Below are positions 1-64,000 of a stretch of DNA of 64,000 nt, piece after piece. Both the position numbers and the translations under genes were made by a program. The first letter of the stretch is position 1, and each line of letters opens with the position of its first letter. The notes beneath the pieces were generated by a model, which saw nothing but the letters and a program-made list of their open reading frames with translations, ran no database searches and was not told the DNA's origin. This stretch comes from Octopus sinensis (taxonomy: Eukaryota): assembly GCF_006345805.1 (NCBI RefSeq), contig NC_043006.1, positions 94,178,001 to 94,242,000 of the forward strand, read 5' to 3'.

Positions 1-259
1 ACCATACTACACAACACCACATGACATCACACCACCCCGCACACACTAGCACTGGCCACTTCCCAGCGCCACACCATCGTCTACACACCTACTCATGCAT
101 ACAAGCACACGTCAAGGTCACCAACCCTCTTCCACACGCACATACATGCTCTCTTATATGTACACACACACGCGCATCTTCGTTTTGGGATCACCACTAC
201 TTTATTATCTCCGCTTCTTCCTAGCTCTCCTCTGTGACCCCTCTGCTCTGCATTTACCA

Positions 260-425
260 TGATAGATCGCTAGCCACCACACATTCTTTATTTTCTCTCC
301 TTGTTTCTTTCTGTGGAAGAGCGTAGGCTCGGAACGTTAAAGACTTTTTCCCTTCCCGAGCGTTAAACTAACACATCTGTTTGTTGTTTACACACACTTC
401 TTCATCTTTTTTTTTTGTGAATTCT
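260..425 (+). mobile_element. 3' end of a Penelope-like/non-autonomous repeat with degenerate minimal hammerhead motif (306-343)
   Basis: tcttt-CTGTGGA-a-gagc(gtag)gctc-GGAAC-GTT-aaaga: HHR type-I layout with mutated core. Confidence 0.4.
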
Positions 426-553
426 CCCCCTATAGTCCAATACAGTTCAAATCCCGTAAATCCAATTTATTAACGATTATTTCATTAGGAGAATATAAAA
501 AATAAAGTTGATATTCCTATGATTACGATTGTGTCACATCCATCATCACAGAA

Positions 554-588
<35 letters not shown>

Positions 589-733
589 TAAATTATTTTG
601 CATGTCTTCAGATCAAACGATATCATGTTTACATCCATTCATCAACTCAGTACTTTCATACAAATGCAGAAAGACATCTTGAAAATAATTATGCAATGAA
701 ACCAATAATTAATAAATTATTTATCAATTATTG

Positions 734-1373
734 GCATAATTAAATCTCAAAATGAGATTGAAGCAGTAATCGCTCGATAATGTAAAGTATAGAAGCCATC
801 TTATCATGGCTAACCACATTGGGGAGGGGGTGTTACTGTAGCTTTATAGCCCCAAGAGATCTTCGTCTCAAGCTGGCTTTAGACACAATATCAGTGTGCT
901 TGGAGTATTTGCAAAGGGAGGCCATCCCTTCCTCGCAAGCCTGAGTGATACGCTCGAACTAGTTTCGGGATTGTTCTCCCTCGTCAACGGGCGGTAACCA
1001 CCAGGTAGCGATGAAAGTGAAGGCTTCTTTGCAAATTATATATAAGTTTTTCTAATGGCGTCTGCCACTTTTCGACATGAGTGGCAGACGCCATTAGAAA
1101 AACTTATATATAATTTGCAAAGAAGCCTTCACTTTCATCGCTACCTGGTGGTTACCGCCCGTTGACGAGGGACAACAATCCCGAAACTAGTTCGAGCGTA
1201 TCACTCAGGCTTGCGAGGAAAGGATGGCCTCCCTTTGCAAATACTCCAAGCACACTGATATTGTGTCTAAAGCCAGCTTGAGACGAAGATCTCTTGGGGC
1301 TATAAAGCTACAGTAACACCTCCTCCCCAATGTGGTTAGCCATGATAAGATGGCTTCTATACTTTACATTATC
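734..1373. mobile_element. Fold-back (palindromic) Penelope-type non-autonomous element: 294-bp arms 776-1069 and 1080-1373, 10-nt loop, 42-nt one-sided tail
   Basis: Arms are reverse complements without indels (about 3 substitutions seen); ttatcaattattg at 721-733 and 1369-1381 is a candidate TSD; each arm carries an HHR-like motif. Confidence 0.8.
1156..1198 (+). ncRNA. Minimal type-I hammerhead-like motif (mirror copy at 951-993, minus strand)
   Basis: cgcccg-TTGACGA-ggga(caacaa)tccc-GAAAC-ta-GTT-cgagcg; palindromic ACTAGT stem III; C3U core variant. Confidence 0.55.
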
Positions 1374-1399
1374 AATTATTGTTTTCCACAATATCCAGG

Positions 1400-1633
1400 T
1401 GTGTTTACAATGATCAAATGTATGTGCTGAACATTTGCTCCCTCACTTCATCAAATCAACGTTACCTGAACAGGTGAACGGTGTGCCACACTTCAGGTGT
1501 GAAAGTGATCGCAGGGCAGCAACGTGGGATGAAGTGTTTTGCTCAAGAACACAAAGTCCCATCCGGTCCAGGAATTGAAACTGCGATCTCGCGCTCGTGA
1601 GTGCAACACCCTAACCACTAGGCTACGCACCTC
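1400..1633 (-). mobile_element. tRNA-derived SINE
   Basis: Minus strand reads gtagcctagtggttagg (A box) ... gtttcaattcc (B-box-like), then gtgttcttgagcaaaacactt (CORE-like). Confidence 0.65.
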
Positions 1634-1775
1634 ACCTCTCTCTTACACACACATACACCCACCCATCCACACACATACAGACACACTCACATATATATAT
1701 ACATATACACAGACACATATCCACATACACGCACATATATATATACACACACACATATACATATATAAATATATA

Positions 1776-1814
<39 letters not shown>

Positions 1815-2459
1815 GTGACTGTGATTACATACAATTGTATTAATTGTTCGCGTGTCTGCAGGCAGGCGTGGCATTCGAATAACTAAGCGTTCTCTTTTGT
1901 ACAAGTGTGTCGTCTCGTACCTGGGAATATTCAAACCAGCTCTAGCGTAGTCCGGAAGCTCTGCTATCAAAAGCGCAGAATGTTCTTACTGGAAAATTAG
2001 TTTACACACGCACGCACACACACACACAAAGCCAGGAAGGACGGAAGGACAAAAAGAAAATGTCAAATGAAAACGCTGTGTCATTCACTGCCTCATTCTA
2101 CGTAAAAACTGAGTTTTTTAAACCGTAAAACTGCGCTAAATATCTGGGCTAATTTAACACCATTCACACCACACAGTTAAAGACTTGATTGTGAGAGCTC
2201 TCTCCCTCCCCCTCTCTCTCTCTTTCATTTACGCTTTCTTTCTACGTGTGTTACCTGCTCACACTCTAATACTTTCGTACAAGCCCACGCCTTTGTCTCT
2301 CTCTGTCAAACTCTGTCTCGGCGCCACCCCTCTCTCTTTGTGTCTGTCACTTACGCAACCATACATACACTGAGGAAGACAGCTATCCGTACTTATATGC
2401 ATAAATGTGCGTTTGTATACACACACACACACATATATATATATATATGTATATGTATC

Positions 2460-2499
<40 letters not shown>

Positions 2500-2546
2500 C
2501 ATATACATATATATATATGTGTGTGTGTATATATATATATGCTTAG

Positions 2547-2775
2547 GGCGGTGAGCTGGCAGAATCGTTAGCACGCCGGGCGAAATGCTTATCGATATTT
2601 CATCTGCCGTTACGTTCTGTGTTCAAATTCCACCGAGATCGACTTCGCTTTTCATCCTTTCGGGATCGATTAAATAAGTACTAGTTACGCACTGGGAACG
2701 ATATAATCGATTTAATCCCTTTGTCTGTCCTTGCTTGTTCCCTCTATGTTTAGCCCCCTGTGGGCAATAAAAATA
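2547..2775 (+). mobile_element. tRNA-derived SINE with Deu/Nin-type domain (abundant family)
   Basis: ggcggtgagctggcagaatcgttagc...gttcaaattcc...tttcatcctttcggg.tcgat..aataagtac; many copies in the window. Confidence 0.85.
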
Positions 2776-3164
2776 CATACATATATATATATATATATAC
2801 ACATACGTCTACACACACACATATGTTTATATCTTTACGTTCCGTGTTCAAATTCTGCCGAGGTCGACACTTTGCCTTTCGCCCTTTCGTGGGAGGGGGG
2901 TCAATGTAATCGACTCATCCCCACCTCTCCCATAATTGCTGGCCTGAGCGTACGTATGTACGAATATGTGTGTGTACGTACGTACGTATGTATGTATGTA
3001 TGTATGTATGTATGTATGTATTATGTATGTATGTATGTATGTATGTATGTATGTATGTATACCTTATCTGTATTGATTATTTAAATTCTCTTCCCTGAGT
3101 TGAATCTGGTCTTTTACAAATGCTAAGATCCTTCGCTAAAATTTGGATCACAAAAACGATTAAA

Positions 3165-3392
3165 CACGGTGTTCAAAAAGTCACTCCGCAGTAAGTGTTT
3201 TAGTGCAAAATAAATATTTATAAGATGGTATAAGACTACTAAATAATATACTAGACTTTACAAACTTTATAAGAGGTGTTTACAAGTCTCGTCCTTCATT
3301 TTCAATATATAAGCTGAATCTTGTACATTTATTTGGAAATACATGCGCAGGATGAAAAAATTTCACTGAGGTGAGACTTTTTGGACACTCTG
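3165..3392. mobile_element. Tc1/mariner-type MITE
   Basis: Imperfect 28-bp TIRs cacggtgttcaaaaagtcactccgcagt / actgaggtgagactttttggacactctg followed by TA. Confidence 0.65.
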
Positions 3393-3635
3393 TACTTATA
3401 TATAGAACTGAAGAAAATCTTGTGCGTCTTTTTACAATTGTGCTTCCGGTTTATATTCATAAAATGTTTGCTAAGCTGATTACTTTCTTTGCCTGTTAAT
3501 CCCAACTTTTCACGATTAACGCTTAGACATTTCCTAACATATCTAATCGTAAAAATAATTGTTGGTATAAATGGGAATTTATACAGCTGTGAAGGGAAAC
3601 TTCAGGTTTCGAAATCGTCTATTAAAGATTTATTT

Positions 3636-3957
3636 ATTTCAGTCATTGGACTGCGGCCATACTGGGGCACCGCCTTGCAGGTTTTAGTCGAACAAACCGA
3701 CCTCCTTGATTATTTTTTTTAAAATTCTGTTATTTATTATATTTGTCTCTTTTTACCGAAACATTAAGTTACGGGGGGAGGGTAAACGAAATAAATCAAT
3801 TGCCATACAGTGATGACGGCGACACACACGCGCACGCACACACACAATAGCCTTCTACAAAGTTTCCGTCTACCAAATTCACTCACAAGACATTGGTCGG
3901 TCGGGGGCTAGAGTAGAAGACACTTGCCTAAGGTGCTTGACAGAGGGACTGAACCCC
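3636..3957 (-). mobile_element. tRNA/CORE-type SINE (second abundant family)
   Basis: Minus: gggttcagtccc...caccttaggcaagtgtcttctac...tttggtagacggaaac, internal (TG)n, tail ...ggccgcagtccaatgactgaaa. Confidence 0.75.
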
Positions 3958-4964
3958 ATTTCTGCGTCTATTTTAACCACATATTTTGCTCCGCATTTAT
4001 TTCAAAAGCAATGTTCAAAATTGCAGAGCAGCCGACTCCCGTACTTGTAATCCAAACCACAGCAAATTTTGGTGGAAATGTTTCCTCAATATTCCGTCCA
4101 TTCTAATCTCTGTATTCACCACCAGTAAATCCATTTCTTTTGATATTGTCTCAGGAGAATTTAAATCTTATATTACTCTAGAAAGAACACCAAGCTCCGT
4201 TGGACAGTGTTTGCAGCACTTGAGACGAGAAGTGGCTGATAGCATCCTGTTTCGGCTTCCCTAAGTTCTTCGAGAAAAGAAGCTCGTGAGAGGGACCCCG
4301 CAATCTTGAAACAGTGCAACGTTGAGAGCAGAATAAAGAGAAAGAGAGAGAGAGAGCTGAATAAAGACATTGAGAGAAAGAGAGAAATTAATCTCACTGC
4401 ATGGCCGATAATTTATTTATCGACCCCCCCCCCCCGAAGAGTAAAAAGCAAAGTTGAACATGACAAATAAAGCAATCATTTTTATATTTTGGAACAGTGG
4501 ATTCCGAAGCATATAAAGCTAATAATAATCGCATGAGGATGTACCGCTGTAAAAACCTTTCGGAAAGGAAAAGCGGAAGCTGTCTTTATGTGTGTTCGAG
4601 AGCTACACTTCCAAATAGGAATTATTTCTTGTTCGCTCGATAGTTTGTTAAAATTCTTATGACGTCAACAATCGCTTTCATATTTCGTTGGGCAGTGATT
4701 GTATTTCCCTATATGTATTTTAGCGTCGGGTGGCGCTTGTGTAGAGTATGCGCTGTGTGGTTTGTGCTAGTTTCGGTGATTATTGCGCTTTTTATGCGCT
4801 GCACCTGTTGCATTTTTATGTCTGAGTACCGAGTGGTGACTGCATTGAATATGTACTGCGTAGGCTGTGTTATGTTATTGCTAGGTGGTAACTCCGTCAT
4901 ATGTCAGTTGTGCCAGAACGCACTTGTCATTAAAAACGATAAAAAAAAATCACGACCATTATTA

Positions 4965-4999
<35 letters not shown>

Positions 5000-5036
5000 G
5001 TTATTATTATTATTATTATTGTTGTTGTTGTTGCTG

Positions 5037-5068
<32 letters not shown>

Positions 5069-5863
5069 GGTGGCGGTGTTGCTGCTGCTGCTGTTGCTTT
5101 TATTGTAGAAGTAATCATTTATTTATGAAACGTTGCTGAGTAGCAGAAGTCGCTCAATGCAGCACTGAATACGTAGCGAAACTTAGTTTGTGTCTCTGTA
5201 GATCGATTTTCGGTCTTTCATCCTCCACCTCTGGTGTACATAAAATGATTGTAAGTTAAGTGACATCGGTCAATTAAATCGACTAAATCACTTTACTCGT
5301 CACTAAATATGTCTCCTTGTGCTGATATGAGATATCATCGTTGTTTGTCAATGGTGCTACATCAAACATACTAAACACACCTAAATAAATATAACTGCTG
5401 CATACGTTTCGACATTCATTGCTCTCAGGGAAAATTAAAGAATAAAGGAGAGGGCAACTGTACTTAGTGTCCAAGGGATATAACTCTTTGAACCTTTTTT
5501 TTAATTTCTTTCTTTAATGTGAAACAAAACGATGGAAATAATAAAACTGAAATAAAAAAGAAATAATGAGAAAATATTGAATTTTATCTTTTCATCACGC
5601 AGTTACGTTAATATAAGGCAAATCGGATGAAAATCATATCACAGTTAATATTTTATAAGGAAAATTATGGATTTATAATGTATAAAAAGAAAATTAGTTG
5701 AAGTAATGTAATAGATTTAATTTGTCTTGTTTAGCACCACCAGCTGGCCCCTGGGTGCCCTGAGTGGTGTTTATTATATATGTATGTAGGTATGTGTGTG
5801 TATGTATGAATGTATGTATGTTTATATGTGCCTGCTGTCTGTCTGTCTGTCTGTCTGTCTGCC

Positions 5864-5925
<62 letters not shown>

Positions 5926-6112
5926 TCTATCTATTTATCTACACACACACACACACACACACCAGTTAGTTTTTAGTTTACTTCCTACGTGATATTCATA
6001 AAATGATAAGCAGAAATATGTTCTCACATTCTCCAATTCTTTCTTTCTCGCTCTCTCCTTCAATAATACTTTTTTTCCTCCTCCCTCCATAACCACACAC
6101 ACGCACACGCGC

Positions 6113-6187
<75 letters not shown>

Positions 6188-6673
6188 CATAAAATAAAAA
6201 TACAAGGCCAACACACAGATAATGTCTGAATTATTCCTTCCACACCCAATAAAACACACGAGCCATGACTAATATATCACACTTGGCTAAACAATGGATC
6301 AATAACAACAACAACAAGAGCAACAACAACTACATTAACGAGCATAAAAACAACAACAACAACAATAAACAACGAGTGGTATTTATTAAACTTTGAAGAG
6401 TAGAATATAAAAAAAAAACGAGAAGAGATCACATAGAATATTCTATCAATAAAGCATTAGAGGTATACGGGAGAATCATATTGGGGATTGAAAAAAGAAT
6501 ATTTTATACATACACATACAAGCAGACCTATGTACATACATACGCACACATATACATACGCACAATCATACATACATACATACATACATACAAATATGTC
6601 AGTATATGTATATATACACATATATACTTAACGGTAATAATTATCCCAGCCTCAATCTCTCTGTCTATATATA

Positions 6674-6707
<34 letters not shown>

Positions 6708-6708
6708 G

Positions 6709-6740
<32 letters not shown>

Positions 6741-6779
6741 GATATGTATATGTATGTACATATGTATGAATATGTATTT

Positions 6780-6874
<95 letters not shown>

Positions 6875-7639
6875 TATATATCAACACATAAGATTGAGTA
6901 TAGTAAAGAAGAAAAAATGCCCATCTATTTAACCTTGCGCAGGTCGAAGTTGAAGCTGGGCGTTGAGATTATACATAGAGAGAGTCAGTAGGATATTTAA
7001 TTATGATACACACTCACATACACTCACATCCGCACACACTTGCACAAACAAAGACTTTATGATTACACTTTAACACAAATTCACACACATATAAGTAACA
7101 AAATTAATCACAAAGGCGCCCACCCATACATACATGTATATATATATATATAAATATATGAATTAGATAAATATATATACACACACATATATTTACACAC
7201 CCGCCCTCCCTCTCTCTCTCTCTCTTTCTCACACTCACACACACACAAACATATATATATATCTTTATACAAACGCACATACGATTGTTCTACGTATGTC
7301 AGTTCAATTTTCGTTGACGTCAAATCTGATTTTATCTTATCGTGGTCGATAAATGAAGTACCAGTCAAGGCGGTTAGTCTCTCTTTAGTCTCTCTGTTTT
7401 GTTTCTTTGTCTCTTTATTCTGCTTTTCTGTCTCTACGTTGTGTTCTGAGAAAGTTCTTGGAGGATGAATACAGCATTCCCGAAATGAATGAATGACTAG
7501 GAACGTCTCCAATAAAGAATTACTGATATATGAAGGACACCTTTCGAGGATGGTCCCTTGAGATATACTACACAGAATCGTATCTAAATAATCCTTACTA
7601 TTATAGAGACAACTCCCGAAATTTGGGAGGCGGGGACTA

Positions 7640-7784
7640 GTCGAGAACATTGACTCCAGTGCGCAACTGGTACTTAATTTATCGACGCCCAAAAGGATGG
7701 AATTTGAACTCAGAACGTAAAGACAGACGTAATGCTGCTAAGCATTTCTGCCATCGTGCTAACGATTCTGCTAGCTTGCCGCCT
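7640..7784 (-). mobile_element. Deu/Nin-type SINE, internally deleted
   Basis: Reverse complement of ggcggcaagctagcagaatcgttagcacg...gagttcaaattcc. Confidence 0.7.
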
Positions 7785-8445
7785 TGGAATGGTATAAAAA
7801 TAAAAATGGTATAAAAATAATATTGTTGATAACAATACTGGTTAACCTTGGATGATGTCAATTAGAAAATGTAGTTTCAAATTTCACCTTGTACTCTCTT
7901 TACTCGCTGGAACTCTCATTAAAACAATGTGCTAAAATATTTATATTATTGTGCGATGCTTATAGGTATGTATGCGGGATAGCTTGCAGTTTGCGTCTGA
8001 AATCGTAGCAGATGTGATTGTTTCCATCTTATACAAAATATGTGTACAATTTTCTTATATTCAATTTGTGTACATTCCATACATTGATTGTGTCACATGC
8101 ATTATTTCCATAAAATTATGGAATATCATTGTCACCATTTCTGTTTTCTATCGCAATTTACTTTCATTATTTTTAATACAATTTAATTTCACTATTTTAC
8201 GTTCTGAAACTGCATGCAAATATGTACGTACGTATATGTATACATACAGATGCATATATGTACATATATATATATATTTTTTATTAATTGTTATCAGAAG
8301 TAAAAGAGGGTCTCAAGGGCCGTGAGTTTAGTGGGTTAGCACTTAGCAAACTTATACCAACGCACGAAACTCTTGGCCCCTAAGTTACTCTGTTACTTCA
8401 GCCATTAATAACAAAAATGTATATACACTCATATCTTGAGTTCTA

Positions 8446-8670
8446 TTAGGTAGTCCGGAAAGTTCGTGCCGATTTATAGTAGCTCACCTTTCGACTCACC
8501 CTCTCACGAACCTCAATTCTGCAAAGAGGTAATTATCAAGTTAAAGGAAAGATGGAGATGCATTGTGTAACAAAATGGTCCATATTTGGTTGATGAAAAA
8601 TGTAATGGCAAGTATTTATTGACCTTTTTCTTTCCTTTAAAAATCGGCACGAACTTTCCGGACAACCCAA
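8446..8670 (+). mobile_element. Mariner deletion derivative (MITE) with TA TSD
   Basis: TIRs ttaggtagtccggaaagttcgtgccgattt / aaatcggcacgaactttccggacaacccaa flanked by TA; interior encodes a mariner C-terminal remnant (IIKLKERWRCIV*QNGPYLVD). Confidence 0.85.
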
Positions 8671-8804
8671 TATTTTACCACCTGTTTGCATCAACGAACC
8701 TGTATGCATTTGTGTGTTTGTGTGTGTGTGTGTATGTGCCAGGGGTGGTGGTATTAAACCAGGTGGTTGTTTAAATGTTCACGTTGTTATCATCATCATC
8801 ATCA

Positions 8805-8838
<34 letters not shown>

Positions 8839-8982
8839 GTTAATCGATTTTAGGGATGGGGAATTTCGAAACAGCTAATAAACAGTACAATATTGGACTG
8901 AAAACCCATTGGAAGGCTTTCTTTGCTTCGAGATTCACTGCTCTTATAAGCGATTATTTCACATTCTAAAACTCTCATGATG

Positions 8983-9013
<31 letters not shown>

Positions 9014-9552
9014 AATTTTTATTACTATTGTTGTTGTTGTTGTAACTATTTTAATTTTTGTTGTTTATTTGCAATTTTCGCTTTCGTAATTTTCCTTCGT
9101 CCTGTCTTTCTAATTTTCGCTTTTTTCTGCTTTTAGAAAATTGGCTGGAATAATTTGGGTGGTAACATTATAGTGGTAATTAAGGGTAATTAAATCGGGT
9201 ATGTGGAAACACTGAGAGAGGTTGTGGGAAAGAGAGTGGCGTGGTTGACAAGAGGCTAATGAGCTTTTAACGTAGAAAATATACAAGACTTCACACACAT
9301 ACACATGCGTGCGTCCGCGTGGGTGTGCGTGTGCGTGTGCGTATATATATATGCGTGTCTATATAAAAGAAGACGCAGATAGAGAGATTGATGCATAGAT
9401 ATATTGGTAATACTGTGAAAATCATGGATATACATATACACACAAACATGTGAGTACATGTGTGTGTAAGTATATATGTGCGCACATATAGGCGCATATA
9501 TAGGTACGCGTATGTGAGTATATTTATGTATACGTGTGTGTGTCACTGCAAG

Positions 9553-9585
<33 letters not shown>

Positions 9586-9589
9586 TATA

Positions 9590-9778
9590 GTTAATCCAAA
9601 CATGAAAACACAAAGAGAAAACACAACAACGCGAGGACATGGAACAAATATAGTATTATTGGACGCTCAGGAAAGAAGGAGGGCATAACGTTTCGAGCGG
9701 AGCTCTTCGTCGGAAACATAGGAGAAGGAAAGATCCAGAGAAGGGGAAAAAAATCGCCAACGGTACACACGCGGTCAC
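9590..9778 (-). mobile_element. Short (TA)n-inserted repeat family (other copies 24977-25168, 30825-31012)
   Basis: Three homologous copies gttaatccaaac...acgcgaggacgtggaacaaata...aaaatcgccaacggtacacacgcggtcac, all bounded by (TA)n; minus strand has CCGACGAA-gagc(tcc)gctc-GAAACGTTA. Confidence 0.75.
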
Positions 9779-9813
9779 TTATATATATATATATATATAA
9801 TATGATATATATA

Positions 9814-9863
<50 letters not shown>

Positions 9864-10067
9864 AGAGAGGAAGAGAAGAGAGAGAGTGAGTGGGGGAGAA
9901 GGAGAAAGATAGACAGAGAAAAAGACATATATATATATATATATATACATGCATGTTTGCATGTATGTATGTATATGTATTATATATATACACGCACACA
10001 GACACATAAATATGTGTATGTAGGATGTAATATATATATATATATATAATCTATTATATGTAATAAC

Positions 10068-10112
<45 letters not shown>

Positions 10113-10390
10113 TATATATATCTAGAATCTATATATACTATATATATATATATCTATATATATATATATAATTAATCAATATAGGGTGGCCAAAAAAATT
10201 TTGGAGAATTTTTTTGCCACCAGCGGCCTAGTGGGAAAAAATAAATAGTCATAGACCATTTTTAAGTTCAACTCAACAATCAAGGAACGGCCATAATAGA
10301 CCATTCACCCACTAGAAATAACGCCAAGCTTCAACCGCAAATAAAAATCAATCCGTAAACAGGAGAAAATTTAAAAAACATTTACCCTGT

Positions 10391-10494
10391 AATCTTATAC
10401 GATGCACCGTTTCATCTGCTGTTTAATGGCAAACTAACCTGATTAAATTAAATCAGCCATCTTCCATAGGCCCTCAGATTCTTCAGTAAGAAAT
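10391..10494 (-). ncRNA. Hammerhead ribozyme, family A minus copy
   Basis: Reverse complement of the 10984-11090 motif with a few small indels. Confidence 0.75.
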
Positions 10495-10983
10495 AGCCCA
10501 AGTCGGAACAGATATTTACACGAGGCATTTCCGACCCTGCAAGGTAATATCTGACCTAAAATTTTCAAATCATCGCACTCGCGCCAAATTTATCGGCAGC
10601 AAATAAATATAAGCCGTCGATTCCATTACGGAATTAACCAGAAAATTCATAAATAATCAATATAGGGTGGCAAAAAAAATTTTGTAGAATTTTTTTGCCA
10701 CCAGCGGCCTAGTGGGAAAAATTAAATAGTCATAGACCATTTTTAAGGTTCAACATCAACAATCAAGGAACGGCCATAATAGGCCATTCACCCACTAGAA
10801 ATAACAGCCAAAGCTTCAACCGCAAATAAAAATCAATTCCGTAAACAGGAGAAAATTAAAAAAACATTTACCCTGTAATTTCTTATACGATGCACCGTTT
10901 CATCTGCTGTTTAATGGCAAACTAACCTGATTAAATTAATCAGGGTCGGAAATGCTCGTGTAATATCTGTTCCGACTTGGGCT

Positions 10984-11090
10984 ATTTCTTACTGAAGAAT
11001 CTGAGGGCCTATGGAAGATTGGCTTGATTTAATTTAATCAGGTTAGTTTGCCATTAAACAGCAGATGAAACGGTGCATCGTATAAGAAAT
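10984..11090 (+). ncRNA. Type-I hammerhead ribozyme with extended stem II (family A); predicted cleavage after A11082
   Basis: atttctta-CTGAAGA-atctg-[58-nt insert with hairpin]-cagat-GAAAC-ggtgcatc-GTA-taagaaat: all three stems pair and the core is canonical. Confidence 0.85.
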
Positions 11091-11466
11091 TAGGGTAAAT
11101 GTTTTTTAATTTTCTCCTGTTTACGGAATGATTTTTATTTGCGGTTGAAGCTTGGCTGTTATTTCTAGTGGGTGAATGGCCTATTATGGCCGTTCTTGAT
11201 TGTTGATGTTGAACTTAAAAATGGTCTATGACTATTTAATTTTTTCCCACTAGGCCGCTGGTGGCAAAAAAATTCTACAAAATTTTTTTTGCCACCCTAT
11301 ATTGATTAATTATGAATTTTCTGGTTAATTCCGTAATGGAATCGACGGCTTATATTTATTTGCTGCGATAAATTTGGCGCGAGTGCGATGATTTGAAAAT
11401 TTTAGGTCAGATATTACCTTGCAGGGTCGGAAATGCCTCGTGTAAATATCTGTTCCGACTTGGGCT

Positions 11467-11575
11467 ATTTCTTACTGAGGAATCTGAGGGCCTATGGAAG
11501 ATTGGCTTGATTTAATTTCAGGTTAGGTTAGTTTGCCATTAAACAGCAGATGAAACGGTGCATCGTATAAGAAAT
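11467..11575 (+). ncRNA. Hammerhead ribozyme, family A second plus copy; predicted cleavage after A11567
   Basis: Same motif with CTGAGGA core, 485 nt downstream of the first. Confidence 0.8.
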
Positions 11576-11883
11576 TACAGGGTAAATGTTTTTTAATTTT
11601 CTCCTGTTACGGAATTGATTTTTATTTGCAGTTGAAGCTTGGCTGTTATTTCTAGTGGGGAATGGCCTATTATGGCCGTTCCTTGTTGTTGATGTATATA
11701 ATATATATATATATATATAATATATATACCATATATATATATATGCATGCATGAATATATATATATATATACATGTATGCATTTTTGCAAGTATGTATGT
11801 ATATATATATATATACATACATACAGAAACATACATACAAATAAATGTATCTATATGAGATGCATTGTTCGTAAGTTTGTATG

Positions 11884-11923
<40 letters not shown>

Positions 11924-12477
11924 CATACATATGTATATATATGTATATATATACATATATATATTACATATATGTATGTATATATACATATATATATACA
12001 TATATATATATACATATATGTATGTATATATACATATATTATATACATATATATATATACATATATGTATATAATATACATATATGTATGATATATACAT
12101 ATATATATATATAACATATATGTATGTATATATACATATTATATATATATATATATATATATTATATACACATACATACATACACACATATATAGGGATA
12201 GATTCCTCCACAGATGGGCCAACATGCACACACTCGCACGCTCACACGCATACAAGTACATTCGGTTTAACAACAACAACACCCTCTCCCACCCGTTTCC
12301 AATAGCAACACTTCCACGTTCATTCATGTCATTGGTCCTAACACACTCTTTAATAACCCTGTAATTTAGCACTAATTAAGAGAAAAACAATAAAGCAAAA
12401 ACAAACTTTATTTCCTGATTTCAGTAAACAAATCTTGAAATACAATACATAAAAAAAAAGAAAAGAAAGAAGTAAAA

Positions 12478-12633
12478 GCGTGGGTCTGTAGTAAGAAGTC
12501 TTTTCCCCAGCAACATAGTTCTGGGTTCAGTCTCATTGCTTGGCACCTTGGGCAATTTTGTCCAGCTGTAGCCTCGGCCCGACCAAAGCTTTGTGAGTAA
12601 AAGTGGTAGGCGGAAACTGAACGAATCCCGTCG

Positions 12634-12688
<55 letters not shown>

Positions 12689-12689
12689 A

Positions 12690-12721
<32 letters not shown>

Positions 12722-13530
12722 TATATATATATATGTGTGTGTGTGTGTGTATATATATATACAGAGAGAGAGAGAGGGAGAGAGGGAGAGAGAGAGAGAG
12801 AGAGAGAGAAATTGAAAATGGAGACAAACGCACAAGATGTTATTTAAATCCTTATGTGCGTTTGTCTCAATTTTCCATCCCTCTTATATCCTCGAAACCA
12901 CGTCTCACTTCTCCTTGGAAGTATTTTGGCTACCCTGGTAACGAATCTTTCCTATGTATATAAGTATGCATGTATGCATGTATGTATGTATGTATGTAAT
13001 TATGTATGTATGTATGTATGTATGTATGTATGTATGTATGTATGTATGTATGTATGTATGTATGTATGTATGTATGCATGCATGTATGTATGTATGTATG
13101 TAATTATGTATGTATGTATTTATGTATGTGTATGTATGTATGTATGTATGTATGTATGTATGCATGTATGTATGTATGTATGTATGTATGTATGTATGTG
13201 TGTGTGTATGTATGCATGCATGTATGTATGTATGTAATTATGTATGTATGTGTGTGTGTGTATATATATGCATGCATGTATGTATGTATGTATGTATGTA
13301 ATTATGTACGTATGTATGTATGTATGTATGTATGTATGTATGAGTGTATGTGTGTGTCTGTTGCGTGTGTGTGTTTGTGTGTCTTTTTCTTTGTGTTACT
13401 CCCCCACTACCGGTGTCGCCTCGTTTATGTCCGTCCCTGTATTATTAGCGGTTTGGAATCAGGGGTTGATAGAATAAGCACCAGGCTCACAGGCAAGTAC
13501 TGGGGTCGATTCCTTTGACTGAAACGATTC
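12478..13530 (+). mobile_element. tRNA/CORE-type SINE stretched by internal microsatellite expansion and a nested insert
   Basis: Head 12478-12633 (gggttcagtc...tggcaccttgggcaa...ggcggaaactga) and tail ~13370-13530 separated by about 730 bp of TA/TG/GA/TATG repeats. Confidence 0.7.
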
Positions 13531-13767
13531 TTCAATGTGTCGTTTTAGTTGTTATGTGGTAACGGTGCGGTATTTGTGCTTATCTTACGAGTCGAAAATA
13601 CGGAGTTTCGAATCCGACCATTGCTACTTCAATTTTTCTTTTTTAATAAACATGAGGGTGTAGAATGCAGGAAAAGGAATGACATCCCGCGGGGAGGGTC
13701 AGTCGCTTCCCTTCGTGAACCCCACTCCTGTATCTAGCTTACGTATGGAATCACGAATGTTGTAGCG

Positions 13768-14220
13768 CAAGGGGTTCCCAACCTTATTTTGCTTGTGGAC
13801 CCCCTGAGAGCTATCTTATCATCCGTGGACCCCATATATGCACATACTCTTTTACTCTTTTACTCTCTTACTTGTTTCAGTCACTTGACTGCGGTCATGC
13901 TGGAGCACCGCCTTTAGTCGAGCAACTCGACCCCGGGACTTATTCTTTTTGTAAGCCCAGTACTTATTCTATCGGTCTCTTTTTGCCGAACCGCTAAGTG
14001 TAAACTTTTGAAATAAAATATTAGTTTGTAGGTTAGTAAAAACTAATAATGGAACAATTTCGTTATATTCATAACATAAACTCGAAATACAAATCTTGAA
14101 AATTTCAATAAATACGAGTACCTCACCTAAGAAGCAAAATTTATATATGGACCCACAAATTACAATTATTAACTCATGGAACCCTTTAAAGTTTCTGTGG
14201 ACCCCGGTTGGGAACACCTG
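13768..14220. mobile_element. hAT (Charlie/MER5-like) MITE with nested SINE tail fragment (13845-13998, minus)
   Basis: TIRs caaggggttcccaacc / ggttgggaacacctg; 8-bp flanks ttgtagcg / ctgtagtg; repeated tggaccc subterminal motifs. Confidence 0.8.
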
Positions 14221-14466
14221 CTGTAGTGTATGGCAGTAGTCCTATACTGGCCCTTGGTTTACACCGACCAGCGATATTGTGTGGGTGAATCCAAGGATTA
14301 TGCAAGAAAGGGGGATATCTACCCCTAAATACATGAAATCTGGAACGAGGGGGAACGCACAAGAACCTAACAGATCAGTGGATCTGAACGTGTGACAGCG
14401 GAACATGTGACGTGGTATAACACAGAGCGTGTCAAGACACACTACCTACCTACCTACCTACCTACG

Positions 14467-14576
<110 letters not shown>

Positions 14577-15909
14577 CCTGTCTATCTATCTATCAATCTA
14601 TCATCTCGACAATAGATAGATAGATATACTTGTTAATTTATTACATATATAGGTGGTATGAAAAAGTTCCCGAACTAGTTCTGTAGCGCACCAACAGATG
14701 TCAGCACAATGTCACGTGCGCAGTGGAGAGCTAGCGGTGAACTTTATGAGTTGTCTTTCGGAGACAAGCGTCAATAAGAGGTAACACTGGGTGTCACCGG
14801 GAGGAACAATCACGTGACATGAATGATGAAAATGGTTGGAGGATCTGGATTGCGTGCATCCAAGCAAATTCAACCCGATGGTGATGATGGTGATGATGAT
14901 GAGGATGACGACGACGAAGACAATGATGGAATGACTGTGTAGGAGATCCGCGCCATCCGTCTGTCCATGGTGGAAATTTGTGTAAGGCGTCAGGGTTGTT
15001 TGAGTGTGACTCTGGAACTGGGGACTGTTGCGGGTAGCAACAAGACAACAATGTCCAGGATAACCCGGTGGTACTTCAAATTTTGTAGTGAACATCAGTC
15101 AGAGACAGAACCTGTTAGTATTCACCGCGAGAACATGACCATCGTTCTTATTGCTCTTAGTTCTAAGAGCAATAAGGACGATGGTGTGCTTAGGTCGGCA
15201 GTTTATATCTTAAGACTCGCATGCTATCTTGTTTTATTCAGGTTCTATGTATAATGGGTCTATAATACCTGTCTATATATCATTTATAACATGTATGTAT
15301 ATAAGTGTTTATGTATATAGGAATATGCAGGCGTACATATCAGTCTACACATATGCATATGTGTATATGTATGTGTGTATGTGCGCCCGTCGTTCGCGTG
15401 CCCTTCCATATATGTCGTAACAAGGAAAGAACACAGGAGAAATATGGCGGACCTTTCGTGTAAGATTTGATCAATTTGTGGAATACTTTGAAAATCGACA
15501 GACAGAATTATTTGATACTCAATAAGCAATGATAATATTTGGTCTGTATAAAAATAGACTAAATTGAATAGAGAAAGCACAAAAGAAAAAAAAGTTACTA
15601 ACACACGCCTATATTTGCACACACACACATAGGAAAAAGTGGACACATCCCTAAACACACACACACATACACACACACACACACACACACTATGATATGA
15701 ACAGACATACAAACGTCCATACATGCCAGAGAAAGTAAGTAGGAGTTTCATTTACCTTGATGAATAAATAATGGCGAATAACAGCGTACGAGTCTGAAAG
15801 GAGAAAAGCCGGAGAGAGACAAATTTAGATATGATATATAGGATACGAAAGTTTTATAACGTATAATTATGTATACACGCACGGATATATATATATATAT
15901 ACATCAATC

Positions 15910-15953
<44 letters not shown>

Positions 15954-16052
15954 TATATATATTATATATATATATTATGTATGTATGTATGTTGTATGTA
16001 ATATATATATATATGTATGTACACACACACACACATATATATATATATGTAT

Positions 16053-16083
<31 letters not shown>

Positions 16084-16539
16084 CACACACACATATATAT
16101 ACATATACATACACACACACATACATATATGTAAGCATAAGCATACATATATAACAATGTTTGTATGTATTTATTTATTCACGTATGCATTTTTTAGTTG
16201 ATATATTTTGGGTTTAGTTTTTCTTTTTCTTATGTTAAAATATAGAGAGAGCTGGATATATATTTTTTAAAGTTTACAGTCTTTGAAATACCATCTTAAG
16301 ACAACCAACCGATGTGAAAGCCTGAGTAATGGCGAGAGTAATGGCCATAATAGTTTCAATATTCTAAGTTAATAACGGAAATAGAGCGCGCAATCGTATA
16401 AAACACATACAGTATGTATGTATGTATGTATGTATGTATACACGCACCACACACACACACACACACCACACACACATATATATATATATACATACACACA
16501 CACATGTATATATATATATATATATACATACACACACAC

Positions 16540-16574
<35 letters not shown>

Positions 16575-16784
16575 CACACACACATGTATATATATATATA
16601 CATACACATATATATAAAGATAGGTATATATATATATATATATACATACATACATACACACACATATACATACATATATATATACACACACATACAGACA
16701 TAAATATGTATATATTTGTGTAAATATATCATATCTAGTGATGTGGATATATGTATGTCAAATTTATGTCAATATATTTGCTTA

Positions 16785-16816
<32 letters not shown>

Positions 16817-18816
16817 CGTGTGTGTGTATATATGTGTATATATATGTAAATACATATATATACACACATATACACACACACAATATACACGTTCATATGT
16901 ATACACATACATACACACACATGTGTGTGAGTATACTCTCAGAGACTGACATAGAAATCATATCATTATATTTCATGTGGGTCTGTTTTTCTTCGCTTTA
17001 TCATGTTTATGTGTATGGGTCGGTGGGAGAGGTTGTGTGCTTTTGCAAATTATAGATTTAATGGCCGAGGTAAATAATACATTATTTTCTTTTTTATTTA
17101 TCCTTCCAAGAACGGCTCTGCTCCATATGTGCGAATTATCCCTCTCCACCGGCATCACCAACCCTCGCGACACCAAAATTTATTTCATTTTACCAAATAA
17201 TCACCAGCTTCCTTGAAATACTTTTTTTCCTAAATCCATTAATTATCGGACAATATTCGTGAGAAATATTTTTCTCCCTTTTAAACAAATAGCGCTTCAA
17301 TATCCTCTCAAAAAGCCTGAGAGACCTACATGTGGTGGATGTAGGTGTCTTTGAAACAGAACTGGATATTCTCCAGTCTAGAGTTCCGGCTGAACCCACC
17401 TCACAGCAGGAAACACAGATGAGGGCAGAAACATCAAACACCCTCATCAGCCAAATGTTACATATCGGAGGAGTTATGCAGCAAGTAGTGAAAGCATAGC
17501 AAAACTGACGGAGGTGCCCCAGCATGGCCGCAGTTCTTCAGCTGGAGCTATAAAAGAAAGAAAAATATTTGGTTCCCAGATCATTCCAAATCTACGTAGA
17601 CCAATGATAAATTCTCTAAGTCCACGATTAAAAAAAAAAACACCTCGCCCGCAAGGGAAATTTAGCAATCATCTAAATTTGAAACCTCTAACTGATAAAA
17701 TATTTTTTTAAAGAACCCAAGGGTATAAAAACTAAATAGTAGAATCTTTAAGATCCTAACGGTAATTAAATATGTATTGCCTGTCTCTGATGTGTAAAAT
17801 TAAAATTCATCATTTCATTTAGATGCTTCATCTTTGGAAATTCTTACGCACTTGTGATCCACGAAAGGGAGCTAAAAAAACCCAAAAATCTCCGAACATC
17901 TGTTCCCTAGATTCTCCGTCCAAAGTTTCTTGATATCCTGCCCTACTTTCTTGGGAAACCTGTCTAAGGTTACATTGAATAATATAACTCTAGGAATACC
18001 ATACCAGGAGATTAAAAAAGAGAAAACAAGAGAGGAAACCGACTGGAATTAGAAATAAAATAATTTTCTCCATAGGAGTAACCTATCAGTGTTGACCTGG
18101 GGTTAAATAACTTTCTTTATTGGCCACACAGGGCTGAACACAGAGGGGACAAATACAAATGTTGAGCTTTTCGTTTCGAAAATGAAAAAGAAAAAGGATA
18201 AAAAGGAAACAAATGTAAAATTCCGATCAAAAGGGATCGAGGAAAAAAAGTAATCAAATGGGATCGTGTATCACAACTGCAGCAAGGACCACGAAGGCAG
18301 TGGCGGCGACGACGACGAAACACCAATTGAGTTGTTACCCCGTCGCACCTACTGCTAGAGATAGCAGCTAAACCACTCTCAGCCCACACCTTAATGTCTT
18401 GAGAAAAAATTTCGCAGAGCACATTCGATACTCTTGTATAAAATCAACTATCTCAGAATATAAGACGGGATTGCCATGGCTGGAACGTCTTTCATTGTAC
18501 ACGTGTTTCTCCATTGTGCCTGAACTGAGACGAAACAAAAGAACGCAGCATCTGATGGCTTTTTTGTTTTATTATTATTATTTCTGTGAAATTAATAGTC
18601 TTCATCTAAACACTTTTACATACATAAATATATACATACACACACGTACACACACGTGCACACACACACATATATACATGCACACATACACAAGGATGTG
18701 TAGGTATATAATGCATGGGTGTGTGCCTGCGTGAGTATGCTTGTGTGTGTATGCACTCATAGTTACACACTTATATATACATACGCATACATACACACAC
18801 ATATATAAATACATAC

Positions 18817-18853
<37 letters not shown>

Positions 18854-19480
18854 GACCTGTGAGTGAGAGCCATTCATGTGTATAATATGTTTGTGTGTGC
18901 GTGTGTGCGTGTGTGTGTGTGTGTGTGTGTGCATGCACGAGTGTGTGCGCGAGCTAGCATGTGTGTGTGTTTGTCTGAATGCGGGAGATGGACCACGTGT
19001 GTTTGACGTCCGACAATACATATTGCAAAATATCCGATCAAATGTAGTCCACAGCCATTATGAAAGTATGTGAAAATATAAACAAAAAAAAAAGAATGAA
19101 TGAATGAATAAAAAGGAAACCCGCGCGCGCGCTACGCACACAAAACATAGGATATTTCAGGAATTTAATTTTATAGTTGTAATACAAGTCTCACACAATA
19201 GAAGTTTGTGTTAATTTACACATGAAATATTTTCCCCGAGTAACAGTAAATGAATGAATATATCTTAAAACAAACAGCGATGTCGGTAACAACACCCTAC
19301 ACAAAGATTCAGCGAGACGATTTTCACATGGTTTTGTTTTGTTTTTCGATGTTAGGTTTTGATACAGGCCTATACGTTAGAAGCTGTCCTATTTCAGATA
19401 TTTCTTACTTCTTTCAGTCATTAGACTGCGGCCATGCTGGAGCACGACCTTTGAGAGTCCTGAGTCCAATGAATTGATCT

Positions 19481-19713
19481 CGGTAGCGAGCTGGCAGAAT
19501 CGTTAGCACGCCGGGCGAAATGCGTAGCCGTATTTCGTCTGTCGTTACGTTGTGAGTTCAAATTCCGCCGAGGTGGACTTTGCCTTTCATCCTTTCGGGG
19601 TCGATAAATTAAGTACCAGTCACGCACTGGAGTCGATGTAATCGACTTAATACCTATGTCTGTCCTTGTTTGTCCCCTCTGTGTTTAGCCCCTTGTGGGT
19701 AATAAAGAAATAG
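19481..19713 (+). mobile_element. Deu/Nin-type SINE, full length
   Basis: Close match to the copies at 2547 and 38773. Confidence 0.85.
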
Positions 19714-20091
19714 GTACTTATTTATTTTTGTTAATATAATCAATTAAGACCCTGGAAGGCGTTGCCCCAACATGGTCGCAGCCCAATGAACGGGAAATGT
19801 AAATTAATAAAAAAAAAATAAAGAAATTAAACAAGAGATATAGATCAAAATATTCGTTGCTTCTTTTTCTTCTTCATTTCGTTCCCTTTCTCTTGGAGTC
19901 AATAAGTGCTTCTGGTTAGAAACTGGTGTCAATCTACAATTCTCACCCGTCCTAAATATCCTTCACATCCTGCATCCTCCCAAGTGACAAACATGACCCA
20001 CATTTAATCACATGTCGATTTACTTCCGTGTACACCCGTAACGGAACCCGCTGATTATGATTAATTAAGAAACATTCAGAATATTGGCTAC

Positions 20092-20144
<53 letters not shown>

Positions 20145-20739
20145 AAAGCCCAATTTGGAATGTAAGCGTATGAGCGTGCGCACACGTGCGTGTGAATTAT
20201 ATAAAGTTGACAGTCATGTGATATAAGGTCAGCTGCCATTTATTGATGCGAAAAGGAGGTCAACACTTTAAATAGACACACATATACACAGACAGACAGA
20301 CACACACGGACTGGAGGCATCCGTTACACTTTCGAGACCTCGAGTCTGCTCCGTGAGTTTGCTCTTGGAAAGTGTTGTTTTGGTTTTGCTTGTAGAACAG
20401 CATCTGCTGTGATTGTGTGTGAGTGACAGTGACTGTGAAGTCTGTGGCAAGTGTGTTGCGAGTGAAAGAAACTCTCTTAGCGAGAACAAAGAAAAGAAAA
20501 GCAGTCTTCAGTGTGAGTATGTGTTTTGTGGGGTCGACCGTGTCCTCTGCTTCATTTTATGTAAATCACTCATTCTCATTTAATTGAATATATTTTAATT
20601 GTTTATTCATACGTTTCGTCTCATTTGATCCCCTGTCCCCAATGTTTATTTTGTCTGTCTTCGTATCGTCCCTGCTTTTTCTCGACCTCATGGTTAATAA
20701 AGAAGTTGACTGTACTTAAAGGCTTTGTCCACCAGCCTT

Positions 20740-21280
20740 CTTCAGGTGCTTTTTTGTGGAGTGGGGGCGTTGATTCGGCAATCCTGAATCTCTGTTTAGG
20801 TCTTCTTAAACCGTTCTCTATTTCTAGTTTCCAGCGGGGTCGACCATCAGCAATGTCCTCCAAACCCTCAGCGTTCGTGTACAGAGATTTAGCAGTCACT
20901 GACATTTTTGAAACGGAGATAGCTTGTGTTCGTCAGTCCACCATACAGTTGGTTTTTTACGGGTCCAAAGGCGATTTACTGTTGTTGCACTAGGTTGAGG
21001 AGGCCGGATATCTGAGTGTGTACAGATCTTAATTGTTGAAGACTACGGAATCCGCCTCAAGCTGCATAGGTGAGAAAGCATTGAGATGCAACCCTCGTCG
21101 CAAGTAAATGTACCAGATCTCTCAACCATACAGCAGCATGGTGAGGACTCAGTCTCGCTCGGTAGACTGTAACGTCACGTATGCTGTTAGCTTGCTGTTC
21201 CTTTTGACTCTTGTCAGCTCAGTTGCTCATTCAATACGTCTGTTATCTTCGACAATGGAGAAACGCTGTTCGTGATTGAG
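20740..21280 (-). pseudogene. Highly degenerate RTE LINE 3' fragment
   Basis: Minus-strand peptides LTMLLYG and LEDIADGRPRWKLEIENG resemble the RTE C-terminal WE.IA.DR..WR..V..G motif seen at 37.7 kb. Confidence 0.55.
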
Positions 21281-22011
21281 TCGAAGTATGTGAATGCGTG
21301 GACTACTTACAACTCGCGTATGTGTGCGTGTGTGCATCTGTGTATGTATGTACGTATCAGTGTTAACCATCGATCTGCTTGTGCTACGGTGGACGTATAT
21401 TTAGTGCACTTGTTCATTTGTTTTGAGTTGACCAATGAAAGATTTGGCAAGGCAATGCGTTTGCGTAAACTTTTGTATAAAGTTGGGAAAATATTTTGCA
21501 AAGAAGTTTTCTGATGTTGCAAGAGGCCTTTGGGTGGGGGGGGAGTTTTTTTCCTTTTTTTCCCCCAGCAGTATACAGTTTAATGAATGCATTAGCGTTT
21601 CAAATCAGCAAGAACCCCCGCCAAAGACGATCACGAATCTGAACACCCTTCTACGAGAACGTACGACAATCACATTGAGTCAATCCCTGCTGTCGTATGA
21701 GAATATCGTGGCCTGGCTAAACCTAAGAATTCCGAAAAAGAATGGCCGCACTAAAAATCATGCTGCGTAATTTACGTCCTGTCTTTACGATCTGGGTTCA
21801 AATTCCGCCGCGGTTGGCTTTGCCTTTCATCCTTTCGGTGTCGATAAATTGAGTACCAACTGCGTAATGGAGTCGATCTAATCGACTGGCCCCCACCCCA
21901 AAAATTTCGGACCTTGTGCCTAGTGTAGAAAAGAATAATCTATATAAAGCCGGATCGCATAGGGGGAACAAAATACGTGTAATCTAACCACAACTGAGTG
22001 ACGCGAAATTA

Positions 22012-22330
22012 TGAGGGCGAGTCAAAAAGTAATGCCATTTTGTTTAGGACAGGTATAATTACCAACACAGGAACATGTATCATACATCAAAATTAAGCTG
22101 GTCCTCTGTGGATTACATCCCTACTCCACAACATAGTCACCGTTTCTCTCAACAGCAATGTTCCACCTTCGAATGAGAGCATGTATCCAAGACCCGAAAA
22201 ATTCTGTTGACTCTTCTTTGAGCCATTTCTTCACTACAGTTTTCACTTCCTCGTCAATAGACTATCATCGTCACTGAACTGTCATCTCTTCGGCCCCATG
22301 AAAGATGGTTTGAGAGGCAAACATTATTCC
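22012..22330 (-). mobile_element. Mariner 3' end remnant with internal inversion
   Basis: TA-tgagggcgagtcaaaaagt TIR; minus DEEVKTVVKKWLKE...IHALIRRWNIAVERNGDYV; plus HLFGPMKDGLRGKHYS at 22284-22330. Confidence 0.75.
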
Positions 22331-22652
22331 AGAATTAAGTTGGTGAAAGGTTTCTGAAAAGCCTTTTAACAAGAGGCGGAGTAGGGATTTACGGCTATGA
22401 TATTGAGACAAAAATATACCAACTGCATTGTGCTGCATGGTCGACGCTGCACCAATAAATAAGTTAAAAAGTATATAAATAGGTATAAATAAATAAACTC
22501 ATCGGAGTCGCCCAAATACGAAGCTGATGGTGGTCGTGTCTTGTGATTGCAAATTTTCGTTTGCTCTCAGTTTGATCCTGGTGATCATTCGGTTAATAAA
22601 ATGTTTTAACTGCATGTATAAGAAGCTTTTGATAATTGGTAGTGGTAAGGAT

Positions 22653-22955
22653 GTTTGTTCCTTCTCGAGCCACGCCTGGCTTATAAGGGCTGGTTTCCCG
22701 GTTTCCTTGGCGTATAGGTTCCCCACCTGGACGGGACGCCGATTCGTCGCAGGTGAGCTGCTAGAAGCAGAAAGTAAGAGTGAGAAAAAGTTGTGGCGAA
22801 AGAGTCAGCAGAAGTTCGCCATTATCTTCAGCCGGAGTCACGTGGAGCTAAGGTGTTTCGCTCATAAACACACACATCGCCCGGTCTGAGATTCGAACCC
22901 GCGAACCCTCGACCGCGAGTCCGCTGCTCTAACAACTAGGCCGTGTGCCTCCACT
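22653..22955 (-). mobile_element. Full-length tRNA SINE with V-domain-like segment and 13-bp TSD
   Basis: tagtggtaaggat at 22640-22652 and 22956-22968; A/B boxes; ctgcgacgaatcggcgtcccgtccagg resembles the V-SINE domain. Confidence 0.85.
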
Positions 22956-23984
22956 TAGTGGTAAGGATAAGTTTTCTTTGCCACAAACAAAACATTCATG
23001 CAACTCAGCAATAACGCAGCTTCTCTAGCGTCAACTATTCAGTGGGTTTTCGCAAAATGCAAGAGGACAACCATGATCTAGCTGCCCTACTCAACAGATT
23101 TGGTTCCTGCGAAGGGGTAAAACCTGTGAAATTTATTCACTAATCTCTTTCATTCAGAGTGGAAAGAAGACGACAGAAGTGCTCGAAGAAATTTATTTAC
23201 AAAAGCTGCGTGTAATGTCCCTGAAAACCCGTTCCTGGACTCAACCCCAAACTTCAAAACAGTTGAAGATAGCTTATCAAGAGTGGAGAGTATTATTTTG
23301 AAGGAGACAAATCTGATTATGCATTAAATTCAATAACATATTTGTTAAGTTTGTCAAAAAGACGCGTTTCTTTTTGAACAGACTTGTAAATTTGCCAGCA
23401 GTGTGCACAATGTAAACACATTGATAATTAAGAGTCGTTTCTGTCAGATGCTTCATATCTATGCATATATAGAGATGTGATGGTGATGAGAGGAGATCAA
23501 ATAGACATTAATAAAGAGATATATTTTAATTGGAAAGCTATTAATAATTGCCTCAATTAAGCAATTGGCTTTGGTATCAAAAAATTATGCTATGGAGAAC
23601 GAACAACGTTTGATAGCAACACGTTACACACTTACGTTCATACATATATGAACATGCATTCATGAACATGTAAATGTAAATTTAAGTATATATCTGTATA
23701 TGCACTTCTATGTATGAATCTATATACTGTATATATATGTCGGTGCCTATGTGCCTGCATATGCTAATATCATTGCATGTATGTATGTATGTATTCCTTT
23801 TTTCTCTCTCTTCTCCCCCTCCTTAATACCTTTGTTCCTCTTTTTCTCTCTCTTCTCCCTCTCTTTAATTCCTTTGCCACTTTTTTCTCTCTCTTCGCTT
23901 CTCACGTGACCGCTGGCCTTTGCGCTTCGGACCAGCGCCACGATAACATCGCATTCTTCGTCTGCATTATTTTTCAAATACGCT

Positions 23985-24287
23985 AGCTAAGTTCAACTCG
24001 TCTAAGTCGAAAGACGCCTGTTGTTATGTCCTGTTATATTTATATTCGTGTAACATCTTCCGTTTTTCTGTCCTTGTTTCGTATACACCCGATTCTTTCC
24101 AAGAAATCTAATGCTCGTAGCTTAGTTTTTCCTTGGGGCTGGCCAGATCGGAGCAATCTCAAGATTAATCAGCCGAAATTGCGAGGGTGATCCGGTTCTT
24201 GAATGATGATTAGAGGCTTCGAATGACCCGTCCGTGTTTTTTGTATCGTCTATTTGAATGTTTTGCGTTCTTGTCCCATTTTGTATT
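23985..24287 (+). mobile_element. Dispersed repeat 3' end abutting a microsatellite (related copies 30415-30580 minus, 40713-40830 minus)
   Basis: Shared atcagccgaaattg...gatccggttcttga.tga.gatt.gaggcttcgaatg.cccgtcc...cgttcttgtccca.tttgtatt. Confidence 0.6.
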
Positions 24288-24307
24288 ATATATATATATT
24301 ATATATA

Positions 24308-24963
24308 TATAACAATTTAGGAATGGCCTAAACAGGCCATTCGTCCACCAGAAAGAGCAGCCAGAACTCCAACCGCCAAGTAGTGTAATTCGGAAATAAG
24401 GTGAAAATTTAAAAACATTTACCCTAATTCATCTTTTATACGATGCATCGTTTCAGTGTCTTTAATGATAGACCAGCTTAATTAAATTAAATTAAGCTAG
24501 TCTACCATAGGTCACACTTCATCAGTAAAAGAAACCTGGGAGAGACGGACATACACGAGGCGACTGTATCAATGCCTCGGGAATGTCTGTCTTAAAATTT
24601 TCAAGACCAACGCATTCGCGCCAAACTTATCGGCAGCAAATATAAACTGCCGATTCCATCTCAGAATTAGTCAGAAAATTATCAATTAATCAATTTAGGG
24701 TAGCAAAAATTCAGTAAAAATTTATCGTTACCAGCGGCCTAGTGGAAAAGAGAAAATAGTCAAAGACTAAATATGTATAAAATAACAATTTAGGAATGGC
24801 CTAAACAGGCCATTCGTCCACAGAAAGAGCAGCCAGAACTCCAACCGCCAAGTAGTGTAATTCGGAAATAAGGTGAAAATTTAAAAACATTTACCCTAAT
24901 TCATCTTTTATACGATGCATCGTTTCAGTGTCTTAATGATAGACCAGCTTAATTAAATTAAAT
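24308..24963 (-). mobile_element. Retrozyme-like tandem unit (family B, ~472-474-bp period, about 1.4 copies) in (TA)n; diverged relative of family A
   Basis: ataacaatttaggaatggcc at 24309 and 24782; blocks shared with family A (aaaaacatttaccct, cgcgccaaa.ttatcggcagcaaat, ccagcggcctagtgg). Confidence 0.8.
24432..24532 (-). ncRNA. Type-I hammerhead ribozyme with extended stem II (family B); predicted cleavage after 24439
   Basis: Minus: tctttta-CTGATGA-agtgt-[19-bp hairpin]-acact-GAAAC-gatgcatc-GTA-taaaaga. Confidence 0.9.
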
Positions 24964-25214
24964 ATATATATATATAGTCAATCCAATCAAGAACAAGCAA
25001 GAAAAATACAAGAACGTGAGGACGTGGAACAAATACTGTGTTACTGGGCGTTCAGGAAAGGAAAGGAAAGAAAAGAAAGAGGGCTTCACGTTTCATCAGA
25101 AATATAGAAAAAGTCAAAATTAGGGAAGACGGAGAAAGAAAATCGCCAACGATACACACGCGGTCACATTTTGAAATATATATATATATATATATATATA
25201 ACCCTAACCCTTTT

Positions 25215-25640
25215 TTACTTTTATCTTTTACTTGTTTCAGTCATTGGAATGCAGCCATGGGGGGGGGGCAGTGCCTCGAATGGATTTAGTCGAACAAATC
25301 GACCCCGGTACTTGTTTTAAAATCTGGTAGTTATTCTGTCGGACTTTTTTGCCGAACCGCTAAGCTACGCTAGCAAAAAGAAACCGAAACCCGTTGTCAA
25401 GCGATGGGGTCGACAACTACAGAAACGCGACGCACGCACGCACACACACACACTCGCACACACTCACACATACAGACACACACACGTACTCACACATGAC
25501 AGGCCTTCACACAGAATTTCCGCGCACCAGATTCACTTACAACTCATTGGTCAGTATAGGTTATAGTCGAAGTCAGTTGCCAAGATCTCGGTTGGTGACA
25601 CTGAACCCGAAATTACGTGATTGCAAAACCAGCTTCTTAA
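25215..25640 (-). mobile_element. tRNA/CORE-type SINE, diverged
   Basis: cttgtttcagtcatt...gaccccggtactt...gccgaaccgctaag tail and head remnants. Confidence 0.65.
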
Positions 25641-26223
25641 TCCCAGCTGAGTTTACTGAAATCAGTTCTCTGGAGCTCGATTCAATTATAGCTTCATCTT
25701 CTTTAAGACTCAAACGTCTCTCCTTATGTCTGCCATTCTCTTTCATTGTTAACCTTGTTTAAAACATGAGATTAGCGCCATTTCTTCCGGCTCGTTATAT
25801 TCTCAACCTAAATCCTGCCGAGATCGACTTTGTCCGTTATTCTTTCCGGATCGATGAAATGAATACCGACTGAGTACTGGGGTAGAAGTAATCGTCTAAG
25901 TTCGTCTCTCAAGAAACTTCTAGCCTTGTACCAAAACCTGAAACCGTTATATTAAAGATTTGAATCGTTAAACCTGACATCCGAGTTTATATCGTGATTA
26001 GAAAAATATTAGATTAACGGAAATAATTAAGGTAGTGAGCTGGCAGAACCGTTAGCGCATCGAACAAAATGCTTAACGGCATTCTACGTTCTCAGTTCAA
26101 ATTCTGCCGAGGTTGAGTTTGCATTCCGTCCCTTCATGGGGTCGATAAAATAAGTTCCAGAATAGCCCTTCCCTCAAATTTCAGGTCTTTTGTCTATGGT
26201 AGAAATAGTTGCTGTTTTGTTTA

Positions 26224-26445
26224 TCGTATCCTTAACGGAAACAGATCCCATAAAATTCAAAAGTTCTCTGGACAAATTTCTCCCGGACCAACCTCCTACA
26301 CCCGCATATGTCTCCAACAATAATAACTCTTTGCTAGAGTGAGCCATGATGCCCTATAAATGACTAAAAGACATCACCAGGTGGTGCTATTAAGTTAGAC
26401 ATGGCCTGGGCCTATACTGGCCAAAACCTATCCAAGTTATCAAGC
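26224..26445 (+). pseudogene. CR1-group LINE 3' fragment
   Basis: Encodes TDPIKFKSSLDKFLPDQPPTPAYVSNNNNSLLE (FK..LD.FL...PDQP....Y.....NSL C-terminal motif) then a 3' UTR ending tatccaagttatcaag. Confidence 0.6.
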
Positions 26446-26865
26446 TTAAGATGCATTATTACAAAATCTATACAGTCAACCAGGCAGGCAGCTAGCTAGC
26501 TTCTCTGCAGTCTGTCCATCCATCCAGGCATCTACCAATCCTACTAAGCTGCTAGCCAGACAAGAGCCCTTCACTATCTCCTACGCAACATCGCATTACT
26601 TACAAGATGTCAGTAATCTCAAGTAATCTCAAGTAAGAAAACATATTTCTATTTAGACAGCTTACCAATTTTTTACGCTCGTTGCCCTTACAAACACTAT
26701 AACTACTTCCTGCTAAAATTAATTTTATATCAACCGACGCTCTTTGCAAAATAAGCAACGAAAAAAACAAAACAAAACAAAATATCAAATGGATGGTCTC
26801 TCAACTTGATAATGCATTTTGTGATATTTTTGTGTAATTGTTGGGTTTGTTTCATTTTATTTGTT

Positions 26866-26902
<37 letters not shown>

Positions 26903-27412
26903 TTTTGGTGTAGTGAATTTCTCAATTTCTTCATTTTCTTTCTTTTTTCTTTTTCTTTTCGCTACTTTCAGCGTCTTTGATGTGTTGGCATTTTAAAATG
27001 GTGGAGGGAGCGGTGTGCGCAAAACCTTGCCAAAGAACAGAAAGACAAAAAGAAAAAATAATAATGAATATGAGGATATGTATCATGTGTTTGTGTGTGT
27101 GTGTGTGTGTGTGTATGTGTGTGTGTGTGTGCGTGCGTGCACGTAGATTTATGTACGGGAATATATGGTTCATATATTAATACAAACGCCCTTATCTTGG
27201 CAGTGCGTTCCATGAGCTAATTCATCCCTACCTACCTACCTACCTACTCACCTATCTACCACCCTACACACATATATACATGTATGTATATATGTGTGTA
27301 TGTATGGATTATGTATGTATGTATGTATGAGTGTGTGTATGTCTACTGCGTATATACATATAGACATACACACATACATATATATGCATGTGTGTGTATG
27401 TGTGTGTGTGTA

Positions 27413-28150
27413 CAGTGTACGGTGAATAAACTGTCATCTAAATTACGCAAAAATAAAAAATAACATTGACATCTCATTTTAAGATATATTTTTTTATCAA
27501 AATTACTTGAAAATATCTTGAATTACAAAACAGTAAACTTATTCTATAAAATCGCCATTGGTTTCAACCATGGCCACCAGGTAACTTCGGAATCTCCTGC
27601 AACTCTTCTGGACGGTCTCCCTCTTTAAGTTAATGAGTGCTGCCATAATCGTTGCCTTCAGTTCATCTTTGGTGTTACAAGGAGTTTTGTTGGTCTCTTG
27701 CTCAACTGTGCCCCACACATAATAATGAATGGGGTTGCAGCCTGGGGAGTTAGATGACAGAGGTGATGTGATCGCAGAAATTGTCTGGTAGCCATGGCTG
27801 GGTTCTCCTGTTTGTGTGGCATAGTGCAGAGTACTGTTGCCAGACATAGGGTCTCCCAGCAGCTACCCTCTTCACCCAGGGCAGCACTATCTCCTCCAGG
27901 CACTTGATGTAGGCCTCTGTGTTGAGTCTGAAGCTGTGTGAGAAGACGAATGGAGGCATACCGTCGCCATCACTAGTGATCTCTCCAAACACCATGATGT
28001 TGAGTGGATGTTTGATTTTTATGGACTCTCGGTACGTGTTTAGGGGACATGGCAAGCCAACGGCTGTTCTGTGTGTTCAGCATCTGATCCTGGCATAATT
28101 TTTTCTCGACTGAGAAAAACCACAGCATATTCTGTTGGAGGGAATGCTTG
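27413..28150 (-). mobile_element. maT/DD37D-like Tc1-mariner transposase pseudogene with one TIR
   Basis: KHPLNIMVFGEI..DG, YVWQQ(Y)SA..H, SP.CNP..YYVWG, NGDFIE; TA-cagtgtacggtgaataaa end; truncated at a (GATA)n tract. Confidence 0.85.
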
Positions 28151-28159
28151 TGATAGATG

Positions 28160-28245
<86 letters not shown>

Positions 28246-28288
28246 GAGAGAGATTGATATATAGATAGGTAGATATATAGATAGATTG

Positions 28289-28323
<35 letters not shown>

Positions 28324-28688
28324 TATATAATAGAGAGAGAGAGAGATACTTAAAGCAGTTAAGCGAGGATTATTTTCCCCTTCATAAACTGCAGCGAAAT
28401 GATTTTATACGTTCAAATATCTCTCAAACATATTAGAAGTGTTCTCAAATTTGTACACACACACACACACACACACCGTACCATACATTAGGCTGCTGTA
28501 ACGCAGAGCCCCCAACCCTTGAAGGGTTTTAGTGTATCGTACCGACTGTATTTTTGAGTCTACAATTATTCTTAAATACTCTACGCCATCTTTGCCTTCG
28601 TTGCAACGGTTCCTTCTTTTTCTTCTTCGTTTCCTTCATCATCGTCGCCATCAACGTTTCGCTGTCGTCGTCATCGTCGTCGTCGTCG

Positions 28689-28720
<32 letters not shown>

Positions 28721-29285
28721 GTCGTCGTCTTCTTCTTCTTCTTCTTCTCTTCTTCTTCCTCTTCTCTCCCCCTCGTCCTCTTCTCACTTGCCTTTGGTAC
28801 TGATGCGCTTTGCATACTAGCATACTAGTGGAATATAGATTCCGTTGCACATAGTCGTAGTAGTAGTAGTAGTAGTATTAGTAGTAGCAGCAGCAGCAGT
28901 AGTGGTATCATTTGTTGCAAAATTCTTGTAGTTTCTATTGTTGCTGCTGCCTCGTGAGATACTGATGTGGTGGACAACTTTGAAGGGCGTGGTACCACCA
29001 TAATTGATGTACTTGTTATAGTTTCAGCTTGGCTATTTCTTTTTTTAAAAAATAGGTAAATATACATAACAGATTGATGGTGAAGTCGCGAAAACATAAG
29101 CCACAAGCATTTACATCCAAGATACACATACAAAACCATACGCACATGCTCGCGCGTATATACACACACACACACACACACACACAATATTTCTATTATA
29201 GTTTGTTGTGTGTTGGTAGGAATAGATACATGTATTTATGAAAAATACGAGGAATTAGTTGTTTCCCGTGAGTGGGCGTTTCTCA

Positions 29286-29380
<95 letters not shown>

Positions 29381-29490
29381 ATGTATATATGTACAGCAAA
29401 ATTTAGATTGAGATGAATATAGTACTTAAGTTAAAGGCACCAGAATTTTGTATGGTATTATCCATATAAATCAAATGGGGTGATTATATG

Positions 29491-29576
29491 GTGGCTGAAG
29501 ATTGCTCGACATTTTAAAACTGATGTAATACTTACAGTGTTTAATAAAATGAAGTAGCATGAAACAATTGTACTAC
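29491..29576 (+). ncRNA. Type-I hammerhead with extended stem II (family C), in an element at about 29395-29612
   Basis: gtgg-CTGAAGA-ttgct-[insert]-agcat-GAAAC-aatt-GTA-ctac; first stem-II pair mismatched. Confidence 0.65.
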
Positions 29577-29633
29577 ACTACCTTGGATATCCTTGTTGCT
29601 TATTTTGATTATGTATATATGTATATTATATAT

Positions 29634-29703
<70 letters not shown>

Positions 29704-29907
29704 AATATAACACACTTAATTTCATATATATATATATATATGAAATTATGTGTGTTATATATACACCAAATACTTAACATTTGTGCACGCACCCTTATAT
29801 ATAATTTAAAACAATAAGTGTTTGTCTGTCAATCTATCTATCTATCTGTGTTTGTTTGTGTGTGTATGTAGACCTTCCTACATACATATCGAGGCCTATC
29901 ATATACT

Positions 29908-29960
<53 letters not shown>

Positions 29961-30593
29961 CCGTGTGTATATTGCGTAGGAAAGGTATTTTCGGGCGCCT
30001 GATGAGCATTTTTATGTAATTATGACACCACTGCAAGAAGCGATTAGTTGCCTGTTGCATACAACAACTGATTACATTCCATTATACCCTACCATATCGG
30101 TAGTGAGTGCCGTCATATTTCATGCACATTAACCTCATACCCGTTAATACTCACCCACACATGCACATGTATACTCTGGGGAAAATGCATCGAAACTCTT
30201 AAGTAATTAAATTCGGATCGCACCGTTTGCATCTGTTTTAACAACTATGTAACATTTTGCTAATCAGGTCCTATTTACTAATTTTGCTAATCAGGTCCTA
30301 TTTACATAGGGTGCTTAAAGGGTTATTTGCACTTTATTTACTCTTTATTTTCCTTCGTTATTTATGTGTGTGTGTGTATGTGTGTTTATCTGTGTGTGTG
30401 TATGTAAATAAATAATGAAGAAACGGAACAAGAACGTAACGGACGACAATAAAAACCATTCAGACAGAATGACAATACAAAGACGGGCAGGAACACCAGG
30501 ACGGAACATTCTTGGCTTTCTATTCATCAGTCAAGCATCCAATCATCATTACAGTTTCGGCCTGTTATTTGAGACTATATGTATCAAACACAC

Positions 30594-30635
<42 letters not shown>

Positions 30636-30662
30636 AAACACACCCATATATATATATATATA

Positions 30663-30696
<34 letters not shown>

Positions 30697-30717
30697 GCAT
30701 CTGTGCGTATATACGTG

Positions 30718-30814
<97 letters not shown>

Positions 30815-31056
30815 TATATATATAGTTAATCCAAACAAGAAAACACAAAAAAACACAACAACGCGAGGACGTGGAACAAATATAGTATTATTGGACGCTC
30901 AGGAAAGAAGGGAAGAAGGAGGGTGTAACGTTTCGAGCGGAGCTCTTCGTCGGAAACATAGGAGAAGGAAATATCCCGAGAAGGGAAGACAGAGGAAAAA
31001 AATCGACAACGGTATATATATACTCAAAAATAAGCAACAAGAATGATTCCGGTCAT

Positions 31057-31142
31057 TTGGTACAATTGTTTCATACTACAACATTTTATTAAACGCTGTA
31101 AATATTACAGCAGATTTAAGATGCTGAGTATTCTTCAGCCAA
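31057..31142 (-). ncRNA. Type-I hammerhead with extended stem II (family C), at the 3' end of an element at about 31020-31750
   Basis: Minus: ttgg-CTGAAGA-atact-[...gctgtaa(tat)ttacagc...]-agtat-GAAAC-aatt-GTA-ccaa. Confidence 0.8.
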
Positions 31143-32563
31143 TTTATATAGGTTTTCCAATAATATAAAAGCTTTCAAATCAAGTAGTAACATTTTAGGG
31201 AAGGTAAATATACAGATAAAGATGTAGATATAAATTTAGGGACATATGCGGTTGTGTAGTTCAGATGCTGACTGACCAAAACTCTGCTTGCAACAGACTG
31301 CTATAAGAATTTTTTAGTTTTAGGAATGAGGGTAAGGGAAGGTTTTAGAATACCATAAAAGGAATTCAAGTTGGTTGTAGAAAGAGGAGGAATTCAGAAT
31401 GCCATAAAAGAATTCAGGTTGTCACTAAACAAAAAGCCAATTTTTTTATGTGGTGAGAAGAAAACTAGGTCAAGTGTCGAGAGGTCATTAAATTCTTTAC
31501 AAAGGGTAAGGGAAACAAAACTATCACTTATTTTTAGTAGGTATCGTATTTTATAACTGGGAGAATAGCTTTAAATTTTAAAACTAGATTAGATTTAGGG
31601 AAAGTTCCAAATTCAAGATTACAGTGAAGTTTTTCTAGTCATCTATGAAAAACTGGAATTGGGATTATCTTGCATACATTCCACAACTCGAACTTTTAAA
31701 TACTTTAAATAAAAAAATTTTTTAGTATTCCTATATTTTTCAAACTTTAACTTTTTAATATAATAATAATATGAAATATACTATATTAACCTTTAACATT
31801 CCCGGAAGGGAATAGGTGAAGAAAAAGTTCTTTCAAAGATAGGAGAATGCAAGAGGAGGTATGTGTGTGTGTAAGTGTGTATATGTGCGTGCGCGCAGGT
31901 CTGCGTGTGCGTGTGTGTGTATGTGTGCAATGATAACACGTGTGTGTGTGCGTGTGTGTGTGTGGTTGTGGCTGTTAATCTATGTGTGTGGTAGGGCTTA
32001 GTATTGTTTAAGGTCAAGGAAGAATGGATTAGGAGTGGCTCTTGTCTCTAAACCACCCATGTGGAAAAATGGTCAATGAAAGGTACTGATAGTTTGAAGT
32101 ATGTGTGTGTGTGCGTGTATGCATATGTATTGTGTGTGCGTTTTGTTTGTAGTGTGTGTGTGTGTGTGTGTGTGTATGCGTGTATTCGTGTGTGTATGCG
32201 TGTATTCGTGTGTGTATGCGTAGAGTTTGTGTGTGTGGCGAATAACTGCGCTATACTTTGTGTATGTGTGCGTGTGTTTGTATGTGCGTATACATATATG
32301 TATAATTGTGTGCGTGTATGTATGAGTGTGTGCCGTGTGTATGGGATGTATGTGTGGGTTCATTTGTGTGTGTGTGTCGTATGTGCGTGTAGTTGTGTGT
32401 GCGTGTATGTGTGCGTGTGTATGTGTGCGTGTGTATGCGTATGTGGGTGTACATACGTGTGTATATATATATATATATACACTCATTGCTATTTTCACCG
32501 TTTGAGAAGAGTATTAAGAATAATCTCGTTCGAGATTACAAACATCTTCGGCTAGTTTAACAT

Positions 32564-33565
32564 TGTTGTAAACACTAATTCGATTGGCTGACACGTGGTC
32601 TCTACTACGTTCGCACCGCTGGTTGTCACGTGACGCGATTTGCCTCCGCTTATTTTCGCGCCATTGTTCCAAGCAGCCAATCACAGCTTTCCATTTCTGA
32701 GGTCCATTTTGAACCACATAAACCTTATATAAAGGGTTCTCAGACAAATATTCGTCTTTGGTTCAAGTCCTTCTCAGGGCGAACCTCTGACCACAGAGTT
32801 CGTCTTTGGTTCTAGTTCTTCTCAGAACGGACCTCTGACCACACAGAGCATACTCGACCATGTTCCAGTTCGAAAGGCAGGCGACCACCATTATATCAAG
32901 AGAAAAATAACCAAGCAGAATATATGATGAAGACGCAGCAAAAAACCAAGCGACAGACACAACTCATCGCCAAACATCGAAGATTTAATTTGTACACAAG
33001 ACAACCACCGATTCAACTCTAGCGGTTAGGTGAAAATCTCACCACGGGAAAATCGGCTACAGTTAATATATCTGGAGGTATATTCATATCAAGAGAAAGA
33101 TAAAACACAAGTGATTCAATTAATCTCAACTACGAGACGCAACATCTTGATATGGAACTCTTACCCTCCGTGTACCTCATAAACGGTAAATCAATTATCT
33201 TTCTTGAGTTCTAGTTCTTCTAAGAACTACCTTAAGCCATCTGCTACTACCTGTTGCTAGGCTGATACCAACAACATGAACTGTGAACCAAATTCCATTG
33301 TTATTCCTCTGGTCAGTACCTTTTATGCTTCACGAACACACAGACACAAAAACATGCTAACACTTACAAACTTCCAACCAACATGATTGTAAAATATGTA
33401 AAATAAATAATGTATATATCTCAAAAAGAAATCTTGTTGTCATTCCACTTGTGTTCTATTGCCGCTGCATGTATTATCTGGTCAGTAATAAATCATTAAG
33501 AATATGACCGCGTGCGACCGTGTCTCTTGTACGATACGACCGCATGTGATCCTATTTTTATAATA
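32564..33565 (+). mobile_element. Putative solo LTR (about 1 kb)
   Basis: Starts tgttgtaaa and ends tttataata (decayed tttacaaca); CCAAT 32677, TATATAAA 32726, 48-bp tandem repeat 32751-32848, AATAAA 33402; no clear TSD. Confidence 0.4.
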
Positions 33566-34074
33566 TATACAGAAAATCGCCAAGAAATTTCTGAAAAGCT
33601 GCGAAGGCTATTATAAATAAAACTCAAAAAAGCCTTGAATGTCTTTCTGAATGACTGAGTATTGACTTGAGGAAATTTAAAGTGAAATATATTAAACAGG
33701 AAGAATCTTTTGCGAATGTAGTAATTATAAACATTGAAAATAATGGATTTTACGAAATTTAAAAATTAACTGCGATTTTTGATTCGGAACAAAAGAATAA
33801 AATAAAATCAAATCATTATCTGAATAACTTTTGAATGAAAACGTAACAAGACATATTTAAAGAAAAACCATCTGAAATACAAAGAAGGGAAAAACAGAAT
33901 TCTAGAAAAAATTATACACACAGTTTTTTCTCGAAAACCCGTACACACAGTTTTATATATCAGCACGCACCGCACACAAATATATGCAGAAAGCGAATTT
34001 AAATCATACTTTCTTCTTCACCAACCATTGTATCCTTACATCTTTTGTACATTTAACTGTATTTTTTTGTATAG

Positions 34075-37000
34075 CAGGTCACTTTCGAGTGCTACTGGTA
34101 ACATGTAACCCAGAACAACCTGTTGCATGGTCGGGTTGTCGGCGACTAAACCGGTAACCCCACCAAGCTTGCTTGGTGAGGAGGGTGTTTATTGGACACC
34201 CTGCGGGATGAAAAACAAAACCCGTCAAAGGGCGGAGGAACTCTTGAGAGTCAACGGCCATCCAATAAATGTGTTTTTTTCTTCTTCTTAAGGCTTAAGG
34301 CTGTATCATGCGCGGGGACATAGAAATAATCGGACTGAATACCCGATCGCGCGGTTAAACCATTGTGAGTGAAGGACTCCTAGCCTTTGTTAGGGCAACC
34401 TTCTAGGAGAAGGTAACTGGGATAACTCTGACATAAAACTTGCGGCTCAGTGGTTACCGATGATGTTGACTTGTTCTTCTTTTCGGATTATGGCTGCTGT
34501 TGCTTAGTGAGTGGGATTGACTCAGTGCACAGCCTTTCCTCACTTTAAAAAAAATCTTTTCGCACAGGTATTGCATGATAACTACATTGGATTGATTAAA
34601 GTGATTAACTAATTCATGACTGTTGATAGTGCTGTGACTCTCAGCTGAATGGCTGACTGTAGCCTTAAAAAGCAAAAATCAATGATGTACCAAAACAGTA
34701 TAAAAATAAATGGCAAAAAGAATCTGGAACGACAGAACCACATCGCTGAAAGAGTCTGGCCCCAGGGGCTCCAGAGCATCACAATCTGAACCCGGCCGTC
34801 ATCATGCTACCTGTGATAGAACCAAAGAAATAATGAATATTGACTGTTGGAATGTACGGACACTGCTTGACCACAATCCTCTGATGTCCTGAAAGAAGGA
34901 CTGCGCTTGTTGCGAAGGAGCTTCAATGCTATGATCTGACATCATTGCTTTATCTAAGACGAGATTACCTGGAGATGGTCATCTTACAGAATCTTGTGGA
35001 AAATATATATTCTTCTGGAAAGGGAGAGATGAAGAGCTTAGAGGAGAAGCTGGAGTGGCATTTGCTGTTAAAACTACTCTTGTGGACAAGTTGGAAGAAT
35101 TCCCAATCGGAATTAACGAGCGTCTTATGTCCATGAGAATTCCTTTGGCTAAAGGAAATTATATGACCTTGGTGAGTGTGTATGCTCCAACTATGTGCTA
35201 TACTGATGACGAAAAACTTTCTTTCTACCATGCTTTGAAGGGCATTATAAGAAATATCCCTCGGGCAGACAAAGTCATTGTACTGGGTGACTTTAATGCT
35301 AGAGTGGGTAGGGATTTTAACACATGGACTGTAATTGGAAAGCATGGGGTGGGGAAATGTAATAGTAATGGCATGCTTTTGCTTCAGATGTGTGAGGAGT
35401 TGAGTCTGTGTGTTACCAATACCATGTTTCAACAAAAGAATAAGTTTAAGACTACATGGATGCACTCTGCATCTAAAGAATGGCATATTCTGGATTACAT
35501 CCTAGTTAGGGTGCGTGACAGACCAGGATGTGCAGTGTGTTCGTGTTCTTCGTGGAGCTGAGTGTTGACTGGCCACCGCCTAGTACGTGCAAAAGTGAAA
35601 ATTAGTCACAAACATAAAATCCGAGCTGCAGGGATGACCCTGCCTAAAAGACTGAATGTGATCGTCTTAGGTATAATAGTGGTGAAGAGAACTTTACGAG
35701 AGGAAATGAATGCTGCGATATTGGGGAGGATTGGCCGACCCTTAAAAAGTCAGTTTATGATATAGGCAAAAAAGTTCTGGGATTGATACAAAGAAAGCAT
35801 CAAGATTGGTTTAAAGAAAAAATGATGAACATATAGATGATTTATTGGCTGATAAAGACTACTTTGTCACGCTTTTGTCAGTAGTCACAGGAAAGGGAAG
35901 TGCTGCATAGGGAACTCAAGGACGTAAAATCACGTGTGAGGCAAAAGCTCTCTCATATGAGGAATACGTGGTGGAGTAAGAAGGCTGACGAGATACAGGC
36001 GGCATCAGATTCCAATAACACAAACTGTTGTATGGTCCTCTTGCGAGAAGTTTATGGACCGACATCTTCCCTGATGACACCATTCGAAGCAGGGATGGTA
36101 AAGAACCTCTTCGTGATTCACAAGGAATTCTGCAAAGGTGGCAAGAACACTTTGATGAACTTTTGAATCAGCAGTCTGTAGATAGTGAGGATTTTCTCAA
36201 TCTCATCCCTGGATTACCTGTGAAGGTCAGCACTCGCAGAACCACCAAAGTTGGAGAAGTTGCAATGGCTGTCTCAAGGTTGAATAATGGGGAAGTCTCC
36301 AGGTATGGATGGCATACATGCGGAGGTTGTTACAGCATGGTGGTGAGAAACTTCTGCAGAAACTTCACTCTTTGTTGGTAAGATATGGACTAGTGATCTG
36401 TACCTGAGGACGGAGAGTATGCAGTAATGGTGGTCCTGTATAAGGGAAAGGGCAACAGGAATGATTGTGTTAATTATAGGGGTGTATCATTGCGTCTGCT
36501 GTAGGAAAGGTTTATGCCGGATCTTCTGGATTGTCTGCTGAAATACATTGCAGATTGTGTTCTTCCAGAAAGTCGATCTGGCTTTCGTGTGGGACGGTGG
36601 CACTGCTGATTGATCTTTTCGCTTGACAGCTTCAGGAGAAGTGTGTGGAGCAGGGTCTGGATTTGTATCACGTTTTTGTCGATCTGACAAAAGCCTTTGA
36701 TACCGTCAATAGAAAAGCATTGTGGAAGTCCTCCAGAAACTTGGGTGTCCTGAAAAGTTCCTTGCTTTGGTTTAGGTCTTTCATGAAGACATGAATGGTA
36801 GGGTGAATGTTAGAGGGAAATGTCGGAGCTCATTTCAATCAAAATGGAATGAAACAGGGGATATTCTGGCACCGACCCTATTTTTCATATATTTCGCGAT
36901 GGTGTTCTGTATTGCATCAGAAATGCAGATACGGTGTTTACGTCCCTTATCGAACCTCTGGCAGCATATTTAATATCAAGCGCCTTGCTGCAAAAACAAA

Positions 37001-37975
37001 GATATTTACCTCTATCATAGAGACCTTTTGTATGCTGATGATTGTGAGCTAGTAGCACACACAGAGATTGATATGCAACACATTTGAATGCATTCTCTGA
37101 TGCTTGCACTGCCTTAGGATTGACAGTCAATCTCAAGAAAACTGTTGGTCATGCATCAACCTGCCCCTGGTAAGCAGTATAGTGTACCAAATCTATGTGA
37201 ATGGTAAACGACTTGATGTAGTCGATCAGTTTGTCTACCTGGGAAGCACTATTAATAGATGGCAATGTGGATGATGAAGTTCCATATAGAATTAGGAAAG
37301 CAAGTGTTGCTTTCGGAGGCTAGAAAAGCGCTTCTGGAGTCGGCAAGACATATCAGAAAGACAAAGATAAAGGTGTACAAGGCATTGTGCTCCCTTCTCT
37401 TCTCTTGCCTGCGAGACGTGGGTCACATATCGATACCACCTTAAACATCTGGAACATTTCCATCAGATGTGCCTCAGATGGATCTATAGCATTAAGTGGA
37501 AGGACCGCATCAGTGATCTTGAAATACTCGAAGGCTCTCGGTGTGTAAGTATAGAAGCTCTTGTGTTAAAGCAAAGGCTCAGATAGAGTGGTCATCTGGT
37601 CAGAATGAAGGATTCAAGGATGCCAAAACAAATCTTTTATGGGGTGTTAGCTAAAGGAGAACGATCTCCACATAAACCAAAAAAAAGAGGTATAAGGACT
37701 TGCTGAAGGCTTCCTTAAGAGATGCTTGCATCTCTCCTGACACATGGGAAGGCATAGCTATTGATCGTAGCAGGTGGAGAAGGATTGTGCATGAGGGGAC
37801 AGCCACATTTGAGAAATCTCGAGTTGCACATGAGAAAGTAAGGAGGGATGTCAGGAAGGGCATCGCTGTTAAACTTCCAGAAGGGAAGGGTCTTCCTTTG
37901 ATTCTGACATGCAATGTCTGTGCAAGACCATGCCTCAGTAAAGGTGGACTCATGAGTCATCTTCGTAGTCATAAA
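34075..37975 (+). mobile_element. Near full-length RTE-clade LINE, frameshifted (5' UTR, APE, RT, C-terminal C2H2 finger)
   Basis: WNVRTL, VSVYAPT, LGDFNARVG, TWMH..SK.WH.LDYILVR (APE); FVDLTKAFDTVNR, LYADD, YLGS (RT); CNVCARPCLSKGGLMSHLRSH. Confidence 0.95.
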
Positions 37976-38089
37976 ACGAGACAGATTTCAATAGGTTCAG
38001 CTAATTTTCTGCTATGTAAACAAACCAACACCGGTTCTCAAGAACTTGGATGGGGGGAAAACTACAAACACAGACACACGCACACATAC

Positions 38090-38262
38090 ATACATATGTA
38101 GAAATACGACGGAATTCCACACAGTTTCCGTTTACCAAATCCATTCTCAAGTCGGTCAAACTCAGGAATGTAGTAGAAAATACTTGTCTGAGGTGCCTCG
38201 CAGTGGAACCGAACTCGAAATCACATGGTTGCAAAGCGAGGTTCTTAACTACACAGCCATGT
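38090..38262 (-). mobile_element. tRNA/CORE-type SINE head
   Basis: Minus: atggctgtgtagttaagaa...ttcgagttcggttccactgcgaggcacc...gatttggtaaacggaaactg. Confidence 0.7.
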
Positions 38263-38772
38263 GATGTCTGGGTATTCCATCAAAGCATCACAGCGTTTCT
38301 TGTATTTGTTTAATCCTTCCTCCCGAACATAAAAATCCTCCCTTCTTTGCAGCTCTCTCTCTCTCGCATGAGATTCAAAGATAAGAGACAGGAAAGCCAA
38401 GGTGTCTCTTTACTGTTTTTATAAATACAGACAAGCTAAAACTGAATGGTGCTGGTGTTGTTGATGTTGTTGCTGTTGTTGTTGGTGTTGGCGGTGGGGG
38501 TGGCTTGTGGTGACGATGACGATGATGATGATGGAAGAAGCGATACTTGTGGTAAGTGATATTGATGCAAAACCATAGTGGTAATGGTGGTGGTATTGGT
38601 GGTGATAGTGATGCTACAGCATGCTGAAAGTATTCTTGTAGTGGTGGCGGCGAGGTTTTGGTTGTAGCGGTAGCGCCGATGTCTGTGGTGTACTTTACGG
38701 TGATGTAATAGATATTGGTAGAGGAGTTTCATGTGCAAATGCAGATGATGATATCGGTACTGCTGTTCATAC

Positions 38773-39191
38773 AGGCAGCGAGCTGGCAGAAACGTTAGAA
38801 CGCCGGGCGAAATGCTTAGCGGTATTTCGTCTGCCGTTACGTTGAGAGTTCAAATTCCGCCGAAGTCGACTTTGCCTTTCATCCTTTCGGGGTCGATAAA
38901 TTAAGTACCAGTTACGCACTGGGGGCGATATAATCGACTTAATCCGTCTGTCTGTCTTTGTTTGTCCCCTCTGTGTTTAGCCCCTTGTGGGTAGTAAAGA
39001 AGCAGGTATTTCGTCTGCCGTTGCGTTCTGAGTTCAAATTCCGCCGAGGTCGACTTTGCCTTTCATCCTTTCGGGGTCGATAAATTAATTACCAGTTACG
39101 CAATGGGGTCGATGTAATCGACTTAATCCGTTTGCCTGTCCTTGTTTGTCCCCTCTGTATTTAGCCCCTTGTGTGGGTAGTAAAGAAATAG
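38773..39191 (+). mobile_element. Deu/Nin-type SINE with tandem duplication of its 3' ~185 bp
   Basis: ggtatttcgtctgccgtt...ttagccccttgtgggtagtaaaga occurs at 38821-39001 and again at 39005-39190. Confidence 0.9.
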
Positions 39192-39346
39192 GTACTGTTG
39201 TTCATATTCTTGTTGCTGTTGTTGCTCGTGGTGGTGGTGGTGTGGTGGCGGTTCTCGAACTAGAAGGGCTACTTCCCTTTAAGACAGAAATTAAAATATT
39301 TCACAATAGATGATATCCTCAAAAGAAAATTTGGGGCACCTACCTA

Positions 39347-39403
<57 letters not shown>

Positions 39404-39622
39404 TTCTCACCCTCTCTCTCTATATAAGTGTGTGTGTGTGTGGGGGAGGCAATAAGCATAAAGTTTAGATTTTGTGTAGTAAACATTTTTTTTGCCGATG
39501 ACACTCCCCGGACCCTAAGTAAGGCAAGTGTAAAATTTGAATGAAATTGGTTGTGTAGTTCTCAAGTTTTAGGGAAACACACAGACAGACATACATTCTC
39601 AGTTTTTTATATATATATTTAT

Positions 39623-39666
<44 letters not shown>

Positions 39667-40604
39667 ACATACACACATAGTGTAGTGATGTGAAAAAGAA
39701 TGTCAGTTATTTGAGAAGACGCCTTTTCTGTTATTTTCTCTCAGCCATGTCTTCGATATGCACAATCAACGTCACGACATTCCTGTTGTCTCTGTGTCTT
39801 TTTTACCTGTCACACCTTCCTGCCTTTCTTTCTTTCTTCCTTCCTTCCATCCATCTCCCTTTTTTTCTTTCTTACAAATCTACCTGCTTACCTACTTGCA
39901 TACTTGCCTACATGCTTGTCCGTCTGTCTGTCTATCTGTCTACCAATCTAGCTAATTATCTATTACACATACGCTTACGCACGCACGCACACATGCACGC
40001 ACACACACACACACACACACACCACACACACACACACACACACATTACATATGTACGGTACATATATTTCATCTTTTATTTCTTTCAGGGATTGGACAAC
40101 GGCCTTGATGAGTTGAATCGACCAAACGGACAACAATTCTTATTCTTTAAGTCTCTTACTTATTCAATGGCTCTGTTGTGTTGGACCACCGAATCACGGA
40201 GGATATGAACATGCTTTTTTAATATACGGAATACTGCACTATTAGCCTCGGAAGAGCCTTTCGTATAGAGGCTTCGTGCATAAAAGCAGATATACATTGT
40301 TGTCAGACGTGGGCCATGGGGTTCCCGCATCACGTGATTTCGGCCTATTTAACCTCTTCAGCGCGAACCACTGATTACCGCATGACAGTCAAATCTCGCT
40401 GCTATGATGTGTAGAATTGAAGCATCTTTTCAGACTCAGATGCCGCAAATAGCAATCAGGCTAATTAAAATTAATTATTAGCGATGGAATCAGTATTAAT
40501 ACCAAAAGGCTTCCATTGTAAATAGTTAACATGTACATATAGTTATACACACAGACACACACATTTATATATATATATATATATACACGCTCCACCTCAC
40601 CATA

Positions 40605-40660
<56 letters not shown>

Positions 40661-40880
40661 GTGGTGTGTGTGTGTGTGTGTGTGTTGTGTGTGTGTGTGT
40701 GAATGTTGAAAAAATACAAACTGGGACAAGAACGTGAAACATTTAGAGACGATACAAAAGCACGGACGGGACATTCGAAGCCTCCAATCTTCACTCAAGA
40801 ACCGGATCATCTTCACAATTTCGGCTGATTACACACACATACACATATGCATACATGCACACGCACACACACACATATAT

Positions 40881-40911
<31 letters not shown>

Positions 40912-41103
40912 ATAGCATACGAAGGGTATAGCTTACTAGTGATCTAAACTAATAGGTACGCTGGTTCAGTGGTATAGTTGGTCAACCATTGGTTCCAAGA
41001 TCACATCTAAGGCTGGATCTAGGGATCCTGTTACGGTTTCGTTATAGCGGGTATATTATATTCAAGGAATAATAAAAACCAAGGCAGAACGAGTATCTCA
41101 TAT

Positions 41104-41164
<61 letters not shown>

Positions 41165-41355
41165 TATATATATATAATGTATGTATGTAAATATATATAT
41201 ATATATATATACTATATGCATACAACACACACACAACACACACACGTATATGTATGTATATATATATATATATTATACATATATACATATATGCTACGAT
41301 CACTATATCTTTATTTCTTGCTGTTTGAGTACATTCATTTGTTTGAATATAGGTA

Positions 41356-41408
<53 letters not shown>

Positions 41409-42224
41409 TACAGACAACAATATGTTTTATATTTAAAAGTAACGAAGATGAAGCATTGTTCGGCACACACATGTGATGGGTGGGTGTCATTAATGGCAGT
41501 TTTGTTTTTTTCCTTCTTTTTATCTTAATGTGTGAGAATTACAGCAATATTTCCATAAACCCGATTCCACTTGTGTTTCTCTAACATTTTGGATTTCAGG
41601 GAGATGAGCATTAACGTCATTCAACACACGTGACACTGTAGGAAACTTCCGGTTTCGAATTAATAACATAGTTTACACTAACACACGAATACAGAAACAG
41701 GCAGACAGGCAAACAGACACGCTCTGATTCTCACACGCTTTGATGCACAATTCAAATTGGATGCGTTCTTGATACCAAAACCGTGCCTGCATACACATCT
41801 GTTGTAAAGTACACATACATAGATATATACATTCATACATACGCATGTACATGCATACCATACATACATACATACATACATACATACATACATACATACG
41901 TACGTACGTAAGTGCATACATACATACATACATACATACATACATACATACATACATACATACATACGTACGTACGTACGTAGTACATACATACATACAT
42001 ACACACACACACATACATACATACATGCATACATACATACATACATACGTACATACGTACATACGTACATACATACACACACACACACATACATACATAC
42101 ATACATGCATACATACATACATACATACATACTTACATACATACATACATACATATAAGCGTGCGTTACCATACATTTGAAAATGAGATTTGCGGGAAAT
42201 TTGTTGTTTCTGTTTAGTCAAACT

Positions 42225-42324
42225 NNNNNNNNNNNNNNNNNNNNNNNNNNNNNNNNNNNNNNNNNNNNNNNNNNNNNNNNNNNNNNNNNNNNNNNNNNNN
42301 NNNNNNNNNNNNNNNNNNNNNNNN
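42225..42324. other. Assembly gap (100 N)
   Basis: Run of exactly 100 N, a typical unknown-size scaffold join. Confidence 0.99.
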
Positions 42325-42683
42325 ACACACACGCACATATATTTATGTATATATATATATACATATATATACATACATACGTACATATATATATATAAAT
42401 ATATGTGTATATATATTGTCTATATTATTATATATTTATATATATACTATTATCCTGTCTGTAAATAGACATACGTATTATCATCTCTTTCTAGGCACAC
42501 ATACACACATCCACACACATACACATACACACGTCAGCCATACACATATACGTGCTTCAATCACGTGTGTGTGTATGTGTGCATGTATATGTTTGTATTT
42601 GTGTGTATAAGAGAAAGAGAGAGAGAGGCAGAGACAGAAAAAGTGAGAGATAGAGATAGGTAGATAGATAGACAGAGGGAGAA

Positions 42684-42720
<37 letters not shown>

Positions 42721-42872
42721 TCGTGAGTTTGACATTTCGTTTGACGTCAGTATACATTTGACAACCATTTTTCTCGGGACCATCATCATTTGCGTCACTG
42801 AGATACTCACTAGCTTCGACAGCATCATCATTAACATCGTTATCAGCATTATTATTATTGTTGTTATTATTA

Positions 42873-42939
<67 letters not shown>

Positions 42940-43081
42940 GGCGGCGAGCTGGGCAGAATCGTTAGCATGCCGGGCAAAATGCTTAGCGGTATTTCGCCTG
43001 TCGCAACGTTCTCAGTTCAAATTCCTCCGAGGTCGACTTTGCCTTTCATCCTTTCGGGGTCGATAAAGTAAGTACCAGCAA
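42940..43081 (+). mobile_element. Deu/Nin-type SINE
   Basis: ggcggcgagctgggcagaatcgttagc...gcctttcatcctttcggggtcgataaagtaagtaccag. Confidence 0.85.
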
Positions 43082-43186
43082 AACACTGAACTCCCCTAAC
43101 CCTAAGCTGCCCTTGTGGCAGAAATTTGAAATCATTATTGAATCCATCATCATTGAAATTATCGTCATTATTATTATTATTATTGT

Positions 43187-43241
<55 letters not shown>

Positions 43242-44363
43242 TAGTAGTAGTAGTAGAAAGCCGTGTCACGACCATCAACATTCTCATCGTCGTCGTTTTC
43301 CTCCTCATCAATATTATCTTCTTTCGCAAATATCACCATTACCTCCACCGTCATCATCATCACCACAAAGCCTGCTTCTGATTCTGCTGTCCCTGCGCCT
43401 CCTCCCCGCTCCCTCTCTCCCTCAGTCCCCTCCTCCCCTCTCCCTACCTTCCCCTCCTCCACCACCTCTTCCACTCCTGCAGCAACAAGTTCTTTCTGCG
43501 ATAGATACAAGTCCTGATCATTTAATCTACAAAATTTACAAAAGAGCTACCAATAGTTTCAGGCTTTAGAGATACAAGAATTTGGGAGATTTATATAACA
43601 TGCCATGTACCTGCAAACAATATTGTTAAATATTCTTAAAATCCAGAATGTTGGTCTATTCGAAAACATGAGAAATATAATAAAAGGAAAAAATAACGCG
43701 AAGAAGGTTAATACATAAATGAAGGAAAATGTAAAAACAAAGCAAACAATATCTTCGTTATCTTTGTCTGTAAGATATCATAATTAATCTAGGTTGTGTA
43801 GAATAATATCACAGAGCTATCTTGTAAATTGTGTATATTATTAAATGATATATGTATATAAATTTATGAAAGAAGATAGAACGGAGAGGCTTTAATTACA
43901 AATTGCAACAATTGTTTCTGTGCAATGGTAACAAAAGTTAGTTGCTGAGTTTCTGTTTCATAATAATACAGAAAATGTTATAAAAAAAAACAAATAACAA
44001 AGATTAGAAATGATCCAGCTGTAAGTGTTTACTGGCACGGCATCAGGTGTGTGTCTTTGGTTACACTGCTGGTGGACATATATACAAACTTACGTACATA
44101 CATACATACATACATACATACATACATACATACATACATACATACATACATACATACATACATACATACATACATACATGGATATATTCATGCATAATAC
44201 ACACATATACAGAAAATCGCGTATGTATGTTTTTAATTTTCCGTTCAGATAATATTTTTTTATTATTTACTTTCGGATGTTGTGTGAACTTTTCTAACTT
44301 TTCATTTTTAAATTATTGGGTTTTGTATTAGGATCATTTTATCTTGATCCTAATTGCTTGCAG

Positions 44364-44489
44364 TCCTGCAGTATATCGGATCACATGAGCAAAATTTGTG
44401 CAACCAATATTCCAATGTAATCAACGACAGTGTTGCTAATATAACTTATATTTCTGTGTCAACAAATTTATGTACACAGTGCTGCAGTG
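44364..44489 (+). CDS. Candidate phase 1-1 exon encoding a Cys-rich, EMI-domain-like peptide
   Basis: ctaat...ttgcag| acceptor, 126 nt open (LQYIGSHEQNLCNQYSNVINDSVANITYISVSTNLCTQCCS), |gtaaat donor; no homology check possible. Confidence 0.25.
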
Positions 44490-45099
44490 GTAAATGCATA
44501 GATTAATGCCGACGTAAACTTGTGTAGGTTTTGTCACCGGGGAAAGAGTATGTGTCAATTAACCCAGGTAAGTTTCATTTTGATATATACTTTTGGTGTT
44601 TATATATTTTCCTTGTTTACTATTTTGAGAGTTGAGGGTTGTTTTTGATGTGATGTAAATTACTATTTACTTTATTTCATCTGTGTGAAAACCTGGCACG
44701 GCCAATTATCAGACATCAAGGTATGTGCAGCTGATAACACACACAATATATGTATTGCATATTATATATATATCATATGTATACGTATGTAAATAAGTAA
44801 AAGTACACACACACACACATATATATATTTATATAATATACATATACGACATGTGCTTATATATATTCATATATACGAGGATGATACATGAATACCAGCA
44901 TCGCTGAAAATAGAAGTCAAAAATACTTCCGTGCGGGGAAATAGTCACAAAATAAAAATATATAAGCGCATGTCCTTATATGTGTGTGTGTGTATGTATG
45001 TATATATATATTTTATTAATTATATATATATATAATGTATATAAGATAGGCGTGTGTATGTATATGCATATATATCATTATATATATGATATATATATA

Positions 45100-45156
<57 letters not shown>

Positions 45157-47125
45157 ATTATATACACACACACATATAATATATATGATATGTATATTAT
45201 ATATATTATGTGTGTGTGTGTGTGTATGCAAATGTGTGCCTGTCTGTCTGTCTGTATGTATGTATGCATGCATATGTGGTTTTCTTGCTTCAAGTAATGT
45301 GTGAGAAATATAATCAATTTGTTAACCTTTTCCGATAAGAGGTAACCTCGAAAGTCTCAACGATTTATCGACGCCATTGACTTTAGATAATAAGGTAGGA
45401 ACGGGGTGAAGTTGTGGCCCTTTATGTATGTTACTGGAGCAGGGTAAACACTCTTTGCCTTTCGAGTTGAAATGTCACCGAGGTCAACTTTGAGTGTCTC
45501 GCTTTCGAAGTCGATAACAAAGTGCCACTCATAGGTAGTAGACTGACAGAAGACATTGCAATATTTGCCCTGTCTCTCTCTGTTATGAGTTCAAATCGTA
45601 CCATTAACTGCTTGACTAGAAGATTTAATTGTTCGCTCCGGTTATCACCAGCTGGATCCCTTATTGCATTTAATAGAGACCTCACTGTTGCAAACATTCG
45701 GTTAATAACTTCGACACGAGGATATCTTCATAAACTCCATCCGCTAGCCTCATATGCCTCGTAGAAGTCGTACATACTACCTACACTACAGACAAATCAC
45801 ACACACACACACACACACAACACACACACACACACACACACACAACACACACAACGGTCTTCTTTCAGTTTCCGACTGCTAAATCCAGTCACAAGGCTTT
45901 GGTCGACCCGGCGCTATAGTAGTTGCCTAAGGTGTTACGCAATGGAACTGAATCCAGAACCATTTGGTCGGGGAACAAACTTCTTTCCACTCAGTCACAT
46001 CCGTACCATATATCATGAAACTGCAATTTTGTAATCTACAGACGTGTGGGACGGGTTGTAATCTTAATCCATTTCGCGGATTAACACCATATACCGGAAT
46101 CCCTTCAAAGATTTAAGTTATAGTGTTGCCTGCATAAAAGACAAGTCTCAGGGTCGTGAACAACCTTTTCCTTTTCCTTTCACCTTTTGCTGAGGCTCTG
46201 CAAAGTGTCATAGACGCTGCTCTTTCACCTCTAGGCGAAAGATTAAAAACGAAAGCGGAACAAGTCTCTAGAACCTTAATTCTTCCATTACATTTCTGCG
46301 CAAGTCACACTTAAAAGCATCGTCTTCGTTAGGTCTCATATCCGATGTATTATTAATACATCATGTCATTTAAATGTTTTCACATTGACTAAATTAATTA
46401 TGTCTGATAGGAGACGGTGCTGGTGATGAGATGATGATGATGATGATGACGACGACGATGATGATTATGATGAGGAGGAGGGGTGGCTGACAGGAGGATG
46501 GCAGCGTTGATGGGCGAGGTTGGGTTAGTGTAAGTAAGGGGCGTTAAAAATAGTAGTACAAGTTGCAGTGGCTGTGGTCTTTAATGGAAAAGGTAGTGAT
46601 TTAAGTTGTGATGGTGGTAGTCGGGAAGGGGCGTGGAAGAGTCACGTTTGAAAAAAAATATTATATTTTTCTGCTTTTTGCTTTTTGGTAATTGTTTTTC
46701 TGGTAATTTCTATTTCCCTTTCTGTTTAGTATTTCTTTGATGTTCTCCTGAGGGCGTTCTTCATCATCATCATCATCATCACCATCGTAATTATCACTAT
46801 CACCGACACCACACCTATCTCCACCACCAACAACACCAACCTCATAACCACCATCAACAGAAAGCACTTTCAACATCAAAATTCTAATTCATCATCATCA
46901 TCATCATCACTAACACTGTCAACACAGCAGCAACAACAACAACAGCAACAAGCATGCTTAACATCCAAATCCTTCCCATTATTGTCATATCAATTAAAAT
47001 AATCCCCCCCATCACCAGACTCAACACCATTATCGCACAAGCTAACAAGAGAACCTCTATGTGGTCATTCGATATGTAAGTAGCAACCGGAGGTTTTGAA
47101 CTACACACACACACACACATATATG

Positions 47126-47157
<32 letters not shown>

Positions 47158-47235
47158 ATATATAGAGATATATATATATATATGTATTATATATATATAT
47201 ATATGTATATATATAATATGTATATATATATATAT

Positions 47236-47268
<33 letters not shown>

Positions 47269-47269
47269 G

Positions 47270-47308
<39 letters not shown>

Positions 47309-47355
47309 TTATATAGCTATATATATATATATATATATATAGTGATATATATATA

Positions 47356-47452
<97 letters not shown>

Positions 47453-47454
<2 letters not shown>

Positions 47455-47745
47455 AAGCGCAATGGCCTAGTGGTTAAGGCAGCGGACTCGCGGTCGTAGG
47501 ATCGAGGTTTCGATCGGGCGTTGTGAGTGTTTATTGAGCGAAAACACCTAAAAGCTCCACGAGGCTCCGGCAGGGGGTGGTGATCCCTGCTGTACTCTTT
47601 CACCACTCTTTCTCTCACTTTTTCTTCTATTGGCCTGCTCGCTTAGCCAGCGGGGTGGCGTCGTTCGAAGGGTAAAACAACGCGAACGCATTGTGACCAG
47701 CGATGTGTAGCAACATCTGATGGTCTGGTCGGTCACGTGATCACG

Positions 47746-47748
<3 letters not shown>
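47453..47748 (+). mobile_element. Full-length tRNA SINE inserted in (TA)n
   Basis: tggcctagtggttaagg A box; head shared with the 22653-22955 SINE; ends cacgtgatcacgtga; (TA)n on both sides. Confidence 0.85.
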
Positions 47749-47805
<57 letters not shown>

Positions 47806-49532
47806 GACGAGAAGGCCACCGTCGGCATAACCTTTGATCATAGGTAACTTCAATCATTCAAAATGAGATGAAGCAAGAACAGCAATAGTTCCATGAACAC
47901 CACCACCGCAACAACAACAACAACAACCATCACCATAGACATCATCAACGTTGTCGTCAATAGCATCATCATCATCATTGTCTTCATCATCACGATAATC
48001 CAAATCATTATCCCCACCATCACCACCATCATCATCACCATCGTCATCGTCGTCTTCATCATCATCAACCTCATCCCATCATCGACAGTTTGTTCATGAG
48101 TAAAGCTCGATAGCCGGGAAGTTCGTAGCACCAAATTTCACTGCCTCATCATCAGACGAACGGTAGACAACATAGTGCCAAACACAACAGGTTAACTATC
48201 TGGTACAACCCTCCTTACAACAACGCTATATAACACGAACACATTCGTATTACTTACGACTGTCTCTCATATTTATGAATCTCTGTTCTCTTTCTAATTG
48301 TTACTATGCTTAATTCGTTATTCTAATTATTCTATTATGACAATAACCAGTCATCTTATTGTATAAAAAAATATCACTACTTTATTAATATATAACTATT
48401 GTCATTTGATTTCTATTATTATTCTATGAATCACTGATTTCGTGTTTATTGTATCTATGTGGTTATTCTTGATATTATTATTGTTGTCGTTGCTGCTGCT
48501 GTTGTTTTAGTTATTGTTGTTCGTGAATCCAGAGGCCTGCCATCGACTTCATATCACAAATGAAAATTATGAAAATGACAATTGAGTGGTATACAATTGA
48601 AGTGAAATAAAATGAATTGAAAATTCAATTATTATGCATATCATTAATTTCTTAATCATTTCGTCTCATTGTGAATAGCTGTTCTTTAATTCTTCATATA
48701 TGTGTATATGCATACATGTGTGTGTGTGTGTGTAGTTTTGATTAGTGCCTTCAAAATTTCTAATAATGTGAAAGCTAGCACTGAGAATTGCATAGGAAAC
48801 AACAACTTGCGGAGATTACACACACACACTTATATACGTGTGTGTGTGTGTGTGTCTGTTTATGTGTTTGTGTGTATGCATGCGTTTGGGCTGAGTTAAT
48901 CAAGAAATAAAAATAAGTATAGCCTGTTATCCCAATGAAAATGTGATACTAGTAAATTGTCTAAATGCCGACCCTGGAATTAGCACCAAACATGTCACCC
49001 GCATTATTAAGCAGACGGTCTAAACTCTTATCACATTAGAATTCACGTAAATGATATGACATTTTGGTGGAAACTACAGAATGAAATCCGCAGAAAGTGC
49101 TAGCGATAAGAATATTAGAAGCACTAATGTTGTTAAAAGGCATATTCACCCGTAATATAAAAGAAAGCGGATGGAATATTGGTGCCAAAACTACTGTGAA
49201 AGCAAAATTGACCAGACATAATGACCCGAGACAAGGACCAGAGAATGCGTAGTAATTGATTGCTCAACCGATTAACATAATGATAAAGACATTCCTAATG
49301 AGAAAGCATCTATGTCCAAAGACAACAACATAGTCTACCAGGACTATAATTACAGGTTTATACCTGTAATTATTGTGGCACTTTGTTATATAACCAATTA
49401 TCACAGCATCTATATTGAGAAGCTGGGCTTTACAAAACTAGAATAGAGAAAGTTAATTAAGAAATTTCACTTAATGAAAATATGTAAAACATTCCAATAG
49501 TTTAGCTTGCAGTAGTTACATTTATATAGGTC

Positions 49533-49714
49533 TAGGTGTGGCTGTGTGGTTAAGAAGTTCGCTTTTCAACTATGTGGTTCAATCCCGCTGTGCAGCAACT
49601 GGTCAAGTGTTTTCTACAGCCGACCAATGGCTTGTGAGTGAATTTGGTAAATGCAAAGTGTGTGGAAAATCGCCCTATATATGTTTATGTCTGTATTTAT
49701 GTATGTACGTGTAC

Positions 49715-49745
<31 letters not shown>

Positions 49746-49999
49746 TGTATGTATGTATGTATGTATGTATGTATGTATGCGTGGGTTGTGTTCGCTCGTC
49801 CCCTCCATTTGACAAACGCTGTTGGTTTGTTTTCGTTCCTGTAACTCAGCAGTGCGTCAAAGTGATTGCTAAAATAAGTAACAACCTAAACAATATACAA
49901 AAACAATGTTACTTGGGTTGATTTGTTCGACTGAACTCTTTAATGAGGTACCACAGTATGGCCGCAGTCCGATGACTGCAATAAGTAAAAAGTAAAAGA
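49533..49999 (+). mobile_element. tRNA/CORE-type SINE with internal (TATG)n
   Basis: gtggctgtgtggttaagaag...ttgtgagtgaatttggta...tatggccgcagtccgatgactg..ataagtaaaa. Confidence 0.75.
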
Positions 50000-51631
50000 T
50001 AGCTCTATACCTACCTACCTACCTACCTACCTACCTACCTACCTACTTACCTACCTACACACACACATGCATACATACATACATACATACATACATACAT
50101 ACATACATACATACATACATACATACATACATACATACATACATACATGCATACATATATGGAAACATGTTGACGCTCTCTTCGCCTGACAGAATCTTGA
50201 AATGATCACGAAATTACAGCGTCCCAAAATATCTGAAGATATTAACGCAAATTACTTGATGCAATTTTGAAGAATTCCTATTTCACAGAAGATCATGTCT
50301 TTGAAATTTGTATGGCCGTGTTTGGCATATTCTTGGTAAACAGATTCTATCATTAGATTCCAATCCCTTAAGGGAGCGAAGTGGTGCAATCGTTACCGCA
50401 CCAGACAAAATGCTCGACGACATTAGTTCACGGCTTTTCGTCCTGAGTTCAAATTTCGCCGAGGTTGACTTCGTCTTTCATCCCCGAGAGATCGATAAAA
50501 TAAGCACCTGTTGAACATTGCAGTCGATGTAATCGACTTACCCCTTCCCGGGAATTTCTGTCCTTGGGCAAAAGTTGATACACACCTCCGCGCGCACGCG
50601 TTCAACAAACACACGTACATAGAACATACTTATTCCTCGTTCGGAGAGTTAATTCCAAATATTTTTTTCCTTCACTGTAGTTGTTCTCAATTAATGTTGT
50701 ATAGGTATAATAATTATAATAATTATAGTAATTATAATTATACAGTTTTTCAAATCTCATGATGAATGTATACTTATGAAATGAATATTAATTTTGGAAA
50801 TTAAAAACATTAATGTTGAATTAAAGCTGAATTATATTAAATAGATTTCTCGTTTGTCTACTTGCAATAAGTTTAGTTTATCAATACCGGTATTACTCTA
50901 TCGTTACCGATTTATTGCCGATGAAACATTACCTGTGAGTATCAGCTGTACCAAAAGAATGCTGCCGATGTTACTAATTGATATGTACTAATTGAGATAA
51001 ATGTCATAAGATCGGCGTTATGTCCCTTTGGGGGAAAGGACAAACAGAGTTTGAGGTACTGCTAATTATATTAATGTATCAGTTTGCCCATCCAGCCAGT
51101 TCACCCCATTCATTTATCCATACTTACATGTATGTATGTATGTATGTATGTATGTATGTATGTATGTATGTATGTATGTATGTATGTATGTATGCATGTG
51201 TGTGTGTGTGTATGTTTTCATTGTGCTGAATTTAAATTCTTCTTGAGAGAGTTCAAGCCGGTCGCTAACAAAAGGACAAGACTCTTTGAGTTAAAAGAGT
51301 TCCCAGTATAAGTAAATATGTGGTTGAGTTGGTGTGTTGTTTGAACTTTGTATGCATCGGCATGCATAAGGATCTCTGATGGAGAATTTGGGGAATGTCT
51401 CACAGATCTTCACTGTGCCATTGATTGACTGGATTTGGAGAATCTGCGTCACTTTTTGTTTTTGCTCTTTTTCCGAGAAAAACAGTAATTCTAGGTTTTT
51501 GTGTCAATTCGTTGGTACATAACCTAATGCACCTACGATAATAGGTACATATATATACACAAATATGTATGCATGTATGTATGTTTGTGTGTATGTGTGG
51601 GGAGAGAGAGAGTGTGTGTGTGTGTGTATGT

Positions 51632-51666
<35 letters not shown>

Positions 51667-52522
51667 GGAGAGAGAGAGAGAAGCGCACAAATTGGGAGCG
51701 GAAAAATATTTACACCGTTAAACAGAAAGCAGGGAAAATAACAAGGGAAGCGAAACGGAAGCCATCTTGTGCTTGACCTGCCAGAAATAACAACCAAATA
51801 TTTCCTTAAAAAGAAACTGAAGATACACTGGATAATTCAATCCCCAAAACAAAAACAAAAAAACCGTCTGATCACATCTCGAACGTATTTGATCAAATTT
51901 TCACATTTCTGCATCACTGATCTACGCTGATCGCCTACGCCACATAGCATAGAGCAATACACACACACACACACACACACACACACCACACACACACACA
52001 CATATGCCAGTAATCTATCTTCAAATAAGCAGACATACAGCCGCCTTTCAATCCAGCATTTGAAGATGTCGAACGAGACTTCTGTGGCAGGGCATGACGT
52101 CATCTTATCTCCAGTATCTCCAAAAATATGCGCCTGTCAAGATGAAAGGATCTTCTCTCACTTTCTTCCCACTTTCTTCTCTTCTTTCATCTCCTTCTCT
52201 CAACTCCTTCCATCGTTTTCATTCTTTTTTTTTACATATTTGTCGCTACGGTTTTCCTCTCATCATATAACAAACGTGTGGATGCATCAAGTATCGATAA
52301 CATTTATGGAACATCCCTTACTCCTCTCCATCTGCTGCCTCCCCTCTTCTTCTTCTTCTTCTTCTTCTTCACTCGTCTCCAAGAGCCTCAATTTTTCCGA
52401 CCCTCAATTTTATTTTTGCTTACTAGTACACCACCACCATCACCACAACCACCACCACCACACCACCACCACCACCAACAACAACAACAGCAACAACTGC
52501 TGGTATTATTATTATTATTATT

Positions 52523-54417
52523 CTATGTTTGACTATGCTTTACATTTGCACAAGCTGGCTCCAAGTCTCACCCAGAGACCTCAAGAGACAACAAGTTGGA
52601 AGTTCATGTTGGTGTTATGCCTAGGGTGCCATATATTTGGTTTTGTACTTAGTGTTGTATTAGTGAATGCCTAAAAAACCATACGAAAATTATGTTTGTT
52701 TTAAAACTTGAGATCACATAGAAAGTATTTTGCGTAGGATATGAGCACTTCCCATGAGCACTATCTTTTGAATTTCTGCCATTTTGGGGTTTCCTGGTAT
52801 CTGAGTTAGGTAGCAATCAGCCCCTTTTGCTATCATTCCCAGGGCACCTATGACAAACAGGTACTGTTTTTGTCTTCGGGTTCCACATTTTGCTGATTTC
52901 TATTTCAAGATCTTTATATTTGCTCCGTTTTTGGTAGGTCTTGACAGATACGTTTATATCGATTGGGACAGTCATATCAATGAGGAGGTATGTTTTTTGT
53001 CTAAAGTCTTTTACTATGATGTCTGGCCTATTCGCGTCTATCTTTCTGTCTGTTTGAATGGTGAAGTTCCATAGGAGTGAAATGTGGTCATTTTCAAACA
53101 CTGGAGGTGGTTTGTGTTCCCACAAGTTTTTATCAAAGTCCAGGCTTTTGCAAATTACCCAGTGAATATATTGTGTAGCTCTATCATGCCTGTTGAGATA
53201 CTCTGTAGGTGCAAGAAGACTGCACTTGGAGATAACATGATCAATGGTTTTATTTTGTTGTTGACATACACGACATGTTGGGCTACTGCCGTTCTTTAAT
53301 ATGTTGGCCTGGTAATTTCTTGTAGGTAGGCATTGATCTTGAGCTGCTATGATAAATCCTTGTTTCAGATTTTAAGCCAGAGGCCATTAGCCATTGATGG
53401 GTCAGGGCTTTGTCAACATCTGCATTATTCGCTCTCTTTTGGTATTTGCCATTGAGAGGTTTTTCTTGTCATTCAGAATATCTAAGGCAGAAGTTATAGC
53501 ACGGGTTTTCATGCGCTTAGCTTTTTCTGTGCTTGTTTCTTGTATGTCTAATTCCGAAATTTGTTGTATTCGGAATTCACTTAGATATTCCTTTTCTTGG
53601 CAGATAAAGTCGTTCTGTATCTGCCTTAGGGTGGTGCATTCAATGCATTGTCAACAGTTTTCGTATTTTTCTGTCAAGATTACACATTTCAGTTATTGAC
53701 CAGTTAACGATATTGAAACTGTAAGTCACGACTGATGTGGCTAAAGCATTGATCGCTTCGATCCTGTTTCTCGCATTCAGCTCTGTCTTGAGTATTGCTC
53801 TTACTCTGCGATAACATTCTCTCCTGATCCTTTCCTTCATCACTGAATGCCTTATTCCATCCCCTTCAATTACCCCTAGGTAGCTCTCTGCTGGGTCTAA
53901 CTCTTTTATAACATTCTGCTGGTCAAGGTTAACGTTAGATGTTTCTGTCATTTTTCCTTTGATAAAGGTAGCTTTTGCACATTTTTCGAGGCCAAATTGC
54001 ATTCTGATGTCATCGCTGAATTGTTTAAGCCCTTGAGATTTTGGCCATTTTTTTGCAAAGACCTTTAAATCATCCATGTAAATGAGATGATTTATATTTT
54101 TATCCAACATTTTATATCCGTACTGTGTGTCATTGAGCAATTTTGAGAGGGGTATCAAGGCTAAACAAAAGAGGAGTGGTGATAGTGAGTCGCCCTCGAA
54201 AATGCCACAAGAAATGTTTACATCACCAGCATTTAGAGATTCATCGTCACTGTTCAAAGTTAGTTTGGTTCTCCATGATCTCATACTTACAGACAAAAAG
54301 TTTCGCAGAGTAGGCGCTATTTTATACATTTCCAGGCATTTCTTTATTCAGCTATGTGATAGGCTATCAAAAGCCTTTTTATAGTCTATCCAGGCTATTG
54401 ATAAGTTTTTGTGTCGA
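52523..54417 (-). mobile_element. 5'-truncated Dong/R4-type non-LTR retrotransposon (RT, CCHC, restriction-like endonuclease), copy 1
   Basis: AWIDYKKAFDS, GIFEGDSLSPLLF, HLIYMDDLK, CRVC..HVISKC, NRPDII...LIDMTVP...KYKDL; (TAA)n on both sides. Confidence 0.93.
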
Positions 54418-54540
54418 TATTATTATTATTATTTTATTATTATTATTATTTTCATCATTATTATTATTATTATTATTATATTATTATTATTATTATTATT
54501 ATTTTCATTATTATTATTTTCATTATTATTATTATTATTA

Positions 54541-54577
<37 letters not shown>

Positions 54578-54582
54578 GTTAT
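54418..54582. repeat. (TAA)n microsatellite spacer between Dong/R4 copies
   Basis: Directly visible tatt/tta repeat array. Confidence 0.95.
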
Positions 54583-56742
54583 TCAGTAGTTGTATTTTTA
54601 TAGCGTGCTTTCACTTCACTACCGAGTGCTGCTCTGTGTGCCTTGGGTATGTGCTGTGACTTGTTGTGATGCTCTGATGGTTATTGTATGGAAAGTGTTC
54701 TGCGTAGGATGTGTGCAGTGTCTAGTAGTGCAGTTTTCTGTATGTTATATGTGTTTGTAAGTCCTGGTGTTTTTGTTATGTATTTGCTTGAATATTTTTT
54801 ATCATGCCTAATGCACCTACTATGATAGGAATTGTTTCTATTTTTATATTTCACATTCTGGTTACCTCTATTTCCAGGTCTTCGTATTTTGAAAGTTTCT
54901 CCATTTCTTTTAGAGACACGTTGTCATCTGCTGGTATTGATACATCAATTAGAAAACATTTTTTTCTTCATAATCTCTGACAACTATATCTGGTCTGTTG
55001 GCCTTAATTTCTCTATCTGTGTATATTGGCATATCCCAAAGTATGGTTGCTTTCTCGTTTTATGTGACCTTTTCTGGTGTGTGCCTATAACATCTTTTTT
55101 CTGTTGTTATTCCATAATGTTGGCATAGCTTCCAGTGTATGTAGGTCCCAACTCTGTCGTGTCTGTGAATATATTCCTTCTTAGCCAGGACTGGGCAGCC
55201 AGAGATAATATGATTTATTGTTTCTTGTCCACCTCCACATATTCTGCAGTTACTTGTTACGATTCTTTTCCATGTTTTTGGTAATTTCTGGTGGAGAGGC
55301 TTTGGTCTTGTGCTGCAATTAAAAATCCCTCTGTCTCTGCTTTGAGTCCTGAGCTTCTCAACCATTGCTGGGATTTTTCTTTGTCTATTTCTTTTGCATT
55401 TAGTTTAGTCCAGTATTTGCCATGAAGGGGCTTTTCTTGCCATCGTTTTATCATGGTTCGTTGCTGTTCTAGTTTTAGTTTGGATTTCATTTGTTTTATA
55501 GCTTTTGTTGTTTCTTCATCTTCTTCTTCTTCATATTTGTTAGGTGGTATGATTTCTTGTTTGTATTTGTTAGCTTTCTTAAATACTGAGAACAGTTTTT
55601 TGTTTTGCTCGTGTTTTGCCGCTATTTGTATCAGTTTTCCTTCCTTCTGAAGTAGATATTTTTGCAGTCCTATGGTGGCTATTTTATAGTAGTTTTTTGC
55701 AGCTGTATAAGGCCTCTACCACCTTCTATACGTTGTATATATAGTCTTTCTATGTCAGATTTTGGGTGATTCATCCTAGATCCTGTCATTATTTTTCTTG
55801 TTTTCCTATCTATTTTGGTCAGTTCATTTAGTGTCCAGTTAAGGATATTGTAGCTGTAACTTATAACTGGGAGGGCTAAAGTGTTAATACCTATTATTTT
55901 GTTTTTAGCATTGAGCTCTGTTTTTAGTATTGATCTAACTCGTCTATAATATTCTTTTTTCTATTTTCTCTTTCATTTGTGTGTGTTGTGTCTTATCTAG
56001 TTCATTGATTTCTAAGTATTTGTAAGTTTGGCTTTGGTCTAATTCCCTTATTTCATTGGCTTTATCTAGTGTGATGTTGCTACTCTTAACTAGTTTTCCT
56101 CTTTTCAGGGTTACTTTGGCACATTTTTCTAATCCAAATTTCATATCTATTTCTTTGGTAAATCCATGAACTGTCTTTAGTAGTGTTTCCAGCTGTTTGT
56201 CATTTGTAGCGTATAGTTTTAGGTCATCCATATATAAAAGGTGGCTGATCGTTTTGCCGTAACATTTATATCCGCATCCAGTTCTATTTAGCATATCAGA
56301 TAGAGGTGACAGTGCCAAGCAGAAAAGGAGAGGAGAGAGCGTATCTCCCTGGAATATTCCTCTTCTAATGGGGATGGCTTTAGTTTTCACGAGTCCCTCT
56401 TTTGTTTGGAGCTGTAGCACTGTTTGCCATTTATTCATAGAGTGTCCTATGTATTTTATAATTGTTGGTGCGACTTTGTTCATGGCTAGTGTTTCGAGGA
56501 TCCATGTGTGGGGGATGCTATCAAACGCCTTCCTGTAGTCGATCCAGGCCATACTGAGGCCTTTCTTCTTTCTGTGGCTGTCTTTAGTTATGGATTTATT
56601 GATCAATAGTTGATCTTTACAGCCATATGAGCCTTTGCGGCATCCTTTCTGCTCTTCTGGAAACAAACTGTTTTCGTCCAGGTGCTTGTTTAATCTTTGT
56701 GATATTACTGCAGTAAATGCTTTGTACATTGTAGGGAGACAG

Positions 56743-56746
<4 letters not shown>
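54583..56746 (-). mobile_element. 5'-truncated Dong/R4-type non-LTR retrotransposon, copy 2 (different subfamily)
   Basis: ITCLPTMYK, EEQKGC, WIDYRKAFDSIPH, GIFQGDTLSPLLF, HLLYMDDLK, CRICG..ETINHIISGC; (TAA)n on both sides. Confidence 0.95.
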
Positions 56747-56821
<75 letters not shown>

Positions 56822-56834
56822 CTACTACTACTAC

Positions 56835-56871
<37 letters not shown>

Positions 56872-57054
56872 TCTACTCTAGGCACAAGGCCTTGAAAATT
56901 TTGGGGGAAGGGAGCTAGTCGATTACATCGACCCCAGTGTGTAACTGGTACTTATTTCATCGACCTCCGCGGGTTTTGCACTTAAAACCTAAAGATAGAC
57001 AATACGGCTTTAACCGTTTAGTTCGGTGTGCGAACGATTCTGTCAGCTCACCTT
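56872..57054 (-). mobile_element. Deu/Nin-type SINE, diverged
   Basis: Minus: ggtgagctgacagaatcgttcgcac...ggtcgatgaaataagtaccagttacacactggggtcgatgtaatcgact. Confidence 0.7.
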
Positions 57055-58026
57055 AAACAATAGCCATAACAACAGTAATAATTTCTTACAATATTGATGA
57101 CGATGATAATGATGATGTAAAGAAAACATCGGCCATTTGAGACAATCCAGGATCATGGATAAAAGCGTCTTGTAGGGATATTAAAGCTGTAAAAAGAAAA
57201 GAGGCAAGGCAAAGGAATTCCAAACACGTTTCATGATTCGCTACCTGAACAGCTCCTTTATAGGATCCAGTAGCTAAAGGCATCACCATCAGGAGGAACC
57301 ACATCCAGTTTTGGCCCCTCCCCCTCTCCCGTTTTCGACGTGGCAGCCCCTCTCCTTTCGGAGGAGTCGTCAGTAAAATGTAAAGAGGCAAGGCAGATAA
57401 CTCTAGTATTATCCGTTAACTGAAATTTTGTAAATTAATTACAATTTAGATGGCAATGGTTTTACAACATAGATGGCAAAAAATTATGAAATAAAGCGAA
57501 ATTGTATTTTCCCCCGAAATGTGTATATCAAGTTATGTACGTTATATTCATATGTGCTATTTAGAAATTTTTAGGATGTTCGTATGTTACACATAACATC
57601 TCACATCCTTTCTTTCACATATCTGAATGTATGTACGTATTTATGCACCATTCAGTTCAATATAACTTCGCCCATGACTACTCTCTCATCTACTCCGCCA
57701 CCTCCTCCTCCTCCTCCTCCTCTTCCTCCTCCTTGGTTCTTTCTTTCTCACAGTGTGTATATGAAACGTTGTTTACTTATTGCCAGCCACCAAGCCTAGT
57801 GTGTGCACTCACCATGTCATGCACCACTCAACTCCCTCGGTATCGCTTTTAATCTCTCTCTCTCTCTCTCTCTGTCCCTCTCTCTCTCTCTGTCCCTCTC
57901 TCTCTCTCTGTCCCTCTCTCTCTCTCTCTCTCTCTGTCCCTCTGTCTCTCTCTCTCTCTCCATCTTTCTATACCATGTAAAGTGTGATTACAGAAATTAA
58001 CCAACCAGCCAAACAGTCAACGTTTA

Positions 58027-58063
<37 letters not shown>

Positions 58064-58064
<1 letters not shown>

Positions 58065-58604
58065 ATCATCGCTGTTGTTTTACTTCGCAGAGCGCTCGGA
58101 CTTCTTTGCTCTGGCTGATTCTGCGAGAGCGGACAGTAACCTGTTATCGGCGGTCTCACAGGGTCTCCTTCCACACATTATAAGCTTTGATACTTTGTTG
58201 TTAATTATTGTGGGAGACATTTAACATGCAATGACTAATCTCAGAATCCTCGCTGTCCCCCACAGAGCAGTTTTTTTTTTTTAGTATGCCAATACCAATT
58301 TCTCTGGCATATTTCTCAAACTTGGTTGTCAGTGCTCCGAGTGTCACTAAACAACTACTGGAATAACGGACACTCTCCTTATAGTCCACATTCTTGCAAT
58401 TTCGTCTTTTAGTAGTCTGTACTTTTCAATCTTTTCTAGTTCTTTGTCACTTATGCATACATCCCCAGGTATTGCAAAATATCTATGATCATGGTTTCCT
58501 TTTTTAACATTTATCAACAATAGCTGGTCTCTGAGCATCGATTAGGGAGTCACATCGGATTTTAAAATCCCACACTATCTTACATTCATTGTTCTCGGTG
58601 ACTG
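58064..58604 (-). mobile_element. Dong/R4-type endonuclease-end fragment, copy 3
   Basis: ENNECKIVWDFKIRCD...QRP, AIPGD..I.DKE.EKIEKYR.LK.EI.RMW...V.VIPVV; TAA repeats on both sides. Confidence 0.8.
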
Positions 58605-58828
58605 TTACTATTATTATTATTGAGATTCGATGATGGTTGTGGTGATAGTAGTGGTGGTGATGATTGCACTTGTGGGGCTGATGGTGGTGGTGAAGGGGCG
58701 GGTGGGATGCTGGCATTTGAACCCAAAAGCACAACGGAAATGTCAGGTGGGTTTGACAGAATCTAATAAGAATTTCCTGTACAATATTAGCATCATTAGT
58801 AGCAGCAGCAACAATAGCAATGGGGTTG

Positions 58829-58859
<31 letters not shown>

Positions 58860-60051
58860 CAGTGCTCATTGCGGTGGTAGTCGTGATGGTGTGTGTGTTG
58901 GTGGTGGTAGTTGGCACAGCGGAAAAATGTTTAAGATGTACACGGGTTCGATATCGATGTGTGATATATTGGACAAGCGTCCTCTATGAATTTTCTTCTG
59001 TTGATTCTAGTCTTGTAAATGAAATTTAGTCGATGGAAACGGTTAGGAATCCTTCGAATGGATTGTTCGACTTATTATTAGGTTCTTTAAAGGCGGTTTC
59101 TTCACTCTCCATGCCGTTAAAAATTTCCCAAGAACGCGACGCCAGACAATTGAAAGGTGTAAGACCAGTAATTTTGACAAGTTGCTTACTTGTCAAACAC
59201 TTTATTTTACCGAAGACAAAGTTAGCCTCGACGAGATATGAAATGTGACCGTAAAGAGCCGGAGGAAATGCCGTTAGGCATTTTGTCCGACGTGCTAACG
59301 TTTCTGCCAGCTCACCGAATGGATTGCACCTCTAAGTGTAACGTTCAGTCTCATCCACACTGTGTATTTTTGGCCGAGAATTCTGCCAAGAGAACACGTT
59401 CGCAGAATAACCAATCAATTAAAGGCTACTTCACTCAGCAGATAATTCAACTAGTCATCGTCGTAAAACGACAGAGATCCATTGAGTACTTTTACTCAAA
59501 AGAGAGCTTAACGTTAAGAAAAAAAAACGATGGACGTCGTTAGTTATGTAATTCCTTTACACTAGGCCTGAAAAAATTAACTGGAAGGTCATGGATGGAA
59601 TGCCCCTGGTCATAGGTGGTAGTTGTGTGACGATCAGAAGACACTTCGGACTAAAACAGCGATAACGACGGCGTGCACAAGACTATATTTCTCATGTCAA
59701 TTTGTTTAGTCAATATGGCCGTGGGTCTCTTGGTTTTGGCGTTGCGTGATTGGAGTTGCCTATGCAAACATCCTTTCTTTCATTTTTTATATGCCTATTT
59801 ACCTGTTCTTGCTTCGTGTGACATTTTTCTTTTCTTCAAGCTCAAGGGGACCTGTTTTGAAGGCATGGAGACCTTCAAAATTGTCGTAACGACGGAGTTG
59901 ATGGGAATCCCGGATGATTCCTCCCAGCAGTGCTTAGAAGCGTGGAGGGCAGGACAGACGTTAGATTCAAAGGGAAACCATGTAGTTTGTTGTTTGAAAT
60001 TGAAATAAACTGTGAGACACCAGTCCCGTTACTTTCCAGACAAACCTCGTG

Positions 60052-60085
<34 letters not shown>

Positions 60086-60108
60086 ATATATTATATATAT
60101 TATATATA

Positions 60109-60152
<44 letters not shown>

Positions 60153-60194
60153 ATATATATATATATAATATATATTATATATATATATTATATA

Positions 60195-60241
<47 letters not shown>

Positions 60242-60337
60242 ATATAAATTATACAATTTTATGCAAAGATTGTTAACTTTAACAATGCCCAGAAACAGGC
60301 TAGAATGAAAGTGCTCTAATTGAGCTAAGTTCCAGCT

Positions 60338-60477
60338 TATAATTTCAATGGAAGCAATACCAGCGGAAAACTAGAGAAACACGACCTATTATCCAATAGA
60401 ATATTCAATATATATGTGTACTTTCATTGGACCTCAATAAATCAATATAAAATTTTCCGCTGGTATTGCCTCCATTG

Positions 60478-60485
<8 letters not shown>
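60338..60485. repeat. 33-bp inverted repeat with 82-nt spacer inside a (TA)n-bounded island
   Basis: tataatttcaatggaagcaataccagcggaaaa / ttttccgctggtattgcctccattgaaattata (1 mismatch). Confidence 0.8.
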
Positions 60486-60528
<43 letters not shown>

Positions 60529-60565
60529 TATATATATAATATATAAATATATATATATAATATAT

Positions 60566-60607
<42 letters not shown>

Positions 60608-60608
<1 letters not shown>

Positions 60609-60769
60609 ACGGGCTTCTTTCAGTTTCCATCTACCAGATACACTCACAAGGCTGTGGGTGACCCGAGACTATACTAGAAGATATTTACGCAAGGTGCCAC
60701 GCAGTGAGACTGAACCTGGAACCATGTGGTTTGGAAGCAAACTTCTTGCCACATAGCCACGCCTGCGCC
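60608..60769 (-). mobile_element. tRNA/CORE-type SINE head
   Basis: Minus: ggcgcaggcgtggctatgtggcaagaag...ggttcagtctcactgcgtggcaccttgcg...tggtagatggaaactgaaagaagcccgtc. Confidence 0.85.
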
Positions 60770-61346
60770 CATATTTGTGAATTTTGTTTGACAAAAGTTA
60801 ACAGATAAATTAAATTATTTCACCAGCCTCGCACTACTTGACTTCCATTGAAGGATGTATTTAAGGTCTAGAGTGGGCATACACAGATGAGAATATGTGC
60901 AGGAAGAGACAATTAATAAATCTGCGCTCAAATCTTTCTCCTCCCAAATAAACTGTGTTTTTCAGCCATCCTCGTTTTATACGTATGAATCATATTATTT
61001 ACACATCTCGCGAGGTGTTGATTTAATCACACGTAATAACGAATGATTGGCACCTAGACACCTTTTAAAGAACAAACTAAAAGCAGCTAGGTGGAAATGG
61101 ATTTTGGTGGTAGTGGTGGTGGAGGTACTTGGACTTGTTTCCTCATCAAAATTACATCACTTGCAAAAAGAATGAAGAAACAAATAAAAAAAAGGAAAGG
61201 AAAAAAACGAAAAAACACCCTTTTCTTTCACAAAAAGTAAAACTAAATTGTCTTGAAATATAAAGAGGTAATAGAAAGTTACTTAATCATTTGCTCAACA
61301 GATGTAACTTAAAATTGAAGCAATAATAATAATAATAATAATGGTA

Positions 61347-61397
<51 letters not shown>

Positions 61398-61907
61398 GTG
61401 ATAATTATGATGATGATGATGATGATTTTGATGGTGATAATTATGATGTTGATGATGATGAGGATCAACATGGTAGAGCTAAATATTAAAAAAATAAATA
61501 AATTCAACGCAAAATTAAAATGGCGTTCAGACGTAATTACTGATTGTTTTGCGCTTGTAAACGTTACCGAAAGTTGGAAAAATATGAAAAAAAAATTTTA
61601 AGAGAAAAACAAAAAGCTTGCACATTAAATTAAGTTAATTTGAGGCTAAATTAAAAATAAAATAATAAAAATAATGAATAAATAAATATTTTAAAATTTA
61701 TTTATTTATTTATTCATTAAGCAAAAGACCTAATTAATTAATTAATTAATAGAAGAATTTAAATGTTTAACTGGAGGGAAAATATTACAACGCCAATAGC
61801 AACGTTTTGAAAGCATGACCTCAGGAGCAAAAAGTCTGTCTAGCACATTATCCGTCCGGTATTGACACCACTTAAATCTAATAATCAAGAACAATAGAAA
61901 AACCAAG

Positions 61908-61941
<34 letters not shown>

Positions 61942-62925
61942 ATACTCATATACAAATGGACGCATGCGCACTTATATTTTATCAATTAAATATTTTAGAC
62001 AAAGTGGACTTGTTTTACGTTTAGCACTCAATACATGAAACAGGTATAGAGTTTCAAATAAAGTATGCATGTATATATGAATATAAACACACACACGCAC
62101 ACACACACGCATACATACACACAGATACACACATACACAGATAAAGAAGGGATGTATGTACCAGTTTATATATAATTATATATGTGTATATATATATGCA
62201 TATATAGATGGATACACACATACACATGTAATGGATATGTGCAAGTACACACAAATCTTCACATATTTATATATATTGCAACAAAAAAATGCACTTTAAT
62301 TACAACAATGGATTATAATAACTGTTGTGATTTAATCATCCATAGTCTGATATGATATTTCAGAATATAGAATTTCCTTCTTCAGATATCCCTAGAGATT
62401 GATCGAGTCACTGTTGCAATCGATTTTCCAACGATTTTTTCCCTTTTTTTTCCCTCAGAAGTGTCTCTGCACTAGTCTCACGAAGCTCCTTCCGGAATTC
62501 CTCGTGAGAAGTGCGTCAGCGCGGCCATGTCTCAAGCTCTCTTAATCTACTTTTTGTGAGCCTTAAAACCTAAAGCACAACAAAACTCAACTTTCTCTAC
62601 AATGACTATCGCAACCTGAATTGGACACACCTTTTTATGCGGCGGTTACTTCCACGCTTGATTGAACCCTAAACAATAACATAATTCGTTCATCAAACCA
62701 AAGAAAATCTCACATCACCATACTTTCTTTCTCTTTCATCCCTTCTGACACGTTTATTTTCCCATCCTATCTCCACCTCGTCTAATAATCAGTTTATATA
62801 GCTCCACTTACCCACAAGAAGCGACTATGTAACCTACCGCCCACGGTTTACGTAACTTGTTATGTCACTTTCATTCGAAGTCTCTGTCGCAAGCAAATGT
62901 GGTGGACGAGGTTGTAAGGACTGAA

Positions 62926-63176
62926 TTTACAATATTTACATTTGACGGATATTTGTCCTCATCTTGTTTGTTGTTAACACAATGTTTCGGCTGATATACT
63001 CTCCAGTCTTCATCGGGTGTCTTGTGGAAATTTCGAACCTGGGTTCTCTTTCCTAGGGTATGAAGGCTAGAGGGTATATTAGCCGAAACGTTGTATTAAC
63101 AGCAAACAGGATGAGGATAAATATCTGTCAAATGTAAATAATATACATAATTCCTCATCTCTTAAAAATAGAACTG
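62926..63176. mobile_element. Fold-back Penelope-type non-autonomous element with 13-bp TSD and minimal HHR motifs
   Basis: Arms about 62933-63018 and 63060-63140 are inverted; tgtaagga(c/g)tgaa at 62913-62925 and 63177-63189; arm consensus gatgaa-ggct..agcc-GAAACGTT-gtgtt. Confidence 0.75.
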
Positions 63177-63782
63177 TGTAAGGAGTGAAGTCAAACACTT
63201 TCCACTTCAGTTAAGTCCTCATTGACATTGTCAAGTTCTATTTGGAAAGGAAAATGAGGTTGGAGAGGGAAACGTTTTTCTTCAAAGGTAGTTGACTATG
63301 GCAAAAATGGTCTCAGTGAATCGAACTACTCCAGATTGGAAAACTACAGTTAGGGGAGAGAAACTGGGCTTCTTTGACGGGCCCTAGCTGGAGCCTCTCC
63401 AGTCTGTATCAAGGGGAGAGCATTGTTGTTCAGTTCATATACTTTGTAATTTTTCATTTCATTTCTTCCTTTTTCTCTTTACCTGAATTTATGTAACACC
63501 CCACCACCACTACCTCTTTAATTGTAGCCTGTCTTTGTATTACTCGCCTTCTAATGTATCTGTGGCAATATAAAAGAAATCATCGTCATCATCACCATCG
63601 CAAGCACCACCAAACACGAACATCACTACTACCACCGCTACCACCACTACTATCAGCACACCAACACCCTTCATCGCCTCCGACATCATCGTCAACAACC
63701 CCACCACAACCACGAAGACTACCATAACCATCCATCACTACCATCAACACAACCTCCCCCACCCCGTCATCACTGATGATGG

Positions 63783-63834
<52 letters not shown>

Positions 63835-64000
63835 GCTGTGAATGAGTTTGATTCTGTGTTTAAACTGAGACTTGCCAACCAGTCCGTAATGAATCCACCA
63901 CCAAATTAGATCAAGTGTTGAACTACGTCAACACAATGGAGATTTACATCTGACCAAATAGATAACCAATTGTGCTGTTGCGCCCCACCCCAACCCCCGC

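Follow-up and report, generated by a model that had tools for sequence, protein, structure and literature searches.

The minus strand of positions 24308 to 24963 in a 64,000-nucleotide stretch of Octopus sinensis DNA, which is referred to here as the window, carries a small retroelement built around a type I hammerhead motif, predicted to self-cleave, in which helix II is extended by a 19-bp hairpin. The element is almost certainly a non-LTR retrozyme with a Penelope-type insertion anatomy, and there is a strong probability that selection at the RNA level maintains the pairing of its hairpin. The best explanation of the whole, to which we attach moderate confidence, is that of a Penelope-type retroelement in which the hairpin caps loop 2 of the hammerhead, so that an RCC motif in the resulting internal loop can pair with a GGY motif outside helix I.

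This copy belongs to family B and consists of 1.39 monomers in a single arm, with its 3' end at a fixed point, terminus X, and its 5' side truncated inside the hairpin loop. It comprises one complete monomer of 472 bp (24308-24779, minus strand) and a partial upstream monomer of 184 nt (24780-24963, minus strand), which is 98.9% identical to 24308-24491, contains the 3' half of a second hammerhead and forms a direct repeat resembling a pseudo-LTR. A previous interpretation made from the letters of the window, the sequence-only reading, had given the period as about 472, and the partial second monomer indeed begins 472 bases on; elsewhere in the genome the monomer spacing of family B is 474-475. 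The GC content of the copy is 36% and its longest ATG frame covers 33 aa. At terminus X (24308-24342, minus strand) an 8-bp hairpin (24342-24321) precedes the CCUAAAUUG motif, after which comes the fixed 3' end; this hairpin, which displays a double change in the B2 subfamilies, is a candidate recognition element for the reverse transcriptase (RT). Terminus Y, a second copy of the terminal motif (24684-24699, minus strand), is internal here and serves as the end point of the other arm in two-armed insertions. The left flank is a (TA)n target (24284-24311), and past the copy lies another TA run, at about 24961-24978. The window additionally contains a family A insertion in (TA)n with three hammerheads (10168-11695), comprised of an inverted arm that ends at Y (10168-10939, minus strand) and a direct arm that ends at X (10941-11695, plus strand), with a longest ATG frame of 42 aa. 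Two other repeats were observed in the window, namely an inverted repeat at 776-1373 with 294-nt arms that are 99% complementary and lie 10 nt apart, and a 184-bp unit in two tandem copies at 38821-39194 with 91% matches.

Read 5' to 3' on the minus strand, the hammerhead of the complete monomer is preceded by GGU (24534-24536), the predicted pseudoknot partner of ACC, located in the 5' strand of helix I beyond its first stem. It continues with the helix I 5' strand (24526-24532), which forms 7 bp with the 3' strand at 24432-24438, and the core CUGAUGA (24519-24525). The 5' strand of helix II (24514-24518) pairs with 24455-24459, the first of these pairs being not conserved, and opens into an internal loop with a 5' strand GACCU (24509-24513; RCC motif at 24512-24510) and a 3' strand UAAAG (24460-24464). 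Beyond this loop stands the 19-bp extension hairpin (24465-24508), with arms at 24508-24490 and 24483-24465 and a 6-nt apical loop, UAAUUU, at 24489-24484. The motif is completed by GAAA, a palindromic helix III (CGAUGCAUCG) and GUA (24439-24454, minus strand), with the cut predicted after 24439.

The type I core, CUGANGA...GAAA...UH around a three-way junction, is present in the motif of families A and B, and helices I, II and III all form, with helix I open-ended. The six fixed core positions show no shared change and position N7 shows four, and the cut site is GUA or GUC across the A and B subfamilies. In a set of 30 haplotypes, helix I is 96.6% paired with four double-change pairs, helix II pairs 2-3 are fully paired with double changes, and helix III is 98.9% paired. 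The pair at 10.1-11.1 is A-U in 10 of these haplotypes, G-U in 1 and unpaired in 19; the usual G10.1-C11.1 is absent in A and B and present in groups C and D. Published accounts, which are cited throughout for the parts of each text available to us, describe this pair as highly conserved but not strictly required, with U-U cases on record (PMC3088659, PMC7229834). The canonical metazoan hammerhead has a helix I of 6 bp and a helix II of 4 bp with a small loop (PMC4209133), and the A/B motif lies outside these sizes, with a helix I of 7-8 bp and a helix II arm of 64-68 nt, though the canonical sizes describe the common form and are no requirement for membership. Rfam searches of the element recovered no hammerhead at E values up to 10, and none at the gathering score in five loci, where the short-helix motif of locus L218 was missed too; over the whole window they gave only microsatellite-driven miRNA matches among the 150 listed of 308. 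The helix II arm of the family B copy folds better than its shuffles (z -7.9; 0/200), and free minimum-energy folds of A and B did not produce the active hammerhead.

Families A and B are homologous along the entire monomer and 73% identical. From these two families the sequence-only reading had proposed compensatory covariation across the whole motif. The strings it quoted, including stem II AGUGU/ACACU, stem I UCUUUUA/UAAAAGA and the loop UAAUUU, are all present on the minus strand, and pairing is mostly kept, but the proposal was overstated for the hairpin of the two window copies: its 19 pairs comprise 10 that are unchanged, 7 with a one-sided change via G-U, 1 with a double change and 1 that is mismatched in A. 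Stem II displays four double changes in pairs 2-5 if the families are aligned by structure; in the sequence alignment, pairs 4-5 are offset by a 2-nt indel. Ten random changes leave at least 18 pairs in only 0.2-0.3% of simulations. The comparison of two families is by itself thin, because A versus B constitutes a single phylogenetic contrast. Collection of genomic copies of both families, a check that the same reading had called for, revealed that the pairing of the extension is kept across subfamilies, and this retention, together with folding on the ribozyme strand only, supports its idea that the stem II extension is under structural selection.

The sample behind this result encompassed 274 loci, equivalent to 199 distinct stretches and 445 motifs, and is biased toward intact motifs and contig C1. 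Changes were counted by parsimony on a tree of 219 colinear monomer windows from 82 insertions, drawn from 268 A/B windows of which the remainder crossed the inversion point, and the null was taken from the substitution spectrum outside the hairpin. On branches subtending at least two insertions, 16 of 19 hairpin changes keep pairing, against a null of 0.34-0.39 (p 7e-5; the null spans 0.24-0.39 when the array-shared and single-copy classes are taken in). Changes shared within one array behave similarly (8/10), while those found in a single copy, which include assembly errors, keep pairing at the null rate (10/34). Only one of the pairing-keeping changes is a direct double change, and five columns traverse three states through G-U. 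Breaking variants that spread to two insertions include an A-C at pair 8 and a U-C at pair 14, and shared events leading to G-U rather than A-C stand at 5 to 1 (p 0.11). Across the 30 haplotypes, which were picked from 71 listed and whose relatedness inflates the shuffle control, 95.4% of the hairpin cells pair, a value attained in 0 of 500 shuffles, with slid registers giving 25-47%; here 7 hairpin pairs are invariant, 8 have one-sided changes, 2 have double changes and 2 only break.

The internal loop below the hairpin is kept with its motif in all A and B subfamilies. The RCC on its 5' strand, which corresponds to the cct that the sequence-only reading had seen retained, is complementary to the GGY just outside helix I, and among the 362 of 379 A/B copies retaining both CC and GG, to which the scoring was limited, the R-Y position is G-C in 245, A-U in 112, G-U in 3 and mismatched in 2; by family, the pair is G-C in A and A-U in B. 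Counted from the core, the RCC starts at 9 nt in family A and at 7 nt in family B; the GGY is 10 nt out in the former and 7-9 nt in the latter, and both helix I and the RCC offset are longer in A than in B. In the constrained fold the RCC is unpaired, and weak pairs of helix I take up part of the GGY. The motif is absent from group C, despite the hairpin extension found there. The RCC/GGY pseudoknot is thus a prediction, as it comes from one independent double change between A and B, noticed post hoc, and little is added by CC and GG being invariant, since half of all columns are without a shared change; we put the chances of such a loop-loop pairing at about even. A tertiary contact had been among the roles envisaged for the extension by the sequence-only reading: the RCC and GGY lend this some support, but the predicted contact sits in the internal loop and not in the hairpin stem.

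Two further roles for the hairpin compete with that of a cap. In one, akin to the protein or RT recognition site raised by the sequence-only reading, it is a protein handle, whose stem displays a nearly invariant A/U-rich apical loop as a docking site for the RT of Penelope elements or for a host factor. The apical loop and the three pairs closing it have only 1 shared change in 12 columns, compared to a mean of 0.85 per column, and a protein-binding role may apply to this part; the arms of group C and other families also end in A/U-rich loops, and the extension is more constrained than the other hairpins of the monomer. However, the intact autonomous elements examined have a short helix II, which suggests that the RT needs no arm in cis, the fixed 3' ends X and Y sit 140-230 nt away from the hairpin, and both arm length and loop differ among families, making a handle rather unlikely as the main explanation. 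In the other, the hairpin is just one among a number of stems by which a circular RNA stays self-paired and stable, and stands in helix II by history with no special link to catalysis. Retrozyme circles have been reported to be highly self-paired (PMC7229834), double changes occur in 21 of 114 consensus pairs over the whole monomer, and the hairpin sequence diverges at the same pace as the rest. This is nonetheless an unlikely account, because shared changes keep pairing in 24 of 29 cases in the hairpin arm against 26 of 57 across seven predicted helices outside the ribozyme (p 0.001), although a stem rich in G-U holds its pairing more readily, and because the internal loop and its motif persist in all A and B subfamilies and the same arm design recurs in families that lack detectable sequence similarity. 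Helix I resembles the arm in this respect (10/11), and these helix-by-helix counts leave out stem II and the pseudoknot, for which A and B are out of register in the sequence alignment (0.52 and 0.75 of cells pair).

That the arm gives rise to a small regulatory RNA, another role raised from the sequence, is very improbable. The 64-68-nt arm is hairpin-shaped and yields weak sub-threshold matches to miRNA models, but these are far below the gathering scores (E 0.5-8.5), and the existence of thousands of mobile copies accounts for the persistence of the arm with no need of a host function. Moreover, conservation of the hairpin sequence does not exceed that of the remainder of the monomer, A and B being identical at 28 of 38 arm positions (74%) versus 309 of 401 outside (77%), and a microRNA precursor, for which a conserved arm is expected, was rejected on this ground. 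The covariation might also have arisen without any selection, via repair of a DNA inverted repeat or via A-to-I editing prior to reverse transcription, given that 7 of the 9 differences between A and B are G-U wobbles and that the element produces inversions. We consider this scarcely credible. Folding is strand-specific, with the family A hairpin folding on the ribozyme strand (z -4.4) but failing to do so on the opposite one (z -0.4), and the DNA inverted repeat was discarded as a candidate for this reason; editing as the source of G-U was likewise discarded, as A>G changes are not in excess on multi-insertion branches (38 A>G against 38 T>C outside the hairpin, 3 against 6 within it), and it cannot generate four of the seven wobble sites (G-C/G-U or C-G/U-G). 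Both processes are further at odds with single-copy changes breaking pairs at the null rate.

A search of the 2.72-Gb genome placed the window copies in a large assemblage. The exact A/B motif pattern has 4,101 matches, compared to 0 for the reversed pattern, and the best-matching copies of the families are 96-100% identical. Further A subfamilies account for 1,718 matches to a pattern built to avoid the two window copies, and B subfamilies that have a GUC site, together with compensation in helix III, for 866 (22 in the control); no families intermediate between A and B with that helix III were detected (6 matches versus 20 in the control, and 30 matches that were all A/B variants). Helix II covaries within families, at pair 5 in A (G-C/A-U) and pair 3 in B (U-A/C-G). 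B-type relatives were also found in contigs of sequence runs under four organism labels, though they are not independent, since the variant pattern matches a subfamily that also occurs in this genome; these runs were set aside as evidence for RNA because the tandem junction fits DNA equally well.

Group C, with monomers of about 600 bp, has 1,524 matches against 16 in the control and no blastn similarity to A or B. It shares the design of A and B: a helix II of 4 bp that shows double changes leads via a small internal loop to a long imperfect hairpin; the helices are of canonical size (6 bp and 4 bp), the internal loop occupies the usual position of loop 2, and its loci (L061-L090, L255-L274) contain the same divergent two-arm insertions with a tail. 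A looser pattern gave 1,507 matches versus 335 in the control, and several more long-armed families are discernible among these loci and in the window. On sequence grounds, the long-arm design is common to at least three distinct lineages. Family F is a separate family with its own tail, seen as hammerheads at 31051-31148 (minus strand) and 29495-29572 (plus strand) of the window with a helix II arm of about 59 nt, a CAAUUG helix III and a (TA)n-abutting end about 40-55 nt away; a first look suggests at least 1,732 candidates, and no adjoining RT-like frame was seen in 25 loci. Additional long-armed hammerhead families were noticed at L215 (5270-6360 and 5037), L216 (8916, minus strand), L278, L280, L284 and L295, and the one at L215 5270-6360 has the inverted two-ended form of A and B and a terminal motif resembling that of group C.

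The class of the element is evident from its insertions, which were counted where complete in the sampled families A, B and C. All 79 two-arm insertions are divergent, and 73 of them have the ends X and Y, one per arm (A 36/38, B 26/27, C 11/14); of 40 single arms, 39 terminate at X or Y, and one additional insertion has four arms. Arms range from 0.1 to 12.1 monomers. X and Y lie 85-110 nt apart and have a short motif in common, and the ends directly abut (TA)n. There is no LTR and no coding frame, and the GC content is 0.36. The monomer lengths of 474, 491 and 600 bp, the last being that of group C, are above the retrozyme range of 150-450 bp in PMC7229834 and inside the 51-972 bp of a 2026 preprint (10.64898/2026.07.22.740005). 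The tandem repeats with one type I hammerhead per unit are those of a non-LTR retrozyme, and the partial tandem with an inverted, 5'-truncated copy and a tail at one end is that of a non-autonomous Penelope-like element (PLE); the RT + GIY-YIG frame of autonomous forms is lacking in A and B. We assign the element to the non-LTR retrozymes with this anatomy since (TA)n, divergent tandem arms and two fixed 3' ends together amount to a Penelope-like configuration (10.64898/2026.07.22.740005 argues for non-LTR retrozymes being Penelope derivatives of a non-autonomous kind).

Intact elements with an RT and GIY-YIG frame of 781 aa are present in the genome, use the same (TA)n target and have two ends about 35 nt apart, in keeping with PMC8557442 Fig. 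2. Intact or near-intact RT frames with a C-terminal GIY-YIG (781 and 775 aa) were located in L215 (1221-4545), L216 (5245-7569, minus strand), L218 and L222; the L218 element carries a short-helix-II hammerhead, and short helix II motifs were found in the autonomous elements viewed. In the group of L215 and L162 a hammerhead-like motif with a U3-A8 core was seen by eye. The search for a partner scored 150 of 5,029 and 150 of 12,076 PLE candidates, and none with an A/B-like end emerged in 80 loci (50 + 30, from two PLE groups). PLE fragments lying beside the arrays were dismissed as partners, being separate insertions where viewed (L241). In L024 and L019, family A and B insertions adjoin in one (TA)n region, which fits a shared target. 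In the 3' region of the second PLE group (L340, L348, L349, L351-L355, L360) we observed a cassette of about 230 bp in many copies, composed of a group-C-like X end in reverse and a Y end in forward orientation within a microsatellite-like region, with a right end resembling the family A terminus; it seems to be a small insertion hitchhiking with a PLE subfamily.

The mechanism that we favour would begin with transcription of the arrays, from which the hammerheads, possibly as dimers formed through the palindromic helix III, would cut out monomers that would then circularise. Within these hammerheads the 19-bp hairpin would act as the cap that turns loop 2 into an internal loop, and the RCC-GGY pairing would replace the usual contact of loops 1 and 2. 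A Penelope-like RT/GIY-YIG protein, acting in trans, could nick (TA)n; priming from one DNA strand at X and from the opposite strand at Y, with copying round the circle, would give two arms of up to 12 monomers. These steps follow a proposal in PMC4209133, which envisages cleavage of array transcripts, ligation to circles and reverse transcription of more than unit length. We suggest that changes in spreading lineages keep the hairpin paired and single-copy changes do not because selection operates at the RNA step. Two observations agree with this scheme. Private variants recur in every sampled monomer of both arms in 7 of 16 two-arm insertions and are missing in 9, though a uniform parent array would equally give private variants common to both arms. 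Family B 5' ends fall 1-14 nt past the predicted cut in 9 of 75 cases (p 4e-4), an enrichment that is absent in A (5/119) and C (2/46). Family B 5' ends also fall inside the hairpin (15/75, p 0.005; 7/119 in A), which we read as pausing of the RT at the stronger B stem with no function; the hairpin as a hot spot for inversion or truncation was rejected, as the excess is found in B and not in A. In a Xenopus study, cleavage was missing in 8 of the 9 retrozyme dimers tested (10.64898/2026.07.22.740005).

The class of element, which the sequence-only reading did not name, is already known, and the long-armed helix II architecture is an unusual variant. Non-LTR retrozymes of coral, mussel and axolotl are likewise non-coding tandem monomers of a few hundred bp with low GC; each monomer holds one type I hammerhead, and they occur in thousands of copies alongside Penelope-like elements (PMC7229834, bioRxiv 10.64898/2026.07.22.740005). 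In these animals, however, helix II has 4 bp and a small loop in place of the 64-68-nt arm, and circular RNA and cleavage were demonstrated; the octopus element, known here from sequence alone, has monomers of 474-491 bp (600 in group C), regular divergent two-arm insertions and two fixed ends. Penelope-like elements display partial tandems, an inverted copy, a tail and a (TA)n bias (PMC8557442 Fig. 2), and those bearing an endonuclease share with the element the partial tandems, inverted 5'-truncated copy, tail, (TA)n and a hammerhead with a palindromic helix III near the 3' end (PMC8557442 Fig. 2, PMC4209133). They differ in having the RT/GIY-YIG frame and a tail of 30-40 nt, compared to multi-monomer arms and a tail of 85-110 nt here, and their helix II is given as 6-8 bp at most (PMC8557442, PMC4209133).

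A mirror precedent is offered by the type III hammerheads found in HDV-like circles of toad and termite and in Drosophila pseudoobscura. Their helix I bears an internal loop and an extra hairpin, and GCCR in that loop pairs with YGGC in loop II (PMC7936874 section 3.1). They too have a capped internal loop whose GCC pairs with GGC on the other helix, but the extension is on helix I of type III with a partner in a terminal loop, as opposed to helix II of type I with both motifs predicted to lie in internal loops, and the likeness noted is one of architecture. Pseudoknotted hammerheads, in which a Watson-Crick pseudoknot replaces the non-canonical contacts of loops 1 and 2, occur in all three topologies (PMC3088659); they are mostly prokaryotic or from phages, have a short helix II and were tested by mutation, whereas the pairing proposed here is predicted only. 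The literature searched, which included few subscription papers, contained no description of a type I hammerhead whose helix II has an internal loop capped by a hairpin; mussel hammerheads without the usual tertiary nucleotides (PMC7229834 Fig. S4) could bear on this novelty.

Genomic hammerhead counts may be low, since several thousand long-helix-II motifs are missed by Rfam and would fall outside short-spacer descriptors, which allow 7-17 nt between the core halves (PMC8557442), and statements that certain elements lack hammerheads may need care, as long-armed motifs go uncounted. More speculatively, and as a possibility that we entertain with considerable reserve, these families could represent a radiation of Penelope-dependent circular RNAs, with a selected helix II hairpin, two internal loops docked by a pseudoknot and an apical loop acting as a protein handle, in which each RNA circle offers two sequence-defined priming sites for rolling-circle reverse transcription in opposite directions over up to 12 rounds. 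The regular two-ended, divergent, multi-monomer insertions constitute a natural record of Penelope retrotransposition, and if this reading is true they would record the Penelope mechanism directly. An in vitro system for Penelope retrotransposition is still needed (PMC8557442), and on the same reading the element would provide a 474-nt template for in vitro tests of how Penelope tandem and inverted insertions and tails are made.

Follow-up and report, generated by a model that had tools for sequence, protein, structure and literature searches.

The two hammerhead motifs described here lie in a window of 64,000 nt of the Octopus sinensis genome, an AT-rich stretch with dense microsatellites in which retroelement remnants are present; all positions are those of the window. 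Both motifs belong to one type I family, family C. Copy 1 is on the plus strand (29491–29576; core 29495–29501 and 29561–29572, predicted cut after A29572 in a GUA triplet) and copy 2 on the minus strand (31057–31142; core 31061–31138, predicted cut between 31061 and 31060), and a structural descriptor and an alignment both confirmed these positions and strands, which a first-pass annotation had proposed. Each motif is laid out as CUGAAGA, 59 nt, GAAA-CAAUUG-UA and a 4-bp stem I, and the two align without a gap across 86 nt. The hammerhead core (CUGANGA/GAAA/UH) is complete in both copies, and both carry the 8-nt palindrome ACAATTGT in the stem III region. Three helices can be drawn around the core in each case: a stem I of 4 bp (gtgg/ctac in copy 1, ttgg/ccaa in copy 2), a proximal stem II of 4–5 bp (tgct/agca and atact/agtat) and a stem III of 2 bp as a monomer or 8 bp as a dimer. 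These stems, the inner tgtaa/ttaca hairpin, the palindrome and the common tail motif were all present as first described.

A search of the window with a generic type I descriptor (stems I and II of at least 4 each, spacer of 40–120 nt) returned six long-spacer motifs, two from family C, three from a family A and one from a family B, with spacers of 59–70 nt in all six, which, as far as this window goes, bears out the earlier proposal of a recurring long stem II. No short-spacer motif was found in the window by the generic type I search. Local shuffles run through the same descriptor gave no match in 198 of 200 cases and one match in the remaining two, corresponding to a chance expectation of 0.01 against the six observed. 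The two family C copies are identical at 19/19 positions of the core and stem III and at 73/98 positions elsewhere (Fisher p = 0.007), so that, as far as two copies can tell, the core is better kept than its flanks. Rfam gave no match at gathering score across the window, and none of the 37 matches at E ≤ 10 in 29380–31900 belongs to a hammerhead family. The Rfam microRNA matches in that interval fall on TA/TG microsatellites and all score below gathering.

The 59 nt between the core halves (29502–29560, plus strand, in copy 1; 31073–31131, minus strand, in copy 2) are predicted to fold into an extended stem II, which in copy 1 is a long hairpin, imperfectly paired and with U opposite U at the base. 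The predicted energies were −12.8 kcal/mol for copy 1 (z = −3.0; 4/500 shuffles as stable) and −16.6 kcal/mol for copy 2 (z = −4.5; 1/500 shuffles as stable). The whole motif with its flanks was unremarkable against shuffles (z = −1.1 and −1.6), and the minimum-energy fold of the whole motif (86–106 nt) is not the hammerhead. Proximal stem II is the most stable part of the predicted fold, with pair probabilities of 0.79–0.93 outside the U-U position. Position 10.1–11.1 is A-U in copy 2 and U-U in copy 1, and G10.1-C11.1 is absent. At 59 nt, helix II also departs from the 4–8-bp helix with a short loop (descriptor spacer of 7–17 nt) that characterizes minimal hammerheads. Stops in all three frames ruled out the arm as coding sequence.

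Covariation between the two copies is limited. Among the 32 drawn pairs, two show double-sided changes, two show one-sided changes and six are broken in one copy. The covarying stems reported at first therefore hold to the extent of one double-sided change each in stem I and proximal stem II, but shuffles reached the same covariation score in 127 of 500 cases. The 21-pair extension of the arm has no double change between copy 1 and copy 2 and five pairs broken in one copy, and for this reason the comparison of family C sequences does not by itself show selection on the arm.

In the monomer, the stem III hairpin is predicted to remain unformed (pair probability 0.03–0.07), and two molecules of the self-complementary ACAATTGT are predicted to form an 8-bp duplex of −6.4 kcal/mol. 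These predicted values agree with the earlier suggestion that the palindromic stem III is suited to dimers, and family C has both the palindromic 15.2–16.2 positions and the loop 3 of metazoan minimal hammerheads in Penelope-like elements (PLEs).

Copy 1 is flanked on the left by (TATC)n and a short (TA)n (29286–29394) and on the right by (TA)n (29610–29741). Between the left flank and the hammerhead lies a piece of about 95 nt (29395–29488, minus strand), a 3' extension or long tail of the family that is inverted relative to the hammerhead. Other family C copies were seen through contigs of four of the 24 listed public runs (X1, X2, X11 and X16), with contig depth summed and expressed relative to unique flank, a measure that is not a copy number. 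Contigs of X1, X2 and X11 join 29470–29488 to 31018–31027; in 22 contigs of X2 and 3 contigs of X16, the loose ends past 29488 match the tail in reverse complement; and 54 contigs of X2 that span the family C hammerhead carry other sequence upstream than copy 1 does. It follows from these joints, loose ends and differing upstream sequences that the ~95-nt piece directly follows the 40-nt tail in other family C copies; in copy 1 the hammerhead and tail run in the opposite orientation to this piece, and the two parts overlap by 3 nt where they meet. Depth was 10,200x (X1) and 7,500x (X2) unique flank over 29395–29488, and about 8,900x (X1) and 15,900x (X2) over the copy 1 motif. Thus, the shared tail of ~40 nt noted initially is real and has the same end point in both copies, but it is not the only 3' end of the family, about 95 nt more being present elsewhere. 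Its reported run into (TA)n applies to copy 1, whereas in copy 2, which sits in another element, the tail is met by no more than about four TA units.

Copy 2 extends over 31020–31796. Its tail (31020–31056, minus strand) ends at the same point as that of copy 1 and contains one extra base, placed at 31026, which is missing from some other copies in the contigs. A decayed body (31143–31650, minus strand) lies upstream of the motif, and the sequence beyond it (31652–31796, plus strand) is probably an inverted 5' piece of copy 2, a reading given by one contig of X11 that, among the joints listed, connects 31650 to 31796 on opposite strands with 121 letters on the short side. Depth was 4,800x (X1) and 1,700x (X2) unique flank over the copy 2 motif and 34–340x beyond 31238, falling about 8- to 18-fold from the bin 31154–31237 to the bin 31238–31321; the drop past about 31237, about 218 bp from the tail end, possibly marks a pseudo-LTR boundary. 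Family C is highly repeated, roughly in the thousands and falling towards its 5' side, where summed depth does not equal copy number. No further family C copy was found in the window with a model built from these two.

The host of copy 2 is a separate element, family D, the 3' part of which (30825–31014, minus strand) bears a short variant hammerhead at 30926 and reaches a depth of about 70,000x flank. The host resumes beyond copy 2 (31797–31860, minus strand). Copy 2 is recognized as nested in family D because three joints, each in one contig, bridge the insertion (31016–31805, 31005–31817 and 30955–31802) and because two other family D copies in the window continue past the break point. About 20–25 nt of the host were lost at the insertion. 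Copy 2 sits at a TA step within family D and copy 1 is bordered by TA repeats at either end, two placements that may or may not reflect a (TA)n preference. Of the features typical of PLEs, the joints, the loose ends and the depth gradient revealed an optional 3' tail, truncation at the 5' side and 5' pieces in inverted orientation.

The two motifs do lie on opposite strands, but their description as convergent copies needs qualification: by their 3' parts both insertions are on the minus strand, so it is the inversion in copy 1 that makes them appear convergent. We also considered the two copies as a dimer in cis and excluded it, since on one transcript they would be antisense to each other and anneal instead, with a duplex energy of about −122 kcal/mol. 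Both copies are likely dead. Contigs of two runs guessed to be RNA span both of them, an observation that bears on expression neither way.

An ATG is formed by the 3' base of stem II and G12 in both copies (29559–29561 in copy 1, 31074–31072 in copy 2), in the same frame. In copy 1 it is followed through the cut site and the 40-nt tail by 18 open codons (29559–29612, plus strand) that read MKQLYYTTLDILVAYFDY, and in copy 2 the frame gives 16 protein letters and is closed by the extra base that some other copies do not have. At the joint between tail and extension, the third positions of five codons vary in 5/5 cases, compared with 2/10 first and second positions (p = 0.007); this count was made by hand on six junction rows among those listed together with both window copies, and a count on four rows gave p = 0.002. 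Immediately past the counted codons, however, the frame is lost in two of the six junction rows and in copy 1. The embedded ATG is likely to be the start of the open reading frame (ORF) of the element.

The first-pass annotation had also suggested looking for a reverse transcriptase (RT)/GIY-YIG ORF at 31150–31750, and none was detected in these short and decayed copies. All three minus frames upstream of copy 2 matched no Pfam family, phmmer searches of these frames gave no match among 1.84 billion proteins, and homologue searches of the same region returned 0 of 10, 0 of 57 and no candidates. Nine differences in other copies of this region favour no single frame. Stretches upstream of copy 2 bear some resemblance to a PLE linker and a GIY-YIG end, and 31240–31300 looks GIY-YIG-like by eye only; the arginine of this stretch is gone with the letter that other copies have at 31249. 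No tandem copy with an ORF, the layout of a pseudo-LTR, was seen among the contigs and window copies.

The long arm is not confined to family C. Families A and B are about 72% alike and therefore constitute one lineage, so that the window shows two long-arm lineages rather than the three implied when family C was called a third family. Between A (10992) and B (24439), four of five proximal stem II pairs are compensatory, and in the arms 18 and 19 of 19 positions pair although nine differ. The arms of A and B are much more stable in the sense than in the antisense direction (−24.4/−9.8 and −31.2/−21.9 kcal/mol), unlike those of family C, in which the two energies are about equal (−12.8/−10.8 kcal/mol in copy 1, −16.6/−15.8 kcal/mol in copy 2). 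A and B form tandem units of about 480 nt with no recognisable ORF. The family C model scores family B only at E = 0.23 and two A copies at E = 3.2–3.5, and homology of C to A/B is accordingly not shown. A metagenome scan with a loose pattern gave at least 119 loci, with no blastn similarity at E ≤ 0.01 among the matches listed; stems I and II both reached at least 3 bp in two of the 121 metagenome matches listed, neither of them like family C, and viral contigs gave no match.

We compared family C with known systems. Metazoan PLE minimal hammerheads are described as having a helix II of 6–8 bp, G10.1-C11.1, a palindromic helix III and low dimer activity (PMC4209133). Family C resembles them in its type I layout, 4-bp stem I and short palindromic stem III suited to dimers, and in its many dispersed truncated copies; opposite-strand pairs 100–700 bp apart are reported there as well (PMC4209133). 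It differs in a stem II of 59 nt with about 26 pairs and in an A-U or U-U at position 10.1–11.1 (PMC4209133). Judged on these predicted structures, family C appears to behave like a dimer-dependent PLE hammerhead and would not count as a canonical minimal one, two defining features of which it lacks.

Further parallels occur in the Hydra clade of PLEs (Craig et al. 2021, PMC8557442), where 14 of 26 File S2 rows have U on both sides of stem II, stem II is tgcc/ggca in 8/26 rows (compare tgct/agca in copy 1) and a stem I of atgg/ccat is close to ttgg/ccaa in copy 2. According to the same source, this clade prefers (TA)n for insertion and has one family in Octopus bimaculoides, and departures from G10.1-C11.1 are common among its rows too. 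Craig et al. also count inverted 5' pieces and (TA)n flanks among the traits of PLEs. Unlike family C, the 26 rows have a loop 2 of at most 10 nt, and the Octopus motif listed there is another sequence (PMC8557442). Identity with Naiad_Obim, Naiad_Ovul or Hydra-1_Obim was rejected, the supplement of PMC8557442 containing no exact family C motif in a text where line breaks can hide matches. The window copies have no readable ORF in which to find the Hydra-clade marks (RWK, DKT, a CxCX5C linker and an EN without CCHH). The survey descriptor used a spacer of 7–17 nt, and eight Naiad cases are given as 'half core' (PMC8557442). A precedent for a long arm is found in PLE-X of Selaginella, where two File S2 rows have a loop 2 of 29 and 35 nt; this is an EN-less element of a plant, and the PLE-X1_sMoe loop appears by eye to be coding, in contrast to the family C arm with its stops and predicted hairpin (PMC8557442).

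PAc of Anolis (Poseidon) has an ORF that starts in stem II, a cut 26 nt past the start codon, two internal RT start sites and protein-assisted cleavage (PMC11167929). Family C shares the start codon in stem II, the cut site just downstream, two internal 3' ends that define a tail, and AT-rich targets, but its tail measures about 95 nt compared with 30–40 nt in PAc, and its AUG lies at the 3' base of stem II rather than at the start; the activity of PAc is shown, that of family C predicted (PMC11167929). In Adineta Penelope, the pseudo-LTR (pLTR) holds the first 12 codons, the tail extends them, and inverted pLTRs occur (PMC3846280). Animal non-LTR retrozymes are like family C in their type I fold, 2-bp stem III with a tetraloop and very high copy number, and the axolotl HHR_Amex2 shares the U-U at the base of helix II (PMC7229834). 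Retrozymes are, however, tandem repeats of 170–400 nt expressed as circles, in contrast to the single copies with inverted pieces of family C (PMC7229834); the window holds two single copies and no tandem 170–400-nt units with the family C hammerhead. Octopus is not mentioned in the accessible portion of PMC7229834, and PMC6765202 and PMC13725137 provide further context. No animal PLE hammerhead with a 59–70-nt stem II was found in the literature searched; Lunse et al. (PMC5785218) and the alignment supplements of PMC4209133, which were outside the search, could show such variants.

Taken together, we consider it probable that both copies derive, by truncation and rearrangement, from an element present in very many copies. 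This is likely a PLE pseudo-LTR, with a type I motif whose 59-nt stem II is predicted to form a single long hairpin and which would likely cut only as a dimer or with protein. The motifs, ends, joints, nesting and repetition were observed directly, the folds and energies are predictions, and the PLE identity, which we hold likely, is inferred, as are the ORF start, the priming mode and cleavage. In favour of this reading are the intact core, the palindrome that stays unformed in the monomer and the high repetition that is steeply lower 5'-ward; the two 3' ends in the AUG frame, as in PAc and Adineta Penelope, and the third-position bias; and the inverted 5' pieces, (TA)n flanks, Hydra-clade-like core flanks and pair-preserving changes between A and B. 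Against it stand the lack of RT/GIY-YIG homology, the out-of-frame junction rows, the lack of arm covariation within family C, the missing G10.1-C11.1, a motif that is not the minimum-energy fold and a copy 2 inversion seen on one contig.

In such a PLE, the long arm would be the first part to fold and would keep the core halves in contact, the weak 2-bp stem III remaining open. A transcript with a single copy would for the most part escape cleavage, and its AUG, hidden at the foot of stem II, could serve to start translation. With two pseudo-LTRs on a tandem transcript, or with a protein of the element, pairing would take place between two ACAAUUGU palindromes; the cut after GUA would fall 14 nt into the frame, separating the AUG from the rest of it and freeing unit-length RNA. 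Reverse transcription would begin on TA-rich nicks from two internal positions, which lie about 54 and about 150 nt past the AUG; the two 3' ends found at these distances are likely the RT start sites, and use of both in one event may have produced the inverted layout of copy 1. Priming at two sites resembles the twin priming of L1. In the literature searched, twin priming and pLTR were not found together.

A possible alternative, to which we give real weight without preferring it, is that a PLE does own the hammerhead, with the arm as a neutral passenger that arose when an inverted duplication entered loop II; it was tolerated because no loop I–loop II contact is made in these hammerheads, and it is now decaying. 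The family C extension has no compensatory change, its sense and antisense energies are close, and relatives with short loops and similar core flanks exist, all of which fits a passenger. Yet the arm is 59 nt long and gap-free in both copies, the A/B lineage is also long-armed and combines pair-preserving changes with a strong strand asymmetry, and two decayed copies have little power to reveal covariation. The broadest extension of the opposite view is tentative and, in our estimate, rather doubtful: long-armed hammerheads would be a hidden class in invertebrate PLEs, in which selection would maintain a 60–70-nt stem II as a working arm, for docking of a dimer or a protein by the start codon, in at least the two lineages of this window, with thousands of copies, and some PLEs called hammerhead-less or 'half core' would carry working ones that published descriptors, which cap the spacer far below this length, do not reach.

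We regard it as unlikely that family C is instead a short non-autonomous hammerhead element, retrozyme- or SINE-like and of about 310–330 nt, moved in trans by a Penelope-like protein, with the upstream AT-rich DNA and the AUG frame as non-coding leftovers. The 8- to 18-fold fall in depth upstream of the copy 2 motif, the lack of protein matches there and the tandem ~480-nt units of A and B without a recognisable ORF would suit such an element, and a preprint proposes retrozymes as PLE derivatives (bioRxiv 10.64898/2026.07.22.740005). Both family C copies are nevertheless single, not tandem; copy 2 holds 650 nt more of repeated sequence at 34–340x flank depth; and the tail shows a codon-position bias. 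Less likely again is a motif that no longer usefully cuts RNA and is kept as a fold that binds protein and controls translation at the start codon. In its favour are the low cleavage of PLE minimal hammerheads, dimers included (PMC4209133), the findings that PAc depends on protein to cleave and can insert in vitro without cleaving (PMC11167929), and the U at position 11.1, which in both copies is part of the AUG. Against it, all catalytic bases and the palindrome are retained in both, and the axolotl hammerhead, which likewise has a 2-bp stem III and U opposite U at the foot of stem II, reaches 22% cleavage as a monomer and performs far better when dimeric (PMC7229834).

Hammerheads in PLEs are already known and their role is unsettled. 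New here are the long arm, an architecture that both lineages have and that Rfam does not see, and the 95-nt tail, the use of which would account for the inverted copy. As stem II hairpins of 59–70 nt are missed by Rfam and exceed the 7–17-nt spacer of the PLE survey (PMC8557442), invertebrate ribozyme counts and 'no hammerhead' calls may be too low. With its thousands of copies and an AUG inside the ribozyme, family C would make a simple natural system for testing if PLE RNA turns from message into template on cleavage, and it is also suited to asking whether stem II can act as a docking arm. The two insertions themselves may preserve the trace of a single event in which priming took place at two internal sites.

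Family A, one of two neighbouring groups of long-armed hammerheads in the window, was delineated by descriptor search and sequence comparison within the window and comprises three such motifs at 10171–11700, two on the plus strand and one inverted, with the inversion joint located near 10939–10941. The two plus-strand motifs are spaced 483 nt apart and are predicted to be capable of dimerisation in cis, and stem III is near-palindromic (12 nt). No recognisable ORF was found in 10171–11700. Family B, identified by the same kind of sequence comparison, is a tandem arrangement at 24300–24961 with a unit of ~472 nt. It is 72% alike to family A, and fold prediction gave the hairpin of its extended stem II (the arm) a z-score of -8.8. 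The comparison of A with B provides the best covariation evidence for the predicted long stem II.

The arm and tail of families A and B contain the short motifs CTATGGAAGA and GGGTAAATG (10992–11110 and 24410–24525). By eye, both motifs recur, spaced differently, near the 3′ termini of the Penelope-like elements Naiad_Obim and Naiad_Ovul as listed in the supplement of PMC8557442, and this visual likeness offers a lead towards a possible Naiad link.

The body of the second family C insertion, upstream of its minus-strand long-armed hammerhead (31057–31142), contains a short internal direct duplication at 31360–31420. Contigs from two public sequencing runs (X11 and X16) skip 65 nt of this body at 31464–31530, and one contig from run X1 lacks 31072–31169, which removes most of the hammerhead. 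A search with the family C model also found a perfect-looking long inverted repeat at 1028–1121 that would form a hairpin with a 16-nt loop.

The family D element, whose copy at 30825–31014 hosts the second family C insertion, also lies at 9590–9778 and 24977–25167 and is extremely abundant (depth ~70,000× flank, a summed contig depth and not a copy number). Its hammerhead, at 9686 and 30926, has the variant core CCGACGA, in which position 4 is C, and its stem II spans 4 bp. Descriptor search placed a further short hammerhead at 62976 on the minus strand, in this case with the variant core CCGATGA. An additional repeat at 30420–30570 reached depths of ~8,000–47,000 in runs X1 and X2 (again summed contig depth rather than copy number), with weak matches at 24172–24238 and 40764–40825. 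Broken ORFs at 34935–38101 and 52817–56951 resemble fragments of non-LTR retrotransposon endonuclease and RT.
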